Shown here: positions 1-64,000 of the stretch, piece by piece | Position numbering within the stretch: position 1 is the stretch's first letter | How the letters are laid out: each line of letters starts with the position of its first letter | Assembly (NCBI GenBank): GCA_022652945.1 | Contig: JALCRV010000005.1 | Span: 83,512-147,511, forward strand | DNA length: 64,000 nt | DNA from: Bacilli bacterium | Lineage (GTDB): Bacteria > Bacillota_I > Bacilli_A > RFN20 > CAG-288 | Reading direction: 5' to 3' | Program-made: the position numbers and the translations under genes | Notes under the pieces: model-generated | Database searches by the model: none | The model's input: the letters and a program-made list of their open reading frames with translations, nothing else | What the model was told of the DNA's origin: nothing

Positions 1-298
1 GGAAAGTCCCTCCGCTCATAATCACATCTTGCCCTTTAGCAAGATACTCATCGAGAAGTTCACGACACTGTTTTTGATATTCCTTTACGCTTAACTTATC
101 TTTTATAGAGCAGGAGCCGATCAGATGATAAGTGACACCGGAAAGTTCTTCATCGGTAGGCTTGGCGGAACCGATATGCAATTCCTTATACATCTGGAAA
201 GCATCAGCCCCGATCAAAGGCAAAGAAAATTCTCGGGCCAGCTTTAAGGCCAAAGAGGTTTTTCCGCTTGCCGTCTGACCGAGGATTACATAAATCAT
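1..298 (-). CDS. miaA: tRNA dimethylallyltransferase MiaA, N-terminal part. The gene continues beyond the window start.
   Basis: The reverse-strand translation begins MIYVILGQTASGKTSLALKLAREFSLPLIGADAFQMYKELHIGSAKPT, which includes a P-loop (GQTASGKT) typical of the MiaA N-terminus. The ATG lies at complement 298-296, immediately downstream of the mutL stop. Confidence 0.85.
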   Translation of the reverse strand, partial: MIYVILGQTASGKTSLALKLAREFSLPLIGADAFQMYKELHIGSAKPTDEELSGVTYHLIGSCSIKDKLSVKEYQKQCRELLDEYLAKGQDVIMSGGTF

Positions 299-301
299 TT
301 A

Positions 302-2149
302 TTAAAATCCCGTCCGTTTAAATAACTTTTCAATATCGTATTTGGATAGCTTGATAACCGTAGGTCGGCCATGGGGACAATTCAATGGATTCCGGCATAA
401 TGAAAGCTGTTTTATTAAAGCAACTTGTTCATCATGTGTAAGGATGTTATTAGCTTTGATCGACATTTTGCACGCTTTGGTAGCGATAGCCAGATGTTCA
501 ATTACCGCCGTATCCACCTTAGCATCTGCCAAGACTTGATTGATGATATCCCTTAAGACTGAGTCATCATCCTTTTGCGAAAGGAACTCCGGGATTTCCT
601 CTACCTTCAAGGCGCTCTTGCCAAAGGGGACAACAATGATTCCTAAATCCTCCAAGGCTTTCGCATGGGCTTCATCGCAGTTATTCATCAAGGAAGGAGT
701 AAGTTCAATCACAATCGGGAACAGAGGGACAATCCTATCGTGTTTGGTTTTGAAGTTATCCTCGCACTTTTCAAAATTGATTCTCTCCGCGGCCGCATGC
801 TGGTCTATCATATACAAGCCATCGGCGGAATCGCAGACAATATAAGTCTGCAAAACCTGCCCCACTGGGTAAATGGTTGGGAAGGAGGTCTTCTCTTCAA
901 AGAAGACAGGCTTTCTTTCTTGAAAACGATCCTCGATAAAGCCATGGGAATCTTCAACTGAAAAGCTCTTATTTTCCGCTTCCTTTTCTCCAGCAGAAAA
1001 CAACGATTCCATATTAGGCTCAACCGGCTTATTAGTTTGCTCGCTTTTTTCTTCATCTTCTTGAAACAAAGGATTAGTAAAATCCTTGGGCTCTAAGGTC
1101 TTGTTTTCTGCGACTAACTCGGTTGGCCGTGGGCTAGGAATCGAAGGCTGAGCAAAAGTCGAGCGAGTCCTGGTCAGGACTTCTTGGACTTTATCATGGA
1201 CTGAAAGAGCCAGCTGGTCTTCACAAGAAAGTCTCACTTCTTTTTTAGCCGGATGGACGTTAACGTCAACCAAAGAATAATCAACCGTAAAATGAATCAC
1301 CGTTAAAGGATATCGATTAGGTGGCAGATAATCTTTATAACCGTCGATAATAGCTTTCTGGACTTTCGGTATATATACAAAGCGGTTATTCAGAAAAGTC
1401 AGGATATTATAACGAGTCGAATAATTAATCGAAGGATGGCAGATAAAGCCTTCCGCCTCAAAGCCATCACCTTCCAACTTAAATTCTAAAGATGATTTAG
1501 CAATCTCGTTTCCGAAAATCGAAGCGATAGTCTCTAAAAGATTATCCCGTCCAGTCGTTTTGAAGATGGATTTTCCATCGAGGGAAAAAGAAAAAGAAAT
1601 CGAGGGAAAACCTAGAGCCAAATGCTCCGCCGTCTCGATTGAAGAGGCATTTTCCGTCCGATCGCTCTTCAGATATTTAAGACGAGCCGGGGTGTTATAA
1701 AAAAGCTCTTTAACCTCAAATGAGGTTCCTTTACGTAAAGCTGCATCAGAAACAGAAAGCGGTTTGCCGGGCTCAGCGTTTATTTCGGTCCCCACCCCTT
1801 GCCCTGAAGAAGTAACCATATGGACACGGCTGACCGAGGCGATCGAAGGCACCGCTTCACCACGGAAGCCTAAGGTGGTAATTCTCATCAGATCGTAGAC
1901 GGAACGAAGTTTAGAAGACGCGTGACGTTCAAAGGCTAGCAAAGCATCATCCCTTTCCATCCCCGAGCCATCATCCTTCACCGAAATCATTTCCTTACCG
2001 CCGTTATAGACGGCAATATCAATATGTTTCGAATCAGCATCAATGGAATTCTCCGCCAATTCCTTAATAACCGAAGATGGTCTTTCAATTACTTCGCCGG
2101 CGGCGATCATGTTTGCCAGGTCGGCTGACATTACCTTGATCTTGCCCAT
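302..2149 (-). CDS. mutL: DNA mismatch repair protein MutL
   Basis: The 615-aa ORF starts MGKIKVMSADLANMIAAGEVIERPSSVIKELAENSIDA, the GHKL ATPase N-terminus of MutL. It is adjacent to mutS and overlaps or abuts its stop. Confidence 0.95.
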   Translation of the reverse strand: MGKIKVMSADLANMIAAGEVIERPSSVIKELAENSIDADSKHIDIAVYNGGKEMISVKDDGSGMERDDALLAFERHASSKLRSVYDLMRITTLGFRGEAVPSIASVSRVHMVTSSGQGVGTEINAEPGKPLSVSDAALRKGTSFEVKELFYNTPARLKYLKSDRTENASSIETAEHLALGFPSISFSFSLDGKSIFKTTGRDNLLETIASIFGNEIAKSSLEFKLEGDGFEAEGFICHPSINYSTRYNILTFLNNRFVYIPKVQKAIIDGYKDYLPPNRYPLTVIHFTVDYSLVDVNVHPAKKEVRLSCEDQLALSVHDKVQEVLTRTRSTFAQPSIPSPRPTELVAENKTLEPKDFTNPLFQEDEEKSEQTNKPVEPNMESLFSAGEKEAENKSFSVEDSHGFIEDRFQERKPVFFEEKTSFPTIYPVGQVLQTYIVCDSADGLYMIDQHAAAERINFEKCEDNFKTKHDRIVPLFPIVIELTPSLMNNCDEAHAKALEDLGIIVVPFGKSALKVEEIPEFLSQKDDDSVLRDIINQVLADAKVDTAVIEHLAIATKACKMSIKANNILTHDEQVALIKQLSLCRNPLNCPHGRPTVIKLSKYDIEKLFKRTGF

Positions 2150-2150
2150 C

Positions 2151-4706
2151 TTACTTTACCTTCTTCTTTAATTCGAAAAGGAAATTCAAAGCTTCCATCG
2201 GAGACATCGTCAAAGGATCAAGACTCTTGATGGCCTCCAAGGCTTCCGTTTCTTCTTTGCTGGCTCCGCTCTCTTTAACAGGAGTCTCCAGCATAGTCTT
2301 CAACTCCGAATAATTGATCTTCTTGGCTTCCAAACGTGCGAGTATTTCTTCCGCTCTAACTAAGATCTCACTAGGTAGGCCAGCCAGTTTAGCGACGTTA
2401 ATACCGTAAGACTTATCCATCGGCCCGGGTTCAACTTTATATAAGAAAGTGATCTCCTGCCCTTCTTCTTTAACGGAGACATGGACATTATTCACAGTCG
2501 GCATATCTTGGACTAAACCCGTGATTTCATGATAGTGAGTGGAGAATAGAGTTTTAGCGTGCACGTCTTTTACGATGTATTCGATAATCGACTGAGCTAA
2601 AGCCATGCCATCGTAAGTGGCAGTCCCACGCCCGATTTCATCAAAAATCAGCAGTGAGTTCTGCGTAGCATTTCTTAACGCGCGGTTAGTCTCCGCCATC
2701 TCAACCATGAAAGTCGACTCCCCTTTTATCAAATCATCGGAAGCGCCGATTCTGGTAAAAATCGCATCAAACACATAAAGATCAGCCTTTTCAGCTGGAA
2801 CAAAGCAACCTAGCTGAGCCATAATCACCAGCAAAGCAAATTCTCTCATATAAGTGGATTTACCACCCATGTTCGGTCCGGTGATAATAAGGACTTCCAA
2901 ATCGGAAGGCATCACATAATCATTTGCAACGAAGGCTTTCTCCGGCATCGCTTTTTCGATAACCGGATGTCTCGCTTTCAGAATTTCGATTCTCTTCTCG
3001 CGATTAAAAGTCGGACGGATATAACCATTTTCCGCCGAGACTTCCGCTAAAGAGACAATCACATCGAGTTGGCTGACAGCTTGAGAAAGAAGCTGAATCT
3101 GTTCAGTGTAAGTCTTCACCTTCTCACGGAGTTCTTGGAACATCTTGTATTCCATATCGACTCTGGCTTCTTCCGCGTGCAAGATCTGCGATTCCGCATT
3201 CTTCAGTTCTTCGGTGATGAATCTTTCACCGGTGGTCATCGTCTGCTTACGTATATAACCGAATTCAGGCTTGACCTGACTTAAAGCTCCGTTGGAGACT
3301 TCAATATAATAGCCGAAGATTTTAGAGTATCCGACTTTTAAGGTATGGATACCGGTCTTTTCCTTTTCCTTGGTCTCTAAATCGACCAACCAGGCTTTAC
3401 CATCGGTTGCCATCTTGATGACTTCATCAAGTTTCGAATCATAGCCTAACTTAAAGATGCCGCCTTCCTTAATAGTCGGCGGGCAATCGTTAGCGATGGC
3501 CTTTTCTAAAAGATTGATTAAATCGGTGAAATCAGAAAGACCTGAGGCGATGTCATTGAAATGCGGTGAATTCAGTTTAGCTAAGGATTCTTTTAATAAA
3601 GGAGCGACTTTTAAGGAAGCCTTTAGCTGAAGCATTTCTTTGCCTGAGCAGGAATCGAAGCCGACTCTAGCGATTAAGCGATCGAGATCATAAATCTGTG
3701 CAAGCTGATCTTTCAAGTCTCCTCTGATTAAAAAGTTTTCAATTAAAGTCTGGACTTTATCCAATCTTTCCTCGATTTCCGTTTGATCAGACGAGGGCTC
3801 ATTGATATAAGTCTTTAAGAGTCTTTCCCCCATCGGGGTCTGGCAGTGATTCAATAACCAGTAAAGGCTTCCGTAAGCTCCTTCTCCGGAGATGGATTTA
3901 GTCAGTTCAAGATTAACGCGTGAAGAATGATCTAACGCCAGCACTTTAGTTAGAACTCTCGGCACCGCAGGCTTAAAATAGTCGAGATCTCTCTTCTGAG
4001 TTTCATGAAGATAATTCATTAACTTAGCGACAGCCGTCATTTGTCTTTCATCTTTGACGTATTTATATAAGGGCTCGTAGCTTAAGGAGCCTTCATCATT
4101 ATTAAAATAAGTCAGGCAGATCTTAGTCGCCGTCTTAATTGCATTAATCAAAGCCGCATCCATAGAAGTGGAGACAATTACTTCCTTGGCATCATAATTA
4201 ACCAGTTGAGCAACCACGTCTTGATATGAATGGGAAACATTCATCACATCGATTTCCCCGGTGGAAAGATCAGCGAAAGCCAAGGCATAGGTGAACTTAA
4301 AATCAATCAAGGCCGCAAGATAGTTATTGTCGGAACCTTCAATCTCTAAATTGGCCCCCGGAGTGATAATCTGGATAACATCTCTTTTAACTAGGCCTTT
4401 CGCTAGCTTAGGGTCTTCCATCTGTTCGACGATGCCGACTTTATGCCCGTTATCAAGAAGCTTCTGAACATACGCCAAATAGGCGTGATGAGGAATCCCG
4501 CACATCGGGACTCGATCTTTCTGCCCAGCGGATTTTCCCGTCAGAAAGAGTTGCAATTCCTTTGAAGCGATTTTGGCGTCATCGAAAAACATCTCATAAA
4601 AATCTCCGATGCGATACATAATTATCACATCGGGATGTTTTGATTTAACCTCGAGATACTGCTCAATCATCGGGGTATAAGTGACATTATCTTCTTTCTT
4701 GGCCAT
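2151..4706 (-). CDS. mutS: DNA mismatch repair protein MutS
   Basis: The ORF contains MAKKEDNVTYTPMIEQYLEVKSKHPDVIIMYRIGDFYEMFFDDA and a Walker A motif (GPNMGGKSTYMR). The likely true start is the second Met at complement 4706, since MAKKED is the conserved MutS N-terminus. The track ORF extends 13 codons further, to 4745. Confidence 0.95.
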   Translation of the reverse strand: MAKKEDNVTYTPMIEQYLEVKSKHPDVIIMYRIGDFYEMFFDDAKIASKELQLFLTGKSAGQKDRVPMCGIPHHAYLAYVQKLLDNGHKVGIVEQMEDPKLAKGLVKRDVIQIITPGANLEIEGSDNNYLAALIDFKFTYALAFADLSTGEIDVMNVSHSYQDVVAQLVNYDAKEVIVSTSMDAALINAIKTATKICLTYFNNDEGSLSYEPLYKYVKDERQMTAVAKLMNYLHETQKRDLDYFKPAVPRVLTKVLALDHSSRVNLELTKSISGEGAYGSLYWLLNHCQTPMGERLLKTYINEPSSDQTEIEERLDKVQTLIENFLIRGDLKDQLAQIYDLDRLIARVGFDSCSGKEMLQLKASLKVAPLLKESLAKLNSPHFNDIASGLSDFTDLINLLEKAIANDCPPTIKEGGIFKLGYDSKLDEVIKMATDGKAWLVDLETKEKEKTGIHTLKVGYSKIFGYYIEVSNGALSQVKPEFGYIRKQTMTTGERFITEELKNAESQILHAEEARVDMEYKMFQELREKVKTYTEQIQLLSQAVSQLDVIVSLAEVSAENGYIRPTFNREKRIEILKARHPVIEKAMPEKAFVANDYVMPSDLEVLIITGPNMGGKSTYMREFALLVIMAQLGCFVPAEKADLYVFDAIFTRIGASDDLIKGESTFMVEMAETNRALRNATQNSLLIFDEIGRGTATYDGMALAQSIIEYIVKDVHAKTLFSTHYHEITGLVQDMPTVNNVHVSVKEEGQEITFLYKVEPGPMDKSYGINVAKLAGLPSEILVRAEEILARLEAKKINYSELKTMLETPVKESGASKEETEALEAIKSLDPLTMSPMEALNFLFELKKKVK

Positions 4707-4814
4707 AGTTCTTGTTTTCGTTATTAGATTATACCAAAAACCCATGCCTTTTTCTTTAATAAAGAAAAAGGGGCACCGCCCCTTTAAGACAAAGATTCTT
4801 CAATCTTTAACTAA

Positions 4815-5564
4815 TCAATCATCATCTTCTTTGTCATCGTCATTCTCGTGGTTTTCGAAATAAATCTTTCTAATATGATGGTTCTTATCCCACTTGCCTG
4901 AATGAGTCAGAAAATCCATAAGCGAAGTGATCGAGTAAAAGACCGGAATAGTCAAAAAGAGAAACCAATAAGGATGCCAGAGATTCATCTGGAAGCCGAG
5001 AAATAAATAAACGCCGGAGATTAAAATCGGATAGCCACCCCAGGCCCAAGTCTTCCGGAAAATCGAATCCTCCAAGGTTGATAAACTGCAAGTGATAAAG
5101 AAAATCAGCCACAGAGGATGCCAAAGCCCGGTGATGCCTGATACAACCACATAAATCAAAATTGAACTCAGCCAGATGATTGGATCGAAGAAACGACGGA
5201 AATTAGCTCTGCGATCTAGATGGAGCTTATTGATGGCGATATCCTTTTCTTCAGGAGTTAAAGTTTCTTCATCCTCATCATCTTCTTTATTCATATCAGC
5301 CTTATTAGTTTGGGCTGCATCCTGCTTTTCTTTTTCCTGGGCGGCGATATCCTCAACGCTCTGGTCAGTCTTTAATAACTCATCAAGTGAGACACCGTAA
5401 AGCTGAGCTAAGCAGATCAGATTATCCGTATCGGGGCTCGCTTCCGCTCTTTCCCATTTAGAGACGGCTTGTCTAGATAAGCCCAGTTTGCTCGCCAACT
5501 CTTCCTGGGAAAATCCATTCTTCTTTCTTAACTCAATTAATCTATCAGCGATTTCGATGTTCAT
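4815..5564 (-). CDS. XRE-family HTH transcriptional regulator with a C-terminal multi-pass membrane domain
   Basis: The N-terminus (MNIEIADRLIELRKKNGFSQEELASKLGLSRQAVSKWERAE) is a Cro/C1-type HTH. An acidic linker follows, then 3-4 hydrophobic helices (IIWLSSILIYVVVSGITGLW..., YPILISGVYLFLGF...). Confidence 0.75.
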   Translation of the reverse strand: MNIEIADRLIELRKKNGFSQEELASKLGLSRQAVSKWERAEASPDTDNLICLAQLYGVSLDELLKTDQSVEDIAAQEKEKQDAAQTNKADMNKEDDEDEETLTPEEKDIAINKLHLDRRANFRRFFDPIIWLSSILIYVVVSGITGLWHPLWLIFFITCSLSTLEDSIFRKTWAWGGYPILISGVYLFLGFQMNLWHPYWFLFLTIPVFYSITSLMDFLTHSGKWDKNHHIRKIYFENHENDDDKEDDD

Positions 5565-5688
5565 AAAGGGCTTCTCCTTTCAACAAGACAATTATCTTTT
5601 TTTCCTGCGGTTGCGGCCACCGATTCTAGTTTGAATCGGCAGCAACCTTTGGTTGCGGCTATAAAAAGCCGGATATTATGCGGCTATT

Positions 5689-6249
5689 TTAGGACTTATT
5701 TTCCGCTTGCATTTTAAGGTAATCTTCTTTTTTCAGATAGAAACAGAGTTCATCACGGTACTCATCAAGAAAAATTACGTGTTTTTTCTTGATGGTTTTA
5801 TAGTAAGTAAGACCGCATTTAACTATGACTCTCTCGGAGCGATTATTGCCAAGGTAATGGCAGATAAAGATCATCTGGTAATCCTTCTTAGTGAAAAGAT
5901 AATCGATTAAGGCTTTGCAGGCCTCAGTCATATATCCGTGTCCCCAGTAATCTTTTGAGAGGACATAGCCGATCTCGATGGATTTCCGATCTGGGAAGTC
6001 CTTTGCGTCTGAATACTGGTGAAGACCGATGGAGCCGATAAGCTTCCCTGTCTCTTTTAAAACAATCCCGCTTTCATCCGGATCAAAAATAAAACTATTC
6101 AAAATCTCAGCTGATTCTTCCTTGGATTTATGATGAGGCCAGCCGGCGGCTTCCCCGACATCCTTTACGGAAGCATACTCATAAAAATCATTCAGATCAG
6201 TTTTCTTAAAAGGCCGTAAGACTAATCGTGGTGTTTTAATAACATCCAT
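5689..6249 (-). CDS. GNAT family N-acetyltransferase (RimJ/RimL-like)
   Basis: The 186-aa product begins RLVLRPFKKTDLNDFYEYASV and contains an IGYVLSKDYWGHGYMTEA acetyl-CoA-binding-like segment. This is the typical GNAT layout. Confidence 0.75.
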   Translation of the reverse strand: MDVIKTPRLVLRPFKKTDLNDFYEYASVKDVGEAAGWPHHKSKEESAEILNSFIFDPDESGIVLKETGKLIGSIGLHQYSDAKDFPDRKSIEIGYVLSKDYWGHGYMTEACKALIDYLFTKKDYQMIFICHYLGNNRSERVIVKCGLTYYKTIKKKHVIFLDEYRDELCFYLKKEDYLKMQAENKS

Positions 6250-6303
6250 AAGTCAAAACCCTCGCTTAATGGATATTATACAAAAAAGCGGGAGACTCGG
6301 AAT

Positions 6304-6618
6304 TTAAATTATGAACAAATCGCGAATGGATTGCTCCATCTCCTCAACTTTCTCTTTTAATTCCTGGTAGGTCACAACCAACGAATCGTTATCGTAACTA
6401 GCCTGCAGTTCCTTAATAGATTTTACTTCTGCTCCACGGGCTTCAAAGGCGATATTCTTTAAGTCCTTCTTTCGACGGACAATCTCGTTTTTTAAAGCAT
6501 TCAGCCTTTTATCTTCCTCTAAGGTTTTCTTTGCCAGAAGATATTTCTTTACGGTTTCCGTCTCCAAAAATGCCTTGGACAATTCCTTAGCATCTTCCAG
6601 AAGATTATTATTATTCAT
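6304..6618 (-). CDS. YlbF/YmcA (RicA)-like regulatory protein
   Basis: A 104-aa helical, charged protein (LEDAKELSKAFLETETVKKYLLAKKTLEEDKRLNALKNEI). It lies immediately downstream of the miaB/ymcB homolog and overlaps its stop by 8 nt, as ymcB-ymcA do in B. subtilis. The C-terminal Cys residues of canonical YmcA are absent. Confidence 0.5.
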   Translation of the reverse strand: MNNNNLLEDAKELSKAFLETETVKKYLLAKKTLEEDKRLNALKNEIVRRKKDLKNIAFEARGAEVKSIKELQASYDNDSLVVTYQELKEKVEEMEQSIRDLFII

Positions 6619-8062
6619 CGAGCAGTTCCCCGATCAGCGAATAAGTATGGGACTCGAGAATCTTTACTTTTCTGATCTGTCCGATCAAAGACGAATCGGA
6701 CTTTACATGAACTAAACGGTTATGTCTTGAATAGCCGGAAATCATTTCATCGTTTTTCTTCGAGACTGAATCGAATAAGACCTCGACGGTCTTTCCGACT
6801 TCCTTCAAGGCAGCAGCAGTCGCTTCTTTATCGATTTCATCCTTTAAAGCCATAAAGCGTTTCGACTTTTCTTCCTTGCTTACCCCATCAGGGAAAATCG
6901 CTGCCGGAGTCCCATCGCGAGGAGAATAAATAAAAGTAAAGGCATTATCATAACCGACTTCGCGGCAGACCTTTAAGGTTTCTTCAAAATCCTCTTCTGT
7001 CTCATTGGGGAAGCCGACGATAATATCGGTGGAAAGATAGATATCTGGGATATAAGAACGCAACAATTTAACTAAGGCTAAATACTTAGTTTGGTCGTAA
7101 TGCCTGTTCATCCTTTTAAGCACCTTATCAGATCCTGACTGCAAAGGCAGATGCAAGGCAGGCATGATATTCGGATAAGACGCCATGACCTTAAAAACAT
7201 CCTCGGTAAAATAAGCTGGATGCGAGGTCATAAACCTGACCCGATCAATTCCTGTCTTAGCTACCGCTTCCAACAAATTAGAAAAGGAAGTGACACCATC
7301 TTTTAAATCAAAACCGTAAGCATTCACATTCTGCCCGAGGAGAGTCACTTCTTTATATCCCTCTGCTTTTAAGCAGTTAACTTCAGCCACCACATCTTCA
7401 ATCTTCCGTGAACGTTGCCTCCCACGGGTATAAGGAACGATGCAGTAGGTGCAGAAGTTATCGCATCCGTACATGATATTAACGAAAGCCTTGTACTTAT
7501 CAAAGCGCAAGGAAGGCATCCCTTCAACGATTTCTCCTTGCTTAGACGGAACATCAAAGATCCTTTTCTCATCGGTAAGACAGGCATCCAGCAAAGTGTA
7601 AATCGAGTCGAGGTTATGGATTCCGAAAACCAGTTTGACATAAGGGAAATTATCTTTGATGAATCTCATCGGCTTTTCTTCTTGAGCCATGCAGCCGCAG
7701 ATGCCGATGATCTTCTCAGGATTATCTTCCGCACTTTTCTTCAGCCGTCCTAATTCCCCGTAAATCTTTACTTCCGCGTTCTCTCTGACCGCGCAGGTAT
7801 TGAACAAGACTAAATCAGAAATTAAAGGATCTTCTTCCTTTCGCATTTTTAGATTTTCCAAGTAAGCGGAAAGGATTTCTGAATCCCTGACGTTCGCTTG
7901 GCAGCCGGAAGTCTGAAGGCAATAAGATTTTCCTTTGGCCCAAGCCAAAAGCTTCTGGCTGGGAGAGGAAGAAGCAACCCTAGTCGGAGCTGGGGCTTTT
8001 AAATCCCTCCTTCCGGCTTGTTTTAAATCCGGAAAGGCAATAATCTCGCTTTTATTTTTCAT
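6611..8062 (-). CDS. miaB: tRNA methylthiotransferase, radical SAM, MiaB/YmcB-like
   Basis: The 483-aa product has an N-terminal MTTase domain with the motif (SYCLQTSGCQANVRDSE) and a radical-SAM motif in YGCDNFCTYCIVPYTRGRQRS. A C-terminal TRAM-like region is present. Confidence 0.85.
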   Translation of the reverse strand: MKNKSEIIAFPDLKQAGRRDLKAPAPTRVASSSPSQKLLAWAKGKSYCLQTSGCQANVRDSEILSAYLENLKMRKEEDPLISDLVLFNTCAVRENAEVKIYGELGRLKKSAEDNPEKIIGICGCMAQEEKPMRFIKDNFPYVKLVFGIHNLDSIYTLLDACLTDEKRIFDVPSKQGEIVEGMPSLRFDKYKAFVNIMYGCDNFCTYCIVPYTRGRQRSRKIEDVVAEVNCLKAEGYKEVTLLGQNVNAYGFDLKDGVTSFSNLLEAVAKTGIDRVRFMTSHPAYFTEDVFKVMASYPNIMPALHLPLQSGSDKVLKRMNRHYDQTKYLALVKLLRSYIPDIYLSTDIIVGFPNETEEDFEETLKVCREVGYDNAFTFIYSPRDGTPAAIFPDGVSKEEKSKRFMALKDEIDKEATAAALKEVGKTVEVLFDSVSKKNDEMISGYSRHNRLVHVKSDSSLIGQIRKVKILESHTYSLIGELLDE

Positions 8063-8082
8063 CTTCTTTAAAACCTTAATGA

Positions 8083-8868
8083 TCAGTCTTCAAAATAATT
8101 TATCGGCTCGATAGAACAGCAAAGTCCTGTACTCTCATCAGCTTTAACAACGACACCTGAAAGAATTCCTTTTCCCTTATCAGGCGTCTCAAAGACCGAG
8201 GGGAGACCTTTCCAAGTCCTGGTAATCACCCCTTCAGGAGAAACACCAAGAATCGAATCATAAGCCCCACACATCCCAGCATCCGAAATAAAGCCTGTTC
8301 CTAGAGGTAGGATGCGGCTATCGTTTGTCTGGACATGAGTATGAGTGCCAATCACCGCGGTGACTTTTCCATCGAAGGCCTTAGCTAAACACATTTTTTC
8401 ACCGGTGGCTTCCGCATGGAAATCCACGATATGGATATCAGCTTTTTCACCGCTAGTGATCAAATTATCTAAAGTATCGAATGGATTTAAGTCAGCTCCT
8501 TCCACAAAGACTCGACCTAAGAGATTAGTCACTCTGATTTTAATTCCGCCTACCAAGAATATCTTACTGCCATTTCCCGGTACGGAAGGATGGAGATTGG
8601 CGGGACGAACCATATCTTCATAGGAAGATGATTCAGTTATAACCTCGCTGATGCGGAAGAAATGATTACCCATCGTGATAGCATCGATGCCGCCTTTTTT
8701 CAGCTCTTTATAGTGAGTTAAAGACAACCCCTTGCCATGGGTAGCATTTTCACCGTTAGCGATCGTAAAGTCTATTTGATACTTTGCTTTGATTTCCGCA
8801 AGCTTATCCTGGACAATCTTGCGGCCAACCGGACCATCGATATCACCTAGAAAGAGAATAGTAACCAT
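8083..8868 (-). CDS. ymdB: YmdB-like metallophosphoesterase (2',3'-cyclic-nucleotide phosphodiesterase)
   Basis: The N-terminus MVTILFLGDIDGPVGRK matches the calcineurin-like phosphoesterase family. The motifs GNHFF, GTHTHVQTND and DAGMCGAYDSILG are YmdB hallmarks. The gene sits directly downstream of rny, as in B. subtilis. Confidence 0.85.
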   Translation of the reverse strand: MVTILFLGDIDGPVGRKIVQDKLAEIKAKYQIDFTIANGENATHGKGLSLTHYKELKKGGIDAITMGNHFFRISEVITESSSYEDMVRPANLHPSVPGNGSKIFLVGGIKIRVTNLLGRVFVEGADLNPFDTLDNLITSGEKADIHIVDFHAEATGEKMCLAKAFDGKVTAVIGTHTHVQTNDSRILPLGTGFISDAGMCGAYDSILGVSPEGVITRTWKGLPSVFETPDKGKGILSGVVVKADESTGLCCSIEPINYFED

Positions 8869-8878
8869 CTTTTATGAA

Positions 8879-10465
8879 TTATTTAGCAACTTCCACAGCG
8901 CGGACTTCACGGATAACCTGAACTTTAATCTGACCCGGATAAGTCATCTCAGCTTCGATCTTTTCCTTAATCTGTCTGGCTAAGGAGAAAGAATCATCAT
9001 CCGAGACTTTATCAGGGACCACCATGACTCTGACTTCACGGCCAGATTGCATCGCGTAGCAATTGGCAACGCCAGCGAAGGATTTGCAAACGGTCTCGAG
9101 CTGTTCGATACGTTGGACATAATTCTCCAAAGTCTCGGAACGGGCACCCGGACGAGCAGCCGATAAGGTATCAGCGGCCTGGACTAGGTTAGAAATGACA
9201 AACTTCGGAGGGACATCACCGTGGTGGGATTCAATGGCGTTGATGACAACTTCATTTTCCCCGAACTTCTTGGCGAGTCTGGAACCGACTTCGACGTGGC
9301 TGCCTTCAAGTTCGAAATCAGCGGATTTGCCGATATCGTGAAGCAGACCAGCACGTTTAGCTAAGGTCTGATCAAGACCTAACTCCGCAGCCATGATGCC
9401 GCTAAGAATAGCAACCTGGACGGAATGGTCCAAAGCATTCTGACCGTAAGAAGTACGATACTTCAAACGTCCGATGTAGGAGAGCAATTCGCGGTTGAAA
9501 CGGGTAAGGCCAAGTTTATTGACAGTATCCTGACCGATTCTCAAGACGTCCTCTTCAAGTTGGGCTTTGCACTTAGCGTAGATTTCTTCAATACGCCCCG
9601 GCTGAATACGGCCATCTTTAATCAGCGCTTCAAGAGTCTGTCTGGCGATTTCACGTCTGATCGGATCGAAGCAGGAAAGGGTGATAACCTCAGGGGTATC
9701 ATCGATAATGACATCGACACCCAAGAGGGACTCGAGAGATTTAATGTTGCGTCCTTCACGTCCGATAATACGTCCCTTCATATCCTCGGAAGGTAAAGTG
9801 ACCGTGGAAATAGTCTGTTCGGTCGTGACATCCTGAGAATACTTAGAAATGGCGATAGAGATAATATCCTTAGCTTTGTTATCGCATTCAGTCTCAATTT
9901 CATCAAGGCGATTCTTCTCATATTGGGAGACTTCCTTAGTCATCTTCTCTTCTTCGCGCTTCATCAGTTCATCGTGAGCTTCTTGGACGGACATCTGAGC
10001 AACTGTCTGGAGTTGATTGATGATTGCATCTAGTTTGGCCTGGACCTCAGCTTGCTTAGCAGCTAAATCAGCGGTGCGCTGTTCATAGTTGGCTTTAGCT
10101 TGGTCAAGAGCGGTTTCTTTGGTAAGCAGCAACTGATCACGACGATCGATTCCCGCTTCACGCTGATCGAGTTTCTTTTCTTCTTCAACGACTGAAGCTT
10201 TTCTTTCTTTAATATCCTGATCGGCTAAGTTCTTAAGTTCCTGAACCTGAGCCTTAGCATCGATCTTAGCATTCATCTTAATCTTCTCGGCTTGGATTTC
10301 GGCGTCTTTAAGGATCTTATCCGTGGCGACTTTAGCTCTCTTCTCTTTAAAGAAAGGAATGAAAACGACAACTAGGATACCTAAGACCAACCCGCCGATA
10401 GCGGCGAGAGCAATCCAAAGACCCAGAAGGTCGCTGGCTGCTAAAACAGAAATGTAATTTAACAT
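8879..10465 (-). CDS. rny: Ribonuclease Y
   Basis: The 528-aa product has an N-terminal membrane helix, a long coiled coil, a KH domain (MKGRIIGREGRNIKSLESLLGVDVIID) and an HD domain (LLHDIGKS...ESHHGD). Confidence 0.92.
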   Translation of the reverse strand: MLNYISVLAASDLLGLWIALAAIGGLVLGILVVVFIPFFKEKRAKVATDKILKDAEIQAEKIKMNAKIDAKAQVQELKNLADQDIKERKASVVEEEKKLDQREAGIDRRDQLLLTKETALDQAKANYEQRTADLAAKQAEVQAKLDAIINQLQTVAQMSVQEAHDELMKREEEKMTKEVSQYEKNRLDEIETECDNKAKDIISIAISKYSQDVTTEQTISTVTLPSEDMKGRIIGREGRNIKSLESLLGVDVIIDDTPEVITLSCFDPIRREIARQTLEALIKDGRIQPGRIEEIYAKCKAQLEEDVLRIGQDTVNKLGLTRFNRELLSYIGRLKYRTSYGQNALDHSVQVAILSGIMAAELGLDQTLAKRAGLLHDIGKSADFELEGSHVEVGSRLAKKFGENEVVINAIESHHGDVPPKFVISNLVQAADTLSAARPGARSETLENYVQRIEQLETVCKSFAGVANCYAMQSGREVRVMVVPDKVSDDDSFSLARQIKEKIEAEMTYPGQIKVQVIREVRAVEVAK

Positions 10466-10940
10466 ATAACGGTTTTCACTTTTCTAGGTATGGAAATAAA
10501 TGCGCCACACCACGCATAGATCAAAATTGAGTTTCAGTTATTATGGATAAAAACCATCTCAAGGCTTAAGAGAATATGCTCAAGGAAAGCCATTACTCCC
10601 CTTAGGAGTATTTGACGATCGACAGCATCTATAAGACAATTTTTACTACAATGACTTATATATCAATGCATCCTTTTTAGAAGGATACGGATTAATTATA
10701 GGCTTAAAAGTAAGCCATTACAATCGAATATTTTGGGGAAATCCCATTATAAAAAAACGGATGCAAAAAAAGGTTCAAGAACTGCCGGAGGTTTTAAGCA
10801 AAAATCCATTTTCCTCTTTCCAAATAAATATTTTTAAATGAACGCCTAAGGCAATTTGAAAATTCTATTTGCGTTTTCGGGCTTTCTTATCTATACTTAC
10901 ATTGCTTAAGGAAGGAAACTTCCAAAGCTTCTATCTATTC

Positions 10941-11334
10941 GGGGATGTAAAGGTCTCGACAGGTAGGGAGCAGCCTTGAGCGCAGCGGAGTGGCGGCCTA
11001 ACCGCTAAAGCACGATAAATGCCAAACCTATTTATCACAGATATGCGCCGGCTTTTGCCGCCGCTGCTTGCTAGTCTTAACTAGCGCAGCATAAGCGGGA
11101 GGTACACTCCCGAGCATAGTCTAGAGAGTACTCGCTATTCCATTCGGAGTTCCCTAGGCTAACCAAGAACGGATAGTCTCACCTCAAGATAGTCTGAGGC
11201 AGATGAAATTAAGCGCTATCGCCCCTGAGAACAATACGGCCGTTACGAAGCTCAGGGTATTATGACGGCCTAAGCTGTAGCGATCAGGACTTTGCCTTAT
11301 TTGGACAGGGGTTCAACTCCCCTCATCTCCACCA
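10941..11334 (+). ncRNA. ssrA: tmRNA (SsrA)
   Basis: The 5' end GGGGATGTAAAGGTCTCGACAGG resembles B. subtilis ssrA (GGGGACGTTACGGATTCGACAGG). The 3' end has a tRNA-like T-arm and acceptor, GGTTCAACTCCCCTCATCTCCACCA. An internal reading frame follows ATAAAT (GCC AAA ... GCT GCT TGC TAG TCT TAA), which aligns with the B. subtilis tag region and its double stop. A hairpin plus T-run terminator follows at 11345-11364. Confidence 0.9.
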
Positions 11335-11364
11335 GCAAAAATAGCCCGAGAAATCGGGATTTTT

Positions 11365-11802
11365 CTATGATTTGACACTACCGTTTTTTTCACCCGACAG
11401 AACACGTGTCAAAAAGCTATCGACCTTCTCAGAATCAGTCTCAGCACAATGCAAATAATACTTGTTTGTGATCTCAGAAGACGAATGTCCGAGCATATTT
11501 GATACAACCTCTACACTAAAACCACTGTCAACCAAGATGATTGCAAGCGAATGTCTGAACGAATGAAAACGGAAATAAGGAATACCAGCCTTACGACAAC
11601 CATCAGCCACAGCACGATAGACAGTGGTAGCACCAATAGGCAACCTATGATCATAAAAAGAGAAGAAAAGATAATCATCGGGAAGAAGACAATAATCCTT
11701 GATGTACTCATCAATCAACTTGCAAACAAACTCAGGAAGCAAGACTTTGCGCCTTGAAGAAACCGACTTAGGAGAGATAGGCAGGCTTGCCAATCTCAAC
11801 AC
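11365..11802 (-). pseudogene. Tyrosine recombinase (phage integrase) C-terminal catalytic fragment
   Basis: A 145-aa ORF containing the HxxR box (FHSFRHSLA) and a C-terminal GHSSSEITNKYY catalytic-Tyr region. Full-length integrases are about 350-400 aa. No N-terminal SAM-like or core-binding domain precedes it, because a methyltransferase-like ORF overlaps its 5' end. It is adjacent to the ssrA 3' end, a classic integration site. Confidence 0.6.
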
Positions 11803-12115
11803 ACCACCTTATAAACTCGTCCTTGTTTGAGCAAGGAGGACTAGTGATAACGCAATCGAACTGAAACGAAGGAACACATTTAAGGAAATCAAGTTGATCT
11901 TTAGTAGTTGTAACAACCTTGAAGCCCTTAGCACGAAGGACAGAGGCAATGCGAGACGAGCCGTTATCGCAACACTCCCAATAAGTAAGAGAAGGATCTA
12001 GGAAGGGAACTAAGGCTAAGACAGCGTAATCAGGAGTATAAACATCGCCATTTGCGCCGTTTCGCATACGATTAAACATCGCTTGTATCAATCCGCCCTC
12101 ACCCCCTTCCAACAA
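11768..12115 (-). pseudogene. DNA methyltransferase-like N-terminal fragment (tentative)
   Basis: A 115-aa ORF with FDCVITSPPC, which resembles motif IV ([DNS]PP[YFW]) of N6A/N4C methyltransferases preceded by a hydrophobic beta-strand. It is truncated after about 115 aa and abuts and overlaps the integrase fragment. Confidence 0.3.
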
Positions 12116-12221
12116 GCCAACTTTCTTTCTTCTTTGCAGGACACTAAGAAGAAAGCGAAGAACAGCGTGTAATTTATCTAGGCTCTTATTGACAAACGAG
12201 CAAAACCAAGCAATAATAGAA

Positions 12222-13970
12222 TCAAACGACAGGCCGTTGCTTGCCTATTCCCGGACCGATGTCCGGTTTTTTTTTAAGCAAAGACTCATACTTATCCATC
12301 CTTCTAACCTTAAAAAAAGTAGGACGAGCATTTTTCGCCTTAATCCTTCTAGGAAGAGGAGAAACACCGACACCAGTCTTTAAAGGGAAATTAGTATCTT
12401 TTCTCAGCAGAGGAAACAACTTATCATCACAAAGAAAGGCCAAATTTTTTGAATGAAGAAACCCCTCGGAAGTAGTCAAAGAATCAAACACACGGCCCTT
12501 AACAGAATTAGTCTTCAAAAGCCCGAAAGGCTTGATAACATAAACAAAGTGAACACCCCTATAACGCTCACAAGAGAAACCAGCACGAATAAGATCAGGA
12601 TTAGGAACAGAAATAATATCGCCCTTCTTATAAAAACGCTTAGGATTGACACAAACAATTCTTTGATTAGGCATAAAACCACCTCACTCACGAGAAACAA
12701 ACTTCAAATTACGCTTTCTGTCAAAGCCAACAGTGAAAACGGAATTGTCAGAGGGAACAGAAACCTTATAGAAGGTTTGACCTTCCTTGATAAGGAAGCC
12801 TTTTCCTCTCTTGCCGATACGAAGAAGATGATCGTAGACAGAGCGACACTCTTTGGGATTATCTGACATATCCCAGCGACAATAGCCTTTACCCTTCCAA
12901 GAAGAACCGTATCCCATAGAAACACCAGCCTTTCTTTCTAACGGCAGTTATTACGGAAATAAGGCTTACGAGTCCACTTACGATGAACAACCTTACAGCC
13001 TTGACTCAGAGCGGAATGATAATCAGCGAGGAAGTCTCTACGAGCCTTATAATCTTCCTCATTAAACCCTTGAATCTGCTTACGACCATCAGCCTTATAA
13101 ACGATGTCAAACGACCGTAACCGCTTCTGTCCTTTTTTCTTGAAACCAAACATATTTTTTATTTCCTTTCCTTAAAATATGGATTTTTATAGCGATAGAC
13201 TTTCTTGCAGAAGAAACCACCGCCATAATCCCAAATACCACCAAACACATAACCGTACCGAACATCTTTACGAGACTTAAACTTTTCATTCAAAGAAGAA
13301 ACGCATTTGCCATAATCACCAACAATAACAAGATCATCAGTAAGATCACCGCCAATAAGCGAACCAACACCGCAATTTGGTTTTAAAGAATAGCCAGCAC
13401 CGTGATATGTAAAAGACATAAAAGCCACCTTTTTATTTCCAATAAAGACGGATAAACTTCTTATTCTTTGCGTAATGCTCATAGGCTTTCCTAGACCCAG
13501 CAGAATAAGGAGAACGATCTTTCCTTAGATCACCAGCCATAGAGCGACAGTAATCATCAATACCCCAAACACGATCTGTCTTGACTAAGGGAAAACCACG
13601 CTTCTTTCTCTCACGGATAGTAGAGCTAATATCAGCATTTGTATCTCTAATACCCTGAATGTATAGATCAAGGTCACGGCCGTTAAGCTTTGTAATACGA
13701 TTGACATTCATATTTCCATTTCCCCTAGAAAAACTAATGATTCCTCAAAGAAGACCGCAAGTATTCCAAAACCTTATTACGATTCCGAGAGTAGTAATAA
13801 TCCTGAGATCCATAACGATAAACAGTGCCTACCTTCTTACGGTGACCGTTAGCAGTTTTCTGCATTACCCAATGAGGAATCATCCCAGTAACACGCCATC
13901 CGACAGGTGATGTGTACCCCTCCTCTTGGGCACTTAAAGGTGTCCAGGATTCGGGGTACACATCAAACAA
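12222..13970 (-). pseudogene. Tiled, frame-broken coding remnant(s) of unknown function (about 575 aa in total) in the ssrA-adjacent island
   Basis: Six minus-strand ORFs (13734-13970, 13433-13711, 13159-13482, 12938-13153, 12684-12917, 12222-12674) tile the region head to tail. They are separated only by short gaps or frame shifts, and all are basic and rich in K, R, Y and G. This pattern suggests one or two longer genes inactivated by frameshifts and stops. The function is not recognisable. Confidence 0.4.
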
Positions 13971-14179
13971 TTTAAGTCCTTTTAATAATTACCGAACGAT
14001 TGATTTTTCATTGAAGAAAATCAGCCATGCAAATCAATCTTTGAAAACTAAAGCAATTTTAGCAAGCAAAACGCCGACGAATTTGCAAATAGCAACCGAA
14101 AAGTGGAATTTAGATATTCAAAGTTGGTAGTGCCTTTACTCCCTTTAAACGAGAATATCCTCGGGAGGAAAAGATGTAA

Positions 14180-15052
14180 ATGGAAAATATCTTGCAAGTC
14201 AAAGGGCTCTGCAAAAAATACCCCTCGTTCAAGTTGGACAATGTATCCTTTTCTATCGCTAAAGGTGAGATCGCCGGCTTCATCGGCAGAAACGGTGCCG
14301 GAAAAACAACCACTTTAAAGTGCCTAGCTAACCTTGTCCATAAAGATGATGGAGACATTACTATGTTTGGCCTGGATTTTAAGAAGAACGAAGAAGAATG
14401 CAAGACTAAAATAGCTTTTGTTTTAGAAGGTATCGACTATTATCCTAGGGTAAAAATCAAAAAGTTAACCGAGGTAACTAGAAGATATTATCCAAAATGG
14501 GACGAGAAGAAATACCGGAAATATCTTCGTGCTTTCGGTTTAAAAGAAGACTTAACGATGAAGCAGATGTCCAACGGGATGAAGCTCAAATATCAACTCG
14601 CTGTCAGTTTGTCCCATGGAGGAGATCTGTTAATATTCGATGAACCAACCTCCGGTTTAGACCCCATCTCTCGTGATGAGATACAGGAAATCTTCAAAAC
14701 CATTGTCTCTGACAAGAATAAAAGCATTCTTTTTTCCACTCATATCACAACCGACTTGGAGAAATGCGCGGATAAGATCATCTATCTTTCTCATGGTCGA
14801 ATCGTCATGGAGAAATCTAAAGAAGCCTTTCTTGCTTCCTTTAAATTAATCGAGGGTGAGAAAAATCTTCTGGAGCGAAAGGAGTTCATCGCTTCCCTGA
14901 TTTCTTACCGGGTGGAAGAAGACAGATTAGTCGGGCTGGGGTATTCAGATAAAATCATCCACATAAATAACGTAGTGGAACGTGCACCCAATTTGGATGA
15001 AATTATGATTTTCTACGAGAGAGGACAAGAAAATGAAAAATTTGCTTTATAA
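14180..15052 (+). CDS. ABC transporter ATP-binding protein
   Basis: Walker A (GRNGAGKTT), ABC signature (LSNGMKLKYQLAVSL) and Walker B (LLIFDEPTSGLD) motifs are present. An RBS (GGAGG) precedes the ATG. Confidence 0.9.
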   Translation: MENILQVKGLCKKYPSFKLDNVSFSIAKGEIAGFIGRNGAGKTTTLKCLANLVHKDDGDITMFGLDFKKNEEECKTKIAFVLEGIDYYPRVKIKKLTEVTRRYYPKWDEKKYRKYLRAFGLKEDLTMKQMSNGMKLKYQLAVSLSHGGDLLIFDEPTSGLDPISRDEIQEIFKTIVSDKNKSILFSTHITTDLEKCADKIIYLSHGRIVMEKSKEAFLASFKLIEGEKNLLERKEFIASLISYRVEEDRLVGLGYSDKIIHINNVVERAPNLDEIMIFYERGQENEKFAL

Positions 15053-15677
15053 AGAATTCCGACTTTCCTTAATGCCGATTAATCTGCTTTTCCTCCTTTC
15101 GCCTTTGCTGGTTCTGATTCCGGGCTACCCATATGCTGTCAGCTTTATCTATCTGCCAATCGGTTTAATCCAGATGTTTAATCTTGGAAGGGAGAATAAC
15201 GAGATATATTATTCTGCTTTACTGCCAGTTAGAAAGAATTCTTTCGTTAAATCCCGCTTCCTTTTAGTAATTGGCTTACAGGTAGCGGATTTGCTGCTGA
15301 CAATTCCCTGCCTTTATCTAAACGGAGCTTTAAAGATAATCAATTATGCGGGACTAGAAGCTAACTGGGCCTTAGAAGGCCTGGGGCTAATAATGTTCGG
15401 GCTTTTCAACGTGATTTTCTTAACGATGTTTTATAAAACGGGAGTTAAGTCAGGAATTCCTTTTCTTCTGGCCTTTTCTATCATGCTGATAGTCGGGGAG
15501 TCATTAGATCTCGTGTTTTCTTTCGTTAAGCCCTTCCCTAGCCTATTAGATACCACAATTTTTCAGATAAACTGGGCTCAGGGGGCTGTCTTCGCTTCAG
15601 GTCTTTTAATATATATCTTATTGACTCTTGCTTCCTATCTTCTCTCTATTCAAGAAGCCGAGAAGATTGAGATATAA
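15033..15677 (+). CDS. ABC-2 type transporter permease-like membrane protein
   Basis: A 214-aa protein with about 6 predicted hydrophobic helices. It overlaps the 3' end of the ATPase gene by 20 nt, which suggests translational coupling. Confidence 0.6.
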   Translation: MKNLLYKEFRLSLMPINLLFLLSPLLVLIPGYPYAVSFIYLPIGLIQMFNLGRENNEIYYSALLPVRKNSFVKSRFLLVIGLQVADLLLTIPCLYLNGALKIINYAGLEANWALEGLGLIMFGLFNVIFLTMFYKTGVKSGIPFLLAFSIMLIVGESLDLVFSFVKPFPSLLDTTIFQINWAQGAVFASGLLIYILLTLASYLLSIQEAEKIEI

Positions 15678-15709
15678 ACAATTATGGTAAAATCAAAAGG
15701 AGAAATATC

Positions 15710-16495
15710 ATGACAACCGGAGAAAAGATTTCAATTCAGAGAAGAAAGATCAATCTTACCCAAGAACAACTGGCGGATCAACTCTTGGTCACCCGCCAAA
15801 CTGTCTCTAAGTGGGAAACGGATTTAGCCTTCCCGGAAACAGATAAGTTAATTGCCATGTCGGAACTTTTCAATTGCTCAATCGATTATTTGTTAAAGGA
15901 AAATATTGAAGAAGCCACATCTGTTAGAGAAGAAGGGCTTAATAGAACAAAAATCAATGGTTACATCAACAGTATTTACTTTGAATATAAGAGCAAAAAG
16001 ACTATCCATGGCATCCCCTTGGTTCATGTTAACTGGGGTTTCAGAAGAAAAGCCAAAGGCATCATTGCCATCGGAGTTAGAGCGGAAGGTGTTATCGCCA
16101 TCGGCATCTTTGCAATGGGTCTTTTATCTTTCGGTGTCTTTTCCCTCGGCATCTTAGCTTTTGGCGCATGGGCTTTAGGCTTTATCGACTTAGGCGCAAT
16201 TGCGATAGGAGCCTTTTCCTTCGGAGCTATTTCAATCGGCTTAATGTCAAACGGTGCGCTTTCCGTCGGAGAATTTGCCTATGGGGCTTTAGCCATCGGA
16301 CAATACGGAGCGGTCGGAAACCGCGCTTACGGGTTAGTAACTTCCGCTTCGACGATGGATTTATCTTTCGGTACTTACTTCAAGGAAGCTTCTTCGGCTT
16401 TCCGCTTTTCCGAAGCAGGTAAAAAAGCCCTTAGCGAGGTGGTCCCTGAAGCCTTAAAATGGCTGATGAATTTCTTCCTCAGCCTATATAGTTAA
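15710..16495 (+). CDS. XRE-family HTH regulator with a C-terminal glycine-zipper repeat membrane domain
   Basis: The N-terminus (EKISIQRRKINLTQEQLADQLLVTRQTVSKWETDLAFPETDKL) is a Cro/C1 HTH. The C-terminal ~110 aa consist of about 14 tandem 7-8 residue units with conserved Gly (GIIAIGVRAEGVIAIGIFAMGLLSFGVFSLGILAFGAWALGFIDLGAIAIGAFSFGAISIGLMSNGALSVGEFAYGALAIG). Confidence 0.7.
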   Translation: MTTGEKISIQRRKINLTQEQLADQLLVTRQTVSKWETDLAFPETDKLIAMSELFNCSIDYLLKENIEEATSVREEGLNRTKINGYINSIYFEYKSKKTIHGIPLVHVNWGFRRKAKGIIAIGVRAEGVIAIGIFAMGLLSFGVFSLGILAFGAWALGFIDLGAIAIGAFSFGAISIGLMSNGALSVGEFAYGALAIGQYGAVGNRAYGLVTSASTMDLSFGTYFKEASSAFRFSEAGKKALSEVVPEALKWLMNFFLSLYS

Positions 16496-16497
16496 AT

Positions 16498-17142
16498 CTA
16501 ACTCCTTTTAGGATGATCCTTGTCTTCTTCCGGTATCACATAGCCGTGGCTAACAGCATAGATCGCCAGTTTGCTGATAGAATCAAAACCAGTTTTATTT
16601 AAGATAGAACGAACATATGATTTTATCGTGTTTTCTGAATAAGATAATTTTTCAGCGATCTCTTTTCTTCCATACCCCTCGCAGACTAAGCGCAGAATAG
16701 AAAGTTCCATCTTCGAAAGAGATAAAAGCAAAGAAGATCCATCGTTTTCCTCTTTTAAAGGAAAACAATGCTTCCCTTGAGAAACTGAGCGGATGATTTC
16801 TTTCGTTTCCTCTAAGGAAATGTTCTTATACACAAAAGCATCCGCTCCTTGCTCTTTAGCTTTTTGCACAAAACTAATCTCAGGATACCCGCTCATTAAA
16901 ATGACCTTAATTTGAGGAAAACGGGCTTTGAGGAGAGGAAGTAAATTTAGCATGTTTTCTTCTTTTAAGCAGGTGTCGGAAAGAATGATGTCGACATGGT
17001 TTTGATTTAAGAAATCCATCAGACCTGACGTTTCTTGAAAAAGTCCGACAATTGAAAAATCATCTCTCAAAGAATCAGCAAAAGAATCTAACAAAATTTT
17101 TTGATCTTCGATGATGACTATTTTAGTTTTTCCCTGGTCCAT
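16498..17142 (-). CDS. Two-component response regulator, NarL/FixJ (LuxR-type HTH) family
   Basis: A receiver domain (KIVIIEDQKILLDSF...DIILSDTCL...KVILMSGY) precedes a C-terminal LuxR HTH (LSILRLVCEGYGRKEIAEKLSYSENTIKSYVRSILNKTG). Confidence 0.85.
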   Translation of the reverse strand: MDQGKTKIVIIEDQKILLDSFADSLRDDFSIVGLFQETSGLMDFLNQNHVDIILSDTCLKEENMLNLLPLLKARFPQIKVILMSGYPEISFVQKAKEQGADAFVYKNISLEETKEIIRSVSQGKHCFPLKEENDGSSLLLSLSKMELSILRLVCEGYGRKEIAEKLSYSENTIKSYVRSILNKTGFDSISKLAIYAVSHGYVIPEEDKDHPKRS

Positions 17143-17278
17143 AAGAACATTTTACACAATAAGACCTTAAAAGCATACCCAAAAGGGTGAATATTCCCTC
17201 TCTTTCTGCCTAGAAAGCCGGCTAAGATTGCTTCAATTCGCCGATTTGCATAAAATAATTGATATGAATAAGGAAAAA

Positions 17279-18883
17279 ATGTGGCCATGGATACTTTTAG
17301 CCCTGCTGACCGTCGCTGTTTTTTCTGCTGGACTGATTATTTCCTTGCTTAGGGATGTTCCCTCGACTAGCCAAGTGCCAATGGGAACTACTTTTGTTTT
17401 CGTTTGTTTTACCTTGTTGATTGTGATTTGGGGCGGAACGATGATTTACCGCACGCAAGATATAAACATCAGACATTACTTTTTCTGGATCATTACTTTT
17501 CTGGCGATGCTAATCATCGTCGGTTATGTTAAAAGGCTGGCTTACTCAGAAACCTTCACCCGTTATTTATGGTATCTTTCTTATCTTCCCTTGCTAGTTC
17601 TCCCCACTTTCTGGCTATGTTTGATTCTCTCTTCGCTAACTAAAATAAATGACAAAAAAGCATTACTTATTTTGCTAAGTATCGATCTGATTCTTTTCGC
17701 CATAGTCCTAACAAACGACTTTAGCGGTTTAACCTTTATCTTAAGTGAGGATCCGAAGAAATATAAGCATGGGGTCGTTTATTTTATGATCTATGGTTAT
17801 ATTTTCCTTCAGCTTTTCTTGGCGATGGTTATCTTCAGCCATCGGACGATTAAGAGGAATTCCTTCAGACAGATTTGGCCCGTCTGGCTGGTTTTGCTTC
17901 TTATCGCAACATATTCAGTTTTATATATCCTTCCTAACTCTTTTATCTTTGATATTCCAATCCTCCATACTTATTATTTTGTCTATGCTTTCTTCTCTTT
18001 AGTCTTAATCGAGATCACTCTGGAGACGGGGCTTATTCAAAACACCGGCTTTTATAAGAGATATTTTGAAAGGTCATCTTATTGCTTGGCGTTGGTGGAT
18101 GGAAACTATAATCCCATCTATACCAACCAACGCTTCCAAATGGTCGAGGAAATCAAAACAACCGACAATACAGTCGTGAATTTCACCAGATACCGCAAGG
18201 AAAAAATAGCTGATGGTTATCTGATTATCCAAGAGGATCTGACCACCTTGCTTTCTTTACAAGAAGAGCTGAAAACCAAACAAGCCGAATTAAGAAGAAC
18301 GACAGAAATCCTAAAAAAGAACCAGAAGGTAGATTTAACCTTCGAGAAAATCAAGACTCAGGAAGAATTACTTAAAGCCATCGACGAGGAAATCGTTGAG
18401 AAGAATAAAAAAATCAAAGAGATCGTCGCCAGCTTCCCAGATGAACTGACCGAACAAAATCGTCAGGAATACCTTCCTATCTTGGCTGATCTAAAAATTC
18501 AAATCTGCTTTTTAAAGCAGCGTTGCTTGTTCTTGATTAACGGCTCTAAAAACGGCAGGCTGACCCACGATGAATTTGCTCTTTCGATGGGGAGTCTATT
18601 GCAGGATCTACGAAGCCTGAATTATCAAGTGGCGTGCTCTTACGGAGATGAAAAAGGCGGTAAATTGTCTTTCTGCTTAAAAGCCAACGACTTCTTCTAT
18701 ACGCTTGTGCAAAGCTTTAACGGGAAACCCGGAGCGATTTTCCTTTCCGTTTCCTTAGGCAAGGAACAAACCAAGGCTCGCGTTTTCCCTTCTAAGCTTT
18801 TTAAACTCGTCCCAAATAAGCTTCAATTAAAAAAGACTGAGGAGGATGGTGATTTAATCATCACCATGGTTAAGGGAAAATGA
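17279..18883 (+). CDS. Multi-pass membrane protein with a cytoplasmic coiled coil. Kinase-like accessory (no H-box, no N/G boxes), translationally coupled to the downstream histidine kinase.
   Basis: About 7 N-terminal hydrophobic helices are followed by a coiled coil (LQEELKTKQAELRRTTEILKKNQ...). No recognisable HisKA or HATPase motifs are present. The stop overlaps the HK start (ATGA). The start was chosen at MWPW, 6 nt after an AAGGA RBS. The track ORF begins 17 codons upstream, at 17228. Confidence 0.55.
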   Translation: MWPWILLALLTVAVFSAGLIISLLRDVPSTSQVPMGTTFVFVCFTLLIVIWGGTMIYRTQDINIRHYFFWIITFLAMLIIVGYVKRLAYSETFTRYLWYLSYLPLLVLPTFWLCLILSSLTKINDKKALLILLSIDLILFAIVLTNDFSGLTFILSEDPKKYKHGVVYFMIYGYIFLQLFLAMVIFSHRTIKRNSFRQIWPVWLVLLLIATYSVLYILPNSFIFDIPILHTYYFVYAFFSLVLIEITLETGLIQNTGFYKRYFERSSYCLALVDGNYNPIYTNQRFQMVEEIKTTDNTVVNFTRYRKEKIADGYLIIQEDLTTLLSLQEELKTKQAELRRTTEILKKNQKVDLTFEKIKTQEELLKAIDEEIVEKNKKIKEIVASFPDELTEQNRQEYLPILADLKIQICFLKQRCLFLINGSKNGRLTHDEFALSMGSLLQDLRSLNYQVACSYGDEKGGKLSFCLKANDFFYTLVQSFNGKPGAIFLSVSLGKEQTKARVFPSKLFKLVPNKLQLKKTEEDGDLIITMVKGK

Positions 18884-20220
18884 ACGCCATCTTTAATGAT
18901 TCGATGGAAGTGAAGGCGGTAATCATCATTTTGCTTTTGATGATTACTTTGCTTTTATCTGTCGGTTTGTTAATGGAGATTTTGCTAAAGCCTAACAAGA
19001 TAAAGATGGCGTATGCGATTATGGCTATTTGGGGAGGTGGCTTGTTGGAATTAGGATGGCTGATTGCTTTTTATAACAATAGCAATGTCCTATTAACTAC
19101 TATGTTGCTTTATTGTCCGGCTTTGGTCCTCGCCTACGCTCCTTTTTACGGCTTTAAGGAGAAGAAACCAATCGTTATCGCTGATATGCTTGCGCTCTTT
19201 TTGATCCTTCCATTTATGCAGTTTAATAAATATACGATCATCTATTATTTCTTGGCTTTGGTCTTTTATTTCTTCCGCTCTTCCTTTTATCTGTTTTCCA
19301 TGCTGAGCCTGATCGTGGAAAAGGTTAATCTCTATTCCCTGAAAATAAGCCTAGATAATCTCGATGGCGGCTTGATAATCACCGATAAAAGACAAGCTCC
19401 GGCCTTTATCAATCAAACTTTTATCAATTACCTCGCTAAAAAAGACATTCCCCAACATCAGAAAAAAGATCAATTGATGAAACAATTGACTTCTGGAGCC
19501 GAAAAGGTCGCAGATTATTCCTGGCTGATTAAGGATGAAAACAACTATTTCCTGTTAAAGGAAAAAGAAGGCGAGGGGGGCAGCGAGTTGCTTCTTTTAA
19601 ATGTCTCCTCGGAAATGGCTTTGGAAAATGAGCTCAAGAAAGTCAATGAAGATTTAACTAAGGAACAGAACACTCTGATTGAAGCCTTGGATGATTTAAA
19701 GAAGATTGAAAGAATCAAGGAAAGGGATCGAGTCCGCAGCCTTGTTCATGACTCTTTTGCTGAAGAAGTCTCCTTTATCCATCAAATCATCACCAATCCG
19801 AAGACCAACGATTTAAGGCCTTTAAAAGAGCTGGTAAAAAAAGAGCCGTTTAAGGAAGACTCTAAGACCAAGGATGTTAAAGAATTAATCGAGGAATATC
19901 AGTTATTAAATGTTAATATCATCTTGAAAGGTTCTTTAAATAAATTACCTCATCAGGATGTCGCTTTAGCGATTATTAAAGAAGGCATCGATAACGCTAT
20001 CCGTCACGGCAATGCCGTTAACGTCAATATCGCTATTCAGAAAGGCACTGATACATATAATGTAGAAATAAAAAATGACGGCAAAATACCGACGGAATTC
20101 TCTATGCATAATGGATTAACTAACCTGAAGGCATCTGTGGAATCCATCGGAGGAGAATTGGTCATTGAGAAAAATCCGGCCTTTACTTTGATTGCGAAGA
20201 TTCCTCTGCTATCAGATTAA
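18880..20220 (+). CDS. Sensor histidine kinase, HisKA_3 (NarX/DegS/ComP type)
   Basis: An N-terminal region of about 5-6 TM helices is followed by a HisKA_3-type H-box (RDRVRSLVHDSFAEEVS). The HATPase N-box (IKEGIDNAIRHGNA), G1 (KNDGKIP) and G2 (GLTNLKASVESIGGEL) are present. The gene is divergent from the LuxR-type response regulator. Confidence 0.85.
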   Translation: MNAIFNDSMEVKAVIIILLLMITLLLSVGLLMEILLKPNKIKMAYAIMAIWGGGLLELGWLIAFYNNSNVLLTTMLLYCPALVLAYAPFYGFKEKKPIVIADMLALFLILPFMQFNKYTIIYYFLALVFYFFRSSFYLFSMLSLIVEKVNLYSLKISLDNLDGGLIITDKRQAPAFINQTFINYLAKKDIPQHQKKDQLMKQLTSGAEKVADYSWLIKDENNYFLLKEKEGEGGSELLLLNVSSEMALENELKKVNEDLTKEQNTLIEALDDLKKIERIKERDRVRSLVHDSFAEEVSFIHQIITNPKTNDLRPLKELVKKEPFKEDSKTKDVKELIEEYQLLNVNIILKGSLNKLPHQDVALAIIKEGIDNAIRHGNAVNVNIAIQKGTDTYNVEIKNDGKIPTEFSMHNGLTNLKASVESIGGELVIEKNPAFTLIAKIPLLSD

Positions 20221-20253
20221 ATTTGCATTAACATGTTCTTAAAGGAGGCGGTT

Positions 20254-22008
20254 ATGTTCAATAAAGGGCATCTATATCCTGTGAAAGAAGAAGTGAAGAA
20301 ATTTACTAAAGAGATTCCTTTAAAAGAATATCCCCGGCCGAACCTTGTCAGGAATTCTTATCTTTGTTTAAACGGAACATGGGATTTTTACTTAGGAAAA
20401 GCAGAAACGGCCCCCGGAACTTACACCAGCAAAATCCTCGTGCCTTTCGCCGTAGAATCCCCACTTAGCGGGATAGAAAAATTAGTCGAGCCCGATGAGA
20501 TTATGTGGTACTCCAGGGAGGTAAAAATACCGCCTGAGATGAATGATAAGAACCTCATCCTGCATTTCGATGGTGTCGATCAGGAATGTGAGATTTTTAT
20601 TAATGACGAGTTAAAAGCTACTCACGTCGGAGGTTATACACCTTTCCAATTAGAATTAGGAAAAATCAGCTCTTCTTTTAAACTGACTTTAAAGGTCATC
20701 GACCGGACAGATTTGTCTTATCATACCCGCGGAAAACAGCGTCTAGATCCTCAGAATTCCTGCTTTTATTCTTCCTCCTCAGGAATCTATAAGCCGGTCT
20801 GGTTAGAAGGGGTGGAGGAGGAGTTTATCAAGAATGTCTTTTTCTATCCTTCCTACGATAAAAGAAGCGTGGAAGTCTTAGTGGAAGCTAACTCAACTAA
20901 AGACATCACACTGGAAATTGAAAATCAGAAAACTCTCGTTAAATCCGGGGTCAAAACAGAGATTAAGCTTCTTGCTTTTCATCCTTGGTCGATTGAAGAT
21001 CCTTTCTTATATCAGGTGAAAATAACTCTCGGAAAAGATGAGGTCTCTTCTTATTTCGGAGTGAGAAAAATCTCGAGAGGCGACTATCAAGGCAAAGAAG
21101 CATTTTACTTAAATGACAAACCGTTGATCATCAACGGCCTTTTAGACCAGGGGTACTTCTTTTTAGGAAATCTTACGCCCCGTTCCTATCAGGATTATGA
21201 AAACGACATCAAGAAAGCCAAGGATTTAGGTTTTAACTGCTTAAGGAAGCATGTGAAGATCGAATGCCCGATGTTTTATTATCTGGCGGATAAACTTGGT
21301 ATGCTGCTAATCCAGGATTTTCCTAACGGAGGAAGGCCTTACCGTTTCTTTAATGCGGTGGCTCCGCGCCTCTTCCCTTTTATGGATGAAAAATACCTTA
21401 AAGCGAATAAGTTGGGACGAAAAGAAGAAGCTAGCCAACAGGAGTTTGAAAAAGAATCTGAAGAATACCTGGTACTTCTTAATAATTACCCATCCATTAT
21501 TATCTATACGATTTTTAACGAAGGGTGGGGAGAATTCGCCCCGGAGCAAAATTACAACCGCTTAAAGAAAAAAGAATCCTACCGTCTTTTCGATACCGCT
21601 TCCGGTTGGTACGATACGCCTTTCTCCGATATCTATTCTGTGCACTCTTATGATACGGCTGGCAAACTGCGCCTTGATCACCTGGCGAAGAGACCTTATC
21701 TCCTTTCAGAAATCGGGGGTATCGGTTATAAGGAAAAAGATCACTTCTATTTCGGCTTCCTTTATGGGCATCACGTAGCTTTTAAGAAAGAAAACCTGAA
21801 TAAGAAATACGAGAAATTATATAGAAGAGAGATTATTCCTCTTTTAAAAAAAGGTCTGCTGCAGGGTACGATTTATACTCAGCTAACCGATTGTGAAAGA
21901 GAAGGAAACGGCATTCTGACTTTCGATCGTGTCCTGAAGATCGATGAAGAGCTGATAAAGAGCATCAATAAAGAAATACTAGAGATTCAGCTAAGCAGAA
22001 ATAACTGA
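20254..22008 (+). CDS. Glycoside hydrolase family 2-like protein (sugar-binding domain plus TIM-barrel)
   Basis: The N-terminal GH2 sugar-binding signature is present (LNGTWDF..., LHFDGVDQECEIFINDELKATHVGGYTPFQLEL). The TIM-barrel motifs are NCLRKHVKIE (compare the GH2 N-x-x-R-x-x-H motif) and YTIFNEGWGE (acid/base NE). The start was placed at the Met preceded by AAAGGAGG. Confidence 0.7.
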   Translation: MFNKGHLYPVKEEVKKFTKEIPLKEYPRPNLVRNSYLCLNGTWDFYLGKAETAPGTYTSKILVPFAVESPLSGIEKLVEPDEIMWYSREVKIPPEMNDKNLILHFDGVDQECEIFINDELKATHVGGYTPFQLELGKISSSFKLTLKVIDRTDLSYHTRGKQRLDPQNSCFYSSSSGIYKPVWLEGVEEEFIKNVFFYPSYDKRSVEVLVEANSTKDITLEIENQKTLVKSGVKTEIKLLAFHPWSIEDPFLYQVKITLGKDEVSSYFGVRKISRGDYQGKEAFYLNDKPLIINGLLDQGYFFLGNLTPRSYQDYENDIKKAKDLGFNCLRKHVKIECPMFYYLADKLGMLLIQDFPNGGRPYRFFNAVAPRLFPFMDEKYLKANKLGRKEEASQQEFEKESEEYLVLLNNYPSIIIYTIFNEGWGEFAPEQNYNRLKKKESYRLFDTASGWYDTPFSDIYSVHSYDTAGKLRLDHLAKRPYLLSEIGGIGYKEKDHFYFGFLYGHHVAFKKENLNKKYEKLYRREIIPLLKKGLLQGTIYTQLTDCEREGNGILTFDRVLKIDEELIKSINKEILEIQLSRNN

Positions 22009-22134
22009 CAGGTTTCAATTTGCAATGACATTTTCAGTCCGCAAACAATGAGCGGAAAACAATAGGATTCAGTTTTTTTCCATTTTCAATATTGAGTAAA
22101 TATATAATATATATAAATTAGAAGTTCACTATCC

Positions 22135-24006
22135 ATGGATCAATCAGGGCGCTTTCAAAGCTTAGTCGACAAATACTTGGCTAACATCGACGCTTACATT
22201 AACGCTGATGCGTTTTCGGAACTTCCGTCCTTGAAAGATGAAGAAATCATCCCTTTCATCAGAAAGAGAACTGCTAAATACAAGGAAATCTGCAAGGAAG
22301 ATGATGGAATCATCTCCGAGCTTTTCGGTCAATATAAAAACGGGCAAAAGATCCTCGATGACGAAACAGCTGACAGGTTGGAAAATGCCGCGGACATTTT
22401 CACTTCAAAGTATCCAGCACGTGAATCGGGTTTAGGTTTGGAGATTTATAAGCTCGTTCTAGAAAATGTCTCGGCCCGCAACGATTTCAATAGTAAAATC
22501 CGTCTGCTTTATAAATGTGGTTTGGCAACTTATTATTCGACCAACTCTTCCACGCCTGATGAGAACCCATATTTCAGGCAGTTTTTTAATTACATCGATA
22601 AATATTTCACTTTATCTAAAGAAAGCCGGCTTTATTTTTGCCGGGGCTTAGGTAATACCATCATCGGGCAAAATGAAAAAACGAAAGCTCAGATTTACCA
22701 GTTGTCTTTTGCTTACGGAGATAAAATAATCGCTTTCTTCCAACGGGATGATGTCAGGGCTCTCGATCCGGATTTCCAATTCGATAAATGGATTCTTCTT
22801 ACCCATAAGAATCTAACTACTTTCCTTCAGACTATCCGTATCTATAAAGACATCATTCCCTTAAAGGACCGCGAGAAGACTTTGGAGCATGCGGAATACG
22901 CCTATAGACATGCGGGAGAGTTCTATAAAGCTGACGATCCGATCAAGTTACAGACTGAATACGCTTATTACGCTTCTTTGTTCCATGCCGAGAAAATCAC
23001 CTTAGGTGACCTTTTAGAGAACCTTAATAAGATGCGTCAGCGTCCGACTGGCGATCCTTATTCCCCAGGAAGCATTTATCTAAAATCAAAAATACCAAGT
23101 TACATCATCGAATATTACAGTACATATTCAGATGATAATCCCCAGGTAAAAGTAAGCGAGTACGAAAGAATCTTCAATGAAGTCTTGACTTATCTTCAGG
23201 GCTTAGGCCAACACAAGAATTACACCACCGCTCAAGACGGGATGCTGGCTTTTATTACGGCCTCTTTAGTCGATACTGAATTAGCAACCATCCAGGAACG
23301 TTTGTTCTCTTTAACTATCAAGGTTCACCTTCCGACTTATGCCCATACGAAGATGGTAACAAAGCTTTCCCTCATGCTGGCTAATTATCTCTATGACCAC
23401 CGGCCGGATTATTTTTTGGGATGCAGCGGCTTAGAGACGATGGAAGCGGTCAATAATCCGATTAACAGAAAGGCCTTCTTCGATAATTTCTCAGAGGGCT
23501 GCCTTTTCCACGATATCGGCAAGTATTTCTGCTTGAACGCTATCTCCACCTGCTACCGCAGCCTCAGCCCCAACGAAGAAAAACTGATCAAGATGCACCC
23601 TTGGGATGGGCATGAATTATTCAAAGGGACTAACGATGAACGCAATACCGTCATGGCGGAAATCATTTATTATCACCATCTTTATTACGACCGCTTCGAT
23701 GGTTATCCTTATATCCCGATGAGCGTCAAAATCATCAATAAAAAAGCGGTGGATATCGTCGCTGTCGCGGACTCTTTAGATGCCGCCACCGATAATATAG
23801 GCAAAGCTTACGCTGATGCCGTCTCCTTAGATGATGCTTTAAAGGAATTAAGAGAGGGCGAAGGAACCAGATATTCCCCGGATGTTGTCGATCTTTTCAC
23901 CATTCCAGAGATTTACGAAAAGACCAAGGAAATCCTTGATCAAGAACGTCAAAATATCTATATCACATGCGCTAAGGAAATCATGGAGAACAAGACAAAA
24001 GTCTGA
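22135..24006 (+). CDS. HD-domain protein, HD-GYP-like (degenerate motif), with a large N-terminal domain of unknown function
   Basis: A C-terminal HD domain (FHDIGKYF ... IIYYHHLYYDRFDGYPY ... VADSLDAATD) resembles the HD-GYP signature HHExxDGxGYP, but the Glu is replaced and the spacing is shifted. The preceding ~400 aa show no recognisable domain. Confidence 0.6.
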   Translation: MDQSGRFQSLVDKYLANIDAYINADAFSELPSLKDEEIIPFIRKRTAKYKEICKEDDGIISELFGQYKNGQKILDDETADRLENAADIFTSKYPARESGLGLEIYKLVLENVSARNDFNSKIRLLYKCGLATYYSTNSSTPDENPYFRQFFNYIDKYFTLSKESRLYFCRGLGNTIIGQNEKTKAQIYQLSFAYGDKIIAFFQRDDVRALDPDFQFDKWILLTHKNLTTFLQTIRIYKDIIPLKDREKTLEHAEYAYRHAGEFYKADDPIKLQTEYAYYASLFHAEKITLGDLLENLNKMRQRPTGDPYSPGSIYLKSKIPSYIIEYYSTYSDDNPQVKVSEYERIFNEVLTYLQGLGQHKNYTTAQDGMLAFITASLVDTELATIQERLFSLTIKVHLPTYAHTKMVTKLSLMLANYLYDHRPDYFLGCSGLETMEAVNNPINRKAFFDNFSEGCLFHDIGKYFCLNAISTCYRSLSPNEEKLIKMHPWDGHELFKGTNDERNTVMAEIIYYHHLYYDRFDGYPYIPMSVKIINKKAVDIVAVADSLDAATDNIGKAYADAVSLDDALKELREGEGTRYSPDVVDLFTIPEIYEKTKEILDQERQNIYITCAKEIMENKTKV

Positions 24007-24015
24007 TTTCTGTTT

Positions 24016-24438
24016 TTAAAGTTGGGCGACAATTTCCAGCAGGTCTTTTTCCGAGGAATAATAAATCTTCTTGAAAGTATCATCCCCAGCGATCATCGCT
24101 GAAAGTTTTTTGTTGCGAGTGATGTCATAAAGGACCACGACCGGTTTCCGGTGAGCTTCCGCATAAGCTAATTCATAACCGACACCTAAGGAAGGAGTCG
24201 AGCATTCAGCTATCACCAGATCGCATTGATCCAGCAAAGTCCGATCGCGGAGATAGATATATTTATCAGTCTTCCCATCTTCGAATTTATTCAGATCAGC
24301 CAAACCGATATGTTCGGTCAATACATCGTATTTCAGTTTCAGGATATCGATGATCTTATTATAAATAACAGCATCTTCTCTCCCACCGCGGATCGAACCG
24401 GAGAAATAGACCTGCTTTTTAGTAGATTCAGTTGGCAT
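24016..24438 (-). CDS. 2'-deoxynucleoside 5'-phosphate N-hydrolase (DNPH1/Rcl)-like, nucleoside 2-deoxyribosyltransferase superfamily
   Basis: QVYFSGSIRGGREDAVIYNKII...VLTEHIG...DLVIAECSTPSLGVGYELAYA...KPVVVLY...KLSAMI matches the DNPH1/Rcl motifs YFCGSIRGGRED, VLTEHV, AEVTQPSLGVGYELG and LSAMI almost residue for residue. Confidence 0.8.
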   Translation of the reverse strand: MPTESTKKQVYFSGSIRGGREDAVIYNKIIDILKLKYDVLTEHIGLADLNKFEDGKTDKYIYLRDRTLLDQCDLVIAECSTPSLGVGYELAYAEAHRKPVVVLYDITRNKKLSAMIAGDDTFKKIYYSSEKDLLEIVAQL

Positions 24439-24449
24439 AACTTGCCCTC

Positions 24450-25148
24450 CTATTTTTGATTCTGACCTTTATCGCCATTAGGAATCGGTCTTTTTTCCGT
24501 ATGCCGATGGAAAAAGAAACGCTTTTTAGGTTCAGTTGGTTTCGGGCTAGGAGTAAAACCTCCTCCCTGAGTCGGCAACGACTGAGTCGAAGGATCGAGA
24601 TTTTCCGAGACATGCTCTTTCTCATGATAATAAGTCGGCTGAGGGTTCTTATTAAAACTGCTTCCATTCTGGCTCTCTTCGTCCTGATAAGAATGGTTAT
24701 TCATTTCCCTCTGCTGCTTTTCTTCTTTAGCTTTGACTTTCTGCTTATATTCATAAGCCTTCATGTTCATTAAAGCCTGAACACACTGATCGTTTTCCCC
24801 TCTTAAAAGCATCTGACGTTTCTGCACGACATCAAAAAAGGTATCGGAATCCAAATGGCCGATAACATTGATATCCGTCTTCAGGAACATATAGATATTG
24901 TTGCAGTAACAGAAGGAATCTTTTTCCAAGAAAGGATTCTTAACCTTCAGAATCGGGACTTGCCTGGTTGATTGTTTAGAGTTAGAGGTGATCAGCAAAG
25001 CGAGGATATTAGTCTCACCTTGCAGATTCGGATCGAGGGCTTGATCGTAAATACAAACGAAAGGATGGGCGAGCATTTTTTTCGTGAACGGGTCATAATT
25101 CTTCGCGGTGAAGACAGTCCCGGGGTAGATAAAATTATTCTTTTCCAT
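24450..25148 (-). CDS. Hypothetical protein with a structured N-terminal ~120 aa and a low-complexity Q/E/K/P-rich tail
   Basis: A 232-aa ORF. The N-terminus (FIYPGTVFTAKNYDPFTKKMLAHPFVCIYD...NILALLITSNSK) is vaguely PemK/MazF-like, which is only a tentative impression. The C-terminal ~110 aa are disordered (EEKQQREMNNHSYQDEESQNGSS...). It sits between the DNPH1-like gene and dut. Confidence 0.35.
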   Translation of the reverse strand: MEKNNFIYPGTVFTAKNYDPFTKKMLAHPFVCIYDQALDPNLQGETNILALLITSNSKQSTRQVPILKVKNPFLEKDSFCYCNNIYMFLKTDINVIGHLDSDTFFDVVQKRQMLLRGENDQCVQALMNMKAYEYKQKVKAKEEKQQREMNNHSYQDEESQNGSSFNKNPQPTYYHEKEHVSENLDPSTQSLPTQGGGFTPSPKPTEPKKRFFFHRHTEKRPIPNGDKGQNQK

Positions 25149-25250
25149 CTTTCGGTTAGCTTTTCCCCTTCATGATGATTATATCCGTTTTGCTTACTTC
25201 ATGAAAGTGCCCATGAAAATGGGAGAAATAAAAAGGAAAAATGAAAAGTA

Positions 25251-25694
25251 TTACTTAGTTCCCGTCGAGCCATAGCCGCCGATGCGTTCACCTTGAGCCT
25301 TGTCGTCATCAGTAATCTCGTACTTCATAAAGATTCCCTGAGCTACCCTTTCGCCTTTCAGCAAAGTCACACTTTTAGCAGAAAAATTATAAAGCGGGAT
25401 CATTATATGCCCATCGTTAGAAGGATTGGAGAAATAGTCCGCATCGATCACCGCGACTGAATTAGTAAGTCTTAAGCCACGCTTAACCGCTAAGGAACTG
25501 CGCGGAAATATCAGCAGAACGTCATCCTTTTCCATCTGAGCCTTCACTCCGGTCTGAATCAGGACTGAACTGCCTGGAAGGATTGTCACCTCTTCTAAGG
25601 TCATAAAATCATAACCAGCGGAATAAGCTGTCGAGCGAACAGGTAAAACCACACCCCTGTCCTCAAAGCCTTTGACAACCATGAATTTTCTCAT
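25251..25694 (-). CDS. dut: dUTP diphosphatase (trimeric dUTPase)
   Basis: The dUTPase motifs are present: YSAGYDF, IFPRSSLAVKRGL, AVIDADY, and a C-terminal GERIAQG-like segment. The product is 147 aa. Confidence 0.85.
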   Translation of the reverse strand: MRKFMVVKGFEDRGVVLPVRSTAYSAGYDFMTLEEVTILPGSSVLIQTGVKAQMEKDDVLLIFPRSSLAVKRGLRLTNSVAVIDADYFSNPSNDGHIMIPLYNFSAKSVTLLKGERVAQGIFMKYEITDDDKAQGERIGGYGSTGTK

Positions 25695-25744
25695 CTTAAA
25701 ACCCCTTTACTAATATATAAAATAAACGCCTTGCAAACAATCGC

Positions 25745-27292
25745 CTACTTGCTTTCGTCTTCCCAGCCTTGGCACATTCTGACAGCTTTATGCCACTTAT
25801 TCAGATACTTCTTTCTTTCTTCATCTGCCATCTTCGGGCGGAAAATCTTATCCTTAGTTTCCAAAGTCTTAATCTCCGGAAGATTCTTGAATTCCCCGAC
25901 CGCTAAGCCCGCTAAGTAAGCCGCGCCTAAAGCCGTGGTCTCATTAGTCTTGCCACGGATGGCTCTAACCGAAGCAATATCAGCTTGGAACTGCATCAGG
26001 AAATCGTTGCGGGAAGCCCCGCCATCGACTTTCATATTCTTGATTGGAATCCCCGTATCCTGGCTCATCGCATCGATCAAATCAGTCACCTGATAAGCGA
26101 TGGATTCCAAGGAAGCACGGATCAGATGGCAACGATCGGTGCCACGGGTAATGCCAAAGATCGTGCCGCGGGAATACATATCCCAGTAAGGAGCGCCTAA
26201 GCCGGTAAAAGCCGGAACGATATAAACCCCGCCGTTATCCTTGCATTTCGAAGCGAAATATTCCGAATCGGTCGCATCGACGATAAACCTCAGTTGATCT
26301 CTGACCCATTGGATTACCGCGCCACCGACGAAGACGGAACCTTCTAAAGCGTAATCAGGTCTCCCGCGAGAATCAACAGAAGCGGCGATAGTCGTGACCA
26401 AGCCATGCTTAGAAAAGCAAAGCTTATTGCCGATATTCATCAGTAAGAAACAGCCGGTGCCGTAAGTTGTCTTCACGTCACCTTTCCGGAAGCAGGTCTG
26501 GCCGAACAAAGCGGCCTGCTGATCACCCGCGACTCCGGCGATCGGAATCTCCGTATCGAAGATGGAAACGAATCCGAAAATCGAAGAGGAAGGTTTCACT
26601 TCCGGCAGCATGCACATCGGGATTTTAAAATAATCGCAGAGTTTCTTATCCCAAGTCAAAGTGTTGATGTTAAAAAGCATCGTTCTTGAGGCGTTGGTGT
26701 AATCGGTCGCGAAGACTTTTCCACCCGTCAGTTTCCAAATCAGCCAAGTATCGACAGTCCCGAATAACAAATCGCCTTTTTCCGCTCTTTCTCTGACCCC
26801 CGGGACATTATCGAGAATCCACTTGATTTTCGTCGCCGAAAAATAGGCATCGAGAACAAGGCCGGTTGTCTGTTTGATGTAATCAGCTAAGCCATCTTTT
26901 CTGACTTGCTCAACAATCGGAGCGGTTCGACGGCACTGCCAGACAATCGCGTTATAGACGGGCTTACCAGTATGTTTATCCCAGACGATCGTCGTTTCAC
27001 GTTGATTGGTGATTCCGATGCCCTTAATGTGGTAAGGACGGATGCCGCACTGGGCAATCGCTTCGATCATCACTGAATACTGTGAAGCGTAAATCTCCAT
27101 CGGATCATGCTCAACCCAGCCGGGCTGAGGGAAAATCTGCTTGAATTCTTTTTGGACTACCTGGACAACCTGACCTTCGTTATCAAAGACCACCGCTCTT
27201 GAGGAAGTGGTGCCTTGATCCAAAGCAATCAGATATCTTCTTTTCTTGCCGGAAGGCAAAACATTATCTTTTTCAGGAGCCTCCATTTTCAA
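25745..27292 (-). CDS. glpK: Glycerol kinase
   Basis: [22 protein letters not shown] is the FGGY N-terminal sugar-kinase motif, and GlpK-like similarity runs across the 515 aa. About 20 extra N-terminal residues suggest the true start may be slightly downstream. Confidence 0.9.
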
Positions 27293-27651
27293 TCCTCCTT
27301 ATTAGGAAGGATGTTCTTGGTGGCTACAATATCCACCCCGGACTCCAAGACGTTTTTAATTACGATATCCCCGATTTTCACCGGCGCTTTCAGTTCAACG
27401 CTATCCAGAGCCTTCATAACTTCGAAAATCAATTTTTTAGAGATAGGCTTATTCGTCTTAACGGAAACACGCGCAAATTCCCCACCGACGACCTTGACTG
27501 TAGAAGTGACAGTCCTCACCGGATTAGTCACTTCGGAAATCCCGTAAGCCGCCCCGCGGGGGCAGGTGTTCCCTTTAACTGTCAATTTCTCCGTATCGAC
27601 TTCCAGATGGCAGCCGCGCGGACAATTGATGCAAATCATTTCCTTTATCAT
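27289..27651 (-). CDS. DUF1667-domain protein (small Cys-rich partner of GlpA-like oxidoreductases)
   Basis: A 120-aa protein with CINCPRGC...GNTCPRG Cys motifs. It lies between the oxidoreductase pair and glpK, as in the glycerol-3-phosphate dehydrogenase clusters of anaerobic Firmicutes. Confidence 0.7.
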
Positions 27652-28928
27652 TATTTCTGTCCCTCCTGAAGTAAAGAAACAGTCAGTTCGCTGTAGTCTT
27701 TCATATCAGTTTTCTTGATTCTGATGCTTTCCATCTCGGAAGGCACGACTCTTAGGCGCGGGAAGGAAAGGATTTCCTTGCCCTCAGCCGTGACTTTAAT
27801 CTTCACTTGACCAGTCGGACGGCGGACACGGAAGAAAAGATCAACATAATCGGTAACTAAATCGCGGCGGATGAACTGCGGGCAAAGATACCCGATGCCA
27901 TCCCCCGGAACCGCCTTAACCAAAGAAACTTCTTTCTGGCCATTGCTAATATAATCCGCTGCGTTTTTGCCGGCTCTTTCGCCTTCCGCCGAAACATTAT
28001 CGACCAAATCGTGGACTTGGAGGACATTGCCGCAGGCAAAGATGCCATCAACCGTGGTCTCTAAGTTATCGCAGACGACCGGTCCTTTCGTACGATTATC
28101 AAGTTCGACTCCGGCTTTCTTCGAAAGTTCATTTTCCGGAATCAAGCCGACGGAGAGTAAAAGACAATCGCAATCGAAAGTGATTTCACTTCCCGGAATG
28201 GGTTTATTATGCTCATCGACTTTGGAAATCACGACCTGCTTAACTCTCTTATTCCTGTCATCGGAGATGATATCGGTGACAGTGTGGGATAAGTAAAGCG
28301 GAATATCATAGTCGTTAAGGCACTGGACGATATTACGATTAAGGCCATTAGAATACGGGCACAGTTCAACATCAGCTAAGACCTTGGCTCCTTCCAACGT
28401 CATACGTCGAGCCATGATCAAACCGATATCGCCCGAGCCTAAGATCACGATTCTCTTGCCGACCAGATAACCATCGATATTGCAGTATTTCTGAGCGGCG
28501 CCAGCGGTATAGATTCCCGCACAACGATCGCCGGGAATCGCGATTGCGCCACGGCTTCTTTCACGGCAACCCATCGCTAAGATAATCGCCTTGCCGTGGA
28601 TTTTCCTATAGCCTTCTTTAGCGGACACGACCGTGACGAAATGATCTTTCGACAGATCGATCGCCATCGTATCGGAAGCGATTTTCACTGAAGTATCAGC
28701 GAGCATTTTAATATAGCGATCTGCATATTCCGGACCGGTCAGTTCTTCTTTAAAACGATGGAGACCGAAGCCGTTATGGATGCACTGGTTTAAAATTCCA
28801 CCCAAGTGATCATCACGTTCGATAATCAGGATATCTTTTAACCCAGCAGCATAGGCGCCGTAAGCGGCTGCTAAACCAGCAGGCCCGCCGCCTATGATCA
28901 CCAGATCATGGTTTTCAATTTCTATCAT
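27651..28928 (-). CDS. NAD(P)/FAD-dependent pyridine nucleotide-disulfide oxidoreductase, glycerol-3-P dehydrogenase complex partner
   Basis: Two Rossmann GxGxxG motifs are present (VIIGGGPAGLAAA, and a second ILGSGDIGLIMA). The start was placed at MIEIENHD, which is preceded by GGAGGG. The track ORF starts 9 codons upstream, at 28955. Confidence 0.75.
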   Translation of the reverse strand: MIEIENHDLVIIGGGPAGLAAAYGAYAAGLKDILIIERDDHLGGILNQCIHNGFGLHRFKEELTGPEYADRYIKMLADTSVKIASDTMAIDLSKDHFVTVVSAKEGYRKIHGKAIILAMGCRERSRGAIAIPGDRCAGIYTAGAAQKYCNIDGYLVGKRIVILGSGDIGLIMARRMTLEGAKVLADVELCPYSNGLNRNIVQCLNDYDIPLYLSHTVTDIISDDRNKRVKQVVISKVDEHNKPIPGSEITFDCDCLLLSVGLIPENELSKKAGVELDNRTKGPVVCDNLETTVDGIFACGNVLQVHDLVDNVSAEGERAGKNAADYISNGQKEVSLVKAVPGDGIGYLCPQFIRRDLVTDYVDLFFRVRRPTGQVKIKVTAEGKEILSFPRLRVVPSEMESIRIKKTDMKDYSELTVSLLQEGQK

Positions 28929-28930
28929 GT

Positions 28931-30391
28931 TTATTTGCCCTCCTTGGTTTCGCATAAGGCGATCGAAGAGCCTTCAACATCCTGGAAGACCTGATCGAAA
29001 GGCAGGTTGAATTCCTTCTTCAGCAAAGCGAAAATCTTCGGACCGCAGAAGCCACCTTGGCAGCGACCCATGCCGGAATTTGTTCTTCTCTTGATGGCAT
29101 CGATTGTCCTGCCCGGGATAATCCCGTGCATCGCCTGAAGGATTTCTCCTTCCGTGACGGTCTCGCAACGGCAGATAACTCTGCCAAAGTGCGGATCGGC
29201 AGCGATAACCTTTTCTTTCTCTTCTTCGGTCATCTCCGAGAAATAATCAGGGAGCGGACAATATACAAACTTTCCTTTCTCTTTCATCTTTAATCCGGCG
29301 TGCTCCAATAAACTGACAGCTTCCAAGCCGAAAGCCGGACCGCAGGAAAGACCCGGGGATTTAATACCAGCGAAATTGATGAAGCCTTTAATCAAAGAGG
29401 ATTCCTCGATGAGGAAATCATCGTGGTCTTTTAAGGTAGCGCGGACACCAGCGAAGTTACGGATATTAGAAGTGAAGGCTAAATCCGGAATCGAGAGGAG
29501 CGCCATCTCACGGATGTAGTCCATATTCTTCTGGACGGAACCGGTATCGTCTTTCGAGCCGACTTCAAAATCCGCATTCGGACCGACGATTAAGTTTTGA
29601 TGGACAGTCGGAGCGACCAAAACGCCCTTGCCTCTTTCAGTCGGGGTCTGGAAGACGACGGATTTAACCATCGAGCCCTGATCCTTATCCAGGAGATAAT
29701 ACTCGCCTTTACAAGGGAGGATCGTAAATGACTGTTCAGCTTTATCTTTCAAAATAAGCTTATAGATATCATCAGCGTGAGTGCCGGCACAATTGATTAT
29801 GTAACTGGCCTCGACTAAGCCTTGGGTGGTCTTAATCCGGAAAGCACCCATTTTTCCATCGATATCTTCAACCCCGGCGTTCAGCATCAGATTCACGCCG
29901 TTATAAACAGCAGTCTGCGCTAAGGCCAAAGCCAATTCCCAAGGTGAGACAATGGCGGCTGAAGGAGCGTAAAGTGCATAATCGCAGTCTTTGTTGATAT
30001 GACGATCGATATCGTGGACAGCTTGCTGAGTGCGGAGGATTTTCAAACCCTTGACCCCGTTTGCGATGCCGCGGTCAAATAAGGTATTGATGACCTTATG
30101 ATCCGCTTCGGTCCGCCCGATGACTACCGAGCCGATCTGCTTATAGTGAAAATTAAGTTTAGGAGCTAAATCATGTATTAAAGCGGAGCCTAAGACATTG
30201 AGCCTGGCCATATTGGTCCCAGGTTTAGGATCGTATCCAGCGTGGATAATTGCGGAATTAGCTTTGGTTGTCTTCATCGAGACGTCGTTCTCTCTTTCGA
30301 TGATGACAGCCTTGATATCGTACTTGGCTAATTCAAAGGCGATTGAAGCACCTGTGATACCGCATCCGATGATTGCTACATCGTATTTCAT
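28931..30391 (-). CDS. glpA: FAD-dependent oxidoreductase, GlpA-like anaerobic glycerol-3-phosphate dehydrogenase with a C-terminal BFD-like [2Fe-2S] domain
   Basis: An N-terminal dinucleotide fold (MKYDVAIIGCGITGASIAFELAKY) is followed by a C-terminal Cys cluster (CRCETVTEGEILQ...CQGGFCGP). Confidence 0.75.
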   Translation of the reverse strand: MKYDVAIIGCGITGASIAFELAKYDIKAVIIERENDVSMKTTKANSAIIHAGYDPKPGTNMARLNVLGSALIHDLAPKLNFHYKQIGSVVIGRTEADHKVINTLFDRGIANGVKGLKILRTQQAVHDIDRHINKDCDYALYAPSAAIVSPWELALALAQTAVYNGVNLMLNAGVEDIDGKMGAFRIKTTQGLVEASYIINCAGTHADDIYKLILKDKAEQSFTILPCKGEYYLLDKDQGSMVKSVVFQTPTERGKGVLVAPTVHQNLIVGPNADFEVGSKDDTGSVQKNMDYIREMALLSIPDLAFTSNIRNFAGVRATLKDHDDFLIEESSLIKGFINFAGIKSPGLSCGPAFGLEAVSLLEHAGLKMKEKGKFVYCPLPDYFSEMTEEEKEKVIAADPHFGRVICRCETVTEGEILQAMHGIIPGRTIDAIKRRTNSGMGRCQGGFCGPKIFALLKKEFNLPFDQVFQDVEGSSIALCETKEGK

Positions 30392-30655
30392 GTTATCAAG
30401 ACCTTTCTAAAGTAAATTATAAGACGGTGCCTTAATTAACTCAATAAAAAGGGTGAAAGCGCATACAGAAAAAACAAGAAAATAAGAAAAATAAGCAATT
30501 TTTGGCTCCCTAGTCCCTTAAGAGACATAAAAGACAGACATAAAAAGGCCCGCTTTAACAAAGGTCTTCTGCTTCCTGAAAGTAAGACACTTAAAAAGAG
30601 ATACATATGATAGAATAAAGCAGAATCAAAATATAAAGGCATTTAAAAATATTTT

Positions 30656-32512
30656 ATGGGGCAAGATAACTCAATCCTCGAGCCGCTCGAGATGTTTAAT
30701 AAACAGTTAAAAGGCCAGAACAGCGAAAATGCGGCTAAGTATTTTGATGAGTTTGCAAAAAAGGCTGGGATCGATCCGAAAGCCAATGCCCAAGCCGTTA
30801 ATGATTACAATCAAAAATGTCTCGCCCGAGACTTAGCTAAAAAGGAAGCCAGAAAGATTCATGCGAAGAAAGTGCTTTTGATCCTTTTAGGTTCTTTTGT
30901 CATCGCTGCCGGGGTCGTTTTTATCATCTTAGCGGTAGCTGCTCAGTTATTTATGCCGCTTTATATCTATATTCTTTTGGCAATTTTTCTGATCGGTGGC
31001 GGTATCGGGATCATCATCCTCACAAATAAGATGCTGAACGGGAAGATTAAAGATAAAGATCAGGCCTTAGCCGCTAGAGAGGCGGAAGCCCAAGCAGCTT
31101 TGCAACTCTGCTGGGCCATGATGAATCCTTTAAATTCCCTTTACGACTGGAATATGCAGGCGGATGTAATTAAGATGACCACCCCGCTTCTGGAGTTAGA
31201 TAAGAATTTCGATATCAAGAAATATGCTTACCTGGAAGAAAAGTACGGTCTTTCTCAGCTGGATGATTCTTTCCGCTCGGTTAATTTTGTCCAATCGGGA
31301 GCGGTCCAAGGGAATCCTTTCTTTATCAGAAAAGATTTGATTCAGACTACCTTTATGAAACGCTATACAGGTTCCATCGTCATTTCCTGGACCACGACAT
31401 CTAAAGACTCGGACGGAAATACTCAGATTGTCAATCATACTCAGACCTTAACAGCTTATGTTGATAAACCAGCCCCCGCTTACCATTACGAGACTTATCT
31501 GATCTACGCTAACGATGCCGCTCCTGATCTTTCTTTTTCCCGTATTCCTCAGGTCAGTATCAACGCCTCCGATAGAGATCTTAAACACCAAGTCGAAAAG
31601 GAAGAAAAGAAAATCCATAAGGCTTCAGAAAGAGCGGTCGATGATGCAGGACATCAGTTCACGGAGCTTTGGAATCCGGAGTTCGAGTCTCTCTTCCACG
31701 CTTTAGATCGGGACCAGGAAGTCCAATTCCGTCTGCTTTTTACTCCCTTAGCTCAGAAGAATGAATTGAACTTGATTAAATCAAAGGCACCTTACGGAGA
31801 TGACTTTAATTTCACGAAGGTTAAGTGTCTTAATATTATTTACTCCCGCCATTCTCAGGCTCTGGATTATTCCGGCAATCCCGGTTACTTTATCGATTAT
31901 GATTTAAATAACGCTAAGAAGAAATTCGTCTCTTACTGCGACAATTATTTTCAGGGCCTGTTTTTCGATATGGCTCCTCTGCTTTCCATCCCTCTTTACC
32001 AGCAAAATAAACCGCAGGAATATCTTTATAAGCAGGAATATGAAATGAATATCTCTCCTTATGAAGATATGGTCTTAGCTAACAGTTTCGACCGGAATCT
32101 TTTAAAGCCTCTTAATGCGGTCACTGAATCGATTCTCCGTACTTCCTTTGAAGGCAAAGAAGGCGATTCAGATAAAATCCGGATTACCGCTCACGCCTAC
32201 TCCGGAACGCAGATGGTGGACTATATCTCCGTCCTCGGTGGAGATGAAAGAATCCATCAAGTCCCGGTCTACTGGGTTAAATACGATCCAGTCAGCAAAG
32301 ACACCTTCATGGTCATTAAGAAATATCCGACCACCAGATACTCCTACAACCATCAAGGCTTAGCAGATCTCCTCTCCGCTTTTCAGACTAAGACCTTTGG
32401 AGCCTCCGGGTTGCATTATGAACGCTGTCTTTTAGCGATGTTGCTTGCTAATTCTGACTTAAGCCCAGAAGAAGGTAAAAAACTGGAGGAGTTAACTAAA
32501 GAAGGAAAATAA
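30656..32512 (+). CDS. Hypothetical membrane protein (618 aa; two central TM helices and a large C-terminal domain)
   Basis: There is no recognisable motif. Hydrophobic helices span residues ~72-125. An RBS and a clear ORF are present. Confidence 0.5.
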   Translation: MGQDNSILEPLEMFNKQLKGQNSENAAKYFDEFAKKAGIDPKANAQAVNDYNQKCLARDLAKKEARKIHAKKVLLILLGSFVIAAGVVFIILAVAAQLFMPLYIYILLAIFLIGGGIGIIILTNKMLNGKIKDKDQALAAREAEAQAALQLCWAMMNPLNSLYDWNMQADVIKMTTPLLELDKNFDIKKYAYLEEKYGLSQLDDSFRSVNFVQSGAVQGNPFFIRKDLIQTTFMKRYTGSIVISWTTTSKDSDGNTQIVNHTQTLTAYVDKPAPAYHYETYLIYANDAAPDLSFSRIPQVSINASDRDLKHQVEKEEKKIHKASERAVDDAGHQFTELWNPEFESLFHALDRDQEVQFRLLFTPLAQKNELNLIKSKAPYGDDFNFTKVKCLNIIYSRHSQALDYSGNPGYFIDYDLNNAKKKFVSYCDNYFQGLFFDMAPLLSIPLYQQNKPQEYLYKQEYEMNISPYEDMVLANSFDRNLLKPLNAVTESILRTSFEGKEGDSDKIRITAHAYSGTQMVDYISVLGGDERIHQVPVYWVKYDPVSKDTFMVIKKYPTTRYSYNHQGLADLLSAFQTKTFGASGLHYERCLLAMLLANSDLSPEEGKKLEELTKEGK

Positions 32513-32580
32513 AACTAAGTTGGCTTTATTACGGGGATGATATATGATTAATTTAACTTCTGATGAAAGGAAAAATCACT

Positions 32581-33249
32581 ATGGCAAATGAAATTGATGA
32601 AGTAAACGGACCGATTAAAGAAGAAGGTCGGGATATCCATGTAATCGATAAGCAGATTCCGGTTAAGGTCGGCCCTGGTTCGATGATTTTTGAGGTTGTC
32701 TTATGGGTGGCTGGAATTATTCCCGGCTTGATTTTCTTCATTATGAAAATCAAAGCCCAGAACTATCTAAGAGCCCTCCAGCAGAAAGTCCAACACGATG
32801 CTTCTACGATCGATAACTATCTGGAGCAGAGAGTCCTGATTCTGCAGAACTGCGCGAGGATTCTTGATAAAGCCATCTCTCTGGATAAAGATACGATGAC
32901 TCAGATCGCCGCCTACCGCGGGGGAGCTAATCCGAACAATGATGCTTTGAGAAATGACATTGCCTCCAAGATGGAGACGGTCGCCAATAAGATCAACATC
33001 GCCGCGGAGAATTACCCAACTTTACAGGCCCATTCCGAATTAGCTGATGCGATGCAGCAGAACAGCTACCTCCAGAAAGAAATCACCGCTGCCCGCGAGG
33101 TCTACAATGACACCGTCGGTCAGTGGAACCGCGATATCTTCCAGTGGCCGGTCAAGATGATTGTCGCTGCAAAAGCCGGTTATACTTCCCGTATTCCGTT
33201 CTCGATCTCTAACGAGATGAGAGAAAAAGCCAAGGGCACTTTCTTCTAA
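32581..33249 (+). CDS. LemA family protein
   Basis: An N-terminal TM helix (FEVVLWVAGIIPGLIFFIM) is followed by the LemA-like C-terminus AREVYNDTVGQWNRDIFQWPVKMIVAAKAGYTSRIPF (compare LemA aRryYN.tv..yN..i..FP). The start was placed at MANEIDE after an AAAGGA RBS. A rho-independent terminator lies at 33269-33294. Confidence 0.65.
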   Translation: MANEIDEVNGPIKEEGRDIHVIDKQIPVKVGPGSMIFEVVLWVAGIIPGLIFFIMKIKAQNYLRALQQKVQHDASTIDNYLEQRVLILQNCARILDKAISLDKDTMTQIAAYRGGANPNNDALRNDIASKMETVANKINIAAENYPTLQAHSELADAMQQNSYLQKEITAAREVYNDTVGQWNRDIFQWPVKMIVAAKAGYTSRIPFSISNEMREKAKGTFF

Positions 33250-33498
33250 ATCTGTTCTTGCTTATCTAGCCCCTTTTAGCCCAAGGGGCTTTTTCAATGC
33301 TTTAATTAAAAATGAGAAATAAAATTAAAAACCATATGAAAGGAAACTCAGAACAAAAACGATATTTTGAATATTGATTTAAACGGCTTTTTAAACTATA
33401 TTCAGGCTTAGGATTTATTCTCTGTCGCCTTAAAAAGCACTATCTCTTCTTAAGGGGTGATGACTTAAGAAAGATGATTATAAAGAAGGAACACTAAA

Positions 33499-34941
33499 AT
33501 GGAAAAACTCAGCTGTAATCCGTATCTGCCGGAGGGTGAATATTTTCCCGATGGCGAGCCGCATGTTTTCAATCATCGCCTTTACGTCTACACCTCCCAT
33601 GACCGCTACGGAGGCAAGGCTTATTGCGAAGGCGATTATATTGTCTGGTCAGCGGATATCGATAATCTCGGAGTCTGGACAAAGCAAGGTATCGCCTTTA
33701 AAAGAAAAAGCCCGAACAATCCTTCCGGGCGTCAGTTTATGTGGGCTCCCGATTGCGTGAAGGGAGAAGATGGCAAATATTACCTTTATTACTGCTATGC
33801 TTTTGATAATCACATCTACGTCCTGCAAAGCGATTATCCCGATGGGCCATTTAATCCTTACGGGAAAATCCATTATCCGGACGGAACTGATTACGGACAC
33901 GGAAAAAACGATATCGCTTGTTTTGATCCGGGTGTCTTTAAAGACGATGACGGACAGGTTTATGTCTACTCCGGGTTTTCTCCGCGTGAGCCGATGATTA
34001 AGATGCTTAAAATCCGCTGCCACCTGAATAATGTCACGAGCGATGGCAACCAGGTCGTTAAGCTGGAATCCGATATGCTGACCGTTAAAGGCGAGCCGAA
34101 AATGCTGATTCCCGGTATCGGCAATAGCCGTCAGACTTCTTTTCAAGGCCACGAGATGTACGAGGCCTCTTCATTAAGGAAGATCCGCGGAAAGTATTAC
34201 TTTATCTATTCGACGATTCTTTCTCACGAACTGGCCTATGCGATTTCCGATAAACCGGATGAAGGCTTTAAATTCGGCGGTGTTTTGATCTCGAACGGAG
34301 ATATCGGTTACCGCGGCTTAGAAGAGAAAGATGCTCATGCCTACTGGGGCAATAACCATGGCTCCATCGCGGAAGTCGGTGATAAATATTATCTGTTCTA
34401 TCATCGTCAGACCAATCGTAACGAACAAACTAGACAAGGATGTGCCGAACCGTTAACGATTAAAAAAGACGGCAGCATTCAAATGGTGGAAATGACCTCT
34501 TCAGGAATGAACGGGCCTTTCGAGCCTACCGGAATCTTCCCTTCTTATATCGCTTGTAATGTCAAAGGCAAGAACGGAGCGGTAAAGTGTGTGAGCTACG
34601 GCCTTATCCATACTAAAGGCTACTCCCGCTTCCCTTATATCGGAGAATATGAAAACGGCAAACAATGCGTGCTGAATATGCAAGATGGAAGCAAAGTCGG
34701 CTTCAAGTACTTCAAAATGAATGGCAAAAAGACCGTGAAAGTCGTCGTCCGTGGCCATCAAGGAAAGCTTCTGATTTCCGATACAATCGATGGGCTGATC
34801 AAAGGAGAAATTAACTTATCTAGATCCCACCGCTGGGCTTCCTTTTCCACAGTTGTTGATTTTGGAAAAGGCAAAAAAGCCATCTATTTCACCTACCAAG
34901 GCAAAGGAAAAGTCGATTTTAAGGAATTCGAACTGATCTAA
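33499..34941 (+). CDS. Glycoside hydrolase family 43 protein (beta-xylosidase/arabinofuranosidase-like)
   Basis: N-terminal GH43 hallmarks are present: NPYLPEGEYFPDGEPHVF, MWAPDCV and GKYYLYY, with the catalytic Asp and Glu context. Confidence 0.75.
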   Translation: MEKLSCNPYLPEGEYFPDGEPHVFNHRLYVYTSHDRYGGKAYCEGDYIVWSADIDNLGVWTKQGIAFKRKSPNNPSGRQFMWAPDCVKGEDGKYYLYYCYAFDNHIYVLQSDYPDGPFNPYGKIHYPDGTDYGHGKNDIACFDPGVFKDDDGQVYVYSGFSPREPMIKMLKIRCHLNNVTSDGNQVVKLESDMLTVKGEPKMLIPGIGNSRQTSFQGHEMYEASSLRKIRGKYYFIYSTILSHELAYAISDKPDEGFKFGGVLISNGDIGYRGLEEKDAHAYWGNNHGSIAEVGDKYYLFYHRQTNRNEQTRQGCAEPLTIKKDGSIQMVEMTSSGMNGPFEPTGIFPSYIACNVKGKNGAVKCVSYGLIHTKGYSRFPYIGEYENGKQCVLNMQDGSKVGFKYFKMNGKKTVKVVVRGHQGKLLISDTIDGLIKGEINLSRSHRWASFSTVVDFGKGKKAIYFTYQGKGKVDFKEFELI

Positions 34942-35015
34942 ATCTGAACAGTAAGCATTTTCCATCATCCTGTTAAGCTTTTCGGTTATGATGAAAACAA
35001 AAGGAGATTACCACA

Positions 35016-35849
35016 ATGATAATCGATGAAGACTTCACCTTACTTAACGGAAAGAAAATTCCCGCTTTAGGTTTCGGGACTTGGCAGATTAAAGAAGAAG
35101 ACGCCGAACAAGCATGCTTAACCGCCTTAAAGGCCGGCTATCGCCATATCGATACCGCCCAAGCTTACAATAACGAGGAAGGTGTCGGTCGAGCCATTAA
35201 AAAATCCGGCCTGAAAAGAGAGGATATCTATCTGACCTCGAAAGTCAAAGCCGAGATTAAGACTTATGAAAAGGCCAAGGCTTCCATCGAGGAATCCTTA
35301 AAAAAGCTCGATACCCCTTATATCGATTTGATGCTGATTCACGCTCCGCGCCCTTGGGTTGAGATGCCTCTACGCTTAAAAAGATACTTTAAGGAAAACC
35401 TCGAAGTCTGGAAAGCGATGGAGGAAGCTTATCAGGCCGGAAAACTAAAAGCGATTGGCGTCTCTAACTTCCAGGTTGATGATCTGGAGAATATCATCGA
35501 TCATTCCTCGACTGTTCCGATGGTTAATCAGGTGCGCTTTTTCATCTCTCAGGTTCCTGAGGATGTCTTAAAGTTCTGCCTGGATAAAAAGATCGTGGTT
35601 GAAGGCTACTCCCCGATTGCGACCGGACGTTTACTGAAAAGCAAGGCGATCGGCAAGATGGCGGAGAAATACTCCGTCTCCATCCCGCAGCTTTGCATCC
35701 GTTACGTCTATCAAAGAGGAGCCTTGCCCCTTCCTAAAGCCGTCCATGAAGAACATATTATCGCCAATACGAAAATCGACTTCACAATTTCCCAAGAGGA
35801 TATGACAGCTCTGAATAATCTGAAAAAGCAGATTATCGGAGCTTGGTAG
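35016..35849 (+). CDS. Aldo/keto reductase (2,5-diketo-D-gluconate reductase-like)
   Basis: IPALGFGTWQI, GYRHIDTAQAYNNEEGVG, IYLTSK and LMLIHAP are the AKR catalytic tetrad contexts. Confidence 0.85.
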   Translation: MIIDEDFTLLNGKKIPALGFGTWQIKEEDAEQACLTALKAGYRHIDTAQAYNNEEGVGRAIKKSGLKREDIYLTSKVKAEIKTYEKAKASIEESLKKLDTPYIDLMLIHAPRPWVEMPLRLKRYFKENLEVWKAMEEAYQAGKLKAIGVSNFQVDDLENIIDHSSTVPMVNQVRFFISQVPEDVLKFCLDKKIVVEGYSPIATGRLLKSKAIGKMAEKYSVSIPQLCIRYVYQRGALPLPKAVHEEHIIANTKIDFTISQEDMTALNNLKKQIIGAW

Positions 35850-35853
35850 CCCT

Positions 35854-36117
35854 TCAGCGGCTGATTCGCTTTAATAAGTCACCGATCTCGATCATCTTCT
35901 GGTCGAGATCTTTTTGATCCTTGGCATGTTCGACACAGGATCTTAAATGAGCCTGGATAACCATGTTATCGGCTTTTTTAAGACCAGCAATGGCAGCGAG
36001 AATCTGGTTGGAGACATCGATGCAGTAACTGTCTTCATCGATCATTTTCAACACCCCTTCCAGCTGCCCGATGGCGATAGCGATTTGATGTTTGACCGCT
36101 TTATGATCGGCAACCAT
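35854..36117 (-). CDS. csoR: CsoR/RcnR-family metal-sensing transcriptional repressor
   Basis: An 87-aa protein with the C-x(n)-H-x3-C ligand pattern (YCIDVSNQ...HLRSC), typical of Cu(I)-sensing CsoR. It lies directly downstream of copA. Confidence 0.8.
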   Translation of the reverse strand: MVADHKAVKHQIAIAIGQLEGVLKMIDEDSYCIDVSNQILAAIAGLKKADNMVIQAHLRSCVEHAKDQKDLDQKMIEIGDLLKRISR

Positions 36118-38658
36118 TTACTTCACCCCTTTAAATTCGTAACCCGCATCAACGATCGCTTGTTTCAAAGCTTCTTCCTTGATGCCATTAGGTGAATAAA
36201 CGACCGCATCCTTATCTTTTAAGGAAACGTTAACCGCGTTAACCCCCGAGACTTTCTTCAAAGCCTCACTAACGTGCATGACGCAGTGATTGCACATCAT
36301 GCCCTCGATTAAGATTGTCTGCTTCACTCCTTCTTGTTTAGTCTCTTCTTTCTTCTTGAATAACATATCTTCTTCCCTCCCTTTCTTTCCTTGCCCGTGA
36401 TTTATGTCTCTTCTTCTGAACAGGCGTAACCTTAAAGCGTTAAGTACGACGCTAACTGAGGATAACGACATCGCCAAAGCGGCGATCATCGGATTAAGTT
36501 GAATATTCAACGGCGGGAAATAAAGAATGCCAGCCGCTAAAGGAATCGTGATGACATTATAGAAAAAGGCCCAGAACAAGTTCATCTTAATGTTCTTTAC
36601 TACTTTCGAAGAAAGCTCATAAGCAGCGACGACATCGTTAATATCCGATTTCATCAACACGATATCGGCCGCATCGATAGCGACATCCGTTCCTGCTCCA
36701 ATTGCCAAACCGATATCCGCTTTCACTAAAGAAGGAGCGTCGTTAATCCCATCTCCGACCATGGCGACGATTAGTCCTTGTTTTTGAATGGACTCGATAT
36801 ATTTTTCTTTATCTTCCGGCATGACTTCGGCCTGATAGGAACTTAAGCCAGCTAAAGAAGCGATATGCTTAGCGGCCTTTTTGTTATCACCGGTCAAAAG
36901 CAGAGTCTTCTTACCTAAGCTATTCAAGGTTTGGATAGCTTGATATGAAGTATCTTTTAAGGTATCGGAAATTCCGATTAGCATCTTTAATTCTTTAAAG
37001 GAACTGATAAACAAGACGGACTCTCCCCGTTCGGAAAAGTCTTCATAAGCTTTAAAGACAGACGGAGAAAGAGCAATATGATTCTCTTCCATCATCTTCT
37101 TATTGCCGACTAAGTATTTCGTTCCTCCTTCTTCCCCTTCAATTCCTAGACCCGGCCGATAAAGGAAAGAATCGATTTTCTTTTCTTCTAAGTTTTTCTT
37201 CTTGGCGTACTCAATGACCGCTTTAGACAAAGGATGTTCCGACTGTCTTTCTAAAGCCGCAACAATCGAAAGCAAGGAATCATCTTCGTTGTAGATTTCA
37301 CTAACTGACATTTCCCCTTTAGTCAAAGTCCCGGTCTTATCGAAAACGAAGACATCCGCTTTTGAAAGTTTTTCAAAAGCTTCCGCGGACTTGATGATGA
37401 TACCGTTTTCCGCCCCTTTTCCAGTTCCCACCATAACCGCTACCGGCGTGGCCAAACCTAAGGCGCAGGGACAAGAAATCACGAGAACAGAAATAGCAAA
37501 ATTCAAAGCCTTTTCCACATCGTAAGAAGAAACGAATAACCAAACTAAGAAGACTATTAAGGCGATAGCCATAACCACCGGGACAAAGATCCCGGCTATT
37601 TTATCCGCCAAGTGAGCTAAAGGGGCTTTAGAGGAAGCCGCTTCCTGGACTAAGGAAGCGATTTTAGAAATCGCCGTGTCTTTCCCTAGCCTTTCAGCTT
37701 TAAAGATAAATGAGCCCTCCTTATTTAAACTCCCAGCGCTGACTTTTTGTCCTTTGTCTTTATAGATAGGTAAACTTTCCCCGGTTAAAGCTGATTCATC
37801 AAGGTTGCCATATCCTTCGATAATCGTCCCATCCGCTGGGATTGAAGAAGCCGGCTTCACAACTAAAAGATCTCCGATTTTTAAAGAAGAGACAGGCACT
37901 TCTTTTTCCTGACCTTCTTCTAAAAGCACAGCGGTAGCAGGAGTTAATAGCAGCAGACGGGAGATAGCTTCCGAAGTCTTTTTAGTCGCTCTGGATTCAA
38001 AAAACTTCCCCATCGAGACAAAACCGATAATCGTACCCGCTGATTCAAAATAGATTTTTTCCGAAAGGGCCATCAGTTCTTGTGAAGAAGCGGAAGCATT
38101 CTTCAAAACTATCATTTTAATGAAAATATAGATACCGTAAAGAATCGAGACCGCGCTTCCTAAAGCCACTAAGGAATCCATATTCGGGCTTAAGGAGAAT
38201 AAAGACTTAAAACCCCTGATAAAATACCCGAAATTCAAAATGACAATCGGCAAAAGAAAAACAATCTGCAGAGATAAAAGAAGCAATGGATCTTCGCTGA
38301 AGAAGGGCCAGGAAAACTGCATCGCCAGCATATGGCCCATCGAGACGTACATCAAAAGCGCTAAGAAGAACAAAGTGATGATCAGGATCAGCCTTTTCTT
38401 ATCGACTTCTTTTTTCTCTTTCTTTTCAGCCTCTGCTATATCCTTTTCTTTGCTGACTTCCGCTCCGTATCCAGCCTTCTTTACAGCTTGAATGATTTCT
38501 TTCTCATCAGCTAAAGAAGGGTCATAATCGACGACCATGCTATTTAGAAGCAAGGAGACATCAGCTTGTTTAACACCTTTGATTTGGCTGACCGCCTTAT
38601 TTACGTGCGCTTGGCAAGCGGCACAGGTCATCCCGGAGACTAAGAATTTTTCCTTCAT
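36118..38658 (-). CDS. copA: Copper-translocating P1B-type ATPase with N-terminal and C-terminal HMA domains
   Basis: An N-terminal HMA (GMTCAACQ) is followed by the TM CPC motif (ISCPCALGLATP), DKTGTLT, GDGINDAP, and an additional in-frame C-terminal HMA (IEGMMCNHCVMHVSEALKKVSGVNAVNVSL). Confidence 0.9.
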   Translation of the reverse strand: MKEKFLVSGMTCAACQAHVNKAVSQIKGVKQADVSLLLNSMVVDYDPSLADEKEIIQAVKKAGYGAEVSKEKDIAEAEKKEKKEVDKKRLILIITLFFLALLMYVSMGHMLAMQFSWPFFSEDPLLLLSLQIVFLLPIVILNFGYFIRGFKSLFSLSPNMDSLVALGSAVSILYGIYIFIKMIVLKNASASSQELMALSEKIYFESAGTIIGFVSMGKFFESRATKKTSEAISRLLLLTPATAVLLEEGQEKEVPVSSLKIGDLLVVKPASSIPADGTIIEGYGNLDESALTGESLPIYKDKGQKVSAGSLNKEGSFIFKAERLGKDTAISKIASLVQEAASSKAPLAHLADKIAGIFVPVVMAIALIVFLVWLFVSSYDVEKALNFAISVLVISCPCALGLATPVAVMVGTGKGAENGIIIKSAEAFEKLSKADVFVFDKTGTLTKGEMSVSEIYNEDDSLLSIVAALERQSEHPLSKAVIEYAKKKNLEEKKIDSFLYRPGLGIEGEEGGTKYLVGNKKMMEENHIALSPSVFKAYEDFSERGESVLFISSFKELKMLIGISDTLKDTSYQAIQTLNSLGKKTLLLTGDNKKAAKHIASLAGLSSYQAEVMPEDKEKYIESIQKQGLIVAMVGDGINDAPSLVKADIGLAIGAGTDVAIDAADIVLMKSDINDVVAAYELSSKVVKNIKMNLFWAFFYNVITIPLAAGILYFPPLNIQLNPMIAALAMSLSSVSVVLNALRLRLFRRRDINHGQGKKGREEDMLFKKKEETKQEGVKQTILIEGMMCNHCVMHVSEALKKVSGVNAVNVSLKDKDAVVYSPNGIKEEALKQAIVDAGYEFKGVK

Positions 38659-38683
38659 GGAACACTCCTCACATCGATATTAT

Positions 38684-38700
38684 ATACCCCCTAGGGGTAT
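38684..38700. promoter_or_regulatory. CsoR-box-like inverted repeat upstream of copA
   Basis: ATACCCCCTAGGGGTAT (arms ATACCCC / GGGGTAT) lies 26 nt upstream of the copA start codon. It matches the GC-rich pseudo-palindromic CsoR operators of Firmicutes (compare B. subtilis copZA ATACCCTACGGGGGTAT). Confidence 0.6.
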
Positions 38701-38787
38701 TTAGTTAAAAGATGCTCAAATCCTTTAAACCATTTGACTTAAAGTAAACTTGAAGTTCTATAATCCGTTTAAAGGAGCATAAATGAT

Positions 38788-39195
38788 ATGGACAAGTTTA
38801 CAGATCTTTTCCCCAGAGGTGAGAAGAATAGCGCTTATGAGAAATACTTTAAAGGCCAGAGTTATTTAAAACTTCTCGATGAAGGAATCATCGGGATCGC
38901 TAACGTCACTTTCGAGCCTAAATGCCGGAATAACTGGCATATCCACTTAGCCAGTAAAGGCGGAGGGCAGATTCTCCTATGCACTGGAGGCAAGGGCTAT
39001 TATCAGGAATGGGGACAAAAAGCCAGAATCCTTCTTCCCGGTGATGTGGTGATCATTAAACCAGGAGTCAAGCATTGGCACGGGGCTTATAAAGACAGTT
39101 GGTTTTCCCATCTGGCTATTAGTATCCCCGGTGAGAACCTATCAACCAAATGGGAAGAAGAAGTCAAAGACGAAGATTACAATAAACTTCCTTAG
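38788..39195 (+). CDS. Cupin domain protein
   Basis: A 135-aa protein with the cupin motif region (HIHLASKGGGQILLCTGGKGYYQEWGQ...PGVKHWHGA). Confidence 0.7.
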   Translation: MDKFTDLFPRGEKNSAYEKYFKGQSYLKLLDEGIIGIANVTFEPKCRNNWHIHLASKGGGQILLCTGGKGYYQEWGQKARILLPGDVVIIKPGVKHWHGAYKDSWFSHLAISIPGENLSTKWEEEVKDEDYNKLP

Positions 39196-39207
39196 GAGGA
39201 ACATAAA

Positions 39208-39537
39208 ATGAAAAAAGTCACATCCGGTCAAGAAGCCTTAGGAGATTTTGCTCCGCAGTTCGCTTCTTTAAATGATGATGTCCTCTTCGGTGAAGTCTGG
39301 TCAAAAGAAGACGAATTAAGTCCGAAAGAAAGAAGCTTAATTACGATCGCCGCCTTACTGGGCAGTGGAATCCTAGATAGTTCTCTTAAATACCATATCC
39401 AGAAAGGCAAGGAGAACGGCATCAATGAAAAAGAGATGGTCGCTTGCTTAACTCAGCTCGGTTTCTACGCCGGCTGGCCTAAAGCCTGGGCGGCTTTCAG
39501 AATGGCGAAAGAGATTTATCGAGGTGAAGGAAAATAA
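39208..39537 (+). CDS. Carboxymuconolactone decarboxylase (AhpD-like) family protein
   Basis: A 109-aa protein. The segments ERSLITIAALLGSG and MVACLTQLGFYAGWPKAW resemble the CMD/AhpD fold. Confidence 0.65.
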   Translation: MKKVTSGQEALGDFAPQFASLNDDVLFGEVWSKEDELSPKERSLITIAALLGSGILDSSLKYHIQKGKENGINEKEMVACLTQLGFYAGWPKAWAAFRMAKEIYRGEGK

Positions 39538-39704
39538 GAAGGCTGATTTATCTATAAAAGCAGCTTCCGTCTTTTCCCTTCTCTTCTTGAAAAAGCTTTT
39601 ATAATTCAAGAAGCTTATTAAAAAAGTTTTGAATCAAAGAGTAGCATCTAAGGAATAAGCCCTTAAGTAATGGATTTTTTAGTTATAAACTTTTTTATAA
39701 CTTT

Positions 39705-39777
39705 TTAGCACTCTTCTATTGACAGTGCTAATTATTGATGTATAATACAGTTAGCACTTGAAGAATGAGAGTGCTAA
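39705..39777 (+). promoter_or_regulatory. SigA-type promoter flanked by two CIRCE-like HrcA operators upstream of hsp20
   Basis: CIRCE-1 is TTAGCACTC-N9-CAGTGCTAA (39705-39731). The -35 TTGACA (39719-39724) and -10 TATAAT (39741-39746) are 16 nt apart. CIRCE-2 is TTAGCACTT-N9-GAGTGCTAA (39751-39777). The CIRCE consensus is TTAGCACTC-N9-GAGTGCTAA. Confidence 0.75.
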
Positions 39778-39797
39778 AAACAAGGAGGATAAAACTT

Positions 39798-40244
39798 ATG
39801 TCTACTAATGAAAATCAGATCGCTAAAAAGAATGAAGGAAGAAACGAAGGAAGAAGCTTAGGGTTTTTCGATCCGCTATTTGATGCTTTCTTCCCTGAAG
39901 AGAGGAACTCTAACCATCTGATGAAAACCGATATCAAGGAAAATGATGGTGGTTATGAATTAGCAGTCGAGGTTCCGGGCTTGAAGAAAGATCAGGTCAG
40001 CTTAAAGTATTCTGATGGTTACCTGACAATCGCCGCTAAGGAGAATATCTCCGATGATCATACTTCCAAGAATGGTAAGTTTATCAGACGTGAGAGATAT
40101 CTCGGCTCTTACGAGAGAAGCTTCTATATCGGCGAGATTGACCAGAAAGATATCAAGGCCAAGATGGAAGACGGGATTTTAAAGGTGTCCTTCCCTAAAG
40201 AAAAGGAACATCTGCCTACGGAAAACAGCATCCAGATTCTTTAA
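39798..40244 (+). CDS. Hsp20/alpha-crystallin family small heat shock protein
   Basis: The alpha-crystallin domain is recognisable: DIKENDGGYELAVEVPGLKKDQVSLKYSDGYLTIAA...ERYLGSYERSFYIG...DGILKVSFPK. The start was placed at MSTNEN after AAGGAGG. Confidence 0.85.
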   Translation: MSTNENQIAKKNEGRNEGRSLGFFDPLFDAFFPEERNSNHLMKTDIKENDGGYELAVEVPGLKKDQVSLKYSDGYLTIAAKENISDDHTSKNGKFIRRERYLGSYERSFYIGEIDQKDIKAKMEDGILKVSFPKEKEHLPTENSIQIL

Positions 40245-40516
40245 AGGATCGCTGTCTATATATAGAAAGAGTCGCGGTGAGAAAACACCGCGCTCTTTTT
40301 TTATAGAGTTCAAATATCAATAACTTTTGCCTTTATATATATCAGAAATTATTGCTTTTGTTCCTTTTTAACATATAGTTTTGTCCCTATTTTTTCAACA
40401 AATATTTAAAATATTTAGCCAGTTTAAGGCATTTTATGTGTCTATCTTTCTTTATTGAAATAGGCATTTTTAATAATTAACAGCCGCCTCATAATTAAAC
40501 CAAGGAGGAAAAAAAC

Positions 40517-40963
40517 ATGTTTTCCAAGAATTATATCTATGCTCATACGATTAAGCCTCTTTACTGCAAGAAGATTCATGAAAAAGAAAATTATACCCTT
40601 CAGGATCTGAGGCAGATGCAGTACAATAAATGGAGCAGAGCCAAAGGCGTCTACTCCGGCAACTTCCTTCCTAAAGAGGAGAAGAAAGCCAGGCTCCTCA
40701 AGCAAGGATGGGTATATGAATTTCCGAAATATGCCCATACGGAGGGAGCGGACAAAAACATCGTTTACAAGTGTCTCCGCAACAACCAGTACGTCAGAGA
40801 ATGCCATGCAGAAAATCGCTTTCATTGGCATTGGTTGAATTGTTTTCTTGCAAAAGGCTTTACAGAGCATATGAGAGAGCTGAAGAAAAAACATTTGCCG
40901 AAATATCTTAATGAATATGGTGAGCCTTCCACCAACTGGAAAGATAACCATTTTTATAAATAA
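40517..40963 (+). CDS. Cassette gene A (copy 1): small basic Cys/His-containing protein of unknown function
   Basis: A 148-aa protein with a strong RBS (AAGGAGG). The first ~67 aa and the ~145 nt upstream are near-identical to copy 2 (A' at 43089). Conserved C-terminal residues are CLRNNQ, RFHWHW and N(E/D)YGE. Confidence 0.6.
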   Translation: MFSKNYIYAHTIKPLYCKKIHEKENYTLQDLRQMQYNKWSRAKGVYSGNFLPKEEKKARLLKQGWVYEFPKYAHTEGADKNIVYKCLRNNQYVRECHAENRFHWHWLNCFLAKGFTEHMRELKKKHLPKYLNEYGEPSTNWKDNHFYK

Positions 40964-40973
40964 AGGGGGGCAT

Positions 40974-41858
40974 ATGAAGCATCCGATAAACGAATATCCC
41001 GATTTCTTAACCGGAACCGAGGAAGATTCTATCGCAGATATAGATTATGATGCCGAAAAGCGCACTATCACAATTGTTATTCAGGTTGATTTAAACGAAT
41101 ATGACGGGCTTCCTCAAGAAAGCAATATTGTTTCATTGCTTGCCCCTAACGAAAAGGCACCATATCCCAATAATCTTTATGCAAAAATTATCTTTTATGA
41201 CGTTGATATTTTAAGCAGCCATTTTTTCGAAATACTGAATCACGAGAATGAAACAGGTTGGTACAATTGGATTTGGAGTGTTTCCTTTATAGACGGAGCT
41301 CCGATTTTCGATTTGGATCCTGAAGATTGGTCTAAAGATGAGCGCATAAAATTCAGAGCAAGTTCTTTTGAGTATTTATCATCAAAACAACCTGCGGAGA
41401 CCAAGCGCAAAGGTTTCAAAGTCAATAAAATACAATCGCAAGATTTAGAATGGCCCACTTTTTCGTTTACTTTATTTAAAGATTTTATGCCTGAGCCTAC
41501 TTGGAGCACTATCACAGCCTTTTCATATAATACGGACAAAGAAACAATTACCATGGTAGTAAGCCAGAACTGGAGATACATAAGCAAAAAAGCCGCTTCC
41601 GTTCTTGATAGGCCAGACAAAGAAGGCAGATGGGTGGAGGCTAAAATCAGATATTGCTTCCATCATGTAGTGATGTTGTCTAAAGAGAGCCAAAAGGTTT
41701 TTGAAGAATGGGAAAAAAGAGGATGGCAGATTGACATCTTCAGTTCAGAGTTTAAAAATGGAGTATATACATTCACCCCGAAGCCTATCATTTATGCTTT
41801 AAACAATCCGTCTATCTCTTTTACAGCCGAAACGTTCGAATATGGACTAGTATTCTAA
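40974..41858 (+). CDS. Cassette gene B (copy 1): protein of unknown function with an internal two-domain repeat
   Basis: About 294 aa from MKHPINEYPDF (RBS AAAGGGGGG). It is homologous to B' (43549-44409). Shared blocks are MKHPI.DYP.F, DYD..KRTIT and EAKIRYCFH.V.M.S..SQ.VF..WEK.GWQI, and both end FEYGLV. The two halves resemble each other (..KRTITIVIQ.. / ..KETITMVVSQ..). Confidence 0.55.
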   Translation: MKHPINEYPDFLTGTEEDSIADIDYDAEKRTITIVIQVDLNEYDGLPQESNIVSLLAPNEKAPYPNNLYAKIIFYDVDILSSHFFEILNHENETGWYNWIWSVSFIDGAPIFDLDPEDWSKDERIKFRASSFEYLSSKQPAETKRKGFKVNKIQSQDLEWPTFSFTLFKDFMPEPTWSTITAFSYNTDKETITMVVSQNWRYISKKAASVLDRPDKEGRWVEAKIRYCFHHVVMLSKESQKVFEEWEKRGWQIDIFSSEFKNGVYTFTPKPIIYALNNPSISFTAETFEYGLVF

Positions 41859-42000
41859 TTCTTATACATATCAATATAAAATCCCGCTCATTGTACTTAG
41901 CCTTTTTTCTAAGGAACTAAACAGTGACCAAGATTATAGGTACACATCCCAAAGGCCAAAAGAGAAGGACTTCCCCGCTCGTTAGACTAGGTGGCAACTT

Positions 42001-42132
42001 TTATTTCTTCTTTAGATTATCTTCCTTGCCAGTCATATTTTTTTTACGATAATAGTCCCAAATAGCAAACTGCTGCCTTCTTTTAGCTTCTTTGGTCATT
42101 CTGGACTTAGGCTGTTTTTTTCTCCCAAACAT
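42001..42132 (-). CDS. Small basic protein (43 aa), translationally coupled (TAATG) to the upstream 262-aa gene
   Basis: MFGRKKQPKSRMTKEAKRRQQFAIWDYYRKKNMTGKEDNLKKK. GGAGG lies 9 nt upstream of the ATG, and the ATG overlaps the TAA of the 42132-42920 ORF. Confidence 0.4.
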   Translation of the reverse strand: MFGRKKQPKSRMTKEAKRRQQFAIWDYYRKKNMTGKEDNLKKK

Positions 42133-42920
42133 TATTTTGACCTCCATTCTTCAGATTTATATTCAGCTTTAAGGTTGTATAGGTTGCACTCAATGAAATC
42201 ATCCGCCTCTTTGATTATTTCCTTGATAGATTCATTCTTTTCATCTTTTAGAACATAAGGCGCCTCAATATCATTGATGCTGAATATCGCTAAAGTGTCC
42301 TTCCCATCGGACAAAATACCAGCGATGATGTTATCTTGGACCGGTCCGTTAAGAGCTTTGCTAACCAGCGGGATCATTTCAACTTTGATTCCGTTTGCTC
42401 TAAAGCAATAAAGCCTTTGATTCTCAACCGCGAAATAAAAGTTCTTAAGTGATTTATAAAAAATAATCTGCTGTCTTTTATATTCTGGAAGGCGCGAATA
42501 CTCATTTAACATCGAGCGAAAACAACTAGAGACACTTGTGTCCATGATTCTGGCTTCATTCATAGCAATCTCGTCAAATACGGCCAGGTTCTCATTCAAG
42601 GGCCTTACGGAAAGTTGACCTGCAGTTTTATAATCTTCTTCATCATCGAAATAAACAGAGTCAAAAATTTCTTCCAAGTCTACCAGCATTTTTCGAAAAA
42701 GTTCACTATTAAGCCCCAACGCACTTTTTCTCTCTATCAGGTTTTCAATCTTCGCTCGTCTTTCTTTTCTAATATCTAACAGGGATGGAATGATACTGTT
42801 CAAAAGACCGTTTATATTTGGCCTGCCTTTTTTTAAATACTTTAAAGGAAAATACTTGCAGGCATCGTTATTAAGAACAGATAAGACTGTCTCACTTATT
42901 GTCACATTAATCTTGTCCAT
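42132..42920 (-). CDS. Hypothetical protein (262 aa) between the two cassette copies
   Basis: A clean ORF with no recognisable motifs. It is oriented opposite to the cassette genes. Confidence 0.45.
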   Translation of the reverse strand: MDKINVTISETVLSVLNNDACKYFPLKYLKKGRPNINGLLNSIIPSLLDIRKERRAKIENLIERKSALGLNSELFRKMLVDLEEIFDSVYFDDEEDYKTAGQLSVRPLNENLAVFDEIAMNEARIMDTSVSSCFRSMLNEYSRLPEYKRQQIIFYKSLKNFYFAVENQRLYCFRANGIKVEMIPLVSKALNGPVQDNIIAGILSDGKDTLAIFSINDIEAPYVLKDEKNESIKEIIKEADDFIECNLYNLKAEYKSEEWRSK

Positions 42921-43088
42921 CCATAAGGCTCCATTAAATTAATGGTATAGTTTTGTCCCTATTTTTTCAACAAATATTTAAAATATTTAGCCAATTTAAG
43001 TCGTTTTATGTGCCTATCATTCTTGATTTAAACAGTCATTTTTAATAATTAACAGCCGCCTCATAATTAAACCAAGGAGGAAAAAAAC

Positions 43089-43535
43089 ATGTTTTCCAAG
43101 AATTATATCTATGCTCATACGATTAAGCCCCTTTACTGCAAGAAGATCCACGAAAAAGAAAATTATACCCTTCAGGATCTGAGGCAGATGCAGTACAATA
43201 AATGGAGCAGGGCCAAAGGGATTTATTCGGGCAACTTCCTTCCTAAAGAGGAGAAGAAAGCCAAGCTCCTCAAGCAAGGATGGGTGTACTTAAACCCGGA
43301 GCATAATGACACGCCAAAGGCAAAATGCCACGCCGATTACAAATGCCTAAGAAACAACCAGCATATCAGATAATGCAATGCGGGAGGCCGCTTCCACTGG
43401 CATTGGTTCAACTTTTTTAAGCCTAGTGGTTTCATCGAATGGAGAAGACAATTCAGCGATAAGAGCAAAATTGAGTGTCTAAATGATTATGGAGAGGTTG
43501 AAACAGACCCTAAAAAGAATCATTTATATAGATAA
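43089..43535 (+). pseudogene. Cassette gene A' (copy 2) with a single in-frame TAA (nonsense) at 43371-43373
   Basis: The frame from 43089 runs 447 nt, the same length as gene A, to a TAA at 43533. One internal TAA sits where copy 1 has GAA (Glu): ...CLRNNQHIR*CNAGGRFHWHWFN... versus ...CLRNNQYVRECHAENRFHWHWLN... Homology to A continues after the stop (RFHWHW, NDYGE, KNHLY). Confidence 0.6.
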
Positions 43536-43548
43536 AGGAGACAAAATA

Positions 43549-44409
43549 ATGAAACATCCAATTTGCGATTATCCTAAGTTCATGCCGGGAAGTGGCGATG
43601 ATGATCTTATGGATTTCGATTATGATGAGAAGAAAAGAACAATTACAATGTTGCTTTCCATAGATACTATTTTCTTGAATCCAGACATTAAAAAAGCCTT
43701 AGGATCTAAGATCTCCATCACGGGAGATACTTATGTGTTAATTACCTTCTACGATATTGATATCGTCAGCAGGGATTTCAAAAAGATCATCGGATACCTT
43801 GATAAAATCAAATACTTTGTCTTTTTCGATTCGGTTGGCTTTTCCGATGGTTGCCCATCATTTGATATTGATTTCCAAGGCCTTGACTGGGACGGGCCGA
43901 TGATCATCAGATTTCATGCTTCATCATTTGAATATAAGAAATCAAAAAGACACAAATTGATTAAGCACTTTGATTTCAGCAAGCTCCCTCATGATAAAGA
44001 GCCGCTTGTCATCAAGACATCTGATATTGCTGACTACAAACCTAGCGGGCCCGCCTGCTATTTGAATGCGTTCAGTTTTAATGAGCGAAAGAAGACAATG
44101 ACCATGGTGATCAATTCCACATGGCACGACTTGTCCGAAAAAGCATTTTCGGCTCTTGGACGTCCTGAAATGAAAGGACGTTATATAGAAGCCAAAATCA
44201 GGTACTGCTTCCACAATGTGGAAATGACCAGCCCTAACAGCCAAGAGGTTTTCGATGCATGGGAAAAGGTTGGCTGGCAGATATGCTATTACAATATTTT
44301 GATTGAGAACGGGCAATTGACTTTGGTCTTCCCTAATCCCATTGATGAACAAAAAGTGGATGAGATTAGTTTCAAGTCAGACGTCTTTGAATACGGGCTT
44401 GTTGAATAA
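43549..44409 (+). CDS. Cassette gene B' (copy 2), a paralog of B
   Basis: About 286 aa from MKHPICDYPKF (RBS AAAGGAGA). It is roughly 40% identical to B by eye, with the same conserved blocks and C-terminal FEYGLVE. Confidence 0.55.
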   Translation: MKHPICDYPKFMPGSGDDDLMDFDYDEKKRTITMLLSIDTIFLNPDIKKALGSKISITGDTYVLITFYDIDIVSRDFKKIIGYLDKIKYFVFFDSVGFSDGCPSFDIDFQGLDWDGPMIIRFHASSFEYKKSKRHKLIKHFDFSKLPHDKEPLVIKTSDIADYKPSGPACYLNAFSFNERKKTMTMVINSTWHDLSEKAFSALGRPEMKGRYIEAKIRYCFHNVEMTSPNSQEVFDAWEKVGWQICYYNILIENGQLTLVFPNPIDEQKVDEISFKSDVFEYGLVE

Positions 44410-44783
44410 CTTTCTTAGCCAACATATGGGTCATCAATAAAGCATAAGATATGATTTTTTGATGGAATAATTCATTAAAAAGCAAAAGTATCTTTAAAAT
44501 GCTCAATAGTGTCCTCTCACTGATAATCACATTTGTCTTCATATATGTTTTGATGTAATTGTGGTTTATCTTTGGCTTTTTCAAAAACCAATTTAATATC
44601 AGTAAAGATTGAATGTAGATATTACACATTTATCTAAAATCTAACTCGCACGGTTTCTCATCTTAGGTATACTTTTATAGCAAAAAAACTTTTCGTCATC
44701 CAAAGTCTGTAACAGAAAAAGTTGTTGTTTTCTTAGGCCTTAATTGATCAATGAAGTTTTCGAATCTATTTTAAAAGAGTCTT

Positions 44784-45611
44784 TTATTCCTCAAGCTTGT
44801 GGAATTCATCCCGGCGGCTGACAAAGTCATCTAAGACATCATCGTAACAGGTTATCTTAAGTTCTGAATGGACTTGTTCAACCATCCAGGGCTTGATGTT
44901 TCTTAAATGAGGGAACGGAAGCCAGATAAAAGTTTTCGGGAAGTGCTTAATAACCGTATCTGGTTGAACCTTACCCTGCTGATTATATTTCATCGGTAAG
45001 GTCACATGGTTTTTAACGTAATAATTCAAGGCATCCTGATCAGGCATGAAAGAAAGATTATGGAGGATAAAATGCCGGCACTTTTCAAATAAACCGGTCT
45101 TCCTTACTTCCGACATATTAAAAAGCATAACTCCGGAATTCATGTACCAGCGGTGAAGCCAGACGGAGCCGACCATATCCAAGGCCGCTGCGAATTCCTT
45201 CCCCTCCAAATCTGTCTGATATAAACTCGAGATATCTTTAGCAATCAAGGTATCCGCATCAAGATAAAGGATCTTATCCGGAATCTCCGGGATCAGATCA
45301 GCGAACAATCTCAGCATGGCATAAGGGGTATAGACCGATTTTAGATTGACACTTTTTTCCATGTAGCCAATAAATACTTGGCTCGCATCGATGACTTTAA
45401 GGCAGGAACCATCGTGACGTTCTTGAAGGATGTTATTTATATATTCCGCCTTCTTGGATGATATTTTCTTAAAGGAAGGGTTTTCTTGAATTAAATCCAT
45501 CGTTAAAAAATAAACCGTCACCGGCTCTTTATTATGTTTCAGATATGAAAGGACAATTATCAGTAGACCGTCTGCGACCTTGTCATTTCCGCTGATCATC
45601 AAGTTGATCAT
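44784..45611 (-). CDS. Glycosyltransferase family 8 protein
   Basis: The DxD motif context is present (ILYLDADTLIAKDISSLY). The N-terminal region (GLLIIVLSYLKHNKEPVTVYFLTMDL) and the C-terminus are GT8-like. The product is 275 aa. Confidence 0.7.
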   Translation of the reverse strand: MINLMISGNDKVADGLLIIVLSYLKHNKEPVTVYFLTMDLIQENPSFKKISSKKAEYINNILQERHDGSCLKVIDASQVFIGYMEKSVNLKSVYTPYAMLRLFADLIPEIPDKILYLDADTLIAKDISSLYQTDLEGKEFAAALDMVGSVWLHRWYMNSGVMLFNMSEVRKTGLFEKCRHFILHNLSFMPDQDALNYYVKNHVTLPMKYNQQGKVQPDTVIKHFPKTFIWLPFPHLRNIKPWMVEQVHSELKITCYDDVLDDFVSRRDEFHKLEE

Positions 45612-45742
45612 TCTAATCCTGCTTTCCTTTTTTCTGCAGATAAATCTTTAGGAACAGTTTAATGATACTTAAAAAGCAAACTTAAGTAAACCCAGCCCCA
45701 TTCAAGCTATAATATTAACGAAAAGAAAGAAGGAAGAAAAAT

Positions 45743-46309
45743 ATGGAAGACATCAAGGGTTTAATGCTTCTCGCGGATGGAGTCGAGGAGACCGAAGCGG
45801 TCAGCGCTCACGATATCCTGACCAGAGCCGGAATCAGCCTCACTCCCGTTTCAATTAAAGACTGTCATCGTATCCACACCTCGATGGGTATGACTATCCG
45901 CGTAGATACAAGATTAAAAGATTTTGAAGATCTTTCCGCTTTTGATTTCCTGATTCTCCCGGGCGGAAAACTCGGTGTGACTAACTTAAAGAAATCCAAA
46001 GCCGCCATTAACTGCATCAAATACTTCCACGATAACAAGAAGCTTCTCTGCGCCATCTGCGCGGCCCCTTCAATCCTCGGAGAATTAGGTTACCTCGATA
46101 ACAAGAAATTCACCTGCTTCCCCGGCTTTGAAGTCGGTAAAGGCATCAAAGATGATGCGACCGGTGTAGCCGAAGATGAATTATTGATCACGGGAAGATC
46201 CATGTATTTCACCATTCCCTTCGCTGAAAGAATCGTAAAGCATTATTTAGGTCAGGCTGGAGTCGATAAGATTTATCACGGAACCCGTGGTGCGGACTTA
46301 AAGGCCTAA
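45743..46309 (+). CDS. DJ-1/PfpI (ThiJ) family protein
   Basis: LLADGVEETEAVSAHDIL, DFLILPGG and LLCAICAAPSILGELG (the nucleophile-elbow Cys) are present. Two hairpin terminators follow at 46326-46359 (+) and 46368-46392 (-). Confidence 0.8.
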   Translation: MEDIKGLMLLADGVEETEAVSAHDILTRAGISLTPVSIKDCHRIHTSMGMTIRVDTRLKDFEDLSAFDFLILPGGKLGVTNLKKSKAAINCIKYFHDNKKLLCAICAAPSILGELGYLDNKKFTCFPGFEVGKGIKDDATGVAEDELLITGRSMYFTIPFAERIVKHYLGQAGVDKIYHGTRGADLKA

Positions 46310-46405
46310 GCATCAAAAATCTTAGCGAAAAGCGAGAGATTCGTTCCCTCGCTTTTTTTAATTGAAAAAGCCGGGCTTTTATTCCCGGCTTTGAAGGTGA
46401 TTTAC

Positions 46406-46963
46406 TTACTTTCCTAACAGATGATCGTATTCGGCGATTTCTTCTTTATCGGGGACATAGACATAAGGAACATTCCGATAAAGCTCATTGTAATCAAGTC
46501 CGTATCCCATCAAGAACTTATTCTCATTCATGACGGTTCCACAGTAGTCGGTCTTGACCTCGACTTTACGTAAGAAAGTCTTATCGATTAAAGCGACGAT
46601 GATGACTTCTTTCGGATGATATTTCGAAACGATGTAGTTTTTCAGGTAATGCATCGAATAACCGGTATCGATGACATCTTCGACGATTACGACTGTTTTG
46701 TCTTTAACATCGAGAGTCAGATCTTTCTTCAGATTGATAATCCCGGTTGAAGCGGTGCCGGAATAAGAAGAAATCTGGATATAATCAGTTAAGATAGGCA
46801 GGTCGATCTGTTTAATCAGATCCATCATGAAATTCAGCCCGCCTTTCATGACACCGACGAAAACAGGAAGGCTTCCTTCCTTTTTAAGCCTGGTGTTTAA
46901 CTCTCCTCCGATCCTAACGCAGATCTCATGGAGCTCTTTTTCAGAAAGGATGACTTGACGCAT
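46406..46963 (-). CDS. hpt: Hypoxanthine phosphoribosyltransferase
   Basis: The PRPP-binding motif VVIVEDVIDTGYSM is present, and the 185-aa product shows Hpt-like similarity throughout. Confidence 0.85.
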   Translation of the reverse strand: MRQVILSEKELHEICVRIGGELNTRLKKEGSLPVFVGVMKGGLNFMMDLIKQIDLPILTDYIQISSYSGTASTGIINLKKDLTLDVKDKTVVIVEDVIDTGYSMHYLKNYIVSKYHPKEVIIVALIDKTFLRKVEVKTDYCGTVMNENKFLMGYGLDYNELYRNVPYVYVPDKEEIAEYDHLLGK

Positions 46964-47194
46964 AATGATAACCCCCTTCGTTATTGAATAAATTAATTAT
47001 ACGTTATATGAACTATGTTACCACTTGCTTAAGACAGAAGAAAACGCTTACTTAGGTAAAAAAGGAATTTTGTTATGTGGCAAACTAAAAGCAAAATAAT
47101 TTCAGCTTCCAACCGAAGCGACAATATTACCTATGCTTCGCCGGCCTTAATTTATCACCCGACAAGGGATATTTTTAAGTGCTCTGGTGGATTC

Positions 47195-47285
47195 CGTTTA
47201 AGTGTTTGGGTCAATTTCGTTTAAGTGTTTGGGTCGAATATTTTTAAGTGTTTGGGTCAATTCCGTTTAAGTGTTTGGGTGAAGT
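47195..47285. repeat. Four iteron-like direct repeats (~23-bp period) of CGTTTAAGTGTTTGGGTCAAT
   Basis: cgtttaagtgtttgggtcaat (47195), cgtttaagtgtttgggtcgaat (47219), tttttaagtgtttgggtcaat (47242), cgtttaagtgtttgggtgaag (47265), plus a partial TTTTAAGTGC at 47173. They sit in a 1.1-kb non-coding gap between hpt and the UmuC-like gene. Confidence 0.8.
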
Positions 47286-48044
47286 TCCTATGAGTTTAGG
47301 AGCCTGAAGCAGTCTACAAAGATTCTTTTCGACAATAAATCACCACTTCTCTTTATCAAGGAAAGTTTTAAAGATAGCAAGCCTAAAAGTTTCAATTAAT
47401 TTATGTTTATGGGACTAAAGAGCTCGCAGGTAAATGATTCCAGCGGCAAAAGAAAAAATCGCGCCTTAGACATACCGAATATGAGCCGGCCGTTTTAATC
47501 AATTGAGTTGCCTAGCCCTATATAGAAATGCAATCAGTATCTTTCAGATAAATTTCATATAGTACCCTTCAGATTTTGATTTTCGTCGTTAAACGTCCAA
47601 GATGTTTCCCACCAATTTTATGCCATCTTCAAAATTCAAAATCTCTGATACAAAAACCGCTCAGTCCAGACTCATTCATGTTTTCAAATAGTCCGTTTTC
47701 AATGAGCACAGTTGAGCTTTTCAGCGCAAATAGAAAGTGTTTTAGGTACAACAATCAGGTCTCTTTCTAAGTACTTCATTCATTTACATCATCGCTTTCT
47801 TTATATCGTTGTTTTTTTCATTCTTTTTCATCATCAATCAAGTTCTAAAATTTTTTAAACAAATGTCAAAATCCAAAATCCGATTACTAATTAATAACTA
47901 CCATCCTTTCATTTGAGCCTCTTTAAAAGAGACAACTTTCCCAACCTTAAAAGCACCTTGTCAGGGTAAATATTTACATCGGATTTACATCCCCAAAATG
48001 CCCTTCCGGCTTGTTATAATCTTCACTACAAAGAGGACGGGCAG

Positions 48045-49301
48045 ATGAAAGATAGCACTAAAGAAAGGACAATCTTAGCAATCGATTTGAAAAGTTTCTA
48101 CGCCTCGGTCGAATGTATCGACCGGGGGTTAGATCCTTTCTCAACCCCTTTAGTCGTCTGCGATTTAACCCGTGGCCAAGGCACGATTATCCTAGCGGTC
48201 TCCCCTTATCTTAAGACTCTAGGTATCCCTTCTAGATTAAGGCTTTATGACCTGTCGAAAGTGGAAGGGATGATCTACGCCACCCCCAGGATGGAACGTT
48301 ATATTCAAAAAAGCGTCGAGGTCCTTTCGATCTATCTTAATTACGTCAGCGAAGAGGATATGCACGTCTACTCCGTTGATGAGGCCTTCTTAGATGTCAC
48401 TTCCTACCTGAAAGCTGCTAAGACCGATAAAATCGGCTACGCCAGAAGGATTATCAAAGAGATCAGAAAGAAGACTGGCTTAACGGTCACCGCCGGCATC
48501 GGGCCTAATCTTTTCGTCGCTAAAGCCGCGATGGATGTCGAAGCGAAACACAATAAGGACTTCCTCGCCAGTTGGGAAATCAAAGATCTACCTCAAAAAC
48601 TCTGGCCCTTGTCTCCGCTTTCTAAAATGTGGGGCATCGGCAGCCGGATGGAAAAAAGACTTAATGATCTAGGCTTTTATACCGTCGGCGACATCGCTGT
48701 CTCTTCCCCGGACTTTCTAAAGAACAGGTTTGGAGTAATCGGGGAGGAAATCTACCTGCACGCTAATGGAATCGATGATGCTTTAATCCAGAAGCCTTAC
48801 GTTCCCGCTTCCGCTTCCTTGGCGGTCGGACAGACTCTATTTAAAGACTATACCGGCGAGGAGGCTAAATTGATCCTGAATGAATCCCTCGATGAATTGA
48901 TGCTGAGACTTCATAAGGAGAATAAGTTAGCTTCCGGTATCAGTCTCTGGATCGGCTATTCAGTTTATGGAGGATTTGCTAAAGGGATGAGATTTAATCA
49001 GCCGACGGCTAAAAGAGCGGAATTTAAAGAGGCAATCGAAGTCCTCTTCAGCCGCTATTACGACAGCCGCTTTACAATCCGTAACGTCTCCTTAGCGGCT
49101 TACGGGCTTATCGAGAACGATTATGAGCAGCTCTCGTTATTTACTTCACCTGAAAAGAAAGACGATGAGCAGGCCTTAGACGAGGCCTTAAAAGAAGTGA
49201 GAAAGCTTTACGGGCTGAAAAGCCTCTGCCGCGCTTCCGCCTTACTAAATTATTCGACCGTTTTAAGAAGAGACAACCAGATTGGAGGACATCGTAAATG
49301 A
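48045..49301 (+). CDS. Y-family DNA polymerase (UmuC/UvrX-like)
   Basis: ILAIDLKSFYASVECIDRGLDPFSTPLVVCD is the Y-family palm motif (the DxD of the IMS domain). The 418-aa product is followed by a YolD-like gene, as with uvrX-yolD in B. subtilis. Confidence 0.8.
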   Translation: MKDSTKERTILAIDLKSFYASVECIDRGLDPFSTPLVVCDLTRGQGTIILAVSPYLKTLGIPSRLRLYDLSKVEGMIYATPRMERYIQKSVEVLSIYLNYVSEEDMHVYSVDEAFLDVTSYLKAAKTDKIGYARRIIKEIRKKTGLTVTAGIGPNLFVAKAAMDVEAKHNKDFLASWEIKDLPQKLWPLSPLSKMWGIGSRMEKRLNDLGFYTVGDIAVSSPDFLKNRFGVIGEEIYLHANGIDDALIQKPYVPASASLAVGQTLFKDYTGEEAKLILNESLDELMLRLHKENKLASGISLWIGYSVYGGFAKGMRFNQPTAKRAEFKEAIEVLFSRYYDSRFTIRNVSLAAYGLIENDYEQLSLFTSPEKKDDEQALDEALKEVRKLYGLKSLCRASALLNYSTVLRRDNQIGGHRK

Positions 49302-49609
49302 ACGAAAGAGGAATGAAGAAGTGGAGGCCTTTTGCTGCCCTTCCCCAATATAAGGATTACTATAAAGACATGCTTGAAGAACGAAAGAAGGTTCCTAAGC
49401 CCCTTATTTCCGAGGACCAAGCCGAGGAAATCGGCATGGTCTTAGGTAAGTTAGTTAAAGGCGATCGGATTTCCCTTTCATATTTTAATAACGGAAGGAT
49501 TTTGTCTTATGAAGGCGAATTTATCAAGCTTGATATCGCCTCTCGGCTTCTATTCGCTTCGGAGCTTTCCTTAAGTTTTGACAATCTCTTAAAGATAAGA
49601 CAGAATTAG
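49298..49609 (+). CDS. YolD-like protein (putative UmuD-like accessory subunit)
   Basis: A 103-aa protein. The ATGA overlap with the polymerase stop points to translational coupling. The size and position match YolD-family partners of UmuC-like polymerases. Confidence 0.55.
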   Translation: MNERGMKKWRPFAALPQYKDYYKDMLEERKKVPKPLISEDQAEEIGMVLGKLVKGDRISLSYFNNGRILSYEGEFIKLDIASRLLFASELSLSFDNLLKIRQN

Positions 49610-49635
49610 ATTAATTCTGAAAGAAGGAAATAAAA

Positions 49636-49917
49636 ATGAGAACTAAGAAAACAGATAAGACAACTTTAAATAAAAAGATACCCTTAAGGCCTTTGACTCC
49701 AAAGATCCTGATCGATCATCGGACTGGCAAAGTGCCCGTCTGGGCTAGCGTTAAAGAAAAGCAGGAGATGATTCTGATCCATGAGAAAGAAAAGAACTGC
49801 TACACGTTTTATCTTAAGGATTTCCCCGATCAAAGAATCTCCTTCCCTAACGAGGAAGAAGCGACAAAGCAAGCTGATGAATACTTAAAAGAAGGCTATA
49901 AGGTAACAAGGATTTAA
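49636..49917 (+). CDS. Hypothetical protein (93 aa)
   Basis: A good RBS (AAGGAA) is present. A bidirectional hairpin terminator follows at 49926-49950. Confidence 0.4.
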   Translation: MRTKKTDKTTLNKKIPLRPLTPKILIDHRTGKVPVWASVKEKQEMILIHEKEKNCYTFYLKDFPDQRISFPNEEEATKQADEYLKEGYKVTRI

Positions 49918-49964
49918 AAAAGGCCCTTAAAGGCCTTTATGCTGAATGTCTGATAAGCAGCTCC

Positions 49965-50753
49965 TTAACGTTCTTCGAGGATCTGCTTTTTCTTTTTCTC
50001 GAATTCTTCCTGGGTGATTACACCACGATCCAACAGGTCTTTATAAGATTCAATGGCTTTGGCTTTCCTTAATTCCTCTTCCGGATCGGAAGGTTTATTC
50101 CCGCTCTGAGGGATGAAGACAGAGTTATTGATCTCGATTCCTCTAGTCAGAAGAAGAATCAGGACCGCGAAGATAACCTGGGTCAAAAGATTGCCGATAT
50201 ATAAAACAATCTGCGCATTATCGTTCATAACCCCGGTCATCATCGAAAGGGCTTGGATGATCACGGCTAAGGAAGAAGAGACTAAAAGAAGGATACCGGA
50301 GATTTTGATGATTCTTAGGATATCCGCAGTATTCTTCCCGCAGATAAAAATGATTGAACTGATGACTAAGACAGCGATGAAAAGGAAACTGAAGGCGGAA
50401 AGGACCCAGGAGATAACTAAGAGCACTGAGTCGAGAGAGTTAACGACGCCGGCAAAGTTCGTATCAGCAATTTGTGCGTTTTTCGAGGAAAGGGTCAAAA
50501 CGGAGAAAATCGCAAAGAAATACGAAATCAGATTCATGACAGTCGGAATCCGCGGATCTTTAAATTCCACTTTATCAGCGATGATAAGAAGCACCATAAT
50601 CGCCAAGGACAAAGAAGACGAATAGATGGTAAGGCGAGTATGGTTAACTGAAGAGTAGATGGCGGCGGAGATTATGACAAAAATCAGCTGGATAACGAAA
50701 GCCAGAATAGCAACATAAAAATACTTTGAATCTTTTTTAAAAGCTATTTTCAT
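49965..50753 (-). CDS. Multi-pass membrane protein with a C-terminal SHOCT domain
   Basis: About 6 hydrophobic helices are followed by the C-terminus ESYKDLLDRGVITQEEFEKKKKQIL (SHOCT signature: L.kLk.LkD.GvIT.EEFe.kK..LL). Confidence 0.65.
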   Translation of the reverse strand: MKIAFKKDSKYFYVAILAFVIQLIFVIISAAIYSSVNHTRLTIYSSSLSLAIMVLLIIADKVEFKDPRIPTVMNLISYFFAIFSVLTLSSKNAQIADTNFAGVVNSLDSVLLVISWVLSAFSFLFIAVLVISSIIFICGKNTADILRIIKISGILLLVSSSLAVIIQALSMMTGVMNDNAQIVLYIGNLLTQVIFAVLILLLTRGIEINNSVFIPQSGNKPSDPEEELRKAKAIESYKDLLDRGVITQEEFEKKKKQILEER

Positions 50754-50773
50754 CTGTAACTGCTTCCTTCTGA

Positions 50774-51196
50774 TTAAAGACCGAGCAACTTCTTCTTTTT
50801 CGCTTCGTATTCTTCCTGGGTGATAACACCTTTATCAAGAAGATCCTTATATTCCTTTAAGGCCTGAGCGGTGCTCTCTTCGGTGGCAACCTGGGAAGCT
50901 TTGGACGGAGTCGTATTAACGACGCTATCGGTATCCCAGTTGGTGATCGGCAGCCCATCGGAGTCTTTCGCTCCGCCGGTGATAATCATGATCAAGTCAA
51001 TCAAAGCACCGATGCCGAATAAGCCGAAGGTGAAGATATAAAGGACCCCGAGTCCGATCTTTCCTTCGTAGAACTTATGGACACCAATCTCCCCTAAGAA
51101 GAGACAGAGGAGCAAATCGACTAAGCGCGACTTAGGAGAAATTGTCGCCTTTCCCGGCATCGGATAGACTTCCTGCATTTCATCCATAATCATCAC
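50774..51196 (-). CDS. TM2-domain protein with a C-terminal SHOCT domain
   Basis: The TM2 motif is present (LGEIGVHKFYEGKIGLGVLYIFTFGLFGIGALIDLIMII), followed by LKEYKDLLDKGVITQEEYEAKKKKLL (SHOCT). Confidence 0.7.
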   Translation of the reverse strand: MMIMDEMQEVYPMPGKATISPKSRLVDLLLCLFLGEIGVHKFYEGKIGLGVLYIFTFGLFGIGALIDLIMIITGGAKDSDGLPITNWDTDSVVNTTPSKASQVATEESTAQALKEYKDLLDKGVITQEEYEAKKKKLLGL

Positions 51197-51197
51197 C

Positions 51198-52868
51198 TCA
51201 ATCGAGCTTAGTTAAAGTCAGCTCGACCCTTTCCCTGATTTCATCTTGACTCAGAATATGTAAGACCTGATAAAGGTTAGGTGATTGCTGGGAAGTCGTC
51301 AGAGCGACTCTGACGATCGAAGCCACATCACCGACGTGGCCTTTATACTGGTCCTTCGCGTTCTTATAAATCTTAAAGGAAGAAGCGAAACCGTGTCTTT
51401 CCCCTAAGGCTTTAAGCGACTCAAACCAAGCATTTTCATCTAAAGTATAATCCGTAGAAGTCAAAAAGTCATTCAGGATTGCTTTTGTATCTTCCTTGCT
51501 GATCAAAGGATTAAAAGGAAGAGCGGGCAGTTCAGCGAACATCTTTTTATATTCTTCCTGATAGAAGAAACGGATATGCGGATAGATATCCGCATATTTC
51601 TCGTAGTCTTTTCTCGGCTTTTCCTGCTCGCGTTCGATATCCATGATCTTCTCGAACTTGGCATAGTCCTGTTCGATCAAAGAAGTAAGTTTGCTATCGA
51701 AGCGTTTAGCCCAGTTATAAGCTTCCGAAGAGATTCTTTCTTTCGGATAGTAGGCTAAAGTCTCCTTGCAGATGAACTGGACCTTGCCGATATCAAATAA
51801 GGCACCATCCAAGGACATCTTATTAAAGGAGAAGACGAAATCGGTGAAAGGCACTTTCGGATTGGCTAAAAGCCATTCCTCAAAGTTCGAATTAGCGATC
51901 GTCATCAGGTACTTAATCAAGCCTTCAGCCGGATAACCTTGTTCGATGAAATAACTGACTGCCGCTTCCGGATCCTTTCTCTTAGAAAGCTTACGTTTAT
52001 TGCCGTTATCAAGTTTCATGATGACCGGCAGATGGGCGTATTTAGGAGCCTGAAAGCCCATAGCCGCAAATAGTTCAATATGGATAGCTAAAGAAGCGAT
52101 CCATTCCTCGCCTCTCGTGACCAATGTCGTCCTCATAAAATGATCATCGCAGACGTGAGCGAAATGGTAAGTCGGCAGACCATCGGATTTCATGATGACG
52201 ATATCCTGGTCGTTTTCCGGAATCCTTAAGTCGCCTCTGATTTCATCGTGGACCTTGATGAAGTTAAGATGGTTGCCCAACGATTTAAAGCGGATGACAT
52301 AAGGAACTCCCGCTTTGATTTTCTCGTACTGTTCATCAAGAGTCAGATAACGGCAGCGGGCGTATTCCCCATAATACCCGGGGATGACGCGGTTAGCTTC
52401 CTGAGTAAGACGTAAAGCATCCAGATCAGCAGGGGTGCAGAAGCAAGGATAAGCCCGGCCTTTCAGCATCAGGTCTTTGATGCAGATACGGTAGATATCC
52501 TGTCTCTGGGACTGAATATAAGGTCCGTAATCACCTTTCTGGGTTTTCCCTAGATAACCTTCATCAGGTTGGATTCCAAAGATCTTCATCTGTTCGATCA
52601 AATCTTCACCCGAACCTTCGATTTCTCTTTTTTGATCAGTATCTTCCAGTCTCATGAAGAAGACACCCTTGGATTGCCAGGCGCACTTAGAGGACACCAT
52701 CGCCGTAAATAAAGAGCCGGTATGTAAAAAACCGGTCGGAGATGGAGCAAAGCGGGTGACTTCTGCGCCTTCAGGTAGATGGCGGGGAGGATATCTCTTT
52801 TCAAGATCCTGGACGGTCAACTTTACATCCGGGAAGATGAGATCAGCTAATTCTTGGATAGTATGCAT
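51198..52868 (-). CDS. gltX: Glutamate--tRNA ligase
   Basis: The class I aaRS motifs are present: RFAPSPTGFLHTGS (the HIGH region), RLEDTDQKR, and KLSKR (KMSKS-like). A ~40-aa N-terminal extension is also present. Confidence 0.8.
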   Translation of the reverse strand: MHTIQELADLIFPDVKLTVQDLEKRYPPRHLPEGAEVTRFAPSPTGFLHTGSLFTAMVSSKCAWQSKGVFFMRLEDTDQKREIEGSGEDLIEQMKIFGIQPDEGYLGKTQKGDYGPYIQSQRQDIYRICIKDLMLKGRAYPCFCTPADLDALRLTQEANRVIPGYYGEYARCRYLTLDEQYEKIKAGVPYVIRFKSLGNHLNFIKVHDEIRGDLRIPENDQDIVIMKSDGLPTYHFAHVCDDHFMRTTLVTRGEEWIASLAIHIELFAAMGFQAPKYAHLPVIMKLDNGNKRKLSKRKDPEAAVSYFIEQGYPAEGLIKYLMTIANSNFEEWLLANPKVPFTDFVFSFNKMSLDGALFDIGKVQFICKETLAYYPKERISSEAYNWAKRFDSKLTSLIEQDYAKFEKIMDIEREQEKPRKDYEKYADIYPHIRFFYQEEYKKMFAELPALPFNPLISKEDTKAILNDFLTSTDYTLDENAWFESLKALGERHGFASSFKIYKNAKDQYKGHVGDVASIVRVALTTSQQSPNLYQVLHILSQDEIRERVELTLTKLD

Positions 52869-52883
52869 ATGTTCTTTCTCCTT

Positions 52884-53972
52884 CTATTTAATGGGTTTAG
52901 TATAGAACTTTCCGTAGACTTGGTTGGACGAGGTAACGTTGACAAAGCATTCCGGATCGACCTTGCGAGCGTAATCGACGACCTGTTTCACCTCGGAAGC
53001 TGAAACGACCATGAAGATGACCTTTCGAGGTTTACCGGTATAGCCACCGATGGCATCTACCACCGTGCACCCGTGCGGGAAGGCTCTTAAGAGCATCGTT
53101 GCCATCTCCGGGTTATCAGTGTTGATCTGCAACTGAGTCTTTTTATTCTTGATGTTAATAAGATCCAAGGTCTTGGCGGAGGTGAAGAAATAAATGCAGG
53201 TATATAAGGAAAGGCTGATTTCTCCAAAGGCTTCCCCGCCAGCTTTCTTCAATCTGATAGCGTTGATGATGGTGTAGAGCAAGACGATGATCGTATTTGC
53301 GATTACTGAATACTTCCCGACTGTCGTGGATTTTCTTTCTGCGATGGCGAAGGTGACAATATCGATACCTCCCGCCGAAGAGCCGATCATATAAGCCAGA
53401 CCGGAAGAAAGCCCGGTCAGAATGCCAGCGACCAAGGCGCGGGCGATATAGTCGTTAGAGATGGAGAAGATATTAGTCCAGGATTCCGGGATTACTTTAA
53501 TGAACAAGGAAGAAACCGCGACGTTGATAAAAGTGATGACGGTGAACTTATGCCCGATGAACTTCCAGGCGATAAAAAACAGAGGGATATTGATAACAAA
53601 ATAAGAAATGGAAGTAACGGTGCTTTCGGTTCCGGTGTAGCCGAAGATCTGCATGATTCTTAAAACACTCTGCGACATACCTGAAGCACCGCCCGAAATC
53701 AAGGAAGGCGTATGGATCAAAGTATTCGTCGCATCGTAATAATCGATTGGAGCGACAAAGGAGCGATAACCGTAGGCGAAAAGGAAGGCGGAAACAACGG
53801 TGATAAATAAAAGCCAGATCCATTCCAGACCCGTTCTCATCACCGGGTGATCAAGCAGATAATCTCTGGCTTGGTTTTCTTCTTTTTTCAGAAGAGTCGG
53901 TTTTTCTTTACGAAAGCTAGGCTTAGTACCGATCGGCTCAGATGCAGTTTGTTTCTTCTCGGGTGTATCCAT
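52884..53972 (-). CDS. YitT-family membrane protein (DUF161 plus C-terminal DUF2179)
   Basis: The multi-TM region has YitT-like GG repeats (SLISGGASGMSQ, IGSSAGGIDIV). The C-terminal DUF2179-like region is AFPHGCTVVDAIGGYTGKPRKVIFMVVSASEVKQVVDYARKVDPECFV. Confidence 0.7.
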   Translation of the reverse strand: MDTPEKKQTASEPIGTKPSFRKEKPTLLKKEENQARDYLLDHPVMRTGLEWIWLLFITVVSAFLFAYGYRSFVAPIDYYDATNTLIHTPSLISGGASGMSQSVLRIMQIFGYTGTESTVTSISYFVINIPLFFIAWKFIGHKFTVITFINVAVSSLFIKVIPESWTNIFSISNDYIARALVAGILTGLSSGLAYMIGSSAGGIDIVTFAIAERKSTTVGKYSVIANTIIVLLYTIINAIRLKKAGGEAFGEISLSLYTCIYFFTSAKTLDLINIKNKKTQLQINTDNPEMATMLLRAFPHGCTVVDAIGGYTGKPRKVIFMVVSASEVKQVVDYARKVDPECFVNVTSSNQVYGKFYTKPIK

Positions 53973-54165
53973 CTTTTCCTCTTCGGGGATATCCTACTTC
54001 TCTTCAATCCCCTTATAACATATGTATTATACTTTAACCCTAGTCAAGAAGGTAGTAACTAAAGCGTTTTTAAAGCCGATTAAAAGGAAAGAATTAAGAA
54101 GGCCTTAATTAATAAAAAAAGCCCACCTTTACAGGTGAGCTGAAAGTCAACTTAACTAATTCAGG

Positions 54166-54354
54166 TTACTTCTTAGCGGCTTTGACTTCAATGACTTTTT
54201 TGCCGTTATAATAACCGCACTTAGAGCAAACGTGATGAGGTTTAATCATCGCGCCGCAATTAGGGCACTCGACCAACTGGGCCGGATGGAGCTTAAAGTG
54301 GGTTCTTCTTAAGGCCTTAGCGGTCTTGCCTGTTCTTCTCGGGGGTACTGCCAT
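54166..54354 (-). CDS. rpmF: 50S ribosomal protein L32
   Basis: [22 protein letters not shown]...[23 protein letters not shown] is the L32 zinc-ribbon signature. Confidence 0.9.
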
Positions 54355-54594
54355 ATGATATTCACTCTCCTTCTCTCTGCATACGCAAAGAGAATTATAA
54401 CTAAAGGGGGTAGCAATGTCAAATATGATTTTGCCCTCCTACACCCTGTTAATACGGCCTTTTTAAGGTACTTATGATACGTTAGAAGAACAAAACAGCA
54501 AAAAACCTAAAAAGAAACAACCCGAGTCAGAAAAAGATAGAGCCCAGATGGTAGAATATATAAGGATAAGAAGAAAAATAAAGGAGATCTATAT

Positions 54595-55887
54595 ATGGCT
54601 AAACTTAAAGATGTCAGCGTCATCAGTCCGACTGTCTTAAGACTTAATTCCCCCGCGCAGGCTGGGGATGAAATCGATCTGAAAGATCTTCAGCAGGTCG
54701 ATTTATCTTATATAGATAACTTAATTAAATCAGGTCAGGATAAGGCCTATAACGAGAAATTCGCTTCTTTGCAAAGAGAATGGAAACTTACTTCTGAAGC
54801 TGAGAAGAAAGATATCAACTCCCAAGCGCAGTTACAGATCCAGAGCCTTAAACAACAGATAGATGCTTTAAACGAGAAAATCTCTGTTGAAAAAGAGAAG
54901 GCTATCTTGGAGACGAAGAATGAATACAATCCGCAGATTGTTCAGTTAAAGAACGATCTGCAGAGAGCTTTAGATGAAAAGAAAGCAGCGGAGGAACAAG
55001 CCGCTTTAAAACAGAAGAGCGCTGATCAGGAGATGATTCAGGATATTAAAGAACAGTTAATGAATGAGAAGATGAATAATATCCAAGCCATAAAGGAAAA
55101 AGATGATGAGATAAATGCTTTAAGATTGAATAAGGCTTCAACTGGGGTGAAGACTTTAGGCGAGCAGTTGGAGACCTGGTGCAATAATGAATATCAGAAC
55201 TATGCGGTGACGGGGTTTGAGAATTGCACTTGGGAGAAAGATAACACCTTGGTGGCTTTTGAAGGTGAAGATGGCAAAGGAACGAAGGCGGATTATATTT
55301 TCCGCGTTTATTCTTCCGATGAACACACTCAGGAGAATGAGTTAGCTTCCGTTTGTATGGATATGAAGAATGAGAATCCGGAATCGAAGACTAAAAAGAA
55401 GAATGCGGATTATTATAAGAAACTGGATTCCGATCGGACTAAGAAGAACTGCGAATACGCTTTGTTGGTCTCCGAGCTGGAGATGGATAAGTTTAATGAT
55501 GCTCCGATAGTTAAGGTTACGGATTACCCGAAGATGTATATGGTCCGTCCTCCTTACTTTATCGCTTTCTTAAGCATCATCGAGTCTTTAGGAAAGAAAT
55601 ATAAAGATCTCTTAGAGAAGGTCAATAAAGATAAGTTGGACTTTAAAGAAGCTCAGGAAATCATCGACGAATTTGAGCAGATGAAGTCAGCTTATCTTGA
55701 TAAGCCGCTCGTAGCGATGGAGAGCCAGTTACAGGATATTCTAGATAGCTCCAAGAAAATCGCTGATGCCAACCAGAAGATCAATGATACAGCGAATAAG
55801 CTGATTAACCAGACCTTGGAGAATATCAGAACCAAGATAGCTAGGTTTGATATCAACAAGTTAGCCAAGAAAATAGACAATATCTAA
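54595..55887 (+). CDS. DUF2130-like coiled-coil protein
   Basis: A 430-aa protein with a long N-terminal coiled coil and a conserved central Cys/Trp-containing block (WCNNEYQNYAVTGFENCTWEKD ... YIFRVY). This resembles the DUF2130 proteins common in low-GC Firmicutes and Mollicutes. Confidence 0.5.
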   Translation: MAKLKDVSVISPTVLRLNSPAQAGDEIDLKDLQQVDLSYIDNLIKSGQDKAYNEKFASLQREWKLTSEAEKKDINSQAQLQIQSLKQQIDALNEKISVEKEKAILETKNEYNPQIVQLKNDLQRALDEKKAAEEQAALKQKSADQEMIQDIKEQLMNEKMNNIQAIKEKDDEINALRLNKASTGVKTLGEQLETWCNNEYQNYAVTGFENCTWEKDNTLVAFEGEDGKGTKADYIFRVYSSDEHTQENELASVCMDMKNENPESKTKKKNADYYKKLDSDRTKKNCEYALLVSELEMDKFNDAPIVKVTDYPKMYMVRPPYFIAFLSIIESLGKKYKDLLEKVNKDKLDFKEAQEIIDEFEQMKSAYLDKPLVAMESQLQDILDSSKKIADANQKINDTANKLINQTLENIRTKIARFDINKLAKKIDNI

Positions 55888-55984
55888 AAAGTCATCAAAA
55901 ATATACAAAACCACACCTTTTTCAATATTTATCGGTAACCTATACTTATAATTAAATCAGCCATAACTTAAAGGAGCCTTTTTT

Positions 55985-57748
55985 ATGTACCATACTAAAT
56001 CTTACTTTCCTTCCCATCCAAACCCTCAATTCGCCAGAAAGGACTTTCTTAATCTTGATGGTCAATGGGACTTTGTTTTCGATGATCAGGACGAAGGAAT
56101 AAATAATCAATACTTACAGCGTTTCCCGACCGGATTGAAAATAAACGTACCTTTTAGCTATCAGACTGAAAACTCAGGCATAAATATTAAAGAGCCACAT
56201 AAGATCCTTTGGTATCAGAAGGGATTTGAATTTTCCAAGATTAGCAATCAAAGAGTCTTCCTTCATTTTGAAGGAGTGGATTACTTAGCTGATGTCTATC
56301 TTAATGGCCAGTATCTAGGTCACCACCAAGGCGGATACGAAAGATTCAGCTTCGAGGTGACTTCCCTTCTTAAAAAAGGAATGAACGTCTTAATCGTCAG
56401 AGCCGAAGATGATTTCTCCGCTATCCATCCCCGCGGAAAACAAAGAACAAAGCCTGAAAGTTTCGGATGCTTCTATACCGAAACCAGCGGTATTTGGAAG
56501 TCTGTCTGGTTAGAAAAGACCGGCCAAACCCTCCTTTATTCCGTAAAGATCTATCCTTCCTTCAAAGATAATGAAGTGAAGATGGAGTACGAAGTCCAAG
56601 GTAAAGAAGATGGTATTGAGTTAGAGACTGAAATCACCTATCACGATGAATTGATCGCGCGGGAAAGAAAGACAGTTAACCATCCTTTCTTTACCCAGAC
56701 CTTCGATCTTACAACCGATTCAGATTTCCTGAAGATTCAAATCTGGAGTCCGGAACATCCGAATCTCTACGATGTAAAATTCACGATCTTGAAAAACGGT
56801 AAAATCATCGATACGGTTTATTCTTACTTCGGAGTAGCCGAATATTCCGCTCAGGATCGGAATATCTACCTTAACCGCTGTCATTTCTTCCCCCGCTTTG
56901 TTCTAGACCAAGGTTATTCTTCTAAAGGCGGATTGACTTTAAAAGAGGAAGAGATGGTTAAGGATATCAGTCTGATGAAAAACATCGGAATGAATGGCTG
57001 CCGGAAGCATCAGAAAATCGAAAGCGATCTTTTCTATTATTACGCTGATATCCTTGGCTACGCTTTATGGCAGGAACTGCCTTCCTTTTACGATTGGAAA
57101 CAGGAGACTATTCTCTTAGCTAGCCACGAATGGCTGGAGATTTTAAAGCAGCATCTGAATCATCCTTGCCTGATGGCATATGTCATCTGCAATGAATCCT
57201 GGGGTATCCAAAGTATAAATGAGAAAAAGGAACAACAGGAATTCACTCTAGGTTTATATCATCTGACCAAAGCCATCGATCCTAAGCGTTTTGTCATCTC
57301 TAATGATGGTTGGGAGCATACTTTATCTGATTTTCTGACTCTGCATGATTACTCTTCTTCAAAGGAAGAACTTTTAAAAGAATTCTCTTCTATGGAAGAA
57401 GACCTGAAAAATGGAATCGAAAGAACCGATTCTATCTTAAAGCCGAGAGCTATCGATAATTCTAAAGTAATGGATAAGCCTATTCTTTTAACTGAATTCG
57501 GAGGAATCGCTTTCCAGAAAGATCAAAAAGATGGCTGGGGATATGGGAATATGGTTACCTCGGATGAAGAATACCTAAAGAGAATCAAAGGGCAAGTAGA
57601 TGCCATCTTTGAATCTGGAGAGATCCAAGGTTTCTGTTATACCCAAGTTTCTGATGTTGAGCAGGAAAAGAACGGATTAACTGATGAAAGCAGAAATTAT
57701 AAAGCGGATAAAGAAAAGCTGAAAGAAATATTCGGAAGAGAAAGATAA
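55985..57748 (+). CDS. Glycoside hydrolase family 2-like protein (paralog of 20254-22008)
   Basis: The same GH2 sugar-binding signature is present (LDGQWDF; FLHFEGVDYLADVYLNGQYLGHHQGGYERFSFEV), and the TIM-barrel motifs are NGCRKHQKIE and ICNESWG. The product is 587 aa. Confidence 0.7.
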   Translation: MYHTKSYFPSHPNPQFARKDFLNLDGQWDFVFDDQDEGINNQYLQRFPTGLKINVPFSYQTENSGINIKEPHKILWYQKGFEFSKISNQRVFLHFEGVDYLADVYLNGQYLGHHQGGYERFSFEVTSLLKKGMNVLIVRAEDDFSAIHPRGKQRTKPESFGCFYTETSGIWKSVWLEKTGQTLLYSVKIYPSFKDNEVKMEYEVQGKEDGIELETEITYHDELIARERKTVNHPFFTQTFDLTTDSDFLKIQIWSPEHPNLYDVKFTILKNGKIIDTVYSYFGVAEYSAQDRNIYLNRCHFFPRFVLDQGYSSKGGLTLKEEEMVKDISLMKNIGMNGCRKHQKIESDLFYYYADILGYALWQELPSFYDWKQETILLASHEWLEILKQHLNHPCLMAYVICNESWGIQSINEKKEQQEFTLGLYHLTKAIDPKRFVISNDGWEHTLSDFLTLHDYSSSKEELLKEFSSMEEDLKNGIERTDSILKPRAIDNSKVMDKPILLTEFGGIAFQKDQKDGWGYGNMVTSDEEYLKRIKGQVDAIFESGEIQGFCYTQVSDVEQEKNGLTDESRNYKADKEKLKEIFGRER

Positions 57749-58021
57749 CTGCTATGTGACAAGTTAAAAGCAAGATGGCATGTGCATGTATCATTGCCAC
57801 TGAGCCAATAGTGGCTTCAAATTTTATTGTTACTTACCATTATCATCTCAGAAAACTTTGCCTTTTATGTGGCTTTTAATTTTTTCTGTTAAGTGACAAA
57901 CGGACTTATTTTCCTGTCTAAAGGGGCCCGTTGAGATTTTTCTTGTATCTGAAATGAAAAACAGTATAATAGAAAAGACGCAACCTTTTATTTGGACGTC
58001 ATTCGAGGAGAAGAAAAAGCA

Positions 58022-58249
58022 ATGAAACCGTTCGAAATACTCTTCTTTGTGATCGCGATACTGCTCATTGTCCTTTCCCTTCTGACCGGACCTAAATCAC
58101 GCGGTGCTTCAGGCGCTATTACCGGCGGCACTAACATGAATATCTTCGCGAAGACCAAGGAAAGAGGCGTGGACAAGATTATTTCGATTATCACGATGAT
58201 CTGCGGTATTCTCTTCTTCTTGTTTGCCATCTTAGCCCGTTACCTTTGA
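58022..58249 (+). CDS. secG: Preprotein translocase subunit SecG
   Basis: MKPFEILFFVIAILLIVLSLLTGPKSRGASGAITGG...KERGVDKIISIITMICGILFFLFAIL: two TM helices flank a Gly-rich loop, the classic SecG layout. The start was placed at MKPFE after GGAGAAGAAAAAG. The conserved secG-rnr-smpB synteny supports the call. Confidence 0.85.
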   Translation: MKPFEILFFVIAILLIVLSLLTGPKSRGASGAITGGTNMNIFAKTKERGVDKIISIITMICGILFFLFAILARYL

Positions 58250-58404
58250 TTCAGGATTTATAGAGGGGCATAAATAAAGTTCCCCTCTTTTATTTTGTTG
58301 GAGGCCTACGTCTTAGATCCGTTTGACGATGTTTATTTCGCTTGTCGACCGTTCTTTGAAAAATGTACCTGCGTCACAGATACCAGAAGGAGAATTTATC
58401 ATTT

Positions 58405-61400
58405 ATGGAACAAAAAGAATTTATCGCTTATTTTAAAGGAAATCACCATCCCTTGAAGGATTTTGCTGAGCACTTCCAGCTCAGCGTCGAAGATGCCCAG
58501 AAAGAAATCCAGATTTACCTGGATAACGGGATTATCATCGAGACCTTGAAAGGCTACATGCTTACTTCCGATTGCCGAGTAACCTTAGGCACGATCGTTT
58601 TTATGAAAGACAATTACGCTTTTATCCAACCCGTTGGCTCTTCGATGACCAAGAAAGATGACATCCGTGTCGCAGGTAAGTCGTTAGATGGCTACATCCT
58701 TAACGACAAGGTTTATTTCCAAGTCGATAACTGGAATAACGGCACGATTGTTGGTCTATATTACCGCAACAAGTATTTATCGGGCACGGTCTTTAAAAGA
58801 CCGAACGGCTCTTTCTTTTTAAAAGCCAAGCAAACCACCACCACCGATATCGATATCCATCTGCAAGATAGCCCCGCTTTACAAGGCCTGAGCGATGGCG
58901 ATTTAGTAAAATGCGAAATCATCTCGTCCGCCAGGGACGTAATTGAAGTTAGCTACGTCGAGACCTTAGCCAAGGCCTCAGAGGTTGGAGCGGATATTTC
59001 CGCTATCATCGCCTCTAATGATGCTCCTCTTACCTTCCCGACCGATGTCCTGACCCAGGCCAAGATGATCCCTCAGACGCTTTCTAAAGATGACTTAAAA
59101 GGCCGCGAAGACTATCGTAATGACGTAATTGTCACAATCGATGGGGCGGATGCCTTGGACTTTGATGATGCCGTCTCCTGCATCCCGTTTGCTAAGGGCT
59201 ATCGAATCGGCGTCTATATCGCTGATGTCTCTTATTACGTCAGACCGAATACTCCTTTAGATGAAGAAGCCATCAATCGTGGCACTTCCATCTACGTCGC
59301 TGATCGAGTCGTCCCGATGCTGCCGACCGAGCTTTCTAACGGCATCTGCTCTTTAAATCCGAATGTCGACCGTTTAGTCATGGCCGTCATTATGGATATC
59401 GACGAAAGTGGCAACATCTACCGTTCCGAGATTCATCCGGGTGTCATCTGCTCCCACGGCAGATTGACCTATCAGGAAGTCAACGAGCTATTTAAAGACA
59501 ATAAGAAAGGCGAGCTTTCGGAAGATATCGTCCAGATGCTCTTCCGGATGCATGAAGCCACAAAGAAGATCCGCTTCCTTCGTGAAAGAAACGGCGCCCT
59601 CGATCTTGATTCCACCGAATTAAAGTTCGCTCTGGATGAAAACGGCAATCCGACTGAAGTCATCAAGAGAACTCAAGGCGAAGGCGAAGACATGATCGAA
59701 GACCTGATGATCATCGCCAACGTCGAAGTCGCAAAGTTCCTCTCCGAGAAAGACATCCCGACCTTATACAGAGTCCACGACAATCCGCCTTCCGAAAAGA
59801 TCGAACTCTTCAAACAGTTCCTTCGCCAGATGAAGATGGTTCAGGACTTCCCGTCTAACGTCACCCCGGCTACTTTATCGCATTGGTTCTCTTCGATTAC
59901 CGATCCGAAAGTCCACCAGGCGGTCTCTTCCTTCCTGCTCCGCTCCTTAGCTAAGGCTAAGTACTCACCGGATAACACCGGCCACTTCGGACTCGCCGAG
60001 CCGTTCTATCTGCACTTTACTTCCCCGATCAGAAGATATCCTGATCTGATTGTCCACCGTACGTTAAGAGACTATGTCTTCAATCAGGAAACCTTCAATT
60101 ACAATCATCTTCATACTTACCTCGAAAACCTCGGAGTCCTGACCTCCGCCGCGGAACGCCGCGCCGTTGAGATCGAACGTGAGGTTGACGACTTAGAAGC
60201 CTGCAAGTATATGTCTAATCACCTTGACGAGACCTTCCAAGGTATCGTAACCGGAATCAACGCCAAGGGACTATATGTCGAGTTGGATAACGGAATCGAA
60301 GTCTTCGTCGCTTTGCGCGACATCGATCCGAACCAACGCTGGATCTATTCCGATCGCCACATGGATATTCAGAACACGGAAAGAGATGAGGATGATAACT
60401 ACACCTTCTACCGTCTCGGAACTGCCATGGAAGTCATCATCTCTGAAGTCACCATGGAGGATAAAACAATACACGCTATGACACAGAAAGCCAAAGATTA
60501 CAATCAAGCCTTTAGAAATTACGAATCAGATGTCGAAAAAGAAGACGGAGAAAGAAGCGAAAGACCGGATTATTCCAGAGTCAGACACGGTGGTTACAAT
60601 TCCCGTCCGCGTTCTTCTTTCGGCGGCGGTTACCGCGGAAAGAGAGATTCTTTCCATTCCCGTCCGTCTTATTCTTCCCGTCCTTATGAGGATGAAAGAA
60701 GAGACGAAAGAGAGCAAAACGAAACTAACGATAATCCTGCTATCGAGGAAGAAAAGCCGTTTGTCGAAGAGAATGTAAATCCGGAGACGGAAAATACTGA
60801 AACCAAGGCGGTCAATGCCGAGGAAACTAACCCGGCTCAGGAAGAATCCCAGACCGAAGAGACAGCATCCTTAACCAGATTTGTCTCCGGCAAGGATTCG
60901 ATGGATACCGCTGAGACGAAGCGAAGAATGGAAAATACTCCGCGTCGGCCTTCATTCGGCGGCCGTCGTGATTCGCATTCTTCCTATCGTGGCGGACGTT
61001 CTTCTTACGGACATGACGATCATCGTTCCTTCCATCGCGATGGTGATTCTTCGCATCGTGGTTACGGACGTAAGTCTTATCATGATGGGCCGATTGAGAA
61101 AAATCCTTCCTTCAAATACTCCGATAAACAATTCGATCTAGGCGAAACTAGCGAGAATCAAGAAGGGGGCGAAAGAAAAGATTATTCTTCCCGTTCCTCT
61201 TACGGACATGATGATCACCGTTCCTTCCATAAGGATGGGGATTCCTCTTATAGAGGCGGACATTCCTCGTACGGACATGACGACCATCGTTCCTTCCATA
61301 AGGACGGTGACTCCTCTTATAGAGGCGGGCATTCTTCTTACGAACATGACGACCATCGTTCCTTCCATAAGGATGGGGATTCCTCTTATAGAGGTGGCCA

Positions 61401-61707
61401 TTCTTCTTACGGACATGATGATCACCGTTCTTTCCATAAGGATGGGGATTCCTCTTATAGAGGTGGCCATTCCTCTTACGGGCATGACGATCATCGTTCT
61501 TTCCATAAGGATGGGGATTCCTCTTATAGAGGTGGCCATTCTTCTTACGGACATGATGACCATCGTTCCTTCCATAAGGATGGAGGTTCCTCTTATCGGG
61601 GCGGAAATTCTCGTGGCGGATATGCTTCCAGAGGACGTAGACCTTATAATAAGGACATGAAAGGTTCAGATCATGGCCATGGCGGAGAAGGACAAGAAGG
61701 CAAGTAA
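58405..61707 (+). CDS. rnr: Ribonuclease R with a ~360-aa repetitive low-complexity C-terminal extension
   Basis: The RNB catalytic domain is present ([44 protein letters not shown]), followed by an S1 domain, then S/Y/G/H/D/R-rich repeats. The start was placed at MEQKEF, and the track ORF starts 14 codons upstream. The 3' end overlaps smpB. Confidence 0.9.
   Translation: [1100 protein letters not shown]
61190..61615 (+). repeat. Six tandem 69-bp repeats within the rnr 3' region, each encoding [23 protein letters not shown]
   Basis: The TACGGACATGA(T/C)GA(T/C)CA(C/T)CGTTCCTTCCATAAGGA... units recur at 61201, 61270, 61339, 61408, 61477 and 61546. A degenerate copy lies at ~60990-61090. Confidence 0.85.
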
Positions 61708-62161
61708 AGGCGAGAAATTAATCGCTTCGAATCGCAAAGCCCATTTTAATTATTTCCTCTCAGATTATCTGGAGGTCGGGCTTTCCCTTTCCGGTACGGA
61801 AATTAAGTCCATCAGAGCTGGTCACTGCTCCCTTTCTGATTCCTATATTATGTTCAGAAACAACGAGGCTTTCGTCGTCGGAATGGATATCTCCCCTTAC
61901 GAAATGGGAAATATCTTCAATCACGAGCCGAAAAGAGACCGGAAAGTCCTGATGCATAAATCCGAAATCAGAAAGTATGAAGAAGCTATCAAAATCAAAG
62001 GCTATACTGTAGTTCCGGTTCGCTGCTACCTGAAAAGAGGTAAGGCGAAACTGGAAATCGCTCTCGCTAAAGGCAAAGATATCTACGACAAGAGAGACAC
62101 GATCAAGGATCGCGATATCAAGCGCAAGATCTCTGAAGCCATGAAGGAAAAGAACGGATAA
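61673..62161 (+). CDS. smpB: SsrA-binding protein SmpB
   Basis: IASNRKAHFNYFLSDYLEVGLSLSGTEIKSIR...VVPVRCYLKRGKAKLEIALAKGK is the SmpB fold with its C-terminal basic tail. The gene overlaps the rnr 3' end by about 35 nt in another frame. Confidence 0.9.
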   Translation: MAMAEKDKKASKGEKLIASNRKAHFNYFLSDYLEVGLSLSGTEIKSIRAGHCSLSDSYIMFRNNEAFVVGMDISPYEMGNIFNHEPKRDRKVLMHKSEIRKYEEAIKIKGYTVVPVRCYLKRGKAKLEIALAKGKDIYDKRDTIKDRDIKRKISEAMKEKNG

Positions 62162-62180
62162 TTAGTCTAAGGAGACTTAT

Positions 62181-63062
62181 ATGGAAGTAAGTAAAAGAGC
62201 CACTTCTCACCTTCTAGTCAGAAGGTTGACTTACTCAGCGGTGATGATCGCTTTAAGCGTCATTTTAACGCGGGTCCCCTTTTTGACCTTTTATATTCCG
62301 GGAGCTACGTGGCTGAGAATCGGCTTCGGTTCGATTCCTATCGTGGTTTCATCTTTGATTTGCGGGCCTTTTTGGGGCGGATTGGTCGGAGGAGCCGCGG
62401 ATGCCATCGGTGCATTATTAATGCCGGCTGGCGATTACTTCTTCGGTTACACCATCGATTCAGCTTTAGAAGGGATTATCCCTTGGCTGGTGATGCGTTT
62501 ATTTAAAGGAAGGGAGAAAGGTGAGACGCTTTCTTATCTTGCCCTTTCTAGTACCATCGTTGCTATCGTCATCGCTTTCTTATCTCTTTTCTCGACTTTT
62601 AAGAAGCAGACTATCTATCTGTGGGCGAAAATTCTGATTCCCTGCGGATTCGCCGCCTTTTTTGTTATCTTTTACTTCGTGATTTTCTTTCTCTCCAAGA
62701 CCCATACTTTCGCCAAAGGCCAAAGAGAAGAAAGAAGATTTTCTTTCTTGGATATTTATCTGATTGCTTTATTTAATGAAGTAATCGTCGGAATTCTTTT
62801 AAAGAGCGGCTGGAATCTGATGTACGTCCAAGTCGGATATCTCTACTCCGCTTTCGCGGAAGCAATCCTTTTCCTGATAAACGGAACGATCAAGTCCTTC
62901 ATGGTCTTCTTTATTATCAATGCGGTCTTTAAAGCCGATCCCAATATGGTGATTTATCAAAAGAAAGCCGCCATTATCCAAAAGAAGCCTGAAGTTAACT
63001 CAGTGCAGCAAGAAAAGAAAGACGATATAAGCAACGACATCAAAAAAGAAAAAGGCGATTAA
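62181..63062 (+). CDS. ECF-transporter S-component-like membrane protein with a K-rich C-terminal tail
   Basis: The first ~190 aa contain 5-6 TM helices with the S-component-like N-terminus (RLTYSAVMIALSVILTR...). The C-terminal 60 aa are charged and Lys-rich. A rho-independent terminator lies at 63054-63080. Confidence 0.45.
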   Translation: MEVSKRATSHLLVRRLTYSAVMIALSVILTRVPFLTFYIPGATWLRIGFGSIPIVVSSLICGPFWGGLVGGAADAIGALLMPAGDYFFGYTIDSALEGIIPWLVMRLFKGREKGETLSYLALSSTIVAIVIAFLSLFSTFKKQTIYLWAKILIPCGFAAFFVIFYFVIFFLSKTHTFAKGQREERRFSFLDIYLIALFNEVIVGILLKSGWNLMYVQVGYLYSAFAEAILFLINGTIKSFMVFFIINAVFKADPNMVIYQKKAAIIQKKPEVNSVQQEKKDDISNDIKKEKGD

Positions 63063-63431
63063 AAAGATATCGCCTTTTTTCATCATTCCTTTCTTAGCAA
63101 AAATATCCATGGTCTTAAAAAAGGCCAGGCACATTAAGACAAAAGGCAAAACCCCGACAAAGCCGACAAAAAAGCCCGTCGGTAAACCGATAGTATAAAA
63201 GCAGATAGCGCAGATTAAAAGATCTATCGCTTCCAGAGAATCCATTATTACGAGAAAAAGATGATCTTTTTCTTCCTTATTCATCATGAGCATAATTATC
63301 TTTTCCCCTTAAAATAACCTTTCTTCCTAATTAATATACATCATTCATCGAAATATTTTTTGTTTGTCTCTTCTCTCTATTTAAAAAGAAGGTTTATACT
63401 TGAAGAAGATAGATTAACGGGAGGAAAAATT

Positions 63432-64000
63432 ATGTATCAAGAATTCCAACGCGGATGGATTGAGGTCATCACCGGGCCGATGTTCGCCGGCAAGTCGGAA
63501 GAGCTTTTAAGACGTATCAGAACCTTGAAGTATGCGAATAAGAACATCGTCTGCTTCAAACCCAGCATCGATGATCGTTATTCGGAAACCTCGATTGCTT
63601 CTCACGCTGGAGGCCGTTATAAGGCCTTCCCCGTCAAGAACGCCAAAGATATCCCCGCTTTAGTCCCAGAGAATACCGATGTCATCTGCATCGATGAAGT
63701 CCAGTTCTTCGGCGCGGAATTAATCCCCATCCTTGATTACTACGCCAATAAAGGAGTAAGAGTCATCGTCGCAGGCCTAGATCTCGATTTCAGAGGGGAG
63801 CCATTTGGAATCATGCCGACCTTATTAGCGAAAGCTGAGTTTGTCACCAAACTCACCGCCGCTTGTAAGATCTGCGGTGAAGCTGCCACCAGAACTCAAA
63901 GAATCATCAATGGCAAGCCAGCTTATTACGAAGATCCGGTCATCGTGGTCGGAGCGGCGGAATGCTATGAAGCCCGCTGCCGTAAGCATCATGAAGTCCC
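63432..64000 (+). CDS. tdk: Thymidine kinase. The gene continues past the window end.
   Basis: GWIEVITGPMFAGKSEELLRRI (P-loop), DEVQFF, and the C-terminal zinc-ribbon Cys residues (CKICG...CYEARC) are present. Confidence 0.9.
   Translation, partial: MYQEFQRGWIEVITGPMFAGKSEELLRRIRTLKYANKNIVCFKPSIDDRYSETSIASHAGGRYKAFPVKNAKDIPALVPENTDVICIDEVQFFGAELIPILDYYANKGVRVIVAGLDLDFRGEPFGIMPTLLAKAEFVTKLTAACKICGEAATRTQRIINGKPAYYEDPVIVVGAAECYEARCRKHHEV

What the first reader, a model, noticed from the sequence alone, without database searches (positions are those of the whole stretch)
11335..14130. Decayed integrative element at the tmRNA 3' end: integrase fragment, MTase-like fragment, and ~1.7 kb of tiled frame-broken ORFs
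ssrA is a canonical integration site. Immediately 3' of it lie a 145-aa tyrosine-recombinase catalytic fragment lacking its N-terminal domains, an overlapping methyltransferase-like fragment, and six consecutive minus-strand ORFs that tile 12222-13970 with only frame breaks between them. This suggests an old, mutationally eroded island or prophage remnant. The accessory cluster that follows (ABC transporter, XRE regulators, two-component system, GH2, HD-GYP protein; 14180-24006) may have arrived with it. I could not find a direct repeat of the ssrA 3' end (attR) by eye.
Basis: partly seen in the sequence, partly recalled or inferred. Interest (0 to 1): 0.55.

Follow-up and report, generated by a model that had tools for sequence, protein, structure and literature searches.

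The report
Dead mobile-element stump beside tmRNA gene
Right after the tmRNA gene lies the 2.6-kb immobile stump of a foreign integrating element, with a cut-down integrase, a cut-down methylase and six small intact genes of unknown function; this is an ordinary kind of genomic fossil, though from a poorly known, probably rolling-circle-replicating, element family.

Summary
"Decayed integrative element" is supported. The integrase piece equals residues 236-372 of a 372-aa integrase found intact elsewhere (L089, 97% nt identity). The methyltransferase equals about residues 1-106 of a 173-aa enzyme, and its NPPY motif has become SPPC. One deletion joined the two genes across an imperfect 19-nt repeat (11775-11793). 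No attR exists in the window.

Two parts of the interpretation fail. First, the six ORFs are not frame-broken debris. Each has its own Shine-Dalgarno sequence and start codon 5-22 nt after the previous stop, two adjacent ones share a frame, and none has a longer homologue in billions of proteins. They look like intact orphan genes. Second, the cluster at 14180-24006 has host-like codon composition, whereas all eight element ORFs share an extreme preference for T-ending codons. That preference matches single-stranded DNA phages. In L089 the intact integrase is preceded by a Rep_trans rolling-circle initiator. The stump therefore probably derives from a rolling-circle integrative element, whether phage or mobilizable element is unknown. 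Interest is modest.

The parts
10941..11334 (+). tmRNA (ssrA) gene, intact. The element abuts its last base.
   Evidence: ARAGORN. Rfam RF00023, 96.3 bits, model positions 1-374 of 374. The 3' end is conserved in relatives L004 and L005 up to the CCA and diverges after it.
11335..11793 (-). Block 96.8% identical in DNA to the end of an intact relative (L089, positions 1378-1839). It covers the terminator spacer plus the integrase 3' part.
   Evidence: blastn and alignment. In L089 the same block abuts tRNA-Leu(GAG), not a tmRNA.
11345..11366 (+). Intrinsic terminator hairpin for the tmRNA, carried by the element.
   Evidence: Terminator scan. The sequence is essentially identical (one base differs just after the stem) behind tRNA-Leu in L089. 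By eye in the L003 sequence, a homologous hairpin lies behind tRNA-Glu with one compensatory pair change.
11365..11774 (-). Integrase C-terminal fragment, equal to residues 236-372 of a 372-aa tyrosine integrase. It keeps HxxR, GH and Tyr. It lacks Arg-I, the GK motif (residues 230-232) at the deletion junction and the whole N-terminal half.
   Evidence: PF00589 positions 66-167 of 172. It aligns to XerA residues 200-303 of 317. 135 of 137 residues are identical to P0005, with motif positions given.
11775..11793 (.). Deletion junction: an imperfect repeat (TTGGCAAG..CCTATCT) present in both the intact methyltransferase gene and the intact integrase gene.
   Evidence: Three-way alignment of the window, L078 and L089. 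Methyltransferase homology ends at 11775. Integrase homology starts at 11793.
11775..12091 (-). DNA methyltransferase N-terminal fragment, about residues 1-106 of 173. Catalytic motif IV has changed from NPPY to SPPC.
   Evidence: phrog_799, E 2e-15. 86% nt identity to the intact 173-aa gene (P0003/L078). Alignment and dN/dS of 0.08.
12124..12156 (.). Conserved inverted repeat (roughly 10-bp arms) at the boundary between the mosaic modules.
   Evidence: Present in the window and in three copies in L003. Fold result (weak, z = -1.3).
12189..12275 (+). Putative ~55-nt antisense RNA: promoter TTGACA-17-AATAAT (12189-12217), two hairpins, and a terminator at 12251-12275 with a T9 run. It is complementary to the 3' end of P150.
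   Evidence: Promoter match of 11/12 and the top terminator hit. The promoter is conserved, and both hairpins are kept through compensatory changes or a loop insertion in L003 copy A. It has no Rfam family. Expression was not tested.
12222..12674 (-). P150, a basic orphan protein (pI 10.4).
   Evidence: SD GAGGTGG plus ATG. The only homologue among 1.84 billion representatives is the 93-aa P0001. Omega is 0.33 in this frame only. T3 is 0.56.
12684..12917 (-). P77, a basic orphan protein.
   Evidence: Own SD and ATG. No homologue or family. T3 is 0.44.
12938..13153 (-). P71, a basic orphan protein.
   Evidence: Own SD and ATG. No homologue. T3 is 0.47.
13159..13419 (-). P86, an orphan protein. 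The true start is at 13419, not 13482.
   Evidence: SD AAGGTGG 5 nt before the ATG at 13419. The gene call in L001 agrees. The AF2 model has pLDDT 65.6 and no fold match.
13433..13711 (-). P92, a basic orphan protein.
   Evidence: Own SD and ATG. No homologue. T3 is 0.53.
13734..13970 (-). P78, a basic orphan protein and the first gene of the run.
   Evidence: SD AAAGGA plus TTG. No homologue. T3 is 0.41.
13971..14179 (.). Right border zone. The compositional signature stops here and no attR is present.
   Evidence: Per-gene third-position skew drops from 0.45 to 0.01 across this gap. No repeat of the tmRNA 3' end was found.

Best explanation
Positions 11335-13970 are the immobile stump of a foreign integrative element that sits directly behind the tmRNA gene.

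Shown. (1) The integrase ORF is only residues 236-372 of a 372-aa tyrosine integrase. (2) The neighbouring methyltransferase is only about residues 1-106 of 173, and its NPPY motif is now SPPC. (3) The two genes are fused at an imperfect 19-nt repeat that both intact genes contain, so one short-homology deletion removed everything between them. (4) All eight ORFs share an extreme preference for T-ending codons that the host genes lack. (5) No attR exists in the window.

Inferred. The deleted interval held a Rep_trans rolling-circle replication gene, because that gene directly precedes the intact integrase in the nearest relative. The element family therefore passes through a single-stranded DNA stage, which would explain the codon bias. 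Without Arg-I, the N-terminal DNA-binding half and an attR, the stump cannot excise.

The six upstream ORFs are separate, apparently intact, translationally coupled small basic orphan genes and not frameshift debris. They may still be expressed, perhaps under a ~55-nt antisense RNA that overlaps the 3' end of P150. Their function is unknown.
For: The integrase is truncated: Pfam positions 66-167 of 172, XerA residues 200-303 of 317, and 135 of 137 residues identical to residues 236-372 of P0005.

DNA 11334-11793 is 96.8% identical to L089.

The methyltransferase is truncated and mutated. It was under strong purifying selection for most of its history (omega 0.08, dS 0.76), so the decay is recent relative to that divergence.

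The junction repeat is shown.

Composition: T3 is 0.41-0.57 and T3/A3 skew is 0.45-0.67 for all eight ORFs. The other 41 ORFs in the window have T3 of 0.24-0.39 and skew of 0.01-0.36, with sharp borders at both ends. T-ending codons are favoured in all 15 amino-acid families tested.

Reference values: M13, phiX174 and B5 have mean skews of 0.43-0.61, whereas two dsDNA temperate Firmicute phages have 0.08 and -0.05. Preference for T-ending codons is the published signature of ssDNA phages (PMC3278643).

In L089, a Rep_trans protein (PF02486, 51.8 bits, above the curated cut-off) overlaps the start of the intact integrase, and both genes have skews of 0.65-0.72.

The small ORFs are real and separate: tiling and SD statistics, independent gene calls, T enrichment concentrated at codon position 3, and no longer homologue anywhere.

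A second decayed relative sits at tRNA-Glu with the same gene order but a different breakpoint (L003).
Against: No empty ssrA site could be found for comparison. Contigs from the three closest sources (L004, L005, L079) all end 125-184 nt after the tmRNA.

No single contig shows an intact element carrying the small ORFs, methyltransferase, Rep and integrase together. The content of the deleted interval therefore rests on one 2.5-kb relative.

The 97%-identical integrase end in L089 abuts tRNA-Leu, not a tmRNA. Site-specific insertion at ssrA is therefore not straightforward to explain.

The intact methyltransferase otherwise occurs in a tailed dsDNA phage (L085), so part of the stump could come from such a phage.

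Whether the six ORFs are expressed or selected is untested, except for 90 codons of P150 with few substitutions.
Confidence: 0.78

Rival explanations
1. One reading: the 1.7 kb at 12222-13970 is one or a few larger genes broken by frameshifts, so it consists of pseudogene fragments.
For: The six ORFs use all three frames on one strand with tiny gaps. The neighbouring integrase and methyltransferase genes really are decayed. None of the six has a known family.
Against: Every junction has a stop, then an SD-like site, then a start codon 5-22 nt on (P = 3e-4 for the six SD energies). P77 and P150 share a frame, so that junction is a stop codon and not a frameshift. No larger protein matches any piece, singly or concatenated, in 5.8 billion clusters, 1.84 billion representatives, or phage tblastn. 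A gene caller returns them as eight separate genes.
Confidence: 0.06
2. The stump is a remnant of an ordinary tailed dsDNA prophage (its early-gene region plus integrase), not of a rolling-circle or ssDNA element. On this view the T-ending codon bias has another cause.
For: The intact methyltransferase lies in the replication-to-packaging region of a 25.6-kb tailed-phage contig with portal, Mu-F and scaffold genes (L085). Its homologues are annotated in many dsDNA phages. Runs of small orphan genes are typical of phage early regions. L090 joins the P150/antisense-RNA module to the methyltransferase plus 42 nt of L085-like flank.
Against: In L085 the methyltransferase is a compositional alien: its skew is 0.75, while 28 of the other 29 genes lie between -0.30 and +0.33. 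The gene therefore looks imported into the tailed phage. The nearest intact integrase is preceded by Rep_trans, and both carry the same bias. All eight window ORFs carry that bias. L090 is a 1.4-kb k-mer assembly and may be chimeric.
Confidence: 0.15
3. The six small genes and the antisense RNA are a retained, still-functional cargo module (for example superinfection control or a regulator), kept by selection after the rest of the element decayed.
For: The ORFs are intact with good translation signals, whereas both flanking enzymes are broken. The P150 3' end plus the promoter/terminator module is far more similar between the window and L003 (dS 0.12) than the adjacent methyltransferase is (dS 0.65). 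The same module recurs three times in L003 with structure-preserving changes.
Against: There is no family, defence-system or structural match. There are no expression data. The five upstream ORFs occur in one lineage only, so selection cannot be measured. Intactness may only mean that the deletion was recent.
Confidence: 0.25

Closest known systems
Genomic islands and prophage remnants integrated at the 3' end of ssrA or tRNA genes by tyrosine integrases (general class, from established knowledge; Pf filamentous prophages at tRNA and tmRNA genes are an example, PMC7549136)
   Same: The integrase gene points toward, and ends about 30 nt from, the 3' end of the RNA gene. The element supplies the downstream terminator. 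The composition is foreign. Related elements sit at different RNA genes (tmRNA here, tRNA-Leu in L089, tRNA-Glu in L003).
   Different: There is no attR direct repeat. The integrase lacks its first 235 residues. Only 2.6 kb is left. In Pf phages different sites go with integrases 40-62% identical, whereas here the C-terminal 137 residues are 135/137 identical (96.8% over the 459-nt DNA block) yet the neighbouring RNA gene differs.
Integrating rolling-circle elements that encode Rep_trans (PF02486): filamentous ssDNA prophages such as CTXphi with RstA, and integrative mobilizable or conjugative elements of Firmicutes whose relaxase or replicase is of this family (the named examples are from my own knowledge)
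   Same: In the nearest intact relative, Rep_trans directly precedes the tyrosine integrase. All genes lie on one strand, are small and are tightly packed. The T-ending codon bias is at the level of M13 and phiX174.
   Different: No Rep gene remains in the window. No morphogenesis ATPase, coat-like membrane protein or relaxase accessory gene was seen, and no predicted transmembrane segment was found in the six proteins. The Rep is only 23-30% identical to any annotated phage or plasmid Rep.
Small phage DNA methyltransferases of family phrog_799 (for example Lauvirus lau218 and Thermus phage phiYS40)
   Same: The intact relative is 35-41% identical over about 150 residues, with the same length class of about 170 aa and the D-x-V-I-T-N-P-P-Y motif.
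   Different: The window copy stops after about residue 106 and reads SPPC instead of NPPY. It is very unlikely to be active.
Lambda OOP RNA, a short antisense RNA overlapping the 3' end of cII (from my own knowledge)
   Same: A strong promoter and an intrinsic terminator about 55 nt apart, convergent with and complementary to the last ~50 nt of a phage-type gene.
   Different: There is no sequence or Rfam relationship. Expression and target effect are untested. The target gene is an orphan.

Membership tests
Tyrosine recombinase / phage integrase (PF00589) | Significant match to the catalytic domain | tested here: met
   E 8.6e-18, 65 bits against a cut-off of 27.1, but only profile positions 66-167 of 172.
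Tyrosine recombinase / phage integrase (PF00589) | Complete catalytic set (Arg-I, Lys, His-x-x-Arg, His/Trp, Tyr) plus N-terminal DNA-binding domains | tested here: not met
   HSFRHS, LGHSS and NKYY are present. Arg-I (LRIGEVRG, residues 201-208 of P0005), the GK motif (residues 230-232) and residues 1-235 are absent. The DNA directly upstream is methyltransferase DNA.
Integrative element at a tRNA/tmRNA gene | Integrase gene adjacent to the 3' end of the RNA gene | tested here: met
   The integrase stop codon is 31 nt after the tmRNA CCA. Relatives L089 and L003 have the same layout.
Integrative element at a tRNA/tmRNA gene | Direct repeat of the RNA gene's 3' end at the far border (attR) | tested here: not met
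   No shared word of 13 nt or more, and no match to the last 25 nt with up to 3 mismatches, in 64 kb.
Integrative element at a tRNA/tmRNA gene | Composition distinct from the host, with sharp borders | tested here: met
   T3/A3 skew is 0.45-0.67 for the eight ORFs against 0.01-0.36 for the other 41 window ORFs. It is 0.30 for rny on one side and 0.01 for the ABC ATPase on the other.
Integrative element at a tRNA/tmRNA gene | Presence/absence polymorphism (an empty site in relatives) | tested here: inconclusive
   The closest relatives have the rny-tmRNA adjacency, but their contigs end 125-184 nt after the tmRNA. No integrase is visible in that short stretch.
Phage DNA methyltransferase (phrog_799) | Homology to the family | tested here: met
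   E 2.4e-15. 86% nt identity to the intact 173-aa gene.
Phage DNA methyltransferase (phrog_799) | Full length with an intact (D/N)PPY catalytic motif | tested here: not met
   The motif is SPPC in place of NPPY. Homology ends at about residue 106 of 173.
Rolling-circle (Rep_trans) / ssDNA element | Rep_trans initiator gene | tested here: not met
   None is present in the window stump. It is present only in relative L089, directly upstream of the intact integrase (PF02486, 51.8 bits).
Rolling-circle (Rep_trans) / ssDNA element | Strand-asymmetric preference for T-ending codons, with all genes co-directional | tested here: met
   for the window. Reference phages. Literature: PMC3278643.
Inoviridae-type filamentous phage | Morphogenesis ATPase (pI/Zot) and small membrane-spanning coat proteins | tested here: not met
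   No Pfam or PHROG hit. The maximum 19-residue hydropathy of the six proteins is 1.13 or less. These genes may have been lost, so absence from a stump is weak evidence.
   No longer homologue was found. All six have their own SD and start.
cis-antisense small RNA | Conserved promoter and terminator, with structure kept by compensatory change | tested here: met
   Only three informative copies exist, two of them nearly identical.
cis-antisense small RNA | A transcript is actually made | not testable with these tools
   No expression data are available.

The most novel reading that the evidence does not exclude
The stump is the first visible trace of an undescribed lineage of integrating rolling-circle/ssDNA elements in uncultured Erysipelotrichaceae-like Bacilli. 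These could be small ssDNA phages or phage-like satellites. The lineage would have Rep_trans plus a tyrosine integrase and would park behind different tRNA/tmRNA genes. Its integrase 3' end is nearly identical at two different RNA genes (97% identical, at tmRNA versus tRNA-Leu). It carries a set of basic orphan proteins and an OOP-like antisense RNA, and it has donated its methyltransferase gene to tailed dsDNA phages.
Probability: 0.3. Interest if true: 0.55.

Novelty: new member of a known kind. Interest (0 to 1): 0.33.

Why it matters
For annotating this genome the result is mostly housekeeping. The integrase and methyltransferase should be flagged as pseudogenes. The six small ORFs should be kept as genes. 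The neighbouring ABC/regulator/GH2 cluster should not be called part of an island.

Three points have wider, though modest, value. First, third-position T-versus-A skew delimited a 2.6-kb foreign stump to the gene and linked it to relatives in other metagenomes. Second, that skew, together with the Rep_trans gene in a relative, points to a rolling-circle element family in a poorly sampled gut/rumen Bacilli clade where such elements are hardly described. Third, near-identical integrase ends behind different RNA genes raise a testable question about how target choice is encoded in this family.

Tried and rejected
Homology searches for the six small ORFs all found nothing:
- Pfam, PHROGs, NCBIfam and PADLOC.
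- The word-indexed 5.8-billion-cluster search, with P150 alone and with the other five concatenated.
- Exhaustive HMMER of P150 against 1.84 billion representatives.
- tblastn of all six against 50,697 phage records at E 0.1.
- blastn of the region against phages and plasmids.
- All-against-all comparison of the six for paralogy.

Structure prediction gave little. P150 reached pLDDT 38 and is unusable. P86 reached pLDDT 66, but no fold match below E 0.17 was found in PDB or BFVD.

The empty-site search failed:
- The genome-collection scan with RNase Y found relatives only up to 76% identity, and their contigs stop just after the tmRNA.
- The metagenome scan with the tmRNA 3' end found one contig with the same problem.
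- An 18-aa peptide from the gene downstream of the tmRNA in that relative has no counterpart in the window.

The viral-contig collection returned nothing for the methyltransferase fragment, the integrase fragment, the full integrase, Rep, or two conserved DNA motifs.

I considered and dropped three ideas. A hydrophobic alternative-frame peptide at the P150 3' end as a type I toxin: by eye on the sequence, six of the eight differences between L003 copies A and C are synonymous in the P150 frame. A programmed invertible segment at 11807-11832: it is better explained as a one-off template-switch scar in L003. A full-length integrase in another frame: ruled out.
Full report
**1. What is in the sequence**

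ARAGORN and Rfam both place an intact tmRNA gene at 10941-11334 on the plus strand. It lies 476 nt from the divergent RNase Y gene at 8879-10465. Downstream, on the minus strand, the following ORFs occur:
- 11365-11802, which matches only the C-terminal two-thirds of the tyrosine-recombinase catalytic domain (PF00589 positions 66-167 of 172, E 9e-18).
- 11768-12115, which matches the phage DNA methyltransferase family phrog_799 (E 2e-15).
- Six ORFs that tile 12222-13970.

Stop-free runs of at least 70 codons cover 99.7% of that 1.75 kb. In 2000 shuffles the mean coverage was 13% and the maximum 71%.

**2. The integrase and the methyltransferase are truncated, and one deletion joined them**

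Listing the members of the 90% cluster of the integrase fragment revealed a 372-aa full-length version, P0005. It lies on a 2.5-kb NCBI contig, L089.

Window 11334-11793 is 96.8% identical in DNA to L089 1378-1839. The window protein is identical at 135 of 137 positions to residues 236-372. The window copy has lost residues 1-235. That loss includes the first catalytic arginine (LRIGEVRG, residues 201-208) and the whole N-terminal half. It retains HSFRHS, LGHSS and the NKYY tyrosine.

The methyltransferase has an intact 173-aa relative, P0003. Window homology to it is 86% in DNA. It runs from the Shine-Dalgarno site to 11775 and stops there. About 106 of 173 codons therefore remain, and the NPPY motif reads SPPC. 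Over its history the gene evolved under strong purifying selection (window versus L078: dS 0.76, omega 0.08). The inactivation is therefore late.

The end of methyltransferase homology (11775) and the start of integrase homology (11793) overlap by 19 nt. Both intact genes contain TTGGCAAG..CCTATCT at that point. A single deletion across this short imperfect repeat explains the fusion. It also explains why the first nine codons of the 'integrase ORF' (LRLASLPI) are methyltransferase DNA read in another frame. No integrase N-terminus can be hidden in another frame.

**3. The six ORFs are separate genes, not frameshift debris**

Each ORF begins at its own ATG or TTG 5-22 nt after the preceding stop, behind an SD-like site. 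Examples are GAGGTGG-N4-ATG for P150 and AAGGTGG-N5-ATG for P86. The mean predicted duplex energy with the anti-SD is -6.9 kcal/mol, against -2.8 for all positions in the region (P = 3e-4). P77 and P150 are in the same frame and are separated by a TGA. The 107-aa ORF listed mechanically is really an 86-aa gene starting at 13419.

An independent gene caller on another assembly of the same organism (L001) returns exactly these genes: 78, 92, 86, 71, 77, 150, 107 and 142 aa. T enrichment is concentrated at codon position 3 of the annotated frames. This is expected of sequences that evolved as coding DNA in those frames.

None of the six has a family, and none has a longer homologue. The one exception is the C-terminal 93 residues of P150, found in L003 at 91% identity. 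For that stretch omega is 0.33 in the annotated frame and 1.0 and 1.7 in the other two frames. That estimate rests on only 15 substitutions.

All six proteins are basic (pI 9.3-10.4). They are aromatic-rich (10-19%), apart from P150, which is near the host value. None has a predicted membrane segment. Structure prediction did not help. Their function remains unknown.

**4. The stump is foreign, and its borders are sharp**

All eight minus-strand ORFs have T at 41-57% of third positions and A at 11-15%. Their T3/A3 skew is 0.45-0.67. The other 41 ORFs in the window have T3 of 0.24-0.39 and skew of 0.01-0.36. The skew is 0.30 for rny on one side and 0.01 for the ABC ATPase at 14180 on the other.

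T-ending codons are preferred in all 15 amino-acid families tested. The coding-strand composition (A .244, C .173, G .237, T .346) closely resembles that of phage M13, with nearly equal A and T fractions.

The genes at 14180-24006 are an ABC transporter, an XRE-type regulator, a LuxR-type two-component system, a GH2 glycosidase and an HD-domain protein. Their composition is host-like. The suggestion that they arrived with the element therefore has no support.

No attR exists in the window.

**5. What kind of element it was**

Three ssDNA phages (M13, phiX174, B5) give mean skews of 0.43-0.61. Two dsDNA temperate Firmicute phages, which carry the closest annotated integrases, give 0.08 and -0.05. 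This is a small calibration. It agrees with the published finding that ssDNA phages favour T-ending codons through C-to-T pressure (PMC3278643).

In L089 the intact integrase is directly preceded, and overlapped, by a Rep_trans rolling-circle initiator (PF02486, 51.8 bits against a cut-off of 29.6). Both genes carry the bias (skews 0.72 and 0.65), whereas the flanking host gene has -0.05. I therefore infer that the ancestor was a rolling-circle-replicating integrative element, and that its Rep gene lay in the interval deleted from the window.

Whether it was an ssDNA phage or a mobilizable element cannot be decided. No morphogenesis or coat-like genes survive. The Rep is only 23-30% identical to anything annotated: a streptococcal satellite phage and small Exiguobacterium and Paenibacillus plasmids. 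Filamentous Pf prophages show that tRNA/tmRNA integration with tyrosine integrases, and carriage of methyltransferase genes or pseudogenes, occur in ssDNA phages (PMC7549136).

One piece of evidence points the other way. The intact methyltransferase is otherwise found inside a tailed dsDNA phage contig (L085), which has portal, Mu-F, scaffold and D5-type primase genes. There, however, it is a compositional alien. Its skew is 0.75, while 28 of the other 29 genes lie between -0.30 and +0.33. The gene therefore looks as though it moved from the T-rich lineage into the tailed phage.

**6. Relatives and oddities**

L003, a 2.4-kb JGI contig, carries the P150 C-terminus, the same intergenic module, a methyltransferase cut at NPPY, and a 37-codon integrase tail. 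The tail is 57% identical to window residues 104-131. All of this lies next to tRNA-Glu. It is an independent decay of a related element at another RNA gene.

L089 places a 97%-identical integrase end and terminator against tRNA-Leu(GAG), whereas the window places it against the tmRNA. The two RNA 3' ends are only roughly half identical by eye in the alignment. Both, and the tRNA-Glu of L003, end in CACCA. How one integrase end comes to flank different RNA genes is unexplained. The determinants of site choice may lie in the part deleted here.

The closest sequenced relatives of the host are uncultured Erysipelotrichaceae/Bacilli MAGs, with RNase Y identities of 76% and 69%. They share the rny-tmRNA adjacency, but their contigs break within 184 nt after the tmRNA. 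No empty site could be examined.

**7. A possible small RNA**

On the plus strand a near-consensus promoter (TTGACA-17-AATAAT, 12189-12217) is followed by two hairpins and a T9 terminator at 12251-12275. The predicted ~55-nt RNA would be antisense to the last ~50 nt of P150.

The module occurs three times in L003. In the divergent copy the promoter is conserved. The terminator stem differs at two pairs with compensatory changes, and the first hairpin keeps its stem around a 10-nt loop insertion. The module is also much more similar between the window and L003 (dS 0.12) than the adjoining methyltransferase is (dS 0.65).

The architecture recalls lambda OOP RNA (my own knowledge). Expression is untested.

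**8. Verdict**

This is a known kind of object: a degraded integrative element at ssrA. The unusual features are the orphan gene set, the ssDNA-like codon signature with a Rep_trans relative, and the inconsistent RNA-gene neighbour. These make it a modestly interesting lead rather than a surprise.

Noticed in passing
window 11334-11793 versus L089 1378-1924: An integrase 3' end and terminator 97% identical to the window's lies against tRNA-Leu(GAG) in L089, but against the tmRNA in the window. A more distant relative (L003) lies against tRNA-Glu. All three RNA genes end in CACCA. The two RNA 3' ends are otherwise only about half identical, so how target choice works here is unclear.
   Followed up: partly
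window 12124-12385; L003 367-715, 985-1131, 1547-1807: A ~270-bp module is repeated three times in L003. It comprises an inverted repeat, a near-consensus promoter, two hairpins, a terminator and the 3' end of a P150-like gene. The promoter is conserved and the stem changes are compensatory, which suggests a small antisense RNA. No Rfam family matches.
   Followed up: partly
L085 10001-10522 (and L078, L086-L088, L091): In a 25.6-kb tailed-phage contig the intact methyltransferase gene has a third-position T/A skew of 0.75. Nearly all of its 29 neighbours lie between -0.30 and +0.33, which suggests the gene was transferred from the T-rich element lineage into dsDNA phages. One other gene there (19086-19913) also has a skew of 0.59.
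   Followed up: partly
L003 2091-2106 versus window 11807-11822: The 16-mer CCTTATAAACTCGTCC at the L003 methyltransferase/integrase junction is the reverse complement of methyltransferase codons lying just downstream in the intact gene. It is flanked by CCTTA/TAAGG inverted repeats. This looks like a template-switch (inversion plus deletion) scar, separate from the window's simple deletion.
   Followed up: partly
L004 1-170, L005 1-125, L079 1-184; L001/L002 ends at window ~11009-11038: Every assembly of this organism's relatives breaks within about 125-184 nt after the tmRNA gene. A second assembly of the same organism breaks inside the tmRNA. This hints at strain-variable or repeated DNA at this site in those populations.
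   Followed up: no
window 10941-11334; L004 171-577; L005 126-517: ARAGORN predicts tmRNA tag peptides ending in ...PAFAAAAC in this organism and in its two closest relatives, rather than the common ...ALAA-type ending.
   Followed up: no
L090 1-1386: This short k-mer-assembled contig joins an L003-like left part (98% identity) to the intact methyltransferase plus 42 nt of L085-like phage flank (99% identity). It is either a real hybrid locus or an assembly chimera through the shared gene.
   Followed up: no
window 11793-11802: An SD-like AAGGTGG inside the methyltransferase coding sequence lies 10 nt before the TTG at 11793. A 142-aa chimeric integrase C-terminal protein could therefore still be translated. 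A gene caller predicts it, and NCBI annotates a shorter 117-aa version (MCI2068762.1).
   Followed up: no

Follow-up and report, generated by a model that had tools for sequence, protein, structure and literature searches.

The duplicated gene pair A-B probably encodes a DNA- or RNA-cutting toxin and its protective partner, which belong to a regulated four-gene conflict cassette with the order D-C<>A-B. Two copies of A and B were found in the same direction in the window (the whole 64-kb stretch of DNA analyzed), with a repeat spacing of 2572 nt, in agreement with an earlier note made from the sequence. That note described the unit as a two-gene cassette and had to be corrected on this point, as C and D, which lie between the copies, are also part of it. 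The features of the locus are listed in Table 1. The cassette genes are entered as "hypothetical" in the public record, and D is without any annotation at NCBI. Profile searches of Pfam, NCBIfam, PADLOC and PHROGs gave no family match for A, B, C or D, which bears out the earlier remark that A and B match no nameable family. Additionally, A, B, B', C and D were all without a match at E <= 1 in PADLOC-DB, which covers known anti-phage defence systems.

Table 1 Features of the duplicated cassette, in window coordinates.
Feature	Position	Strand	Description
Upstream block, copy 1	40374..40516	+	A promoter/operator region; 91-94% identity to 42946-43088
A, type 1	40517..40963	+	148 aa, basic, pI 9.6
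B, type 1	40974..41858	+	294 aa, acidic, pI 4.8, two tandem ~140-aa domains
D	42001..42132	-	43-aa very basic peptide, pI 10.7; motif KRRQQFAIWDYYRKKN
C	42132..42920	-	262-aa WYL1-like regulator, divergent from A'
C<>A' control region	42921..43088	.	divergent; duplicated block copy 2 from 42946; operator-like repeats
A', type 2	43089..43535	+	in-frame TAA at 43371-43373, codon 95, upstream of HxH motif
B', type 2	43549..44409	+	286 aa, intact, acidic, pI 5.5, two-domain

The near-identical 5' block reported earlier was recovered as ~340 nt (40374-40715 versus 42946-43287) with 94% identity, followed by an abrupt drop. The alignment of the two copies is gap-free at 94% identity over 40374-40673 versus 42946-43245, and identity stays high up to about 40715/43287 before collapsing. 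A degenerate probe for the conserved QMQYNKW stretch matched exactly these two copies in 64 kb, with a chance expectation of 0. Among codons 1-66, A and A' differ at 10, of which 8 are synonymous; among codons 67-148 they differ at 62, with 18 synonymous, and amino-acid identity over this part is about 46%, within the 40-50% noted earlier for the remainder of A. B and B' have likewise diverged as proposed (40% identity, E 1e-59), and the internal two-domain repeat of B was detected at 25% identity across 130 aa (E 4e-6).

The upstream block of copy 1 starts ~70 nt past the hsp20 terminator (40273-40300) and lacks a divergent C gene. Its repeats, AGGCATTTT...TGTGTCTAT-N...-ATAGGCATTTTT, are conserved at the related loci L001 and L002 as well. 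Since copy 1 keeps only the promoter/operator block, the single C gene could control it in trans. All related loci carry 2-3 locus-specific repeats of the TGTnnTA type at the equivalent C<>A position, and these are candidate operators. CIRCE-like repeats are indeed present upstream of hsp20, as the reported HrcA control would have it, but hsp20 is missing at every other cassette-bearing locus; the suggested link to hsp20 and stress is considered incidental.

The predicted structure of A is confident (pLDDT 83). Its N-terminal region (residues 1 to about 53) is conserved, and the rest of the chain, from about residue 54 to residue 148, is a candidate PT7-like nuclease toxin domain that would depend on histidines and metal. 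PT7 itself, a Mg-dependent DNase of 78 aa that also acts as an rRNase, has a catalytic pocket of D37, H47, H49 and H73. Its immunity gene lies downstream, and it usually occurs as an LXG fusion that the type VII secretion system delivers (bioRxiv 10.1101/2021.10.19.465003). The PT7 sequence used for comparison consisted of fragments from mutagenesis primers (31-TIRMRIDPPDKVTKYDHVHLYDEN-54 and 68-KSPDAHIPYKM-78). In the A family (n = 80), QT[VI]R followed by D, E or H is present in 72 members, the acidic/His site lying two residues past R94; HxHW is present in 76-77 (H103 in 76, H105 in 77), and a C-terminal [NS]P[DE]xHI with H145 in 73. The order of these motifs (acidic, HxH, C-terminal His) is that of PT7, and candidate counterparts of all four pocket residues are present by motif order and conservation. 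E95, H103, H105 and H145 are the candidate active-site residues of A. The histidines of the RFHWHW stretch highlighted earlier are kept in the 80 relatives; the cysteines are not, and the proposed Cys/His zinc site is not conserved.

The predicted fold and conserved residues of A most likely point to the PT7 toxin nuclease. Shared with PT7-PIM7 of Bacillus cereus (PDB 8OWU; Nachmias et al., bioRxiv 10.1101/2021.10.19.465003) are the succession of motifs (an acidic residue, then HxH, then PDxHI at the C-terminus), the acidic immunity gene directly downstream, and the existence of standalone short forms. In contrast, homology was undetectable by HMM: searches of PDB sequences with the A-family HMM did not reach 8OWU at E <= 10, and Foldseek of the A model against PDB gave no match at E <= 0.001, 8OWU not being among the results. 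A also differs in a conserved N-terminal extension of ~55 aa and a helix insertion, which replace LXG/trafficking domains. The B proteins are of 120-160 aa, or of 290 aa with two domains, and had no sequence relative in the families and PDB sequences searched; the dedicated divergent regulator pair C and D is a further difference.

A' had been counted as a second copy, but as a functional one it did not survive inspection. The codon at 43371-43373 is TAA in A' and GAA in every relative, and the NCBI annotation contains only a 94-aa stump (LKJ88_04395). A' is therefore a dead, inactivated toxin gene. Intact 148-aa relatives of A' are P0002, the gene at 3786-4232 of L002, and P0162-P0164. B' is now effectively an orphan, putative immunity gene.

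B starts 10 nt past the A stop codon with a GGGGGG ribosome-binding site, and the likely starts of B (40974) and B' (43549) each have a separate ribosome-binding site. At every locus examined, the B position is 0-15 nt behind A or overlaps it. The A family has a median pI of 10.1, and B-position proteins are acidic (pI 4.2-5.5 in 13 of 13 computed). B also co-varies with the C-terminal type of A. Acidity, coupling to A and this co-variation fit the assignment of B as the putative cognate immunity protein. Sixteen B-position proteins gave single matches only, to Imm50 and YxiG_2 at E 0.06 and 0.058, and B had no match among PDB sequences. Comparison of the two-domain B of the window with single-domain B proteins elsewhere gave an hhalign probability of 5.6%, at which homology is not demonstrable.

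[quoted passage not shown] Weak matches to Pfam HicA_toxin were obtained for 10 of the 80 A relatives, the best (E 0.003) aligning P0025 residues 67-103 with HicA positions 8-46 over the LxKKGW helix and the strands after it. PT7, too, has a HicA-like start, MTKKEIL, which would favor this reading. Every match is under the Pfam gathering score, however, and A of the window has none. The position of the HicA catalytic His is variable (30 of 80 relatives have H; A of the window has N81), the invariant HxHW and the C-terminal His have no HicA counterpart, and B lacks a visible HicB-like DNA-binding domain, the regulator being a separate gene. A HicAB identity is very unlikely.

C contains two ribbon-helix-helix (RHH) motifs (residues 4-65 and 99-142) followed by a WYL-type beta-barrel (171-223), so that an N-terminal DNA-binding domain and a WYL (Sm/SH3-like) sensor domain are both present; the window's own C is below every Pfam threshold. 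Some longer relatives have a WCX domain in addition. C resembles WYL1 (RspWYL1, the type VI-D CRISPR-Cas13d accessory protein; PDB 6OAW, PMC6547453) in combining an N-terminal RHH DNA/RNA-binding part with a WYL barrel. It differs in carrying two RHH motifs per chain (compare TraY or single-chain Arc), in its length (262 aa, against 385 aa in the 6OAW chain of WYL1), and in its surroundings: CRISPR-Cas genes are absent nearby, the operon divergent from C is that of the putative toxin and immunity genes, and the gene coupled to C encodes a basic peptide of 43 aa. As with BrxR/BREX, CapW/CBASS, DriD and PafBC, the regulator gene adjoins and diverges from its presumed target cassette; those regulators have a winged helix-turn-helix in place of RHH, and the target of C would be a two-gene nuclease toxin/immunity pair and not a multi-gene defence system. 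In the three-component omega-epsilon-zeta toxin-antitoxin system, the RHH repressor gene is separate from that of the neutralizing protein, like C and B here; C differs in its WYL sensor and divergent transcription, and the toxin fold and gene order are also different.

The small basic ORF was correctly described as coupled, although its partner is C and neither A nor B: the ATG of D and the stop codon of C overlap (TAATG). An alternative start at 42147 would give 48 aa. D adjoining C is kept in L001, L002, L003, L006, L009, L012 and L016-L019.

The D-C<>A-B cassette was found at at least 10 other metagenomic loci, between unrelated housekeeping genes, and in the loci examined A always occurs with a small acidic B-like gene. 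Within genomes, the A N-terminus and upstream DNA are 94% and 91% identical in the window and 95% and 100% in L002; between genomes the values are only 88-90% and 61-74%. Conversely, DNA identity to L001 is 94% for the A C-terminus and 91% for B, the C-terminal part of A' is 88% identical to copy b of L002, and B' is 89% identical to L002 4244-5107, whereas C is only 69-70% identical to other genomes. A third array, L014, has N-termini that are 94% and C-termini that are 70% identical, and decayed copies are present in L002, L004, L011 and L013. Toxin C-terminus and B cluster by type across genomes, and 5' blocks by genome. These incongruent relationships are direct evidence of recombination and point to exchange of cassettes together with local gene conversion; gut bacteria appear to swap cassette versions in this way.

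Part of the 5' conservation stems from selection, as the N-terminal region is highly conserved across the family. On a reading with no conflict function, A and B would be an ordinary pair of small nucleic-acid-binding or accessory proteins, duplicated in tandem and under a WYL regulator, and the 5' block would reflect purifying selection on an essential N-terminal domain since an old duplication; the empty Foldseek search would be in keeping with this. Such a reading is very unlikely. Purifying selection cannot account for an upstream non-coding 150 nt with 91% identity within a genome versus 61-74% between genomes, nor for 3' parts 88-94% identical to other genomes next to a C gene at only 69-70%. 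Frequent pseudogenization, patchy and varied chromosomal sites, a dip in GC content over the cassette region and the basic/acidic pairing are typical of selfish toxin-immunity modules.

The same nuclease toxin and immunity biochemistry could instead serve an interbacterial weapon. The N-terminal ~55 residues of A would then act as a novel signal for export or delivery, the toxin (alone or in complex with its immunity protein) would exit through a secretion system or by colicin-like lysis after damage-induced expression, and the arrays and orphan immunity genes would reflect strain-to-strain competition. Polymorphic toxin systems, as described by Zhang, Aravind and colleagues, have an N-terminal secretion/trafficking domain, a variable C-terminal toxin and adjacent immunity. 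Much of this classic signature is present here: the N-terminus is conserved, the C-terminal toxin varies and an immunity gene follows it, arrays include orphan or decayed cassettes, and types are exchanged horizontally through recombination at a conserved junction. Across all 80 relatives, conservation is higher in the N-terminal region of A than in the toxin domain, the usual LXG fusion and type VII delivery of PT7 would suit a weapon, and a single promoter that induces toxin and immunity together suits production and release better than suicide. As in CDI (cdiA-CT/cdiI), Rhs and LXG orphan arrays, conserved 5' sequence ends at a short peptide (here LLKQGW), variable toxin C-termini and cognate immunity genes form tandem arrays, toxins decay while immunity genes are kept, and types are exchanged between genomes. 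Unlike in those arrays, the genes here are complete, small and have their own promoter/operator, in place of promoterless 3' fragments behind a giant toxin gene, and no delivery machinery was found. Pfam searches of A and the 80 relatives detected no trafficking domain, and no signal peptide, LXG, WXG, PAAR, Rhs or similar domain was identified in A; no secretion or lysis gene was detected in ~15 neighbourhoods or in the window, and D is hydrophilic, neither holin-like nor lipoprotein-like. The N-terminal region of A gave no match in a PDB search with its profile and is paired with only this one toxin domain in the collections scanned. A role as a weapon is rather unlikely.

The earlier proposal, a toxin/immunity or defence cassette that diversifies while its 5' region is homogenized by recombination, agrees with the A-B co-occurrence, the PT7-like A and the incongruent relationships, toxicity itself being predicted. 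In the regulated conflict cassette favored here, the last ~95 residues of A would act as a PT7-type histidine- and metal-dependent nuclease toxin behind a strongly conserved extension of ~55 residues. B, translated directly behind A, would most likely neutralize it by tight binding that blocks the basic active-site face, specific to the A C-terminal type. C, with two RHH motifs in one chain and a WYL barrel, most likely binds the short repeats of the shared C<>A promoter region. Its WYL domain may bind single-stranded nucleic acid arising from DNA damage or phage infection and so alter A-B and C transcription, in a direction that is presumed, with D as a coupled basic cofactor. This genome would hold two immunity types, copy 2 having lost its toxin to the nonsense codon and kept its immunity gene. 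The ~340-nt 5' block, which spans the operator, the ribosome-binding site and codons 1-66 up to the conserved LLKQGW, would be maintained by gene conversion within the genome and may also be a homology handle for the exchange of toxin-C-terminus and immunity cassettes between genomes. Co-transcription of toxin and immunity alone leaves toxin release unexplained. A more specific and less likely version is a previously undescribed, self-contained four-gene defence cassette of gut Firmicutes that works inside the cell. In it, a nuclease domain captured from LXG/type VII secretion toxins would be expressed under the gate of an RHH-WYL sensor for single-stranded nucleic acid, for phage- or damage-triggered abortive infection. 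Novel regulatory roles would fall to the A N-terminus and D (for example in keeping the toxin on B or releasing it), and immunity types would be swapped at the conserved junction.

The cassette is most likely a WYL-regulated nuclease toxin-immunity module. If so, the A proteins, of which about 80 are known, would make up a new family of standalone PT7-like nuclease toxins that carry a novel N-terminal module. The cassette would further add a new target class for WYL regulators, namely a toxin-immunity pair instead of a multi-gene defence system, and a compact RHH2-WYL regulator that is kin to the Cas13d accessory WYL1. It would also offer a small, tractable case of toxin/immunity type exchange and homogenization in uncultured gut bacteria. 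By tying interbacterial toxin domains to regulated chromosomal cassettes, it would bear on the sharing of parts between defence and competition systems.

The near-identical 5' block that the earlier note had claimed for two tandem copies of a two-gene cassette, A-B (copy 1) and A'-B' (copy 2), was confirmed. The two stretches listed in the table are 94% identical without gaps at a spacing of 2572 nt, and the alignment shows identity staying high up to ~40715/43287 and collapsing beyond. Only 10 of codons 1-66 differ between A and A', 8 of them synonymously, and 62 codons differ within codons 67-148. A' contains an in-frame TAA stop codon where all relatives have GAA; its protein ends at residue 94, and the NCBI record annotates A' as this 94-aa stump alone. 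The partner proteins B and B' are 40% identical, and each consists of an internally duplicated ~140-aa domain (E 4e-6), in agreement with the two-domain repeat noted earlier in B. C and D, which lie between the copies, belong to the system, a point that had been overlooked. The ORF antisense to A has a counterpart of just 86 aa in copy 2; not being conserved there, it was rejected as a real gene and is probably spurious. Rfam and tRNA scans of the cassette region returned nothing relevant. The window derives from a metagenome-assembled genome, and the cassette is surrounded by housekeeping genes of the chromosome (mutS, mutL, RNase Y, RNase R, gltX, tmRNA).

Coordinates of features in the window and at other metagenomic loci (L numbers) carrying relatives of A
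Feature	Locus	Coordinates	Strand	Description
tmRNA gene	window	10941-11334		tag peptide AKPIYHRYAPAFAAAAC
GC dip	window	~39500-45500		hsp20, cassette and GT8 glycosyltransferase gene; 35-38% GC vs 41-46% in flanks
Two CIRCE-like inverted repeats	window	39702-39780		TTAGCACTC-N9-CAGTGCTAA and TTAGCACTT-N9-GAGTGCTAA
Perfect TTGACA-16-TATAAT	window	39719-39746		flanked by the CIRCE-like repeats
hsp20	window	39765-40244		
5' block, copy 1	window	40374-40673		
ORF antisense to A	window	40442-40951	minus	169 aa
A	window	40517-40963		148 aa, type 1
B	window	40974 (start)		294 aa, LKJ88_04385
D	window	42001-42132	minus	43 aa, basic; ATG overlaps stop codon of C
C	window	42132-42920	minus	262 aa
5' block, copy 2	window	42946-43245		
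A'	window	43089-43535		type 2
In-frame TAA in A'	window	43371-43373		
B'	window	43549 (start)		286 aa
Reduced B	L002	2750-3190		single domain
C-D fusion	L002	3349-3678		first ~75 codons of C, in frame with D tail
Promoter-like sequence abutting A	L008	~1515-1545		
Promoter-like sequence abutting A	L012	~5968-6000		
Cassette adjoining prophage-like genes	L009	7017-12480		
Cassette adjoining prophage-like genes	L010	3564-9027		
Gene pair between two A copies	L014	1144-1768		basic 139-aa and acidic 90-aa protein

A single-sequence word-index search among 5.8 billion proteins recovered two relatives of A and, for B, only B itself. On the contigs of both A relatives, and on that of a distant Christensenellaceae copy (32% identity), D and C occupy one strand and diverge from A and B. 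Only with a profile including this distant copy were 79 A relatives reached, which are 150-165 aa long and in none of which a relevant Pfam domain was found. The complete D-C<>A-B arrangement occurs outside the window at 10 independent loci (L001, L002, L003, L006, L009/L010, L012, L016, L017, L018 and L019); L008 has C<>A-B without a called D, and C is decayed in L004/L005, L011 and L013. The housekeeping genes flanking the cassette differ from genome to genome. Phage and plasmid collections searched by tblastn with the A relatives gave no match, and neither did a scan of viral contigs. In L009 and L010 the cassette adjoins prophage-like genes including a P22-type portal, and may therefore lie at a prophage border. 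L004 and L019 share a chromosomal neighbourhood (two GH88 genes to a CN_hydrolase and an ABC transporter) and carry different A types, a picture that suggests replacement of cassettes at one fixed site; C of L004 is a 67-aa fragment only. L013 (LAHS01000265) still has D; missing are C, the N-terminus of A and an intact B'.

DNA identities were compared within and between genomes. Codons 1-66 of A are 94% (window) and 95% (L002) identical within a genome vs 88-90% between genomes; the upstream 150 nt are 91% and 100% identical within these genomes vs 61-74% between genomes. The type 1 C-terminus of A and its B share 94% and 91% identity with L001, the type 2 C-terminus of A' and its B' share 88% and 89% with copy b of the L002 array, and C is 69-70% identical to its counterparts in L001 and L002. 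Clustering of the 5' block by genome indicates concerted evolution; the toxin C-terminus and immunity gene instead cluster by type from one genome to another, and this indicates that cassettes are exchanged horizontally. This clustering upholds the recombination-homogenised 5' region proposed earlier. The breakpoint lies directly behind a conserved LLKQGW. The same recombination pattern recurs in two more arrays, L002 and L014. The arrays resemble the orphan cassettes of CDI, Rhs and LXG loci, which likewise combine a conserved 5' sequence with a variable toxin C-terminus and its immunity gene; they differ in that every copy here forms a whole small gene and has a control region to itself. The L002 array also contains a B reduced to one domain and an in-frame C-D fusion, a deletion remnant. 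The gene pair between two A copies in L014 may represent another toxin-immunity pair inside that array, unrelated to the first.

The AlphaFold2 model of A, built from an 80-sequence alignment, is confident (pLDDT 83, pTM 0.76) and shows three N-terminal helices followed by a beta-sheet domain from ~residue 54. The A-family motifs were compared with PT7, the toxin of the Bacillus cereus pair PT7-PIM7 (PDB 8OWU; bioRxiv 10.1101/2021.10.19.465003). PT7 is a polymorphic-toxin C-terminal domain, mostly fused to LXG, and a Mg-dependent DNase for which rRNA degradation was shown later; its pocket residues are D37, H47, H49 and H73. Three PT7 fragments were reconstructed from published mutagenesis primers: N-terminal MTKKEIL, 31-TIRMRIDPPDKVTKYDHVHLYDEN-54 and 68-KSPDAHIPYKM-78. 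Against these fragments, the conserved motifs of the A family follow the PT7 order: Q-T-[VI]-R then D/E/H (72/80), H103-x-H105-W (76-77/80) and a C-terminal [NS]-P-[DE]-x-H145-I (H145 in 73/80). A of the window reads ...QYVRE...RFHWHW...KDNHFYK. A is read as a PT7-like putative nuclease toxin plus a new, strongly conserved N-terminal extension of ~55 residues. A Foldseek search of the PDB with the A model gave no match and did not recover 8OWU, nor did A-family HMM searches of PDB sequences reach PT7. A metagenome scan with the N-terminal profile yielded three loci only; since all carry the same toxin domain, there is no evidence that this region is common to other toxin types.

A zinc-binding Cys/His site in A was rejected: the alignment shows no conservation of the cysteines pointed out earlier (C17, C86 and C96). 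The statement that A and B match no nameable family held, as A, B, B', C and D gave no significant match in Pfam, NCBIfam, PADLOC or PHROGs. Weak matches to the papain I29 propeptide (E 0.03), VbhT (E 0.07) and DUF7650 (E 0.075) were dismissed as noise. Upstream of A in the more distant cassettes (L008, L012 and L016-L019), a near-consensus TTGACA-17-TATAAT abuts the start codon and overlaps GGAGG. The transcript could be leaderless here, or promoter and ribosome-binding site could overlap in an unusual way.

At every locus examined B directly follows A with a gap of a few nucleotides or an overlap, and the co-occurrence of the two genes, raised in the earlier note, holds across these loci. 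All 13 B-position proteins with a computed pI are acidic (pI 4.2-5.5) and the A family is basic (median pI 10.1), the same charge pairing as in PT7-PIM7. B co-varies with the C-terminal type of A across genomes, and it remains intact beside decayed toxin genes, A'/B' of the window being an example. From this gene context, namely position, charge pairing, co-variation and retention beside a decayed toxin, we infer an immunity role for B. Comparison of B-position proteins with known families gave single matches only, to Imm50 and YxiG_2 (E ~0.06), and B matched no PDB sequence. No homology could be demonstrated between the domains of the two-domain B of the window and the single-domain B-position proteins of other loci, which are 120-160 aa long (hhalign probability 5.6%).

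An exhaustive search for the C family gave 77 representatives; in Pfam, WYL was matched in 8 of 65 and WCX in 8. The confident AlphaFold2 model of C (pLDDT 89, pTM 0.87) contains two RHH motifs of beta-alpha-alpha topology and, behind them, a small beta-barrel. Structural comparison scored highest with WYL1 (6OAW; 15.9 over 229 aligned residues), followed by DriD (12.1), the tandem-RHH protein TraY (11.6), PafBC (11.2), BrxR (10.9), CapW (9.7) and single-chain Arc (9.1). The model and its structural matches therefore identify C as a predicted sensor-regulator of the WYL type whose DNA-binding unit is a double RHH within a single chain. A weak glutaredoxin lead for C was dismissed as noise. Every C<>A intergenic region holds two to three locus-specific repeats of 8-12 nt of the type TGTnnTA, which are candidate operators; those of the window, L001 and L002 are GGCATTTT..TGTGCCTAT..ATAGGCATTTTT. 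These repeats are also present in the duplicated block that precedes copy 1, and both promoters could therefore be under the control of the single C. D is a conserved and very basic protein (pI ~10.5), and the coupling noted earlier for this small ORF is translational and to C, not to A or B. At 42001-42147 D is missing from the NCBI record of the genome and IMG calls a 48-aa version, yet its conservation at 10 or more loci argues for a real gene.

The CIRCE-like repeats and the promoter they flank lie directly upstream of hsp20, an arrangement consistent with HrcA control of that gene. As hsp20 adjoins the cassette in the window and at no other cassette-carrying locus, the HrcA-stress link drawn earlier is incidental. 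Base composition suggests that the whole low-GC stretch is an acquired islet.

The D-C<>A-B arrangement is most likely a WYL-regulated nuclease toxin-immunity cassette, a reading we regard as probable. Action of the toxin inside the producer cell, in addiction or abortive infection, fits the finding of no export signal or machinery, the patchy chromosomal insertion, and the known association of WYL regulators with defence and DNA-damage genes. Diversification in the style of polymorphic toxins, orphan immunity genes and co-induction of toxin and immunity protein speak for an interbacterial weapon, which is possible and distinctly less probable. That A is a HicA-like RNase, or that the genes serve no conflict function, is in each case very improbable.

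All components of the toxin-immunity cassette are unannotated. The individual parts resemble known ones: the PT7 fold, WYL regulators and cassette switching. Their combination, in which a standalone PT7-like toxin bearing an N-terminal module of a new kind is joined by an RHH2-WYL regulator and a basic peptide coupled to it, appears undescribed in the libraries and literature searched. This genome would carry one live type, A-B, together with one orphan immunity gene, B'.

Follow-up and report, generated by a model that had tools for sequence, protein, structure and literature searches.

In polymorphic toxin systems, as defined by Zhang, Aravind et al. (2012), a conserved N-terminal part is combined with a variable C-terminal part and with a co-varying downstream partner gene, orphan cassettes of a toxin tip and an immunity gene occur, and there is a secretion or trafficking domain or a link to a secretion system. 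CDI (cdiA-CT/cdiI) and Rhs loci, which encode very large secreted toxins in the form of filaments or shells, delivered by defined machinery, show a conserved 5' recombination handle and a variable 3' part with a matching partner, and they carry start-less 3' fragments with partners downstream of the full gene. In the PT7(Bc)/PIM7(Bc) pair of Bacillus cereus (PDB 8owu; Nachmias et al., bioRxiv 10.1101/2021.10.19.465003), the toxin forms the C-terminal tip of type VII-exported LXG proteins. PT7, a Mg-dependent DNase that is fused to LXG domains and extremely toxic, is bound at its active site by an immunity protein whose binding face is acidic (bioRxiv 10.1101/2021.10.19.465003); later work on PT7 reports rRNase activity too (10.64898/2026.07.31.742022). 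The type VII immunity arrays EsaG and TsaI are strain-variable in Firmicutes, are shaped by recombination between paralogues, and include immunity genes kept without a working toxin (PMC9484751). Toxin-first type II toxin-antitoxin modules (the higBA and hicAB layout) combine a small basic first gene with a tightly spaced neutraliser, and lie on accessory islands. Defence operons are controlled by the WYL regulators BrxR and CapW or by CapH/CapP, which unites an XRE HTH protein with an ImmA/IrrE-type peptidase; regulators of the WYL type combine an N-terminal DNA-binding domain, a WYL domain (PF13280), and a WCX tail.

The locus described here lies on a 4.5-kb accessory island (positions 40270-44781) of the window, that is, the whole 64,000-nt stretch of DNA that was analysed, which comes from a MAG with the NCBI name 'Bacilli bacterium'. 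The island carries two cassettes and is absent from related genomes. When the related loci L037 and L038 are compared with the window by blastn, synteny breaks off at 40269 and is back at 44782; in the gene maps of L037-L040, hsp20 adjoins the gene for a family-8 glycosyltransferase (GT8), and the site of the island is occupied by ~177 nt of unrelated spacer between flanks that are 85-90% identical to the window. None of the island genes (A, B, C, D; see below) was detected by tblastn in the L037-L040 loci, and blastn similarity to the DNA of L002 revealed no second insertion site there. The 20 largest or nearest window ORFs, which were scanned, are housekeeping genes and include no component of a secretion system.

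The surroundings of the island show some features of their own. Just upstream of hsp20 (39765-40244), at 39702-39780, lie two inverted repeats, TTAGCAC(T/C)-N9-(G/C)AGTGCTAA, which match the consensus of the CIRCE heat-shock operator. The spacer between the hprt-like and dinB-like (IMS) genes holds 4.2 tandem copies of a 23-nt unit (ATTCCGTTTAAGTGTTTGGGTCA) at 47191-47288; here L037 and L038 contain a 1.6-kb segment with an AAA_14/DUF4143 ATPase gene, versus ~124 nt in the window. The sole Rfam match at the gathering score is a tmRNA gene at 10941-11334 (RF00023, 96 bits), and two adjacent minus-strand genes with SHOCT C-terminal domains (49965-51196) have a 70-nt repeat of 73% identity in common at their 3' ends (49976-50045 and 50782-50851).

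The first cassette consists of A (40517-40963, plus strand), encoding an intact 148-aa basic protein (pI 9.6) that is a putative nuclease-type toxin, and B (40974-41858, plus strand), an ORF for a 294-aa acidic partner (pI 4.8) that is a putative immunity protein or antitoxin. The second consists of A' (43089-43535, plus strand), a further copy of A with a 148-codon frame that is interrupted once, and B' (43549-44409, plus strand), an ORF for the 286-aa acidic partner of A', which, as the initial annotation stated, is intact; it has its own AGGAGA ribosome-binding site. Both cassettes start with a conserved 5' block made up of upstream sequence and the first 157 nt of A, at 40374-40673 in cassette 1 and at 42946-43245 in cassette 2 (both plus strand); the two blocks form a 300-nt direct repeat that is 94% identical. 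The two window copies show 92-97% nucleotide identity over the first 200 nt and 54-59% thereafter, the divergence of A and A' setting in sharply from about codon 67, so that the tips of the A proteins are 47% identical; B' and B are 40% identical (E 1e-59). Because the promoter region and the first ~66 codons are near-identical and the rest is divergent, the two cassettes represent different specificities within a single polymorphic toxin/immunity-like system. Over their first 100 nt, the A copies are 97-98% identical within one genome versus 87-89% between genomes, and the 5' blocks are thus homogenised within genomes (concerted evolution), as expected of a recombination handle. Tandem cassettes like those of the window are also present in L001, L007, and L010.

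Scans against Pfam, NCBIfam, PADLOC, and PHROGs gave nothing significant for A, A', B, B', C, D, or their homologues; A and its homologues thus match no entry of these collections, and B matches no family in them. A word-based homologue search retrieved two clusters for A, and B matched itself only. An exhaustive profile search extended the A family to 30 representatives, nearly all of 90-210 aa; a 1647-aa 'hit' with 20 matched stretches (P0025) was discarded as translated repeat DNA. In the alignment of the family, K13, P14, R32, Q33, W39, Y46, G48, P52, L60, G64, Q91, H105, W106, and H145 are invariant and H103 is near-invariant. Of the cysteines of the window A protein, C17, C86, and C96, none is conserved across the family, and a zinc finger was accordingly rejected. 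The A proteins are uniformly basic, with a median pI of 9.7, against 4.7 for the proteins encoded downstream.

With the extended alignment, AF2 produced a model of A with pLDDT 83 and pTM 0.77 (an earlier alignment of 3 sequences gave pLDDT 41), in which the N-terminal half is part of the same single globule. The model has a single fold match, of moderate strength and at 16% identity, to the PT7 toxin (PDB 8owu); Foldseek of the model against the PDB returned nothing, nor did Foldseek against viral structures. At the level of sequence, A could not be assigned to the PT7 toxin domain family, which is characterised by metal-dependent nuclease activity and by Asp/His residues in catalysis, as no relationship is detectable: the A-family profile found no chain among the PDB sequences at E up to 10, 8owu_C included. 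Viral contigs contained no relatives of A, and there is thus no evidence of a phage origin. Taken together with the genetic context described below, A is probably a toxin of the nuclease type, which B would neutralise by binding.

The context of A was analysed in one genome locus and 27 metagenome loci that encode its homologues, plus the contigs of close alleles. In every sufficiently long locus, A is followed by an abutting or overlapping partner gene of 120-290 aa. Homology between the partner genes of different clades is not demonstrable with hhalign, and the match of one partner to Imm50 is below the threshold (E 0.06). Within the B protein, hhalign relates the N-terminal half to the C-terminal half with a probability of 97.5% (E 5.6e-12), and both B and B' are tandem duplications of one ~145-aa domain. 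At 2290-3678 of L001, the partner after an intact A has only 146 aa and corresponds to the N-terminal domain alone, which suggests that one domain of B may suffice; this short partner is followed by a 109-aa ORF in which the beginning of C is fused to the last part of D, a deletion scar.

The human-gut clade (the L009 type) is the most informative: there, the pair of A and partner is followed by a start-less 3' fragment of another type of A and a second partner, of 158 aa. The fragment with its partner lies at about 6990-7100 in L009 and has equivalents in L011-L016, L019, and L020; in L013, the orphan partner is broken into two ORFs. In L022 (5983-6948), the same 3' part, at 98% nucleotide identity, is joined to the common 5' part in a full-length A gene that is directly followed by that same partner, and the A proteins of L009 and L022 agree up to about residue 56 and differ from there on. 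This layout is the orphan toxin-tip/immunity arrangement of CDI and Rhs loci, and in L022 the resident tip has been replaced by the orphan one.

Divergently from A' runs C (42132-42920, minus strand), which encodes a 262-aa protein of an unannotated family, possibly a WYL-like regulator; downstream of C and overlapping it is D (42001-42147, minus strand), which encodes a very basic 48-aa protein (pI 10.5). D is conserved in L001, L002, L003, L004, L006, and L023, and C/D lie alongside A-B in the window clade, L005/L006, L007, L023, L030 (a remnant of C only), and L003, a Christensenellaceae MAG in which the C protein, likewise divergent from A, is 25% identical to that of the window (E 2e-10). 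None of the 69 clusters of C homologues has a Pfam domain or a name, the family profile has no relative among the PDB sequences, and scanning of C proteins gave no Pfam WYL or HTH match. HWYLLYF, a motif spotted by eye, occurs in the family consensus, and the longer C protein of L007, and of L007 only, matches WCX below the threshold (E 2.9e-4); that C is a regulator of the WYL type is plausible but conjectural. Downstream of A-B in the gut clade, an HTH_3 protein and a Peptidase_M78 protein take the place of C.

A palindrome, TGCCTA-N16-TAGGCA, is conserved in every locus of the window clade (L001, L002, L031, and L034 included), ~70 nt 5' of A, and could be an operator in the C-A intergenic region. 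The window copies, at 40438-40467 and 43010-43039, are degenerate, with GTCTAT...ATAGGC in copy 1 and a mutated right half in copy 2. A scan of the island for promoters and terminators gave no more than the shuffled expectation.

From these observations we infer a toxin/immunity pair, a reading of A/B that is well supported by the moderate match to the PT7 fold, the pairing of basic with acidic proteins, the orphan 3'-fragment modules, and the loci in which A is dead and its partner alive. In the model that we favour with moderate confidence, A would be a small nuclease-type toxin blocked by B, with exchangeable tips, and A' would have just been inactivated by nonsense, leaving B' intact. The 4.5-kb island would thus carry, in each of its two cassettes, a small basic toxin-like A followed by a cognate acidic neutralising B, and the shared 5' block would allow tips and partners to be exchanged. 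B' would be intact simply because no time has elapsed since the stop arose in A'; should A-type proteins be delivered between cells, B' could additionally be useful as an orphan immunity gene.

An alternative, possible though rather doubtful in our view, is that A/B form an intracellular toxin-antitoxin or abortive-infection module with a regulator, in which case B' would be useless and doomed to decay. The intact orphan partners that persist across many independent gut samples are easier to account for if immunity is useful, and no PADLOC model matches; on the other hand, A has no signal peptide or trafficking domain, there are no secretion genes nearby, and the neighbours in L001 include YoeB/YefM. 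The candidate stress-responsive regulators that adjoin A-B, namely, C or the pair of XRE HTH and Peptidase_M78 proteins, also speak for such a module, except that the assignment of C to the WYL type is weak, with no Pfam WYL match. We consider delivery to neighbours and action inside the producer about equally probable. Possible though rather doubtful is also the broader proposal that A/B/C/D represent an undescribed family of free-standing PT7-fold nuclease toxins that lack a trafficking domain, each with a hypervariable acidic neutraliser and with either C, perhaps WYL-like, or an XRE protein plus an ImmA-type peptidase as the regulator; this would be a new regulated toxin-antitoxin or abortive-infection module of gut and other host-associated Firmicutes, in which tips are swapped as in secreted polymorphic toxins and the costly toxin is repeatedly killed by nonsense.

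It is unlikely that A and B are a co-evolving pair of some other kind, such as a nucleic-acid-binding protein and its partner, with the nonsense mutation marking no more than the loss of a redundant paralogue: modules of an orphan 3' fragment with a partner, tandem cassettes that differ in specificity, the hypervariability of the partners, the opposite charge of the two proteins, and inactivation that repeatedly strikes A only are together the signature of antagonistic toxin/immunity pairs.

The interruption of A' is a TAA at 43371-43373 (plus strand), which is in frame as codon 95, where copy 1 has GAA (AGAGAATGC against AGATAATGC in the DNA alignment of the cassettes). A and A' are each 447 nt long, the final stop included. 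From 43089, the frame of A' runs through 94 residues, the TAA, and 53 further in-frame codons to a normal stop; translated past the TAA, it comprises 148 codons, and its end coincides with that of copy 1. Over the 53 post-stop codons, identity is 47% to copy 1 (E 1e-15) and 85% to an intact allele from another sample (E 7e-34), with the RFHWHW, NDYGE, and KNHLY motifs included, and the homology of this segment to A genes is clearly far above chance. Thus the initial annotation, which described a full-length frame broken by one stop with recognizable homology beyond it, was accurate in its coordinates and in its reading of the frame.

In NCBI, A' is annotated as the 94-aa product only (MCI2068796.1). 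The MAG record lists proteins MCI2068793-MCI2068798, under locus tags LKJ88_04380-LKJ88_04400. The 90%-identity cluster of this product includes four full-length 148-aa proteins from other metagenomes, all of which read ...IRECNAGGRFHWHW..., with Glu at position 95. At the DNA level, codon 95 is GAA in all nine related alleles compared (both cassettes of L001, L004, and L031-L036), which come from other metagenomes and specify intact proteins of 148 aa; the 94-aa product is on record for this assembly only. Because GAA is present in each of these alleles, the TAA is a derived single-base nonsense mutation private to one assembly; the change that the initial annotation had described as GAA to TAA is supported in its direction, and a polymorphism in which a second assembly shares the TAA was not found. 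A single G-to-T change would have converted Glu95 (GAA) to the stop in cassette 2. The invariant or near-invariant residues H103, H105, W106, and H145 are all encoded 3' of codon 95 and are absent from the 94-aa product, which lacks the strand that bears the invariant H-x-H-W motif as well as the C-terminal invariant His; this product is almost certainly inactive. As an event, the nonsense mutation is ordinary decay, and A' is a routine young pseudogene.

How young it is can be gauged from the codons beyond the stop. A' differs from intact alleles at ~11% of nucleotides, with dS of about 0.45-0.84. By the Nei-Gojobori method, dN/dS between A' and its four closest intact alleles is 0.05-0.07 in the pre-stop segment and 0.12-0.14, at dS of about 0.5, in the post-stop segment (53 codons, with little power), and it is 0.14 in the post-stop segment of more diverged pairs of intact alleles. 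Of the changes private to the window A', ~7 are nonsynonymous and 10 synonymous in the pre-stop segment, whereas ~5 of each kind fall in the post-stop segment, a shift in ratio that is not significant; the post-stop changes include Y130C, at a position where every other allele compared retains Tyr. The post-stop codons of A' have been under purifying selection for essentially all their history. Because the post-stop dN/dS (0.12-0.14) is about that of intact alleles (0.14), the stop is either very recent or else not real, that is, a consensus error. A very recent mutation, which the initial annotation had listed as an alternative explanation, is therefore the state of the locus rather than a separate alternative, as there is no relaxed constraint after the stop.

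B' is under purifying selection as well: compared with the partners of the intact A' alleles, it shows dN/dS of 0.16-0.20 and 84-85% amino acid identity. Because the mutation in A' is so recent, an intact B' is expected under any model, and its intactness says little about retention as an orphan immunity gene. Of the initial interpretation, an orphan immunity-like gene left behind after inactivation of the toxin, the toxin/immunity reading and the disruption of A' are retained, whereas the retention of B' as an orphan would be no more than a possibility, as the disruption is so young.

The loss of A is recurrent in the family. In L027 (Ga0172377_10002333), at 6295-6300, TGG is changed to TGA at the invariant Trp of H-x-H-W, and the remaining frame and the partner are intact. 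Use of genetic code 4 was considered for this in-frame TGA and rejected: the other Trp codons are TGG, and the long ORFs are the same under both codes. L027 is a second, independent point-nonsense inactivation, in a distant homologue of A. In L030 (LAHS01000104), positions 5505-6666 contain a 99-aa stump of C, a 50-aa stump of A, and an intact 177-aa partner; in L004 (LAHS01000265), at 5725-7293, C is deleted, A is without its first ten codons, and B is not in one frame. These two decayed cassettes both come from one metagenome assembly. Rapid turnover is the general pattern, of which the TAA of the window is an example.

We infer that the stop in A' is a real mutation and not a consensus error. 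The opposite, that the TAA is absent from the organism and reflects a substitution error or a minority variant in the MAG consensus, with A' really intact, is quite improbable: assemblers rarely introduce isolated substitution errors into non-repetitive sequence, the site is outside the 300-nt repeat, where mis-assembly across the copies would yield GAA plus many differences typical of copy 1, and the nonsense in L027 indicates that such mutations occur in the A family. This explanation draws on the record being a MAG, on the 94-aa product being found in no other assembly, and on the post-stop codons, which look fully constrained, exactly as an error predicts. That full-length A' is still made by programmed readthrough or recoding, which the initial annotation had also raised and for which an open and well conserved frame 3' of the stop could be cited, is rejected as extremely improbable, given that a programmed stop should be conserved, yet copy 1 and all nine related alleles have GAA, that the TAA is followed by T, the most efficient stop context in bacteria, that TAA also terminates A, B, A', and B' and is thus a normal stop in this organism, and that the stop in A' is followed by no in-frame ATG, GTG, or TTG from which a restart product could arise.

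The A/B gene family is undescribed, yet it fits a known kind of system. Neither A (~30 representative clusters) nor C (69 clusters) has any annotation in Pfam, NCBIfam, PADLOC, or PHROGs, and the A family bears the full genomic signature of toxin/immunity warfare: its tips can be swapped, orphan modules and tandem cassettes occur, and the toxin is lost repeatedly. Should A prove to be a PT7-like nuclease, this fold would no longer be confined to LXG/T7SS toxins but would also occur in free-standing genes, raising the question how, or whether, so small a toxin without a leader is delivered. Two natural alleles, the TAA of the window and the TGA of L027, can serve directly as loss-of-function controls.

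Among the described systems, toxin-first type II modules with the higBA or hicAB layout resemble the window cassettes in the small basic first gene, the tightly spaced neutraliser, and the location on accessory islands. With type II toxin-antitoxin loci in general, the adjacency of the two genes is shared, but neither A nor B contains a domain of a toxin-antitoxin family or a DNA-binding domain; B, unlike the neutralisers of higBA and hicAB, is larger than the toxin, is a tandem duplication, and has no recognisable DNA-binding domain, and orphan 3' fragments are not typical of toxin-antitoxin loci. C resembles BrxR and CapW in its divergent orientation, its WYL-like motif, and the WCX-like tail of one homologue, but this likeness consists of a motif seen by eye and one sub-threshold match, and C has no Pfam WYL or HTH match. 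The HTH_3 and Peptidase_M78 pair beside A-B in the gut clade is similar to CapH/CapP.

The comparison with PT7(Bc)/PIM7(Bc) sets a C-terminal tip of exported LXG proteins against a free-standing protein of 150 aa, in which the N-terminal half is specific to the A family. Like the EsaG and TsaI arrays, the partners of A are strain-variable in Firmicutes and shaped by recombination between paralogues, and immunity genes are likewise kept without a working toxin; unlike in those arrays, each partner in the window has its own toxin-like gene and promoter, and no T7SS genes were seen in the window. With polymorphic toxin systems in general, the locus shares the conserved N-terminal and variable C-terminal parts and the co-varying downstream partner gene, the immunity function of which is presumed; orphan cassettes of tip and immunity gene are present in the gut clade, not in the window, and A has no secretion or trafficking domain or link to a secretion system, nor any Pfam or NCBIfam domain. 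There is a parallel in gene organization with CDI and Rhs: unlike these giant toxins, the entire A gene occupies 447 nt, but it combines, as they do, a conserved 5' recombination handle with a variable 3' part and a matching partner, and, in related loci, start-less 3' fragments followed by their own partners lie downstream of the full gene.

What the first reader, a model, noticed from the sequence alone, without database searches (positions are those of the whole stretch)
47170..47290. Four iteron-like 23-bp direct repeats in a 1.1-kb non-coding gap upstream of a UmuC-like/YolD-like module
Regularly spaced direct repeats of CGTTTAAGTGTTTGGGTCAAT, with a helical-phase-compatible ~23-bp period, resemble plasmid or phage replication-origin iterons or arrayed transcription-factor sites. 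They lie beside a translesion-polymerase pair (UmuC-like plus YolD-like) that in B. subtilis is carried on the SPbeta prophage. Together with the trailing 93-aa ORF this may be a small mobile or regulated module. I found no Cheo-box (GAAC-N4-GTTC) upstream of the polymerase gene.
Basis: seen in the sequence. Interest (0 to 1): 0.5.

Follow-up and report, generated by a model that had tools for sequence, protein, structure and literature searches.

The report
Orphan repeat array from mobile cassette
The repeats are real, but they have no link to the neighbouring DNA-repair polymerase genes: they are a leftover piece of the non-coding control region of a small mobile gene cassette that, in related uncultured bacteria, carries a candidate anti-phage ATPase gene missing here.

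Summary
The array is real: five head-to-tail units with an exact 23-bp period at 47174-47288. Four have the identical 15-nt core TTTAAGTGTTTGGGT; the first is degenerate. The 8-nt spacers vary.

It is not tied to the UmuC/YolD pair. Two relatives keep the same gene order but have only a 377-394 bp gap with no repeats. The array therefore lies in a lineage-specific insert of about 750 bp.

About 300 bp of that insert (palindrome, array, flank, block B) matches non-coding backbone DNA of small cassettes in other uncultured Bacilli. Each cassette carries one AAA_14+DUF4143 ATPase-nuclease gene (PADLOC candidate defence PDC-S01). They sit at tRNA 3' ends, flanked by an 8-bp direct repeat, singly or in tandem, often with the gene deleted.

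In one intact relative (L032) a four-unit array aligns in register with the window's, also at 23 bp. It lies on a near-consensus promoter 25 bp before the ATPase gene.

Best reading: an orphaned, phased protein-binding (operator-type) array of a decayed cassette.

There is no Rep gene, DnaA box, plasmid or phage match, RNA structure signal or inverted partner. Moderate interest.

The parts
47174..47288 (+). Five head-to-tail 23-bp units: U1 47174 (degenerate), then U2 47197, U3 47220, U4 47243 and U5 47266 with the exact core TTTAAGTGTTTGGGT, each followed by a variable 8-nt spacer. Read on the minus strand (ACCCAAACACTTAAA) they point toward the palindrome and the HPRT gene.
   Evidence: U2-U5 align in register with the four 23-bp units of L032. 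The same exact core occurs in L012, L014, L026 and L027-L031.
47152..47172 (.). Imperfect palindrome TTATCACCCGACAAGGGATAT abutting unit 1. It is the homologue of the near-perfect TTATCAACCGTTTCGGTGATAA found next to the units in L012, L026 and L031.
   Evidence: window 47152-47217 matches L012 1896->1831 and L026 7869->7805 at about 70% identity.
47289..47351 (+). Flank X after the last unit. It is homologous to L032 3416->3355 and contains one degenerate copy of the cassette family's 33-mer motif (AAATCACCACTTCTC, 47337-47351, versus TTGCCACTTT).
   Evidence: (window 47197-47348 matches L032 3508->3355, 62% over 157 nt, E 3e-5).
47352..47455 (+). Block B, whose conserved core is TTATGGGACTAAAGAGCTCGCAGGTAA. 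In the cassettes this segment directly abuts the 8-bp recombination core at the tRNA 3' end.
   Evidence: L012 2134->2053, 66% over 82 nt, E 4e-6; L026 6180->6075, 64% over 106 nt, E 3e-7; L027-L032.
47055..47813 (.). Window-specific segment of about 750 bp that is absent from the syntenic relatives. Only 47152-47455 has detectable homologues.
   Evidence: native homology stops at 47054 and resumes at 47814; no hits for the two remaining parts.
46973..47054 (-). Native HPRT upstream region with the conserved motif AAGAAAACGCTTACTT (47038-47053). It is present in relatives that lack the array.
47814..48044 (+). Native upstream region of the Y-family polymerase gene: TTACATCCCCAA at 47985, and an extended -10 TGTTATAAT at 48012-48020. 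It is conserved in L019 and L020.
46406..46963 (-). HPRT-like phosphoribosyltransferase gene (a neighbour, not part of the element).
48045..49917 (+). Y-family polymerase gene, YolD gene and 93-aa ORF (neighbours, conserved in synteny, not part of the element).

Best explanation
The array is an orphaned copy of a phased protein-binding array. It belongs to the conserved non-coding backbone of a family of small mobile cassettes, each of which carries one AAA_14+DUF4143 ATPase-nuclease gene (PADLOC candidate defence system PDC-S01).

Shown by homology:
- Window 47152-47455 (palindrome, units, flank X, block B) is collinear with cassette backbone DNA from other uncultured Bacilli.
- In those genomes the cassettes sit at the 3' end of tRNA-Trp or at a tRNA 3' fragment, bounded by an 8-bp direct repeat (CCCTGCCA). 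They occur singly or in tandem and carry no integrase.
- The cassettes repeatedly lose their gene by deletion.
- In the intact relative L032, a four-unit array with the same 23-bp period lies on the promoter of the cassette gene. The proximal unit falls between -35 and -10.

Inferred:
- The units are operator-type sites on which a sequence-specific DNA-binding protein assembles side by side to control the cassette promoter. The most likely binder is the cassette's own Orc1/Cdc6-like AAA+ protein; the alternative is a regulator that travels with it.
- The window's lineage acquired a cassette, or a fragment of one, between the HPRT and polymerase promoters. The gene and promoter were then lost, and the array grew from 1-2 units to 5 by unequal exchange. 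A 69-bp higher-order repeat is still visible.
- Here the array is probably inert. At most it acts as a decoy site if a related cassette exists elsewhere in the genome.
For: (1) The array is absent from the syntenic relatives L019 and L020, whose gaps are 377 and 394 bp.

(2) The identical 15-mer core at a 23-bp period occurs in L012 and L014, where the flanking homology is only 62-70%. All seven columns that vary among the six exact units fall in the 8-nt spacer (P about 7.5e-4). TTTAAG is invariant in 11 units from three lineages.

(3) L026 shows the simple form: tRNA-Trp ending in CCCTGCCA, then B, a terminator (D1), three 33-mers, the 447-aa AAA gene, two units, the palindrome, and a second CCCTGCCA followed by the native tRNA-downstream sequence. 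L012 and L027-L031 hold tandem elements with deleted genes.

(4) L032 has four units at 3508, 3485, 3462 and 3439 (exactly 23 bp apart). They align in register with window U2-U5 and overlap a TTGGCA-16-TATAAT promoter (11 of 12 matches, with TG) 25 bp before the start codon of the 391-aa AAA gene.

(5) Phased direct repeats on or upstream of the promoter are a general feature of this gene family. A 33-34 bp period was seen in four further contexts, including ICE cargo.

(6) The cargo proteins are PDC-S01. An AlphaFold model (pLDDT 85.8) resembles the archaeal AAA+ proteins PABY2304 and SSO1545 and then Orc1/Cdc6, ORC and RFC.

(7) The same 447-aa gene occurs at 84-98% nucleotide identity in four different genomic contexts, so it is mobile.
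Against: - The window has no AAA_14/DUF4143 gene, and no promoter-like site follows the array toward HPRT. A function here is therefore not shown.
- In L012, L026 and L031 the units lie downstream of the cassette gene, next to the palindrome, not on a promoter. The operator role rests on one locus (L032), whose core is a variant (TTTAAGTrTTTTTGC).
- Nothing tested shows that any protein binds the units.
- No flanking direct repeat, tRNA fragment or left-arm homology could be found around the window's insert. Its borders and its mode of arrival are unknown.
- Only two independent genome lineages besides the window carry the motif.
Confidence: 0.55

Rival explanations
1. Recombination-accessory sites. 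The units and the palindrome would be arm-type or directionality-factor binding sites that help a trans-acting tyrosine integrase excise and integrate the cassette at tRNA 3' ends. The window would then hold a gene-less, CIME-like integrated copy.
For: In L012, L026 and L031 the units and palindrome lie 115-220 bp from an 8-bp crossover-like core. That core is flanked by imperfect inverted repeats (GTTCG..CATG | CCCTGCCA | AATGGGTTATCTGCGAAC), and block B abuts it on the other side. The elements are bounded by direct repeats at a tRNA 3' end, occur in tandem and have no integrase of their own.
Against: The distance from the core to the units varies (about 150 and 220 bp). In L032 the units are on the other side of the core, on a promoter. 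The copy number varies (1, 2, 4, 5). A 15-bp core at a 23-bp period is larger than typical arm-type sites (7-11 bp; from general knowledge). No integrase was found in any locus. The window shows no core or duplication.
Confidence: 0.15
2. A neutral minisatellite. A single backbone motif was amplified by slippage or unequal crossing-over in the window's lineage, and the extra copies have no function.
For: The copy number ranges from 1 (L031) through 2 (L012, L026) to 5 (window). The window shows a 69-bp higher-order repeat: 47169-47226 versus 47238-47295 is 83% identical, more than at offsets of 23 or 46 bp. The gene that the array serves elsewhere is absent here.
Against: The spacers have diverged (3-5 of 8 positions) while the four cores are identical, and the core is identical across genomes whose flanks are only about 65% identical. 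The exact 23-bp period is kept in two diverged arrays, the window's and L032's.
Confidence: 0.15
3. Iteron-type origin of replication of an integrated plasmid or phage. A Rep initiator would bind the repeats and melt adjacent DNA.
For: Four to five contiguous direct repeats at a period of about 22-23 bp is the classic iteron layout. The cassette protein's fold is nearest the Orc1/Cdc6 initiator clade.
Against: No rep, par, relaxase or phage gene was found among the annotated window genes (ORFs at about 24.4-35 kb and 58-63 kb were not scanned). No DnaA box lies within the gap. The flanks are not unusually AT-rich (0.36 GC against a local background of about 0.35-0.45). No match was found in 72,556 plasmids, 50,697 phages or IMG/VR. 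Syntenic relatives lack the repeats. In L032 the array sits on a promoter.
Confidence: 0.07
4. A host transcription-factor array that regulates the adjacent HPRT or polymerase genes, for example a LytTR-type activator, since such regulators use direct repeats spaced about 21-22 bp apart.
For: The array lies between two divergent promoters. On the minus strand the unit reads ACACTTAAA, which matches 7 of 9 positions of the LytTR consensus recalled from memory.
Against: The array is not conserved in relatives that have the same genes and promoters. It lies 210 bp from the HPRT start and 757 bp from the polymerase start. No promoter-like site lies next to it. The period is 23 bp, not 21-22, and the conserved core is 15 nt, not 9.
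Confidence: 0.05
5. An RNA-level element: the array is transcribed as part of a structured non-coding RNA or a protein or sRNA sponge.
For: The core has no C on the plus strand, so an RNA copy would be an unstructured repeat of a U/G-rich motif.
Against: Rfam has no family here, even at E<=10. Folding energies are no better than for shuffled sequence on either strand (z -0.54, +0.77, +0.76, +0.82). No promoter or terminator brackets the array.
Confidence: 0.03

Closest known systems
Iteron arrays of theta-type plasmids and lambdoid phage origins (for example R6K, pPS10, P1, and Rep_3 replicons of Firmicutes); from general knowledge
   Same: Three to seven head-to-tail direct repeats with a period of about 22 bp. 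Each has a conserved core and a variable spacer and is bound side by side by one protein. Copy number varies.
   Different: No initiator gene, no DnaA boxes, no AT-rich unwinding element and no plasmid or phage homology. The homologous array in L032 overlaps a promoter of an ATPase-nuclease gene, not an origin.
Promoter-overlapping tandem repeats that serve as autoregulatory operators on mobile elements (for example pSK41 parC, four 20-bp tandem repeats bound by ParR); from general knowledge
   Same: Contiguous direct repeats of about 20 bp lying on the promoter of the gene they travel with. They are carried on a mobile element.
   Different: No partition genes. The presumed binder is an AAA+ protein with a PD-(D/E)XK domain, or is unknown. 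The window's copy has lost both the promoter and the gene.
Origin recognition boxes bound by archaeal Orc1/Cdc6
   Same: The cassette protein's predicted fold is nearest the initiator and clamp-loader AAA+ clade (archaeal PABY2304 and SSO1545, then Orc1/Cdc6 bound to origin DNA). Such proteins recognise repeated DNA boxes.
   Different: This is fold-level resemblance only (TM 0.27-0.5, 12-16% identity). There is no evidence of replication, and the protein has an extra nuclease-like C-terminal domain.
CIMEs (cis-mobilisable elements) and other gene-poor integrative islets at tRNA genes; from general knowledge
   Same: Small elements bounded by short direct repeats at a tRNA 3' end, with no recombinase of their own. 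They pile up in tandem and are prone to internal deletion.
   Different: About 0.6-2 kb with a single cargo gene. No parent ICE or integrase has been identified. The window's copy is not at a tRNA and shows no flanking repeat.
LytTR-regulated promoters (AgrA, ComE, PlnC); from general knowledge
   Same: Direct repeats about two helical turns apart, immediately upstream of or overlapping a weak -35.
   Different: The period is 23 bp, not 21-22. The core is 15 nt, not 9. There are up to five copies rather than two. No LytTR gene is linked to any array-bearing locus.

Membership tests
Iteron-type replication origin | Three or more direct repeats of about 17-22 bp at a period of about 22 bp | tested here: met
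   Five units with an exact 23-bp period.
Iteron-type replication origin | A cognate Rep initiator gene adjacent to or near the repeats | tested here: not met
   No ORF of 65 aa or more lies in the gap. Pfam scans of neighbouring and most other window genes show no Rep, primase or helicase loader. The small ORFs in the gap hit no family.
Iteron-type replication origin | An adjacent AT-rich unwinding region and DnaA boxes | tested here: not met
   No TTATCCACA box with up to 1 mismatch lies between 45878 and 62974. GC content around the array is 0.36, close to the local background.
Iteron-type replication origin | Sequence relatives on plasmids or phages | tested here: not met
   No match in PLSDB, INPHARED or IMG/VR. 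The few weak hits were chance or unrelated short-period repeats.
Backbone of the PDC-S01 (AAA_14+DUF4143) mobile cassette family defined here | Collinear homology to the cassette's non-coding segments (units, flank X, block B, palindrome) | tested here: met
   Window 47152-47455 matches L012, L026, L031 and L032 (E 3e-5 to 1e-8).
Backbone of the PDC-S01 (AAA_14+DUF4143) mobile cassette family defined here | Presence of the AAA_14+DUF4143 cargo gene | tested here: not met
   tblastn and tblastx of the three cargo proteins against the window give no hit. Gene-less derivatives do exist in the family (L012 second element, L031 second element).
Backbone of the PDC-S01 (AAA_14+DUF4143) mobile cassette family defined here | Bounded by the 8-bp core (CCCTGCCA-like) at a tRNA 3' end or fragment | tested here: not met
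   The window has no tRNA other than the tmRNA. The sequence to the right of B is no more tRNA-like than shuffled sequence. No left-arm homology was found.
Promoter-overlapping operator array | Units overlap or abut a sigma-70 promoter of a downstream gene | tested here: inconclusive
   Met in L032: TTGGCA-16-TATAAT at 3491-3518, with the proximal unit at 3494-3508. Not met in the window, nor in L026, where the units follow the gene.
Promoter-overlapping operator array | Specific binding by a regulator | not testable with these tools
   This needs EMSA or footprinting. The only indirect support is the Orc1/Cdc6-like fold of the cargo protein.
Transposon end with multiple transposase sites (Tn7, Mu, Tn402, IS21 type) | Inverted copies of the site at the other end, with the terminal site at the tip | tested here: not met
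   No inverted copy with up to 3-4 mismatches in the window or in L012/L026. The units lie 115 bp or more from the element end.
att-site arm of a tyrosine-integrase element | Repeats at a fixed distance from the crossover core, with an integrase present | tested here: not met
   The distance varies and the position differs in L032. No integrase was found in any locus.
Known structured RNA family | A match to an Rfam covariance model, or folding energy beyond that of shuffled sequence | tested here: not met

The most novel reading that the evidence does not exclude
PDC-S01 genes (an AAA+ ATPase of the Orc1/Cdc6-like clade fused to a PD-(D/E)XK nuclease) may be self-mobile, integrase-less cassettes rather than, or as well as, defence genes. 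On this reading the phased direct repeats that travel with every copy (33-bp or 23-bp period) are assembly sites for the ATPase. The bound protein would both autoregulate its promoter and direct site-specific insertion next to tRNA 3' ends. The window's array would then be a footprint of such an event.
Probability: 0.08. Interest if true: 0.75.

Novelty: new member of a known kind. Interest (0 to 1): 0.35.

Why it matters
For this window the result is mostly a clarification. The repeats do not mark a replicon or an SOS-type control region of the translesion polymerase. They mark a scar of horizontal transfer in an intergenic region that is also a synteny breakpoint among relatives.

The wider value lies in what the scar led to. 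PDC-S01 is reported as the fourth most common candidate defence system in prokaryotes and has not been tested experimentally (PMC12988326). In every context examined here its genes carry phased direct repeats on their promoter. They also occur as small, tandemly accreting cassettes at tRNA genes without a recombinase.

That gives a concrete cis-element and a predicted binder to test for a very abundant gene family of unknown function. It also cautions that part of the family's enrichment in defence islands could reflect its own mobility.

Tried and rejected
- **Rfam.** The gathering-threshold scan of the whole window and the E<=10 scan of the gap found only the tmRNA far away.
- **RNA folding.** Folding the array and the whole insert on both strands gave energies no better than shuffled sequence.
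- **Plasmid, phage and E. coli searches.** The gap and the array alone gave nothing relevant.
- **Two-unit pattern scans.** GTDB representative genomes gave 0 hits and IMG/VR gave 0. A looser viral scan found only 10-12 bp short-period repeats (L021, L022), judged unrelated. L013 from the metagenome scan is an 8-bp low-complexity repeat in a high-GC organism, also unrelated.
- **HPRT homologue loci at 51-64% identity.** No comparable array.
- **Transposon-end idea.** No inverted copy of the core anywhere.
- **tRNA remnant to the right of block B.** The alignment scores no better than shuffles. ARAGORN finds no tRNA.
- **Left-arm (D4) homology in window 47040-47151.** Not above shuffles. The remaining insert DNA (47055-47151 and 47456-47813) matches nothing fetched.
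- **Terminal inverted repeats or a target duplication around the insert.** Only a 7-bp TTAGGTA repeat and a 28-nt 75% repeat were seen, and neither is convincing.
- **Small ORFs in the gap and across the cassette junction.** No Pfam or PHROG family. The 58-aa junction peptide only retrieved further cassette junctions, which was nevertheless useful.
- **Cassette junction, block B and AAA proteins in viral contigs.** None.
- **Literature search for the motif.** Only coincidental primer matches.
- **Cheo box and DnaA box scans.** None in the gap.
- **My earlier model.** I first read the window as an integrated element with its interior deleted, in the order A...B. The L032-type layout (B, X, units, promoter), with which the window is directly collinear, replaced that model.

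Full report
**1. The observation**

Region 47170-47290 does hold a regular tandem array. Tandem Repeats Finder gives period 23, 4.2 copies and score 138. The 15-mer TTTAAGTGTTTGGGT occurs without mismatch at 47197, 47220, 47243 and 47266. A degenerate fifth copy starts at 47174. That gives five units at exactly 23 bp, and no other match at up to 3 mismatches on either strand of the window.

A 69-bp higher-order repeat, covering units 1-2 versus units 4-5, shows that the array grew by block duplication.

The array lies in a 1081-bp gap between a minus-strand HPRT-like gene and a plus-strand operon of a Y-family polymerase gene, a YolD gene and a 93-aa ORF. An independent assembly has the identical sequence.

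**2. What it is not**

- *Not a known RNA.* Rfam has no family here, and folding on either strand is no better than shuffled sequence.
- *Not an SOS operator.* There is no Cheo box in the gap.
- *Not an origin of replication.* There is no DnaA box in the gap, no ORF of 65 aa or more, no consensus promoter or terminator next to the array, and no Rep, partition, relaxase or phage gene among the window genes scanned.
- *Not related to any catalogued replicon.* Nothing similar exists in 72,556 plasmids, 50,697 phages, IMG/VR or the GTDB representative genomes.
- *Not a transposon end.* No inverted copy of the core exists.

**3. It is a lineage-specific insertion, unrelated to the polymerase pair**

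The source is an uncultured Bacilli MAG. Two relatives, with HPRT 75% and 79% identical, keep the order YitT, Glu/Gln-tRNA synthetase, SHOCT, small ORF, YolD, IMS, then HPRT. Their IMS/HPRT gaps are 377 and 394 bp and contain no 23-mer.

Only the two ends of the window's gap are homologous to those gaps. These are 46973-47054, which holds a conserved AAGAAAaCGCTTaCTT motif, and 47814-48034, which holds the conserved polymerase promoter. About 750 bp (47055-47813) is therefore specific to the window.

A third relative (81% identical HPRT) has Tex next to HPRT instead. This intergenic region is thus also a synteny breakpoint.

The polymerase/YolD pair belongs to the conserved chromosomal neighbourhood. 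The 'SPbeta-like mobile module' idea is not supported.

**4. Where the array comes from**

A two-unit pattern scan of JGI metagenomes found the identical core at a 23-bp period in one other organism (L012 and L014). The similarity extends to three further segments:

- a palindrome before the first unit;
- the flank after the last unit;
- an 82-106 nt block B.

Following the neighbouring gene and a junction peptide through the protein collection gave more loci. Together they define a family of small cassettes.

*The simple form (L026).* The layout is tRNA-Trp ending in CCCTGCCA, then block B, a terminator (D1), three 33-bp repeats, a promoter, a 447-aa AAA_14+DUF4143 gene, two 23-mers, the palindrome, about 220 bp of spacer, and a second CCCTGCCA followed by the native tRNA-downstream sequence. 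This is about 2 kb bounded by an 8-bp direct repeat, with no integrase.

*Tandem and decayed forms.* L012 holds two such elements in tandem, the second with its gene deleted. L027-L031 hold a tandem pair at a tRNA 3' fragment. There the second element has lost its gene and keeps one unit.

*Mobility of the cargo gene.* The same 447-aa gene with its 33-mers occurs at 84-98% nucleotide identity in four different genomic contexts.

*Identity of the cargo.* The cargo proteins (391, 408 and 447 aa) are too diverged to align by BLASTP, but all are PADLOC PDC-S01. PDC-S01 is an abundant, untested candidate defence family: an ATPase fused to a PD-(D/E)XK domain (PMC12988326, PMC3424549).

**5. The informative relative (L032)**

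In L032 the order is core, B, D1, two 33-mer motifs, four 23-mers, promoter, then a 391-aa AAA gene. The four units start at 3508, 3485, 3462 and 3439, exactly 23 bp apart, with a variant core TTTAAGTrTTTTTGC.

Window 47197-47433 is collinear with L032 3508->3124 and lacks only D1. Window units 2-5 align in register with the four L032 units.

The proximal L032 unit lies between the -35 and -10 of a TTGGCA-16-TATAAT promoter (11 of 12 matches, with an upstream TG) 25 bp before the gene's start codon.

Phased repeats on the promoter are general in this gene family. Three copies at 33-34 bp were seen in four further contexts, one of them cargo of a conjugative element.

An AlphaFold model of the 447-aa type (pLDDT 85.8) is closest to the archaeal AAA+ proteins PABY2304 and SSO1545, and then to Orc1/Cdc6, ORC and RFC. 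These are AAA+ proteins that typically pair the ATPase with a DNA-binding winged helix.

**6. Constraint on the units**

Across six exact units from two genomes whose flanks are only 62-70% identical, all seven variable columns fall in the 8-nt spacer (P about 7.5e-4). TTTAAG and G14 are invariant in 11 units from three lineages. The 23-bp period is kept without any indel in two arrays that are only 62% identical. This pattern points to a protein-binding site with constrained spacing rather than a recent neutral duplication.

**7. Most likely mechanism**

*Shown.* The array is part of a roughly 300-bp fragment of PDC-S01 cassette backbone, inserted in this lineage only.

*Inferred.* The units are operator-type sites on which a cassette-associated DNA-binding protein, most economically the Orc1/Cdc6-like ATPase itself, assembles in a phased row to control the cassette promoter. 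In the window the promoter and gene are gone, so the array is an orphan. It is probably inert, or at most a decoy.

*Weak points.*
- The operator position is seen in only one locus.
- In L012, L026 and L031 the units lie after the gene, beside the palindrome.
- Binding has not been tested.
- The borders of the window's insert, and how it arrived, could not be defined.

**8. Rivals**

- Recombination-accessory sites near the att core: 0.15.
- Neutral minisatellite expansion: 0.15.
- Iteron-type origin: 0.07.
- Host regulator of HPRT or the polymerase: 0.05.
- RNA element: 0.03.

**9. Verdict**

The feature is a new member of a known kind, namely a cis-acting repeat array of a mobile element, present here as a relic. 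Interest in the window itself is moderate to low.

The by-product is the more interesting lead: phased promoter repeats, and tRNA-targeted, integrase-less cassettes, of the very common PDC-S01 family.

Noticed in passing
L026 6297-6379; L033 2384-2462; L043 1375-1455; L047 about 1430-1500; L032 3425-3508: Every PDC-S01 (AAA_14+DUF4143) gene examined has 2-4 phased direct repeats on or just upstream of its promoter. Four lineages use a 33-34 bp period with cores such as AAAGTGGCAATTAA, AGGTGCAAATAAT or TAAAATTGCACAATT. One lineage uses a 23-bp period. I did not find this described in the papers searched.
   Followed up: partly
L012 43-2664; L026 6019-8125; L031 500-3040: Small cassettes of 0.6-2 kb are integrated at the tRNA-Trp 3' end or at a tRNA 3' fragment. 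They are bounded by CCCTGCCA, sit in tandem, often have the cargo gene deleted, and carry no integrase within 5-10 kb. The same 447-aa gene is found at four different loci at 84-98% nucleotide identity.
   Followed up: partly
window 10941-14180: The tmRNA gene (10941-11334) is followed directly by a split tyrosine-integrase ORF (11365-11802 and 11768-12115, minus strand) and about 2 kb of gene-poor DNA. This looks like a decayed island integrated at ssrA.
   Followed up: no
window 47038-47053 (also L015, L019, L020): The motif AAGAAAaCGCTTaCTT, about 75-90 bp upstream of the HPRT start codon, is conserved in four lineages with otherwise diverged intergenic DNA. It is possibly a regulatory site for the HPRT gene.
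   Followed up: no
window 47984-48020: The upstream region of the Y-family polymerase gene is conserved in relatives (TTACATCCCCAA ... CTTGyTATAAT, with an extended -10) and has no LexA/Cheo box. Control of this UmuC-like/YolD pair in this lineage is unexplained.
   Followed up: partly
window 47571-47583 (+), 47632-47644 (-), 47866-47880 (-): The motif GATTTTGrATTTT occurs three times in the gap. One copy is in the native region upstream of the polymerase gene and two, as an inverted pair, are in the window-specific insert.
   Followed up: no
window 49636-49917: The last 20 residues of the 93-aa ORF after YolD give a weak, below-cutoff match to the RNA polymerase inhibitor family (PF16857, E 9e-4; phrog_1307, E 7e-3). 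Small ORFs of 85 and 43 aa occupy the same position in L020 and L019.
   Followed up: no
window 46964 region versus L015-L018: The HPRT upstream intergenic region is a synteny breakpoint. The closest HPRT relative (81% identical) has Tex and an AbiEii gene there instead of the polymerase/YolD block.
   Followed up: partly
window 49965-50753 and 50774-51196: Two adjacent SHOCT-domain genes share a 70-nt, 73% identical repeat at their 3' ends (49976-50045 and 50782-50851). They are probably tandem paralogues.
   Followed up: no
L025 1-2700: One of the organisms that carries the cassette gene has a type II-A CRISPR-Cas locus: Cas1, Cas2 and Csn2, plus an array with a 66-bp period and about 22 repeats.
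   Followed up: no
L021 6290-6365: A phage contig has five or six 12-bp repeats (GGTCAAGTGTTT) next to an HTH-like gene, an origin-like array. It shares only the decamer used as the search pattern and is judged unrelated.
   Followed up: no
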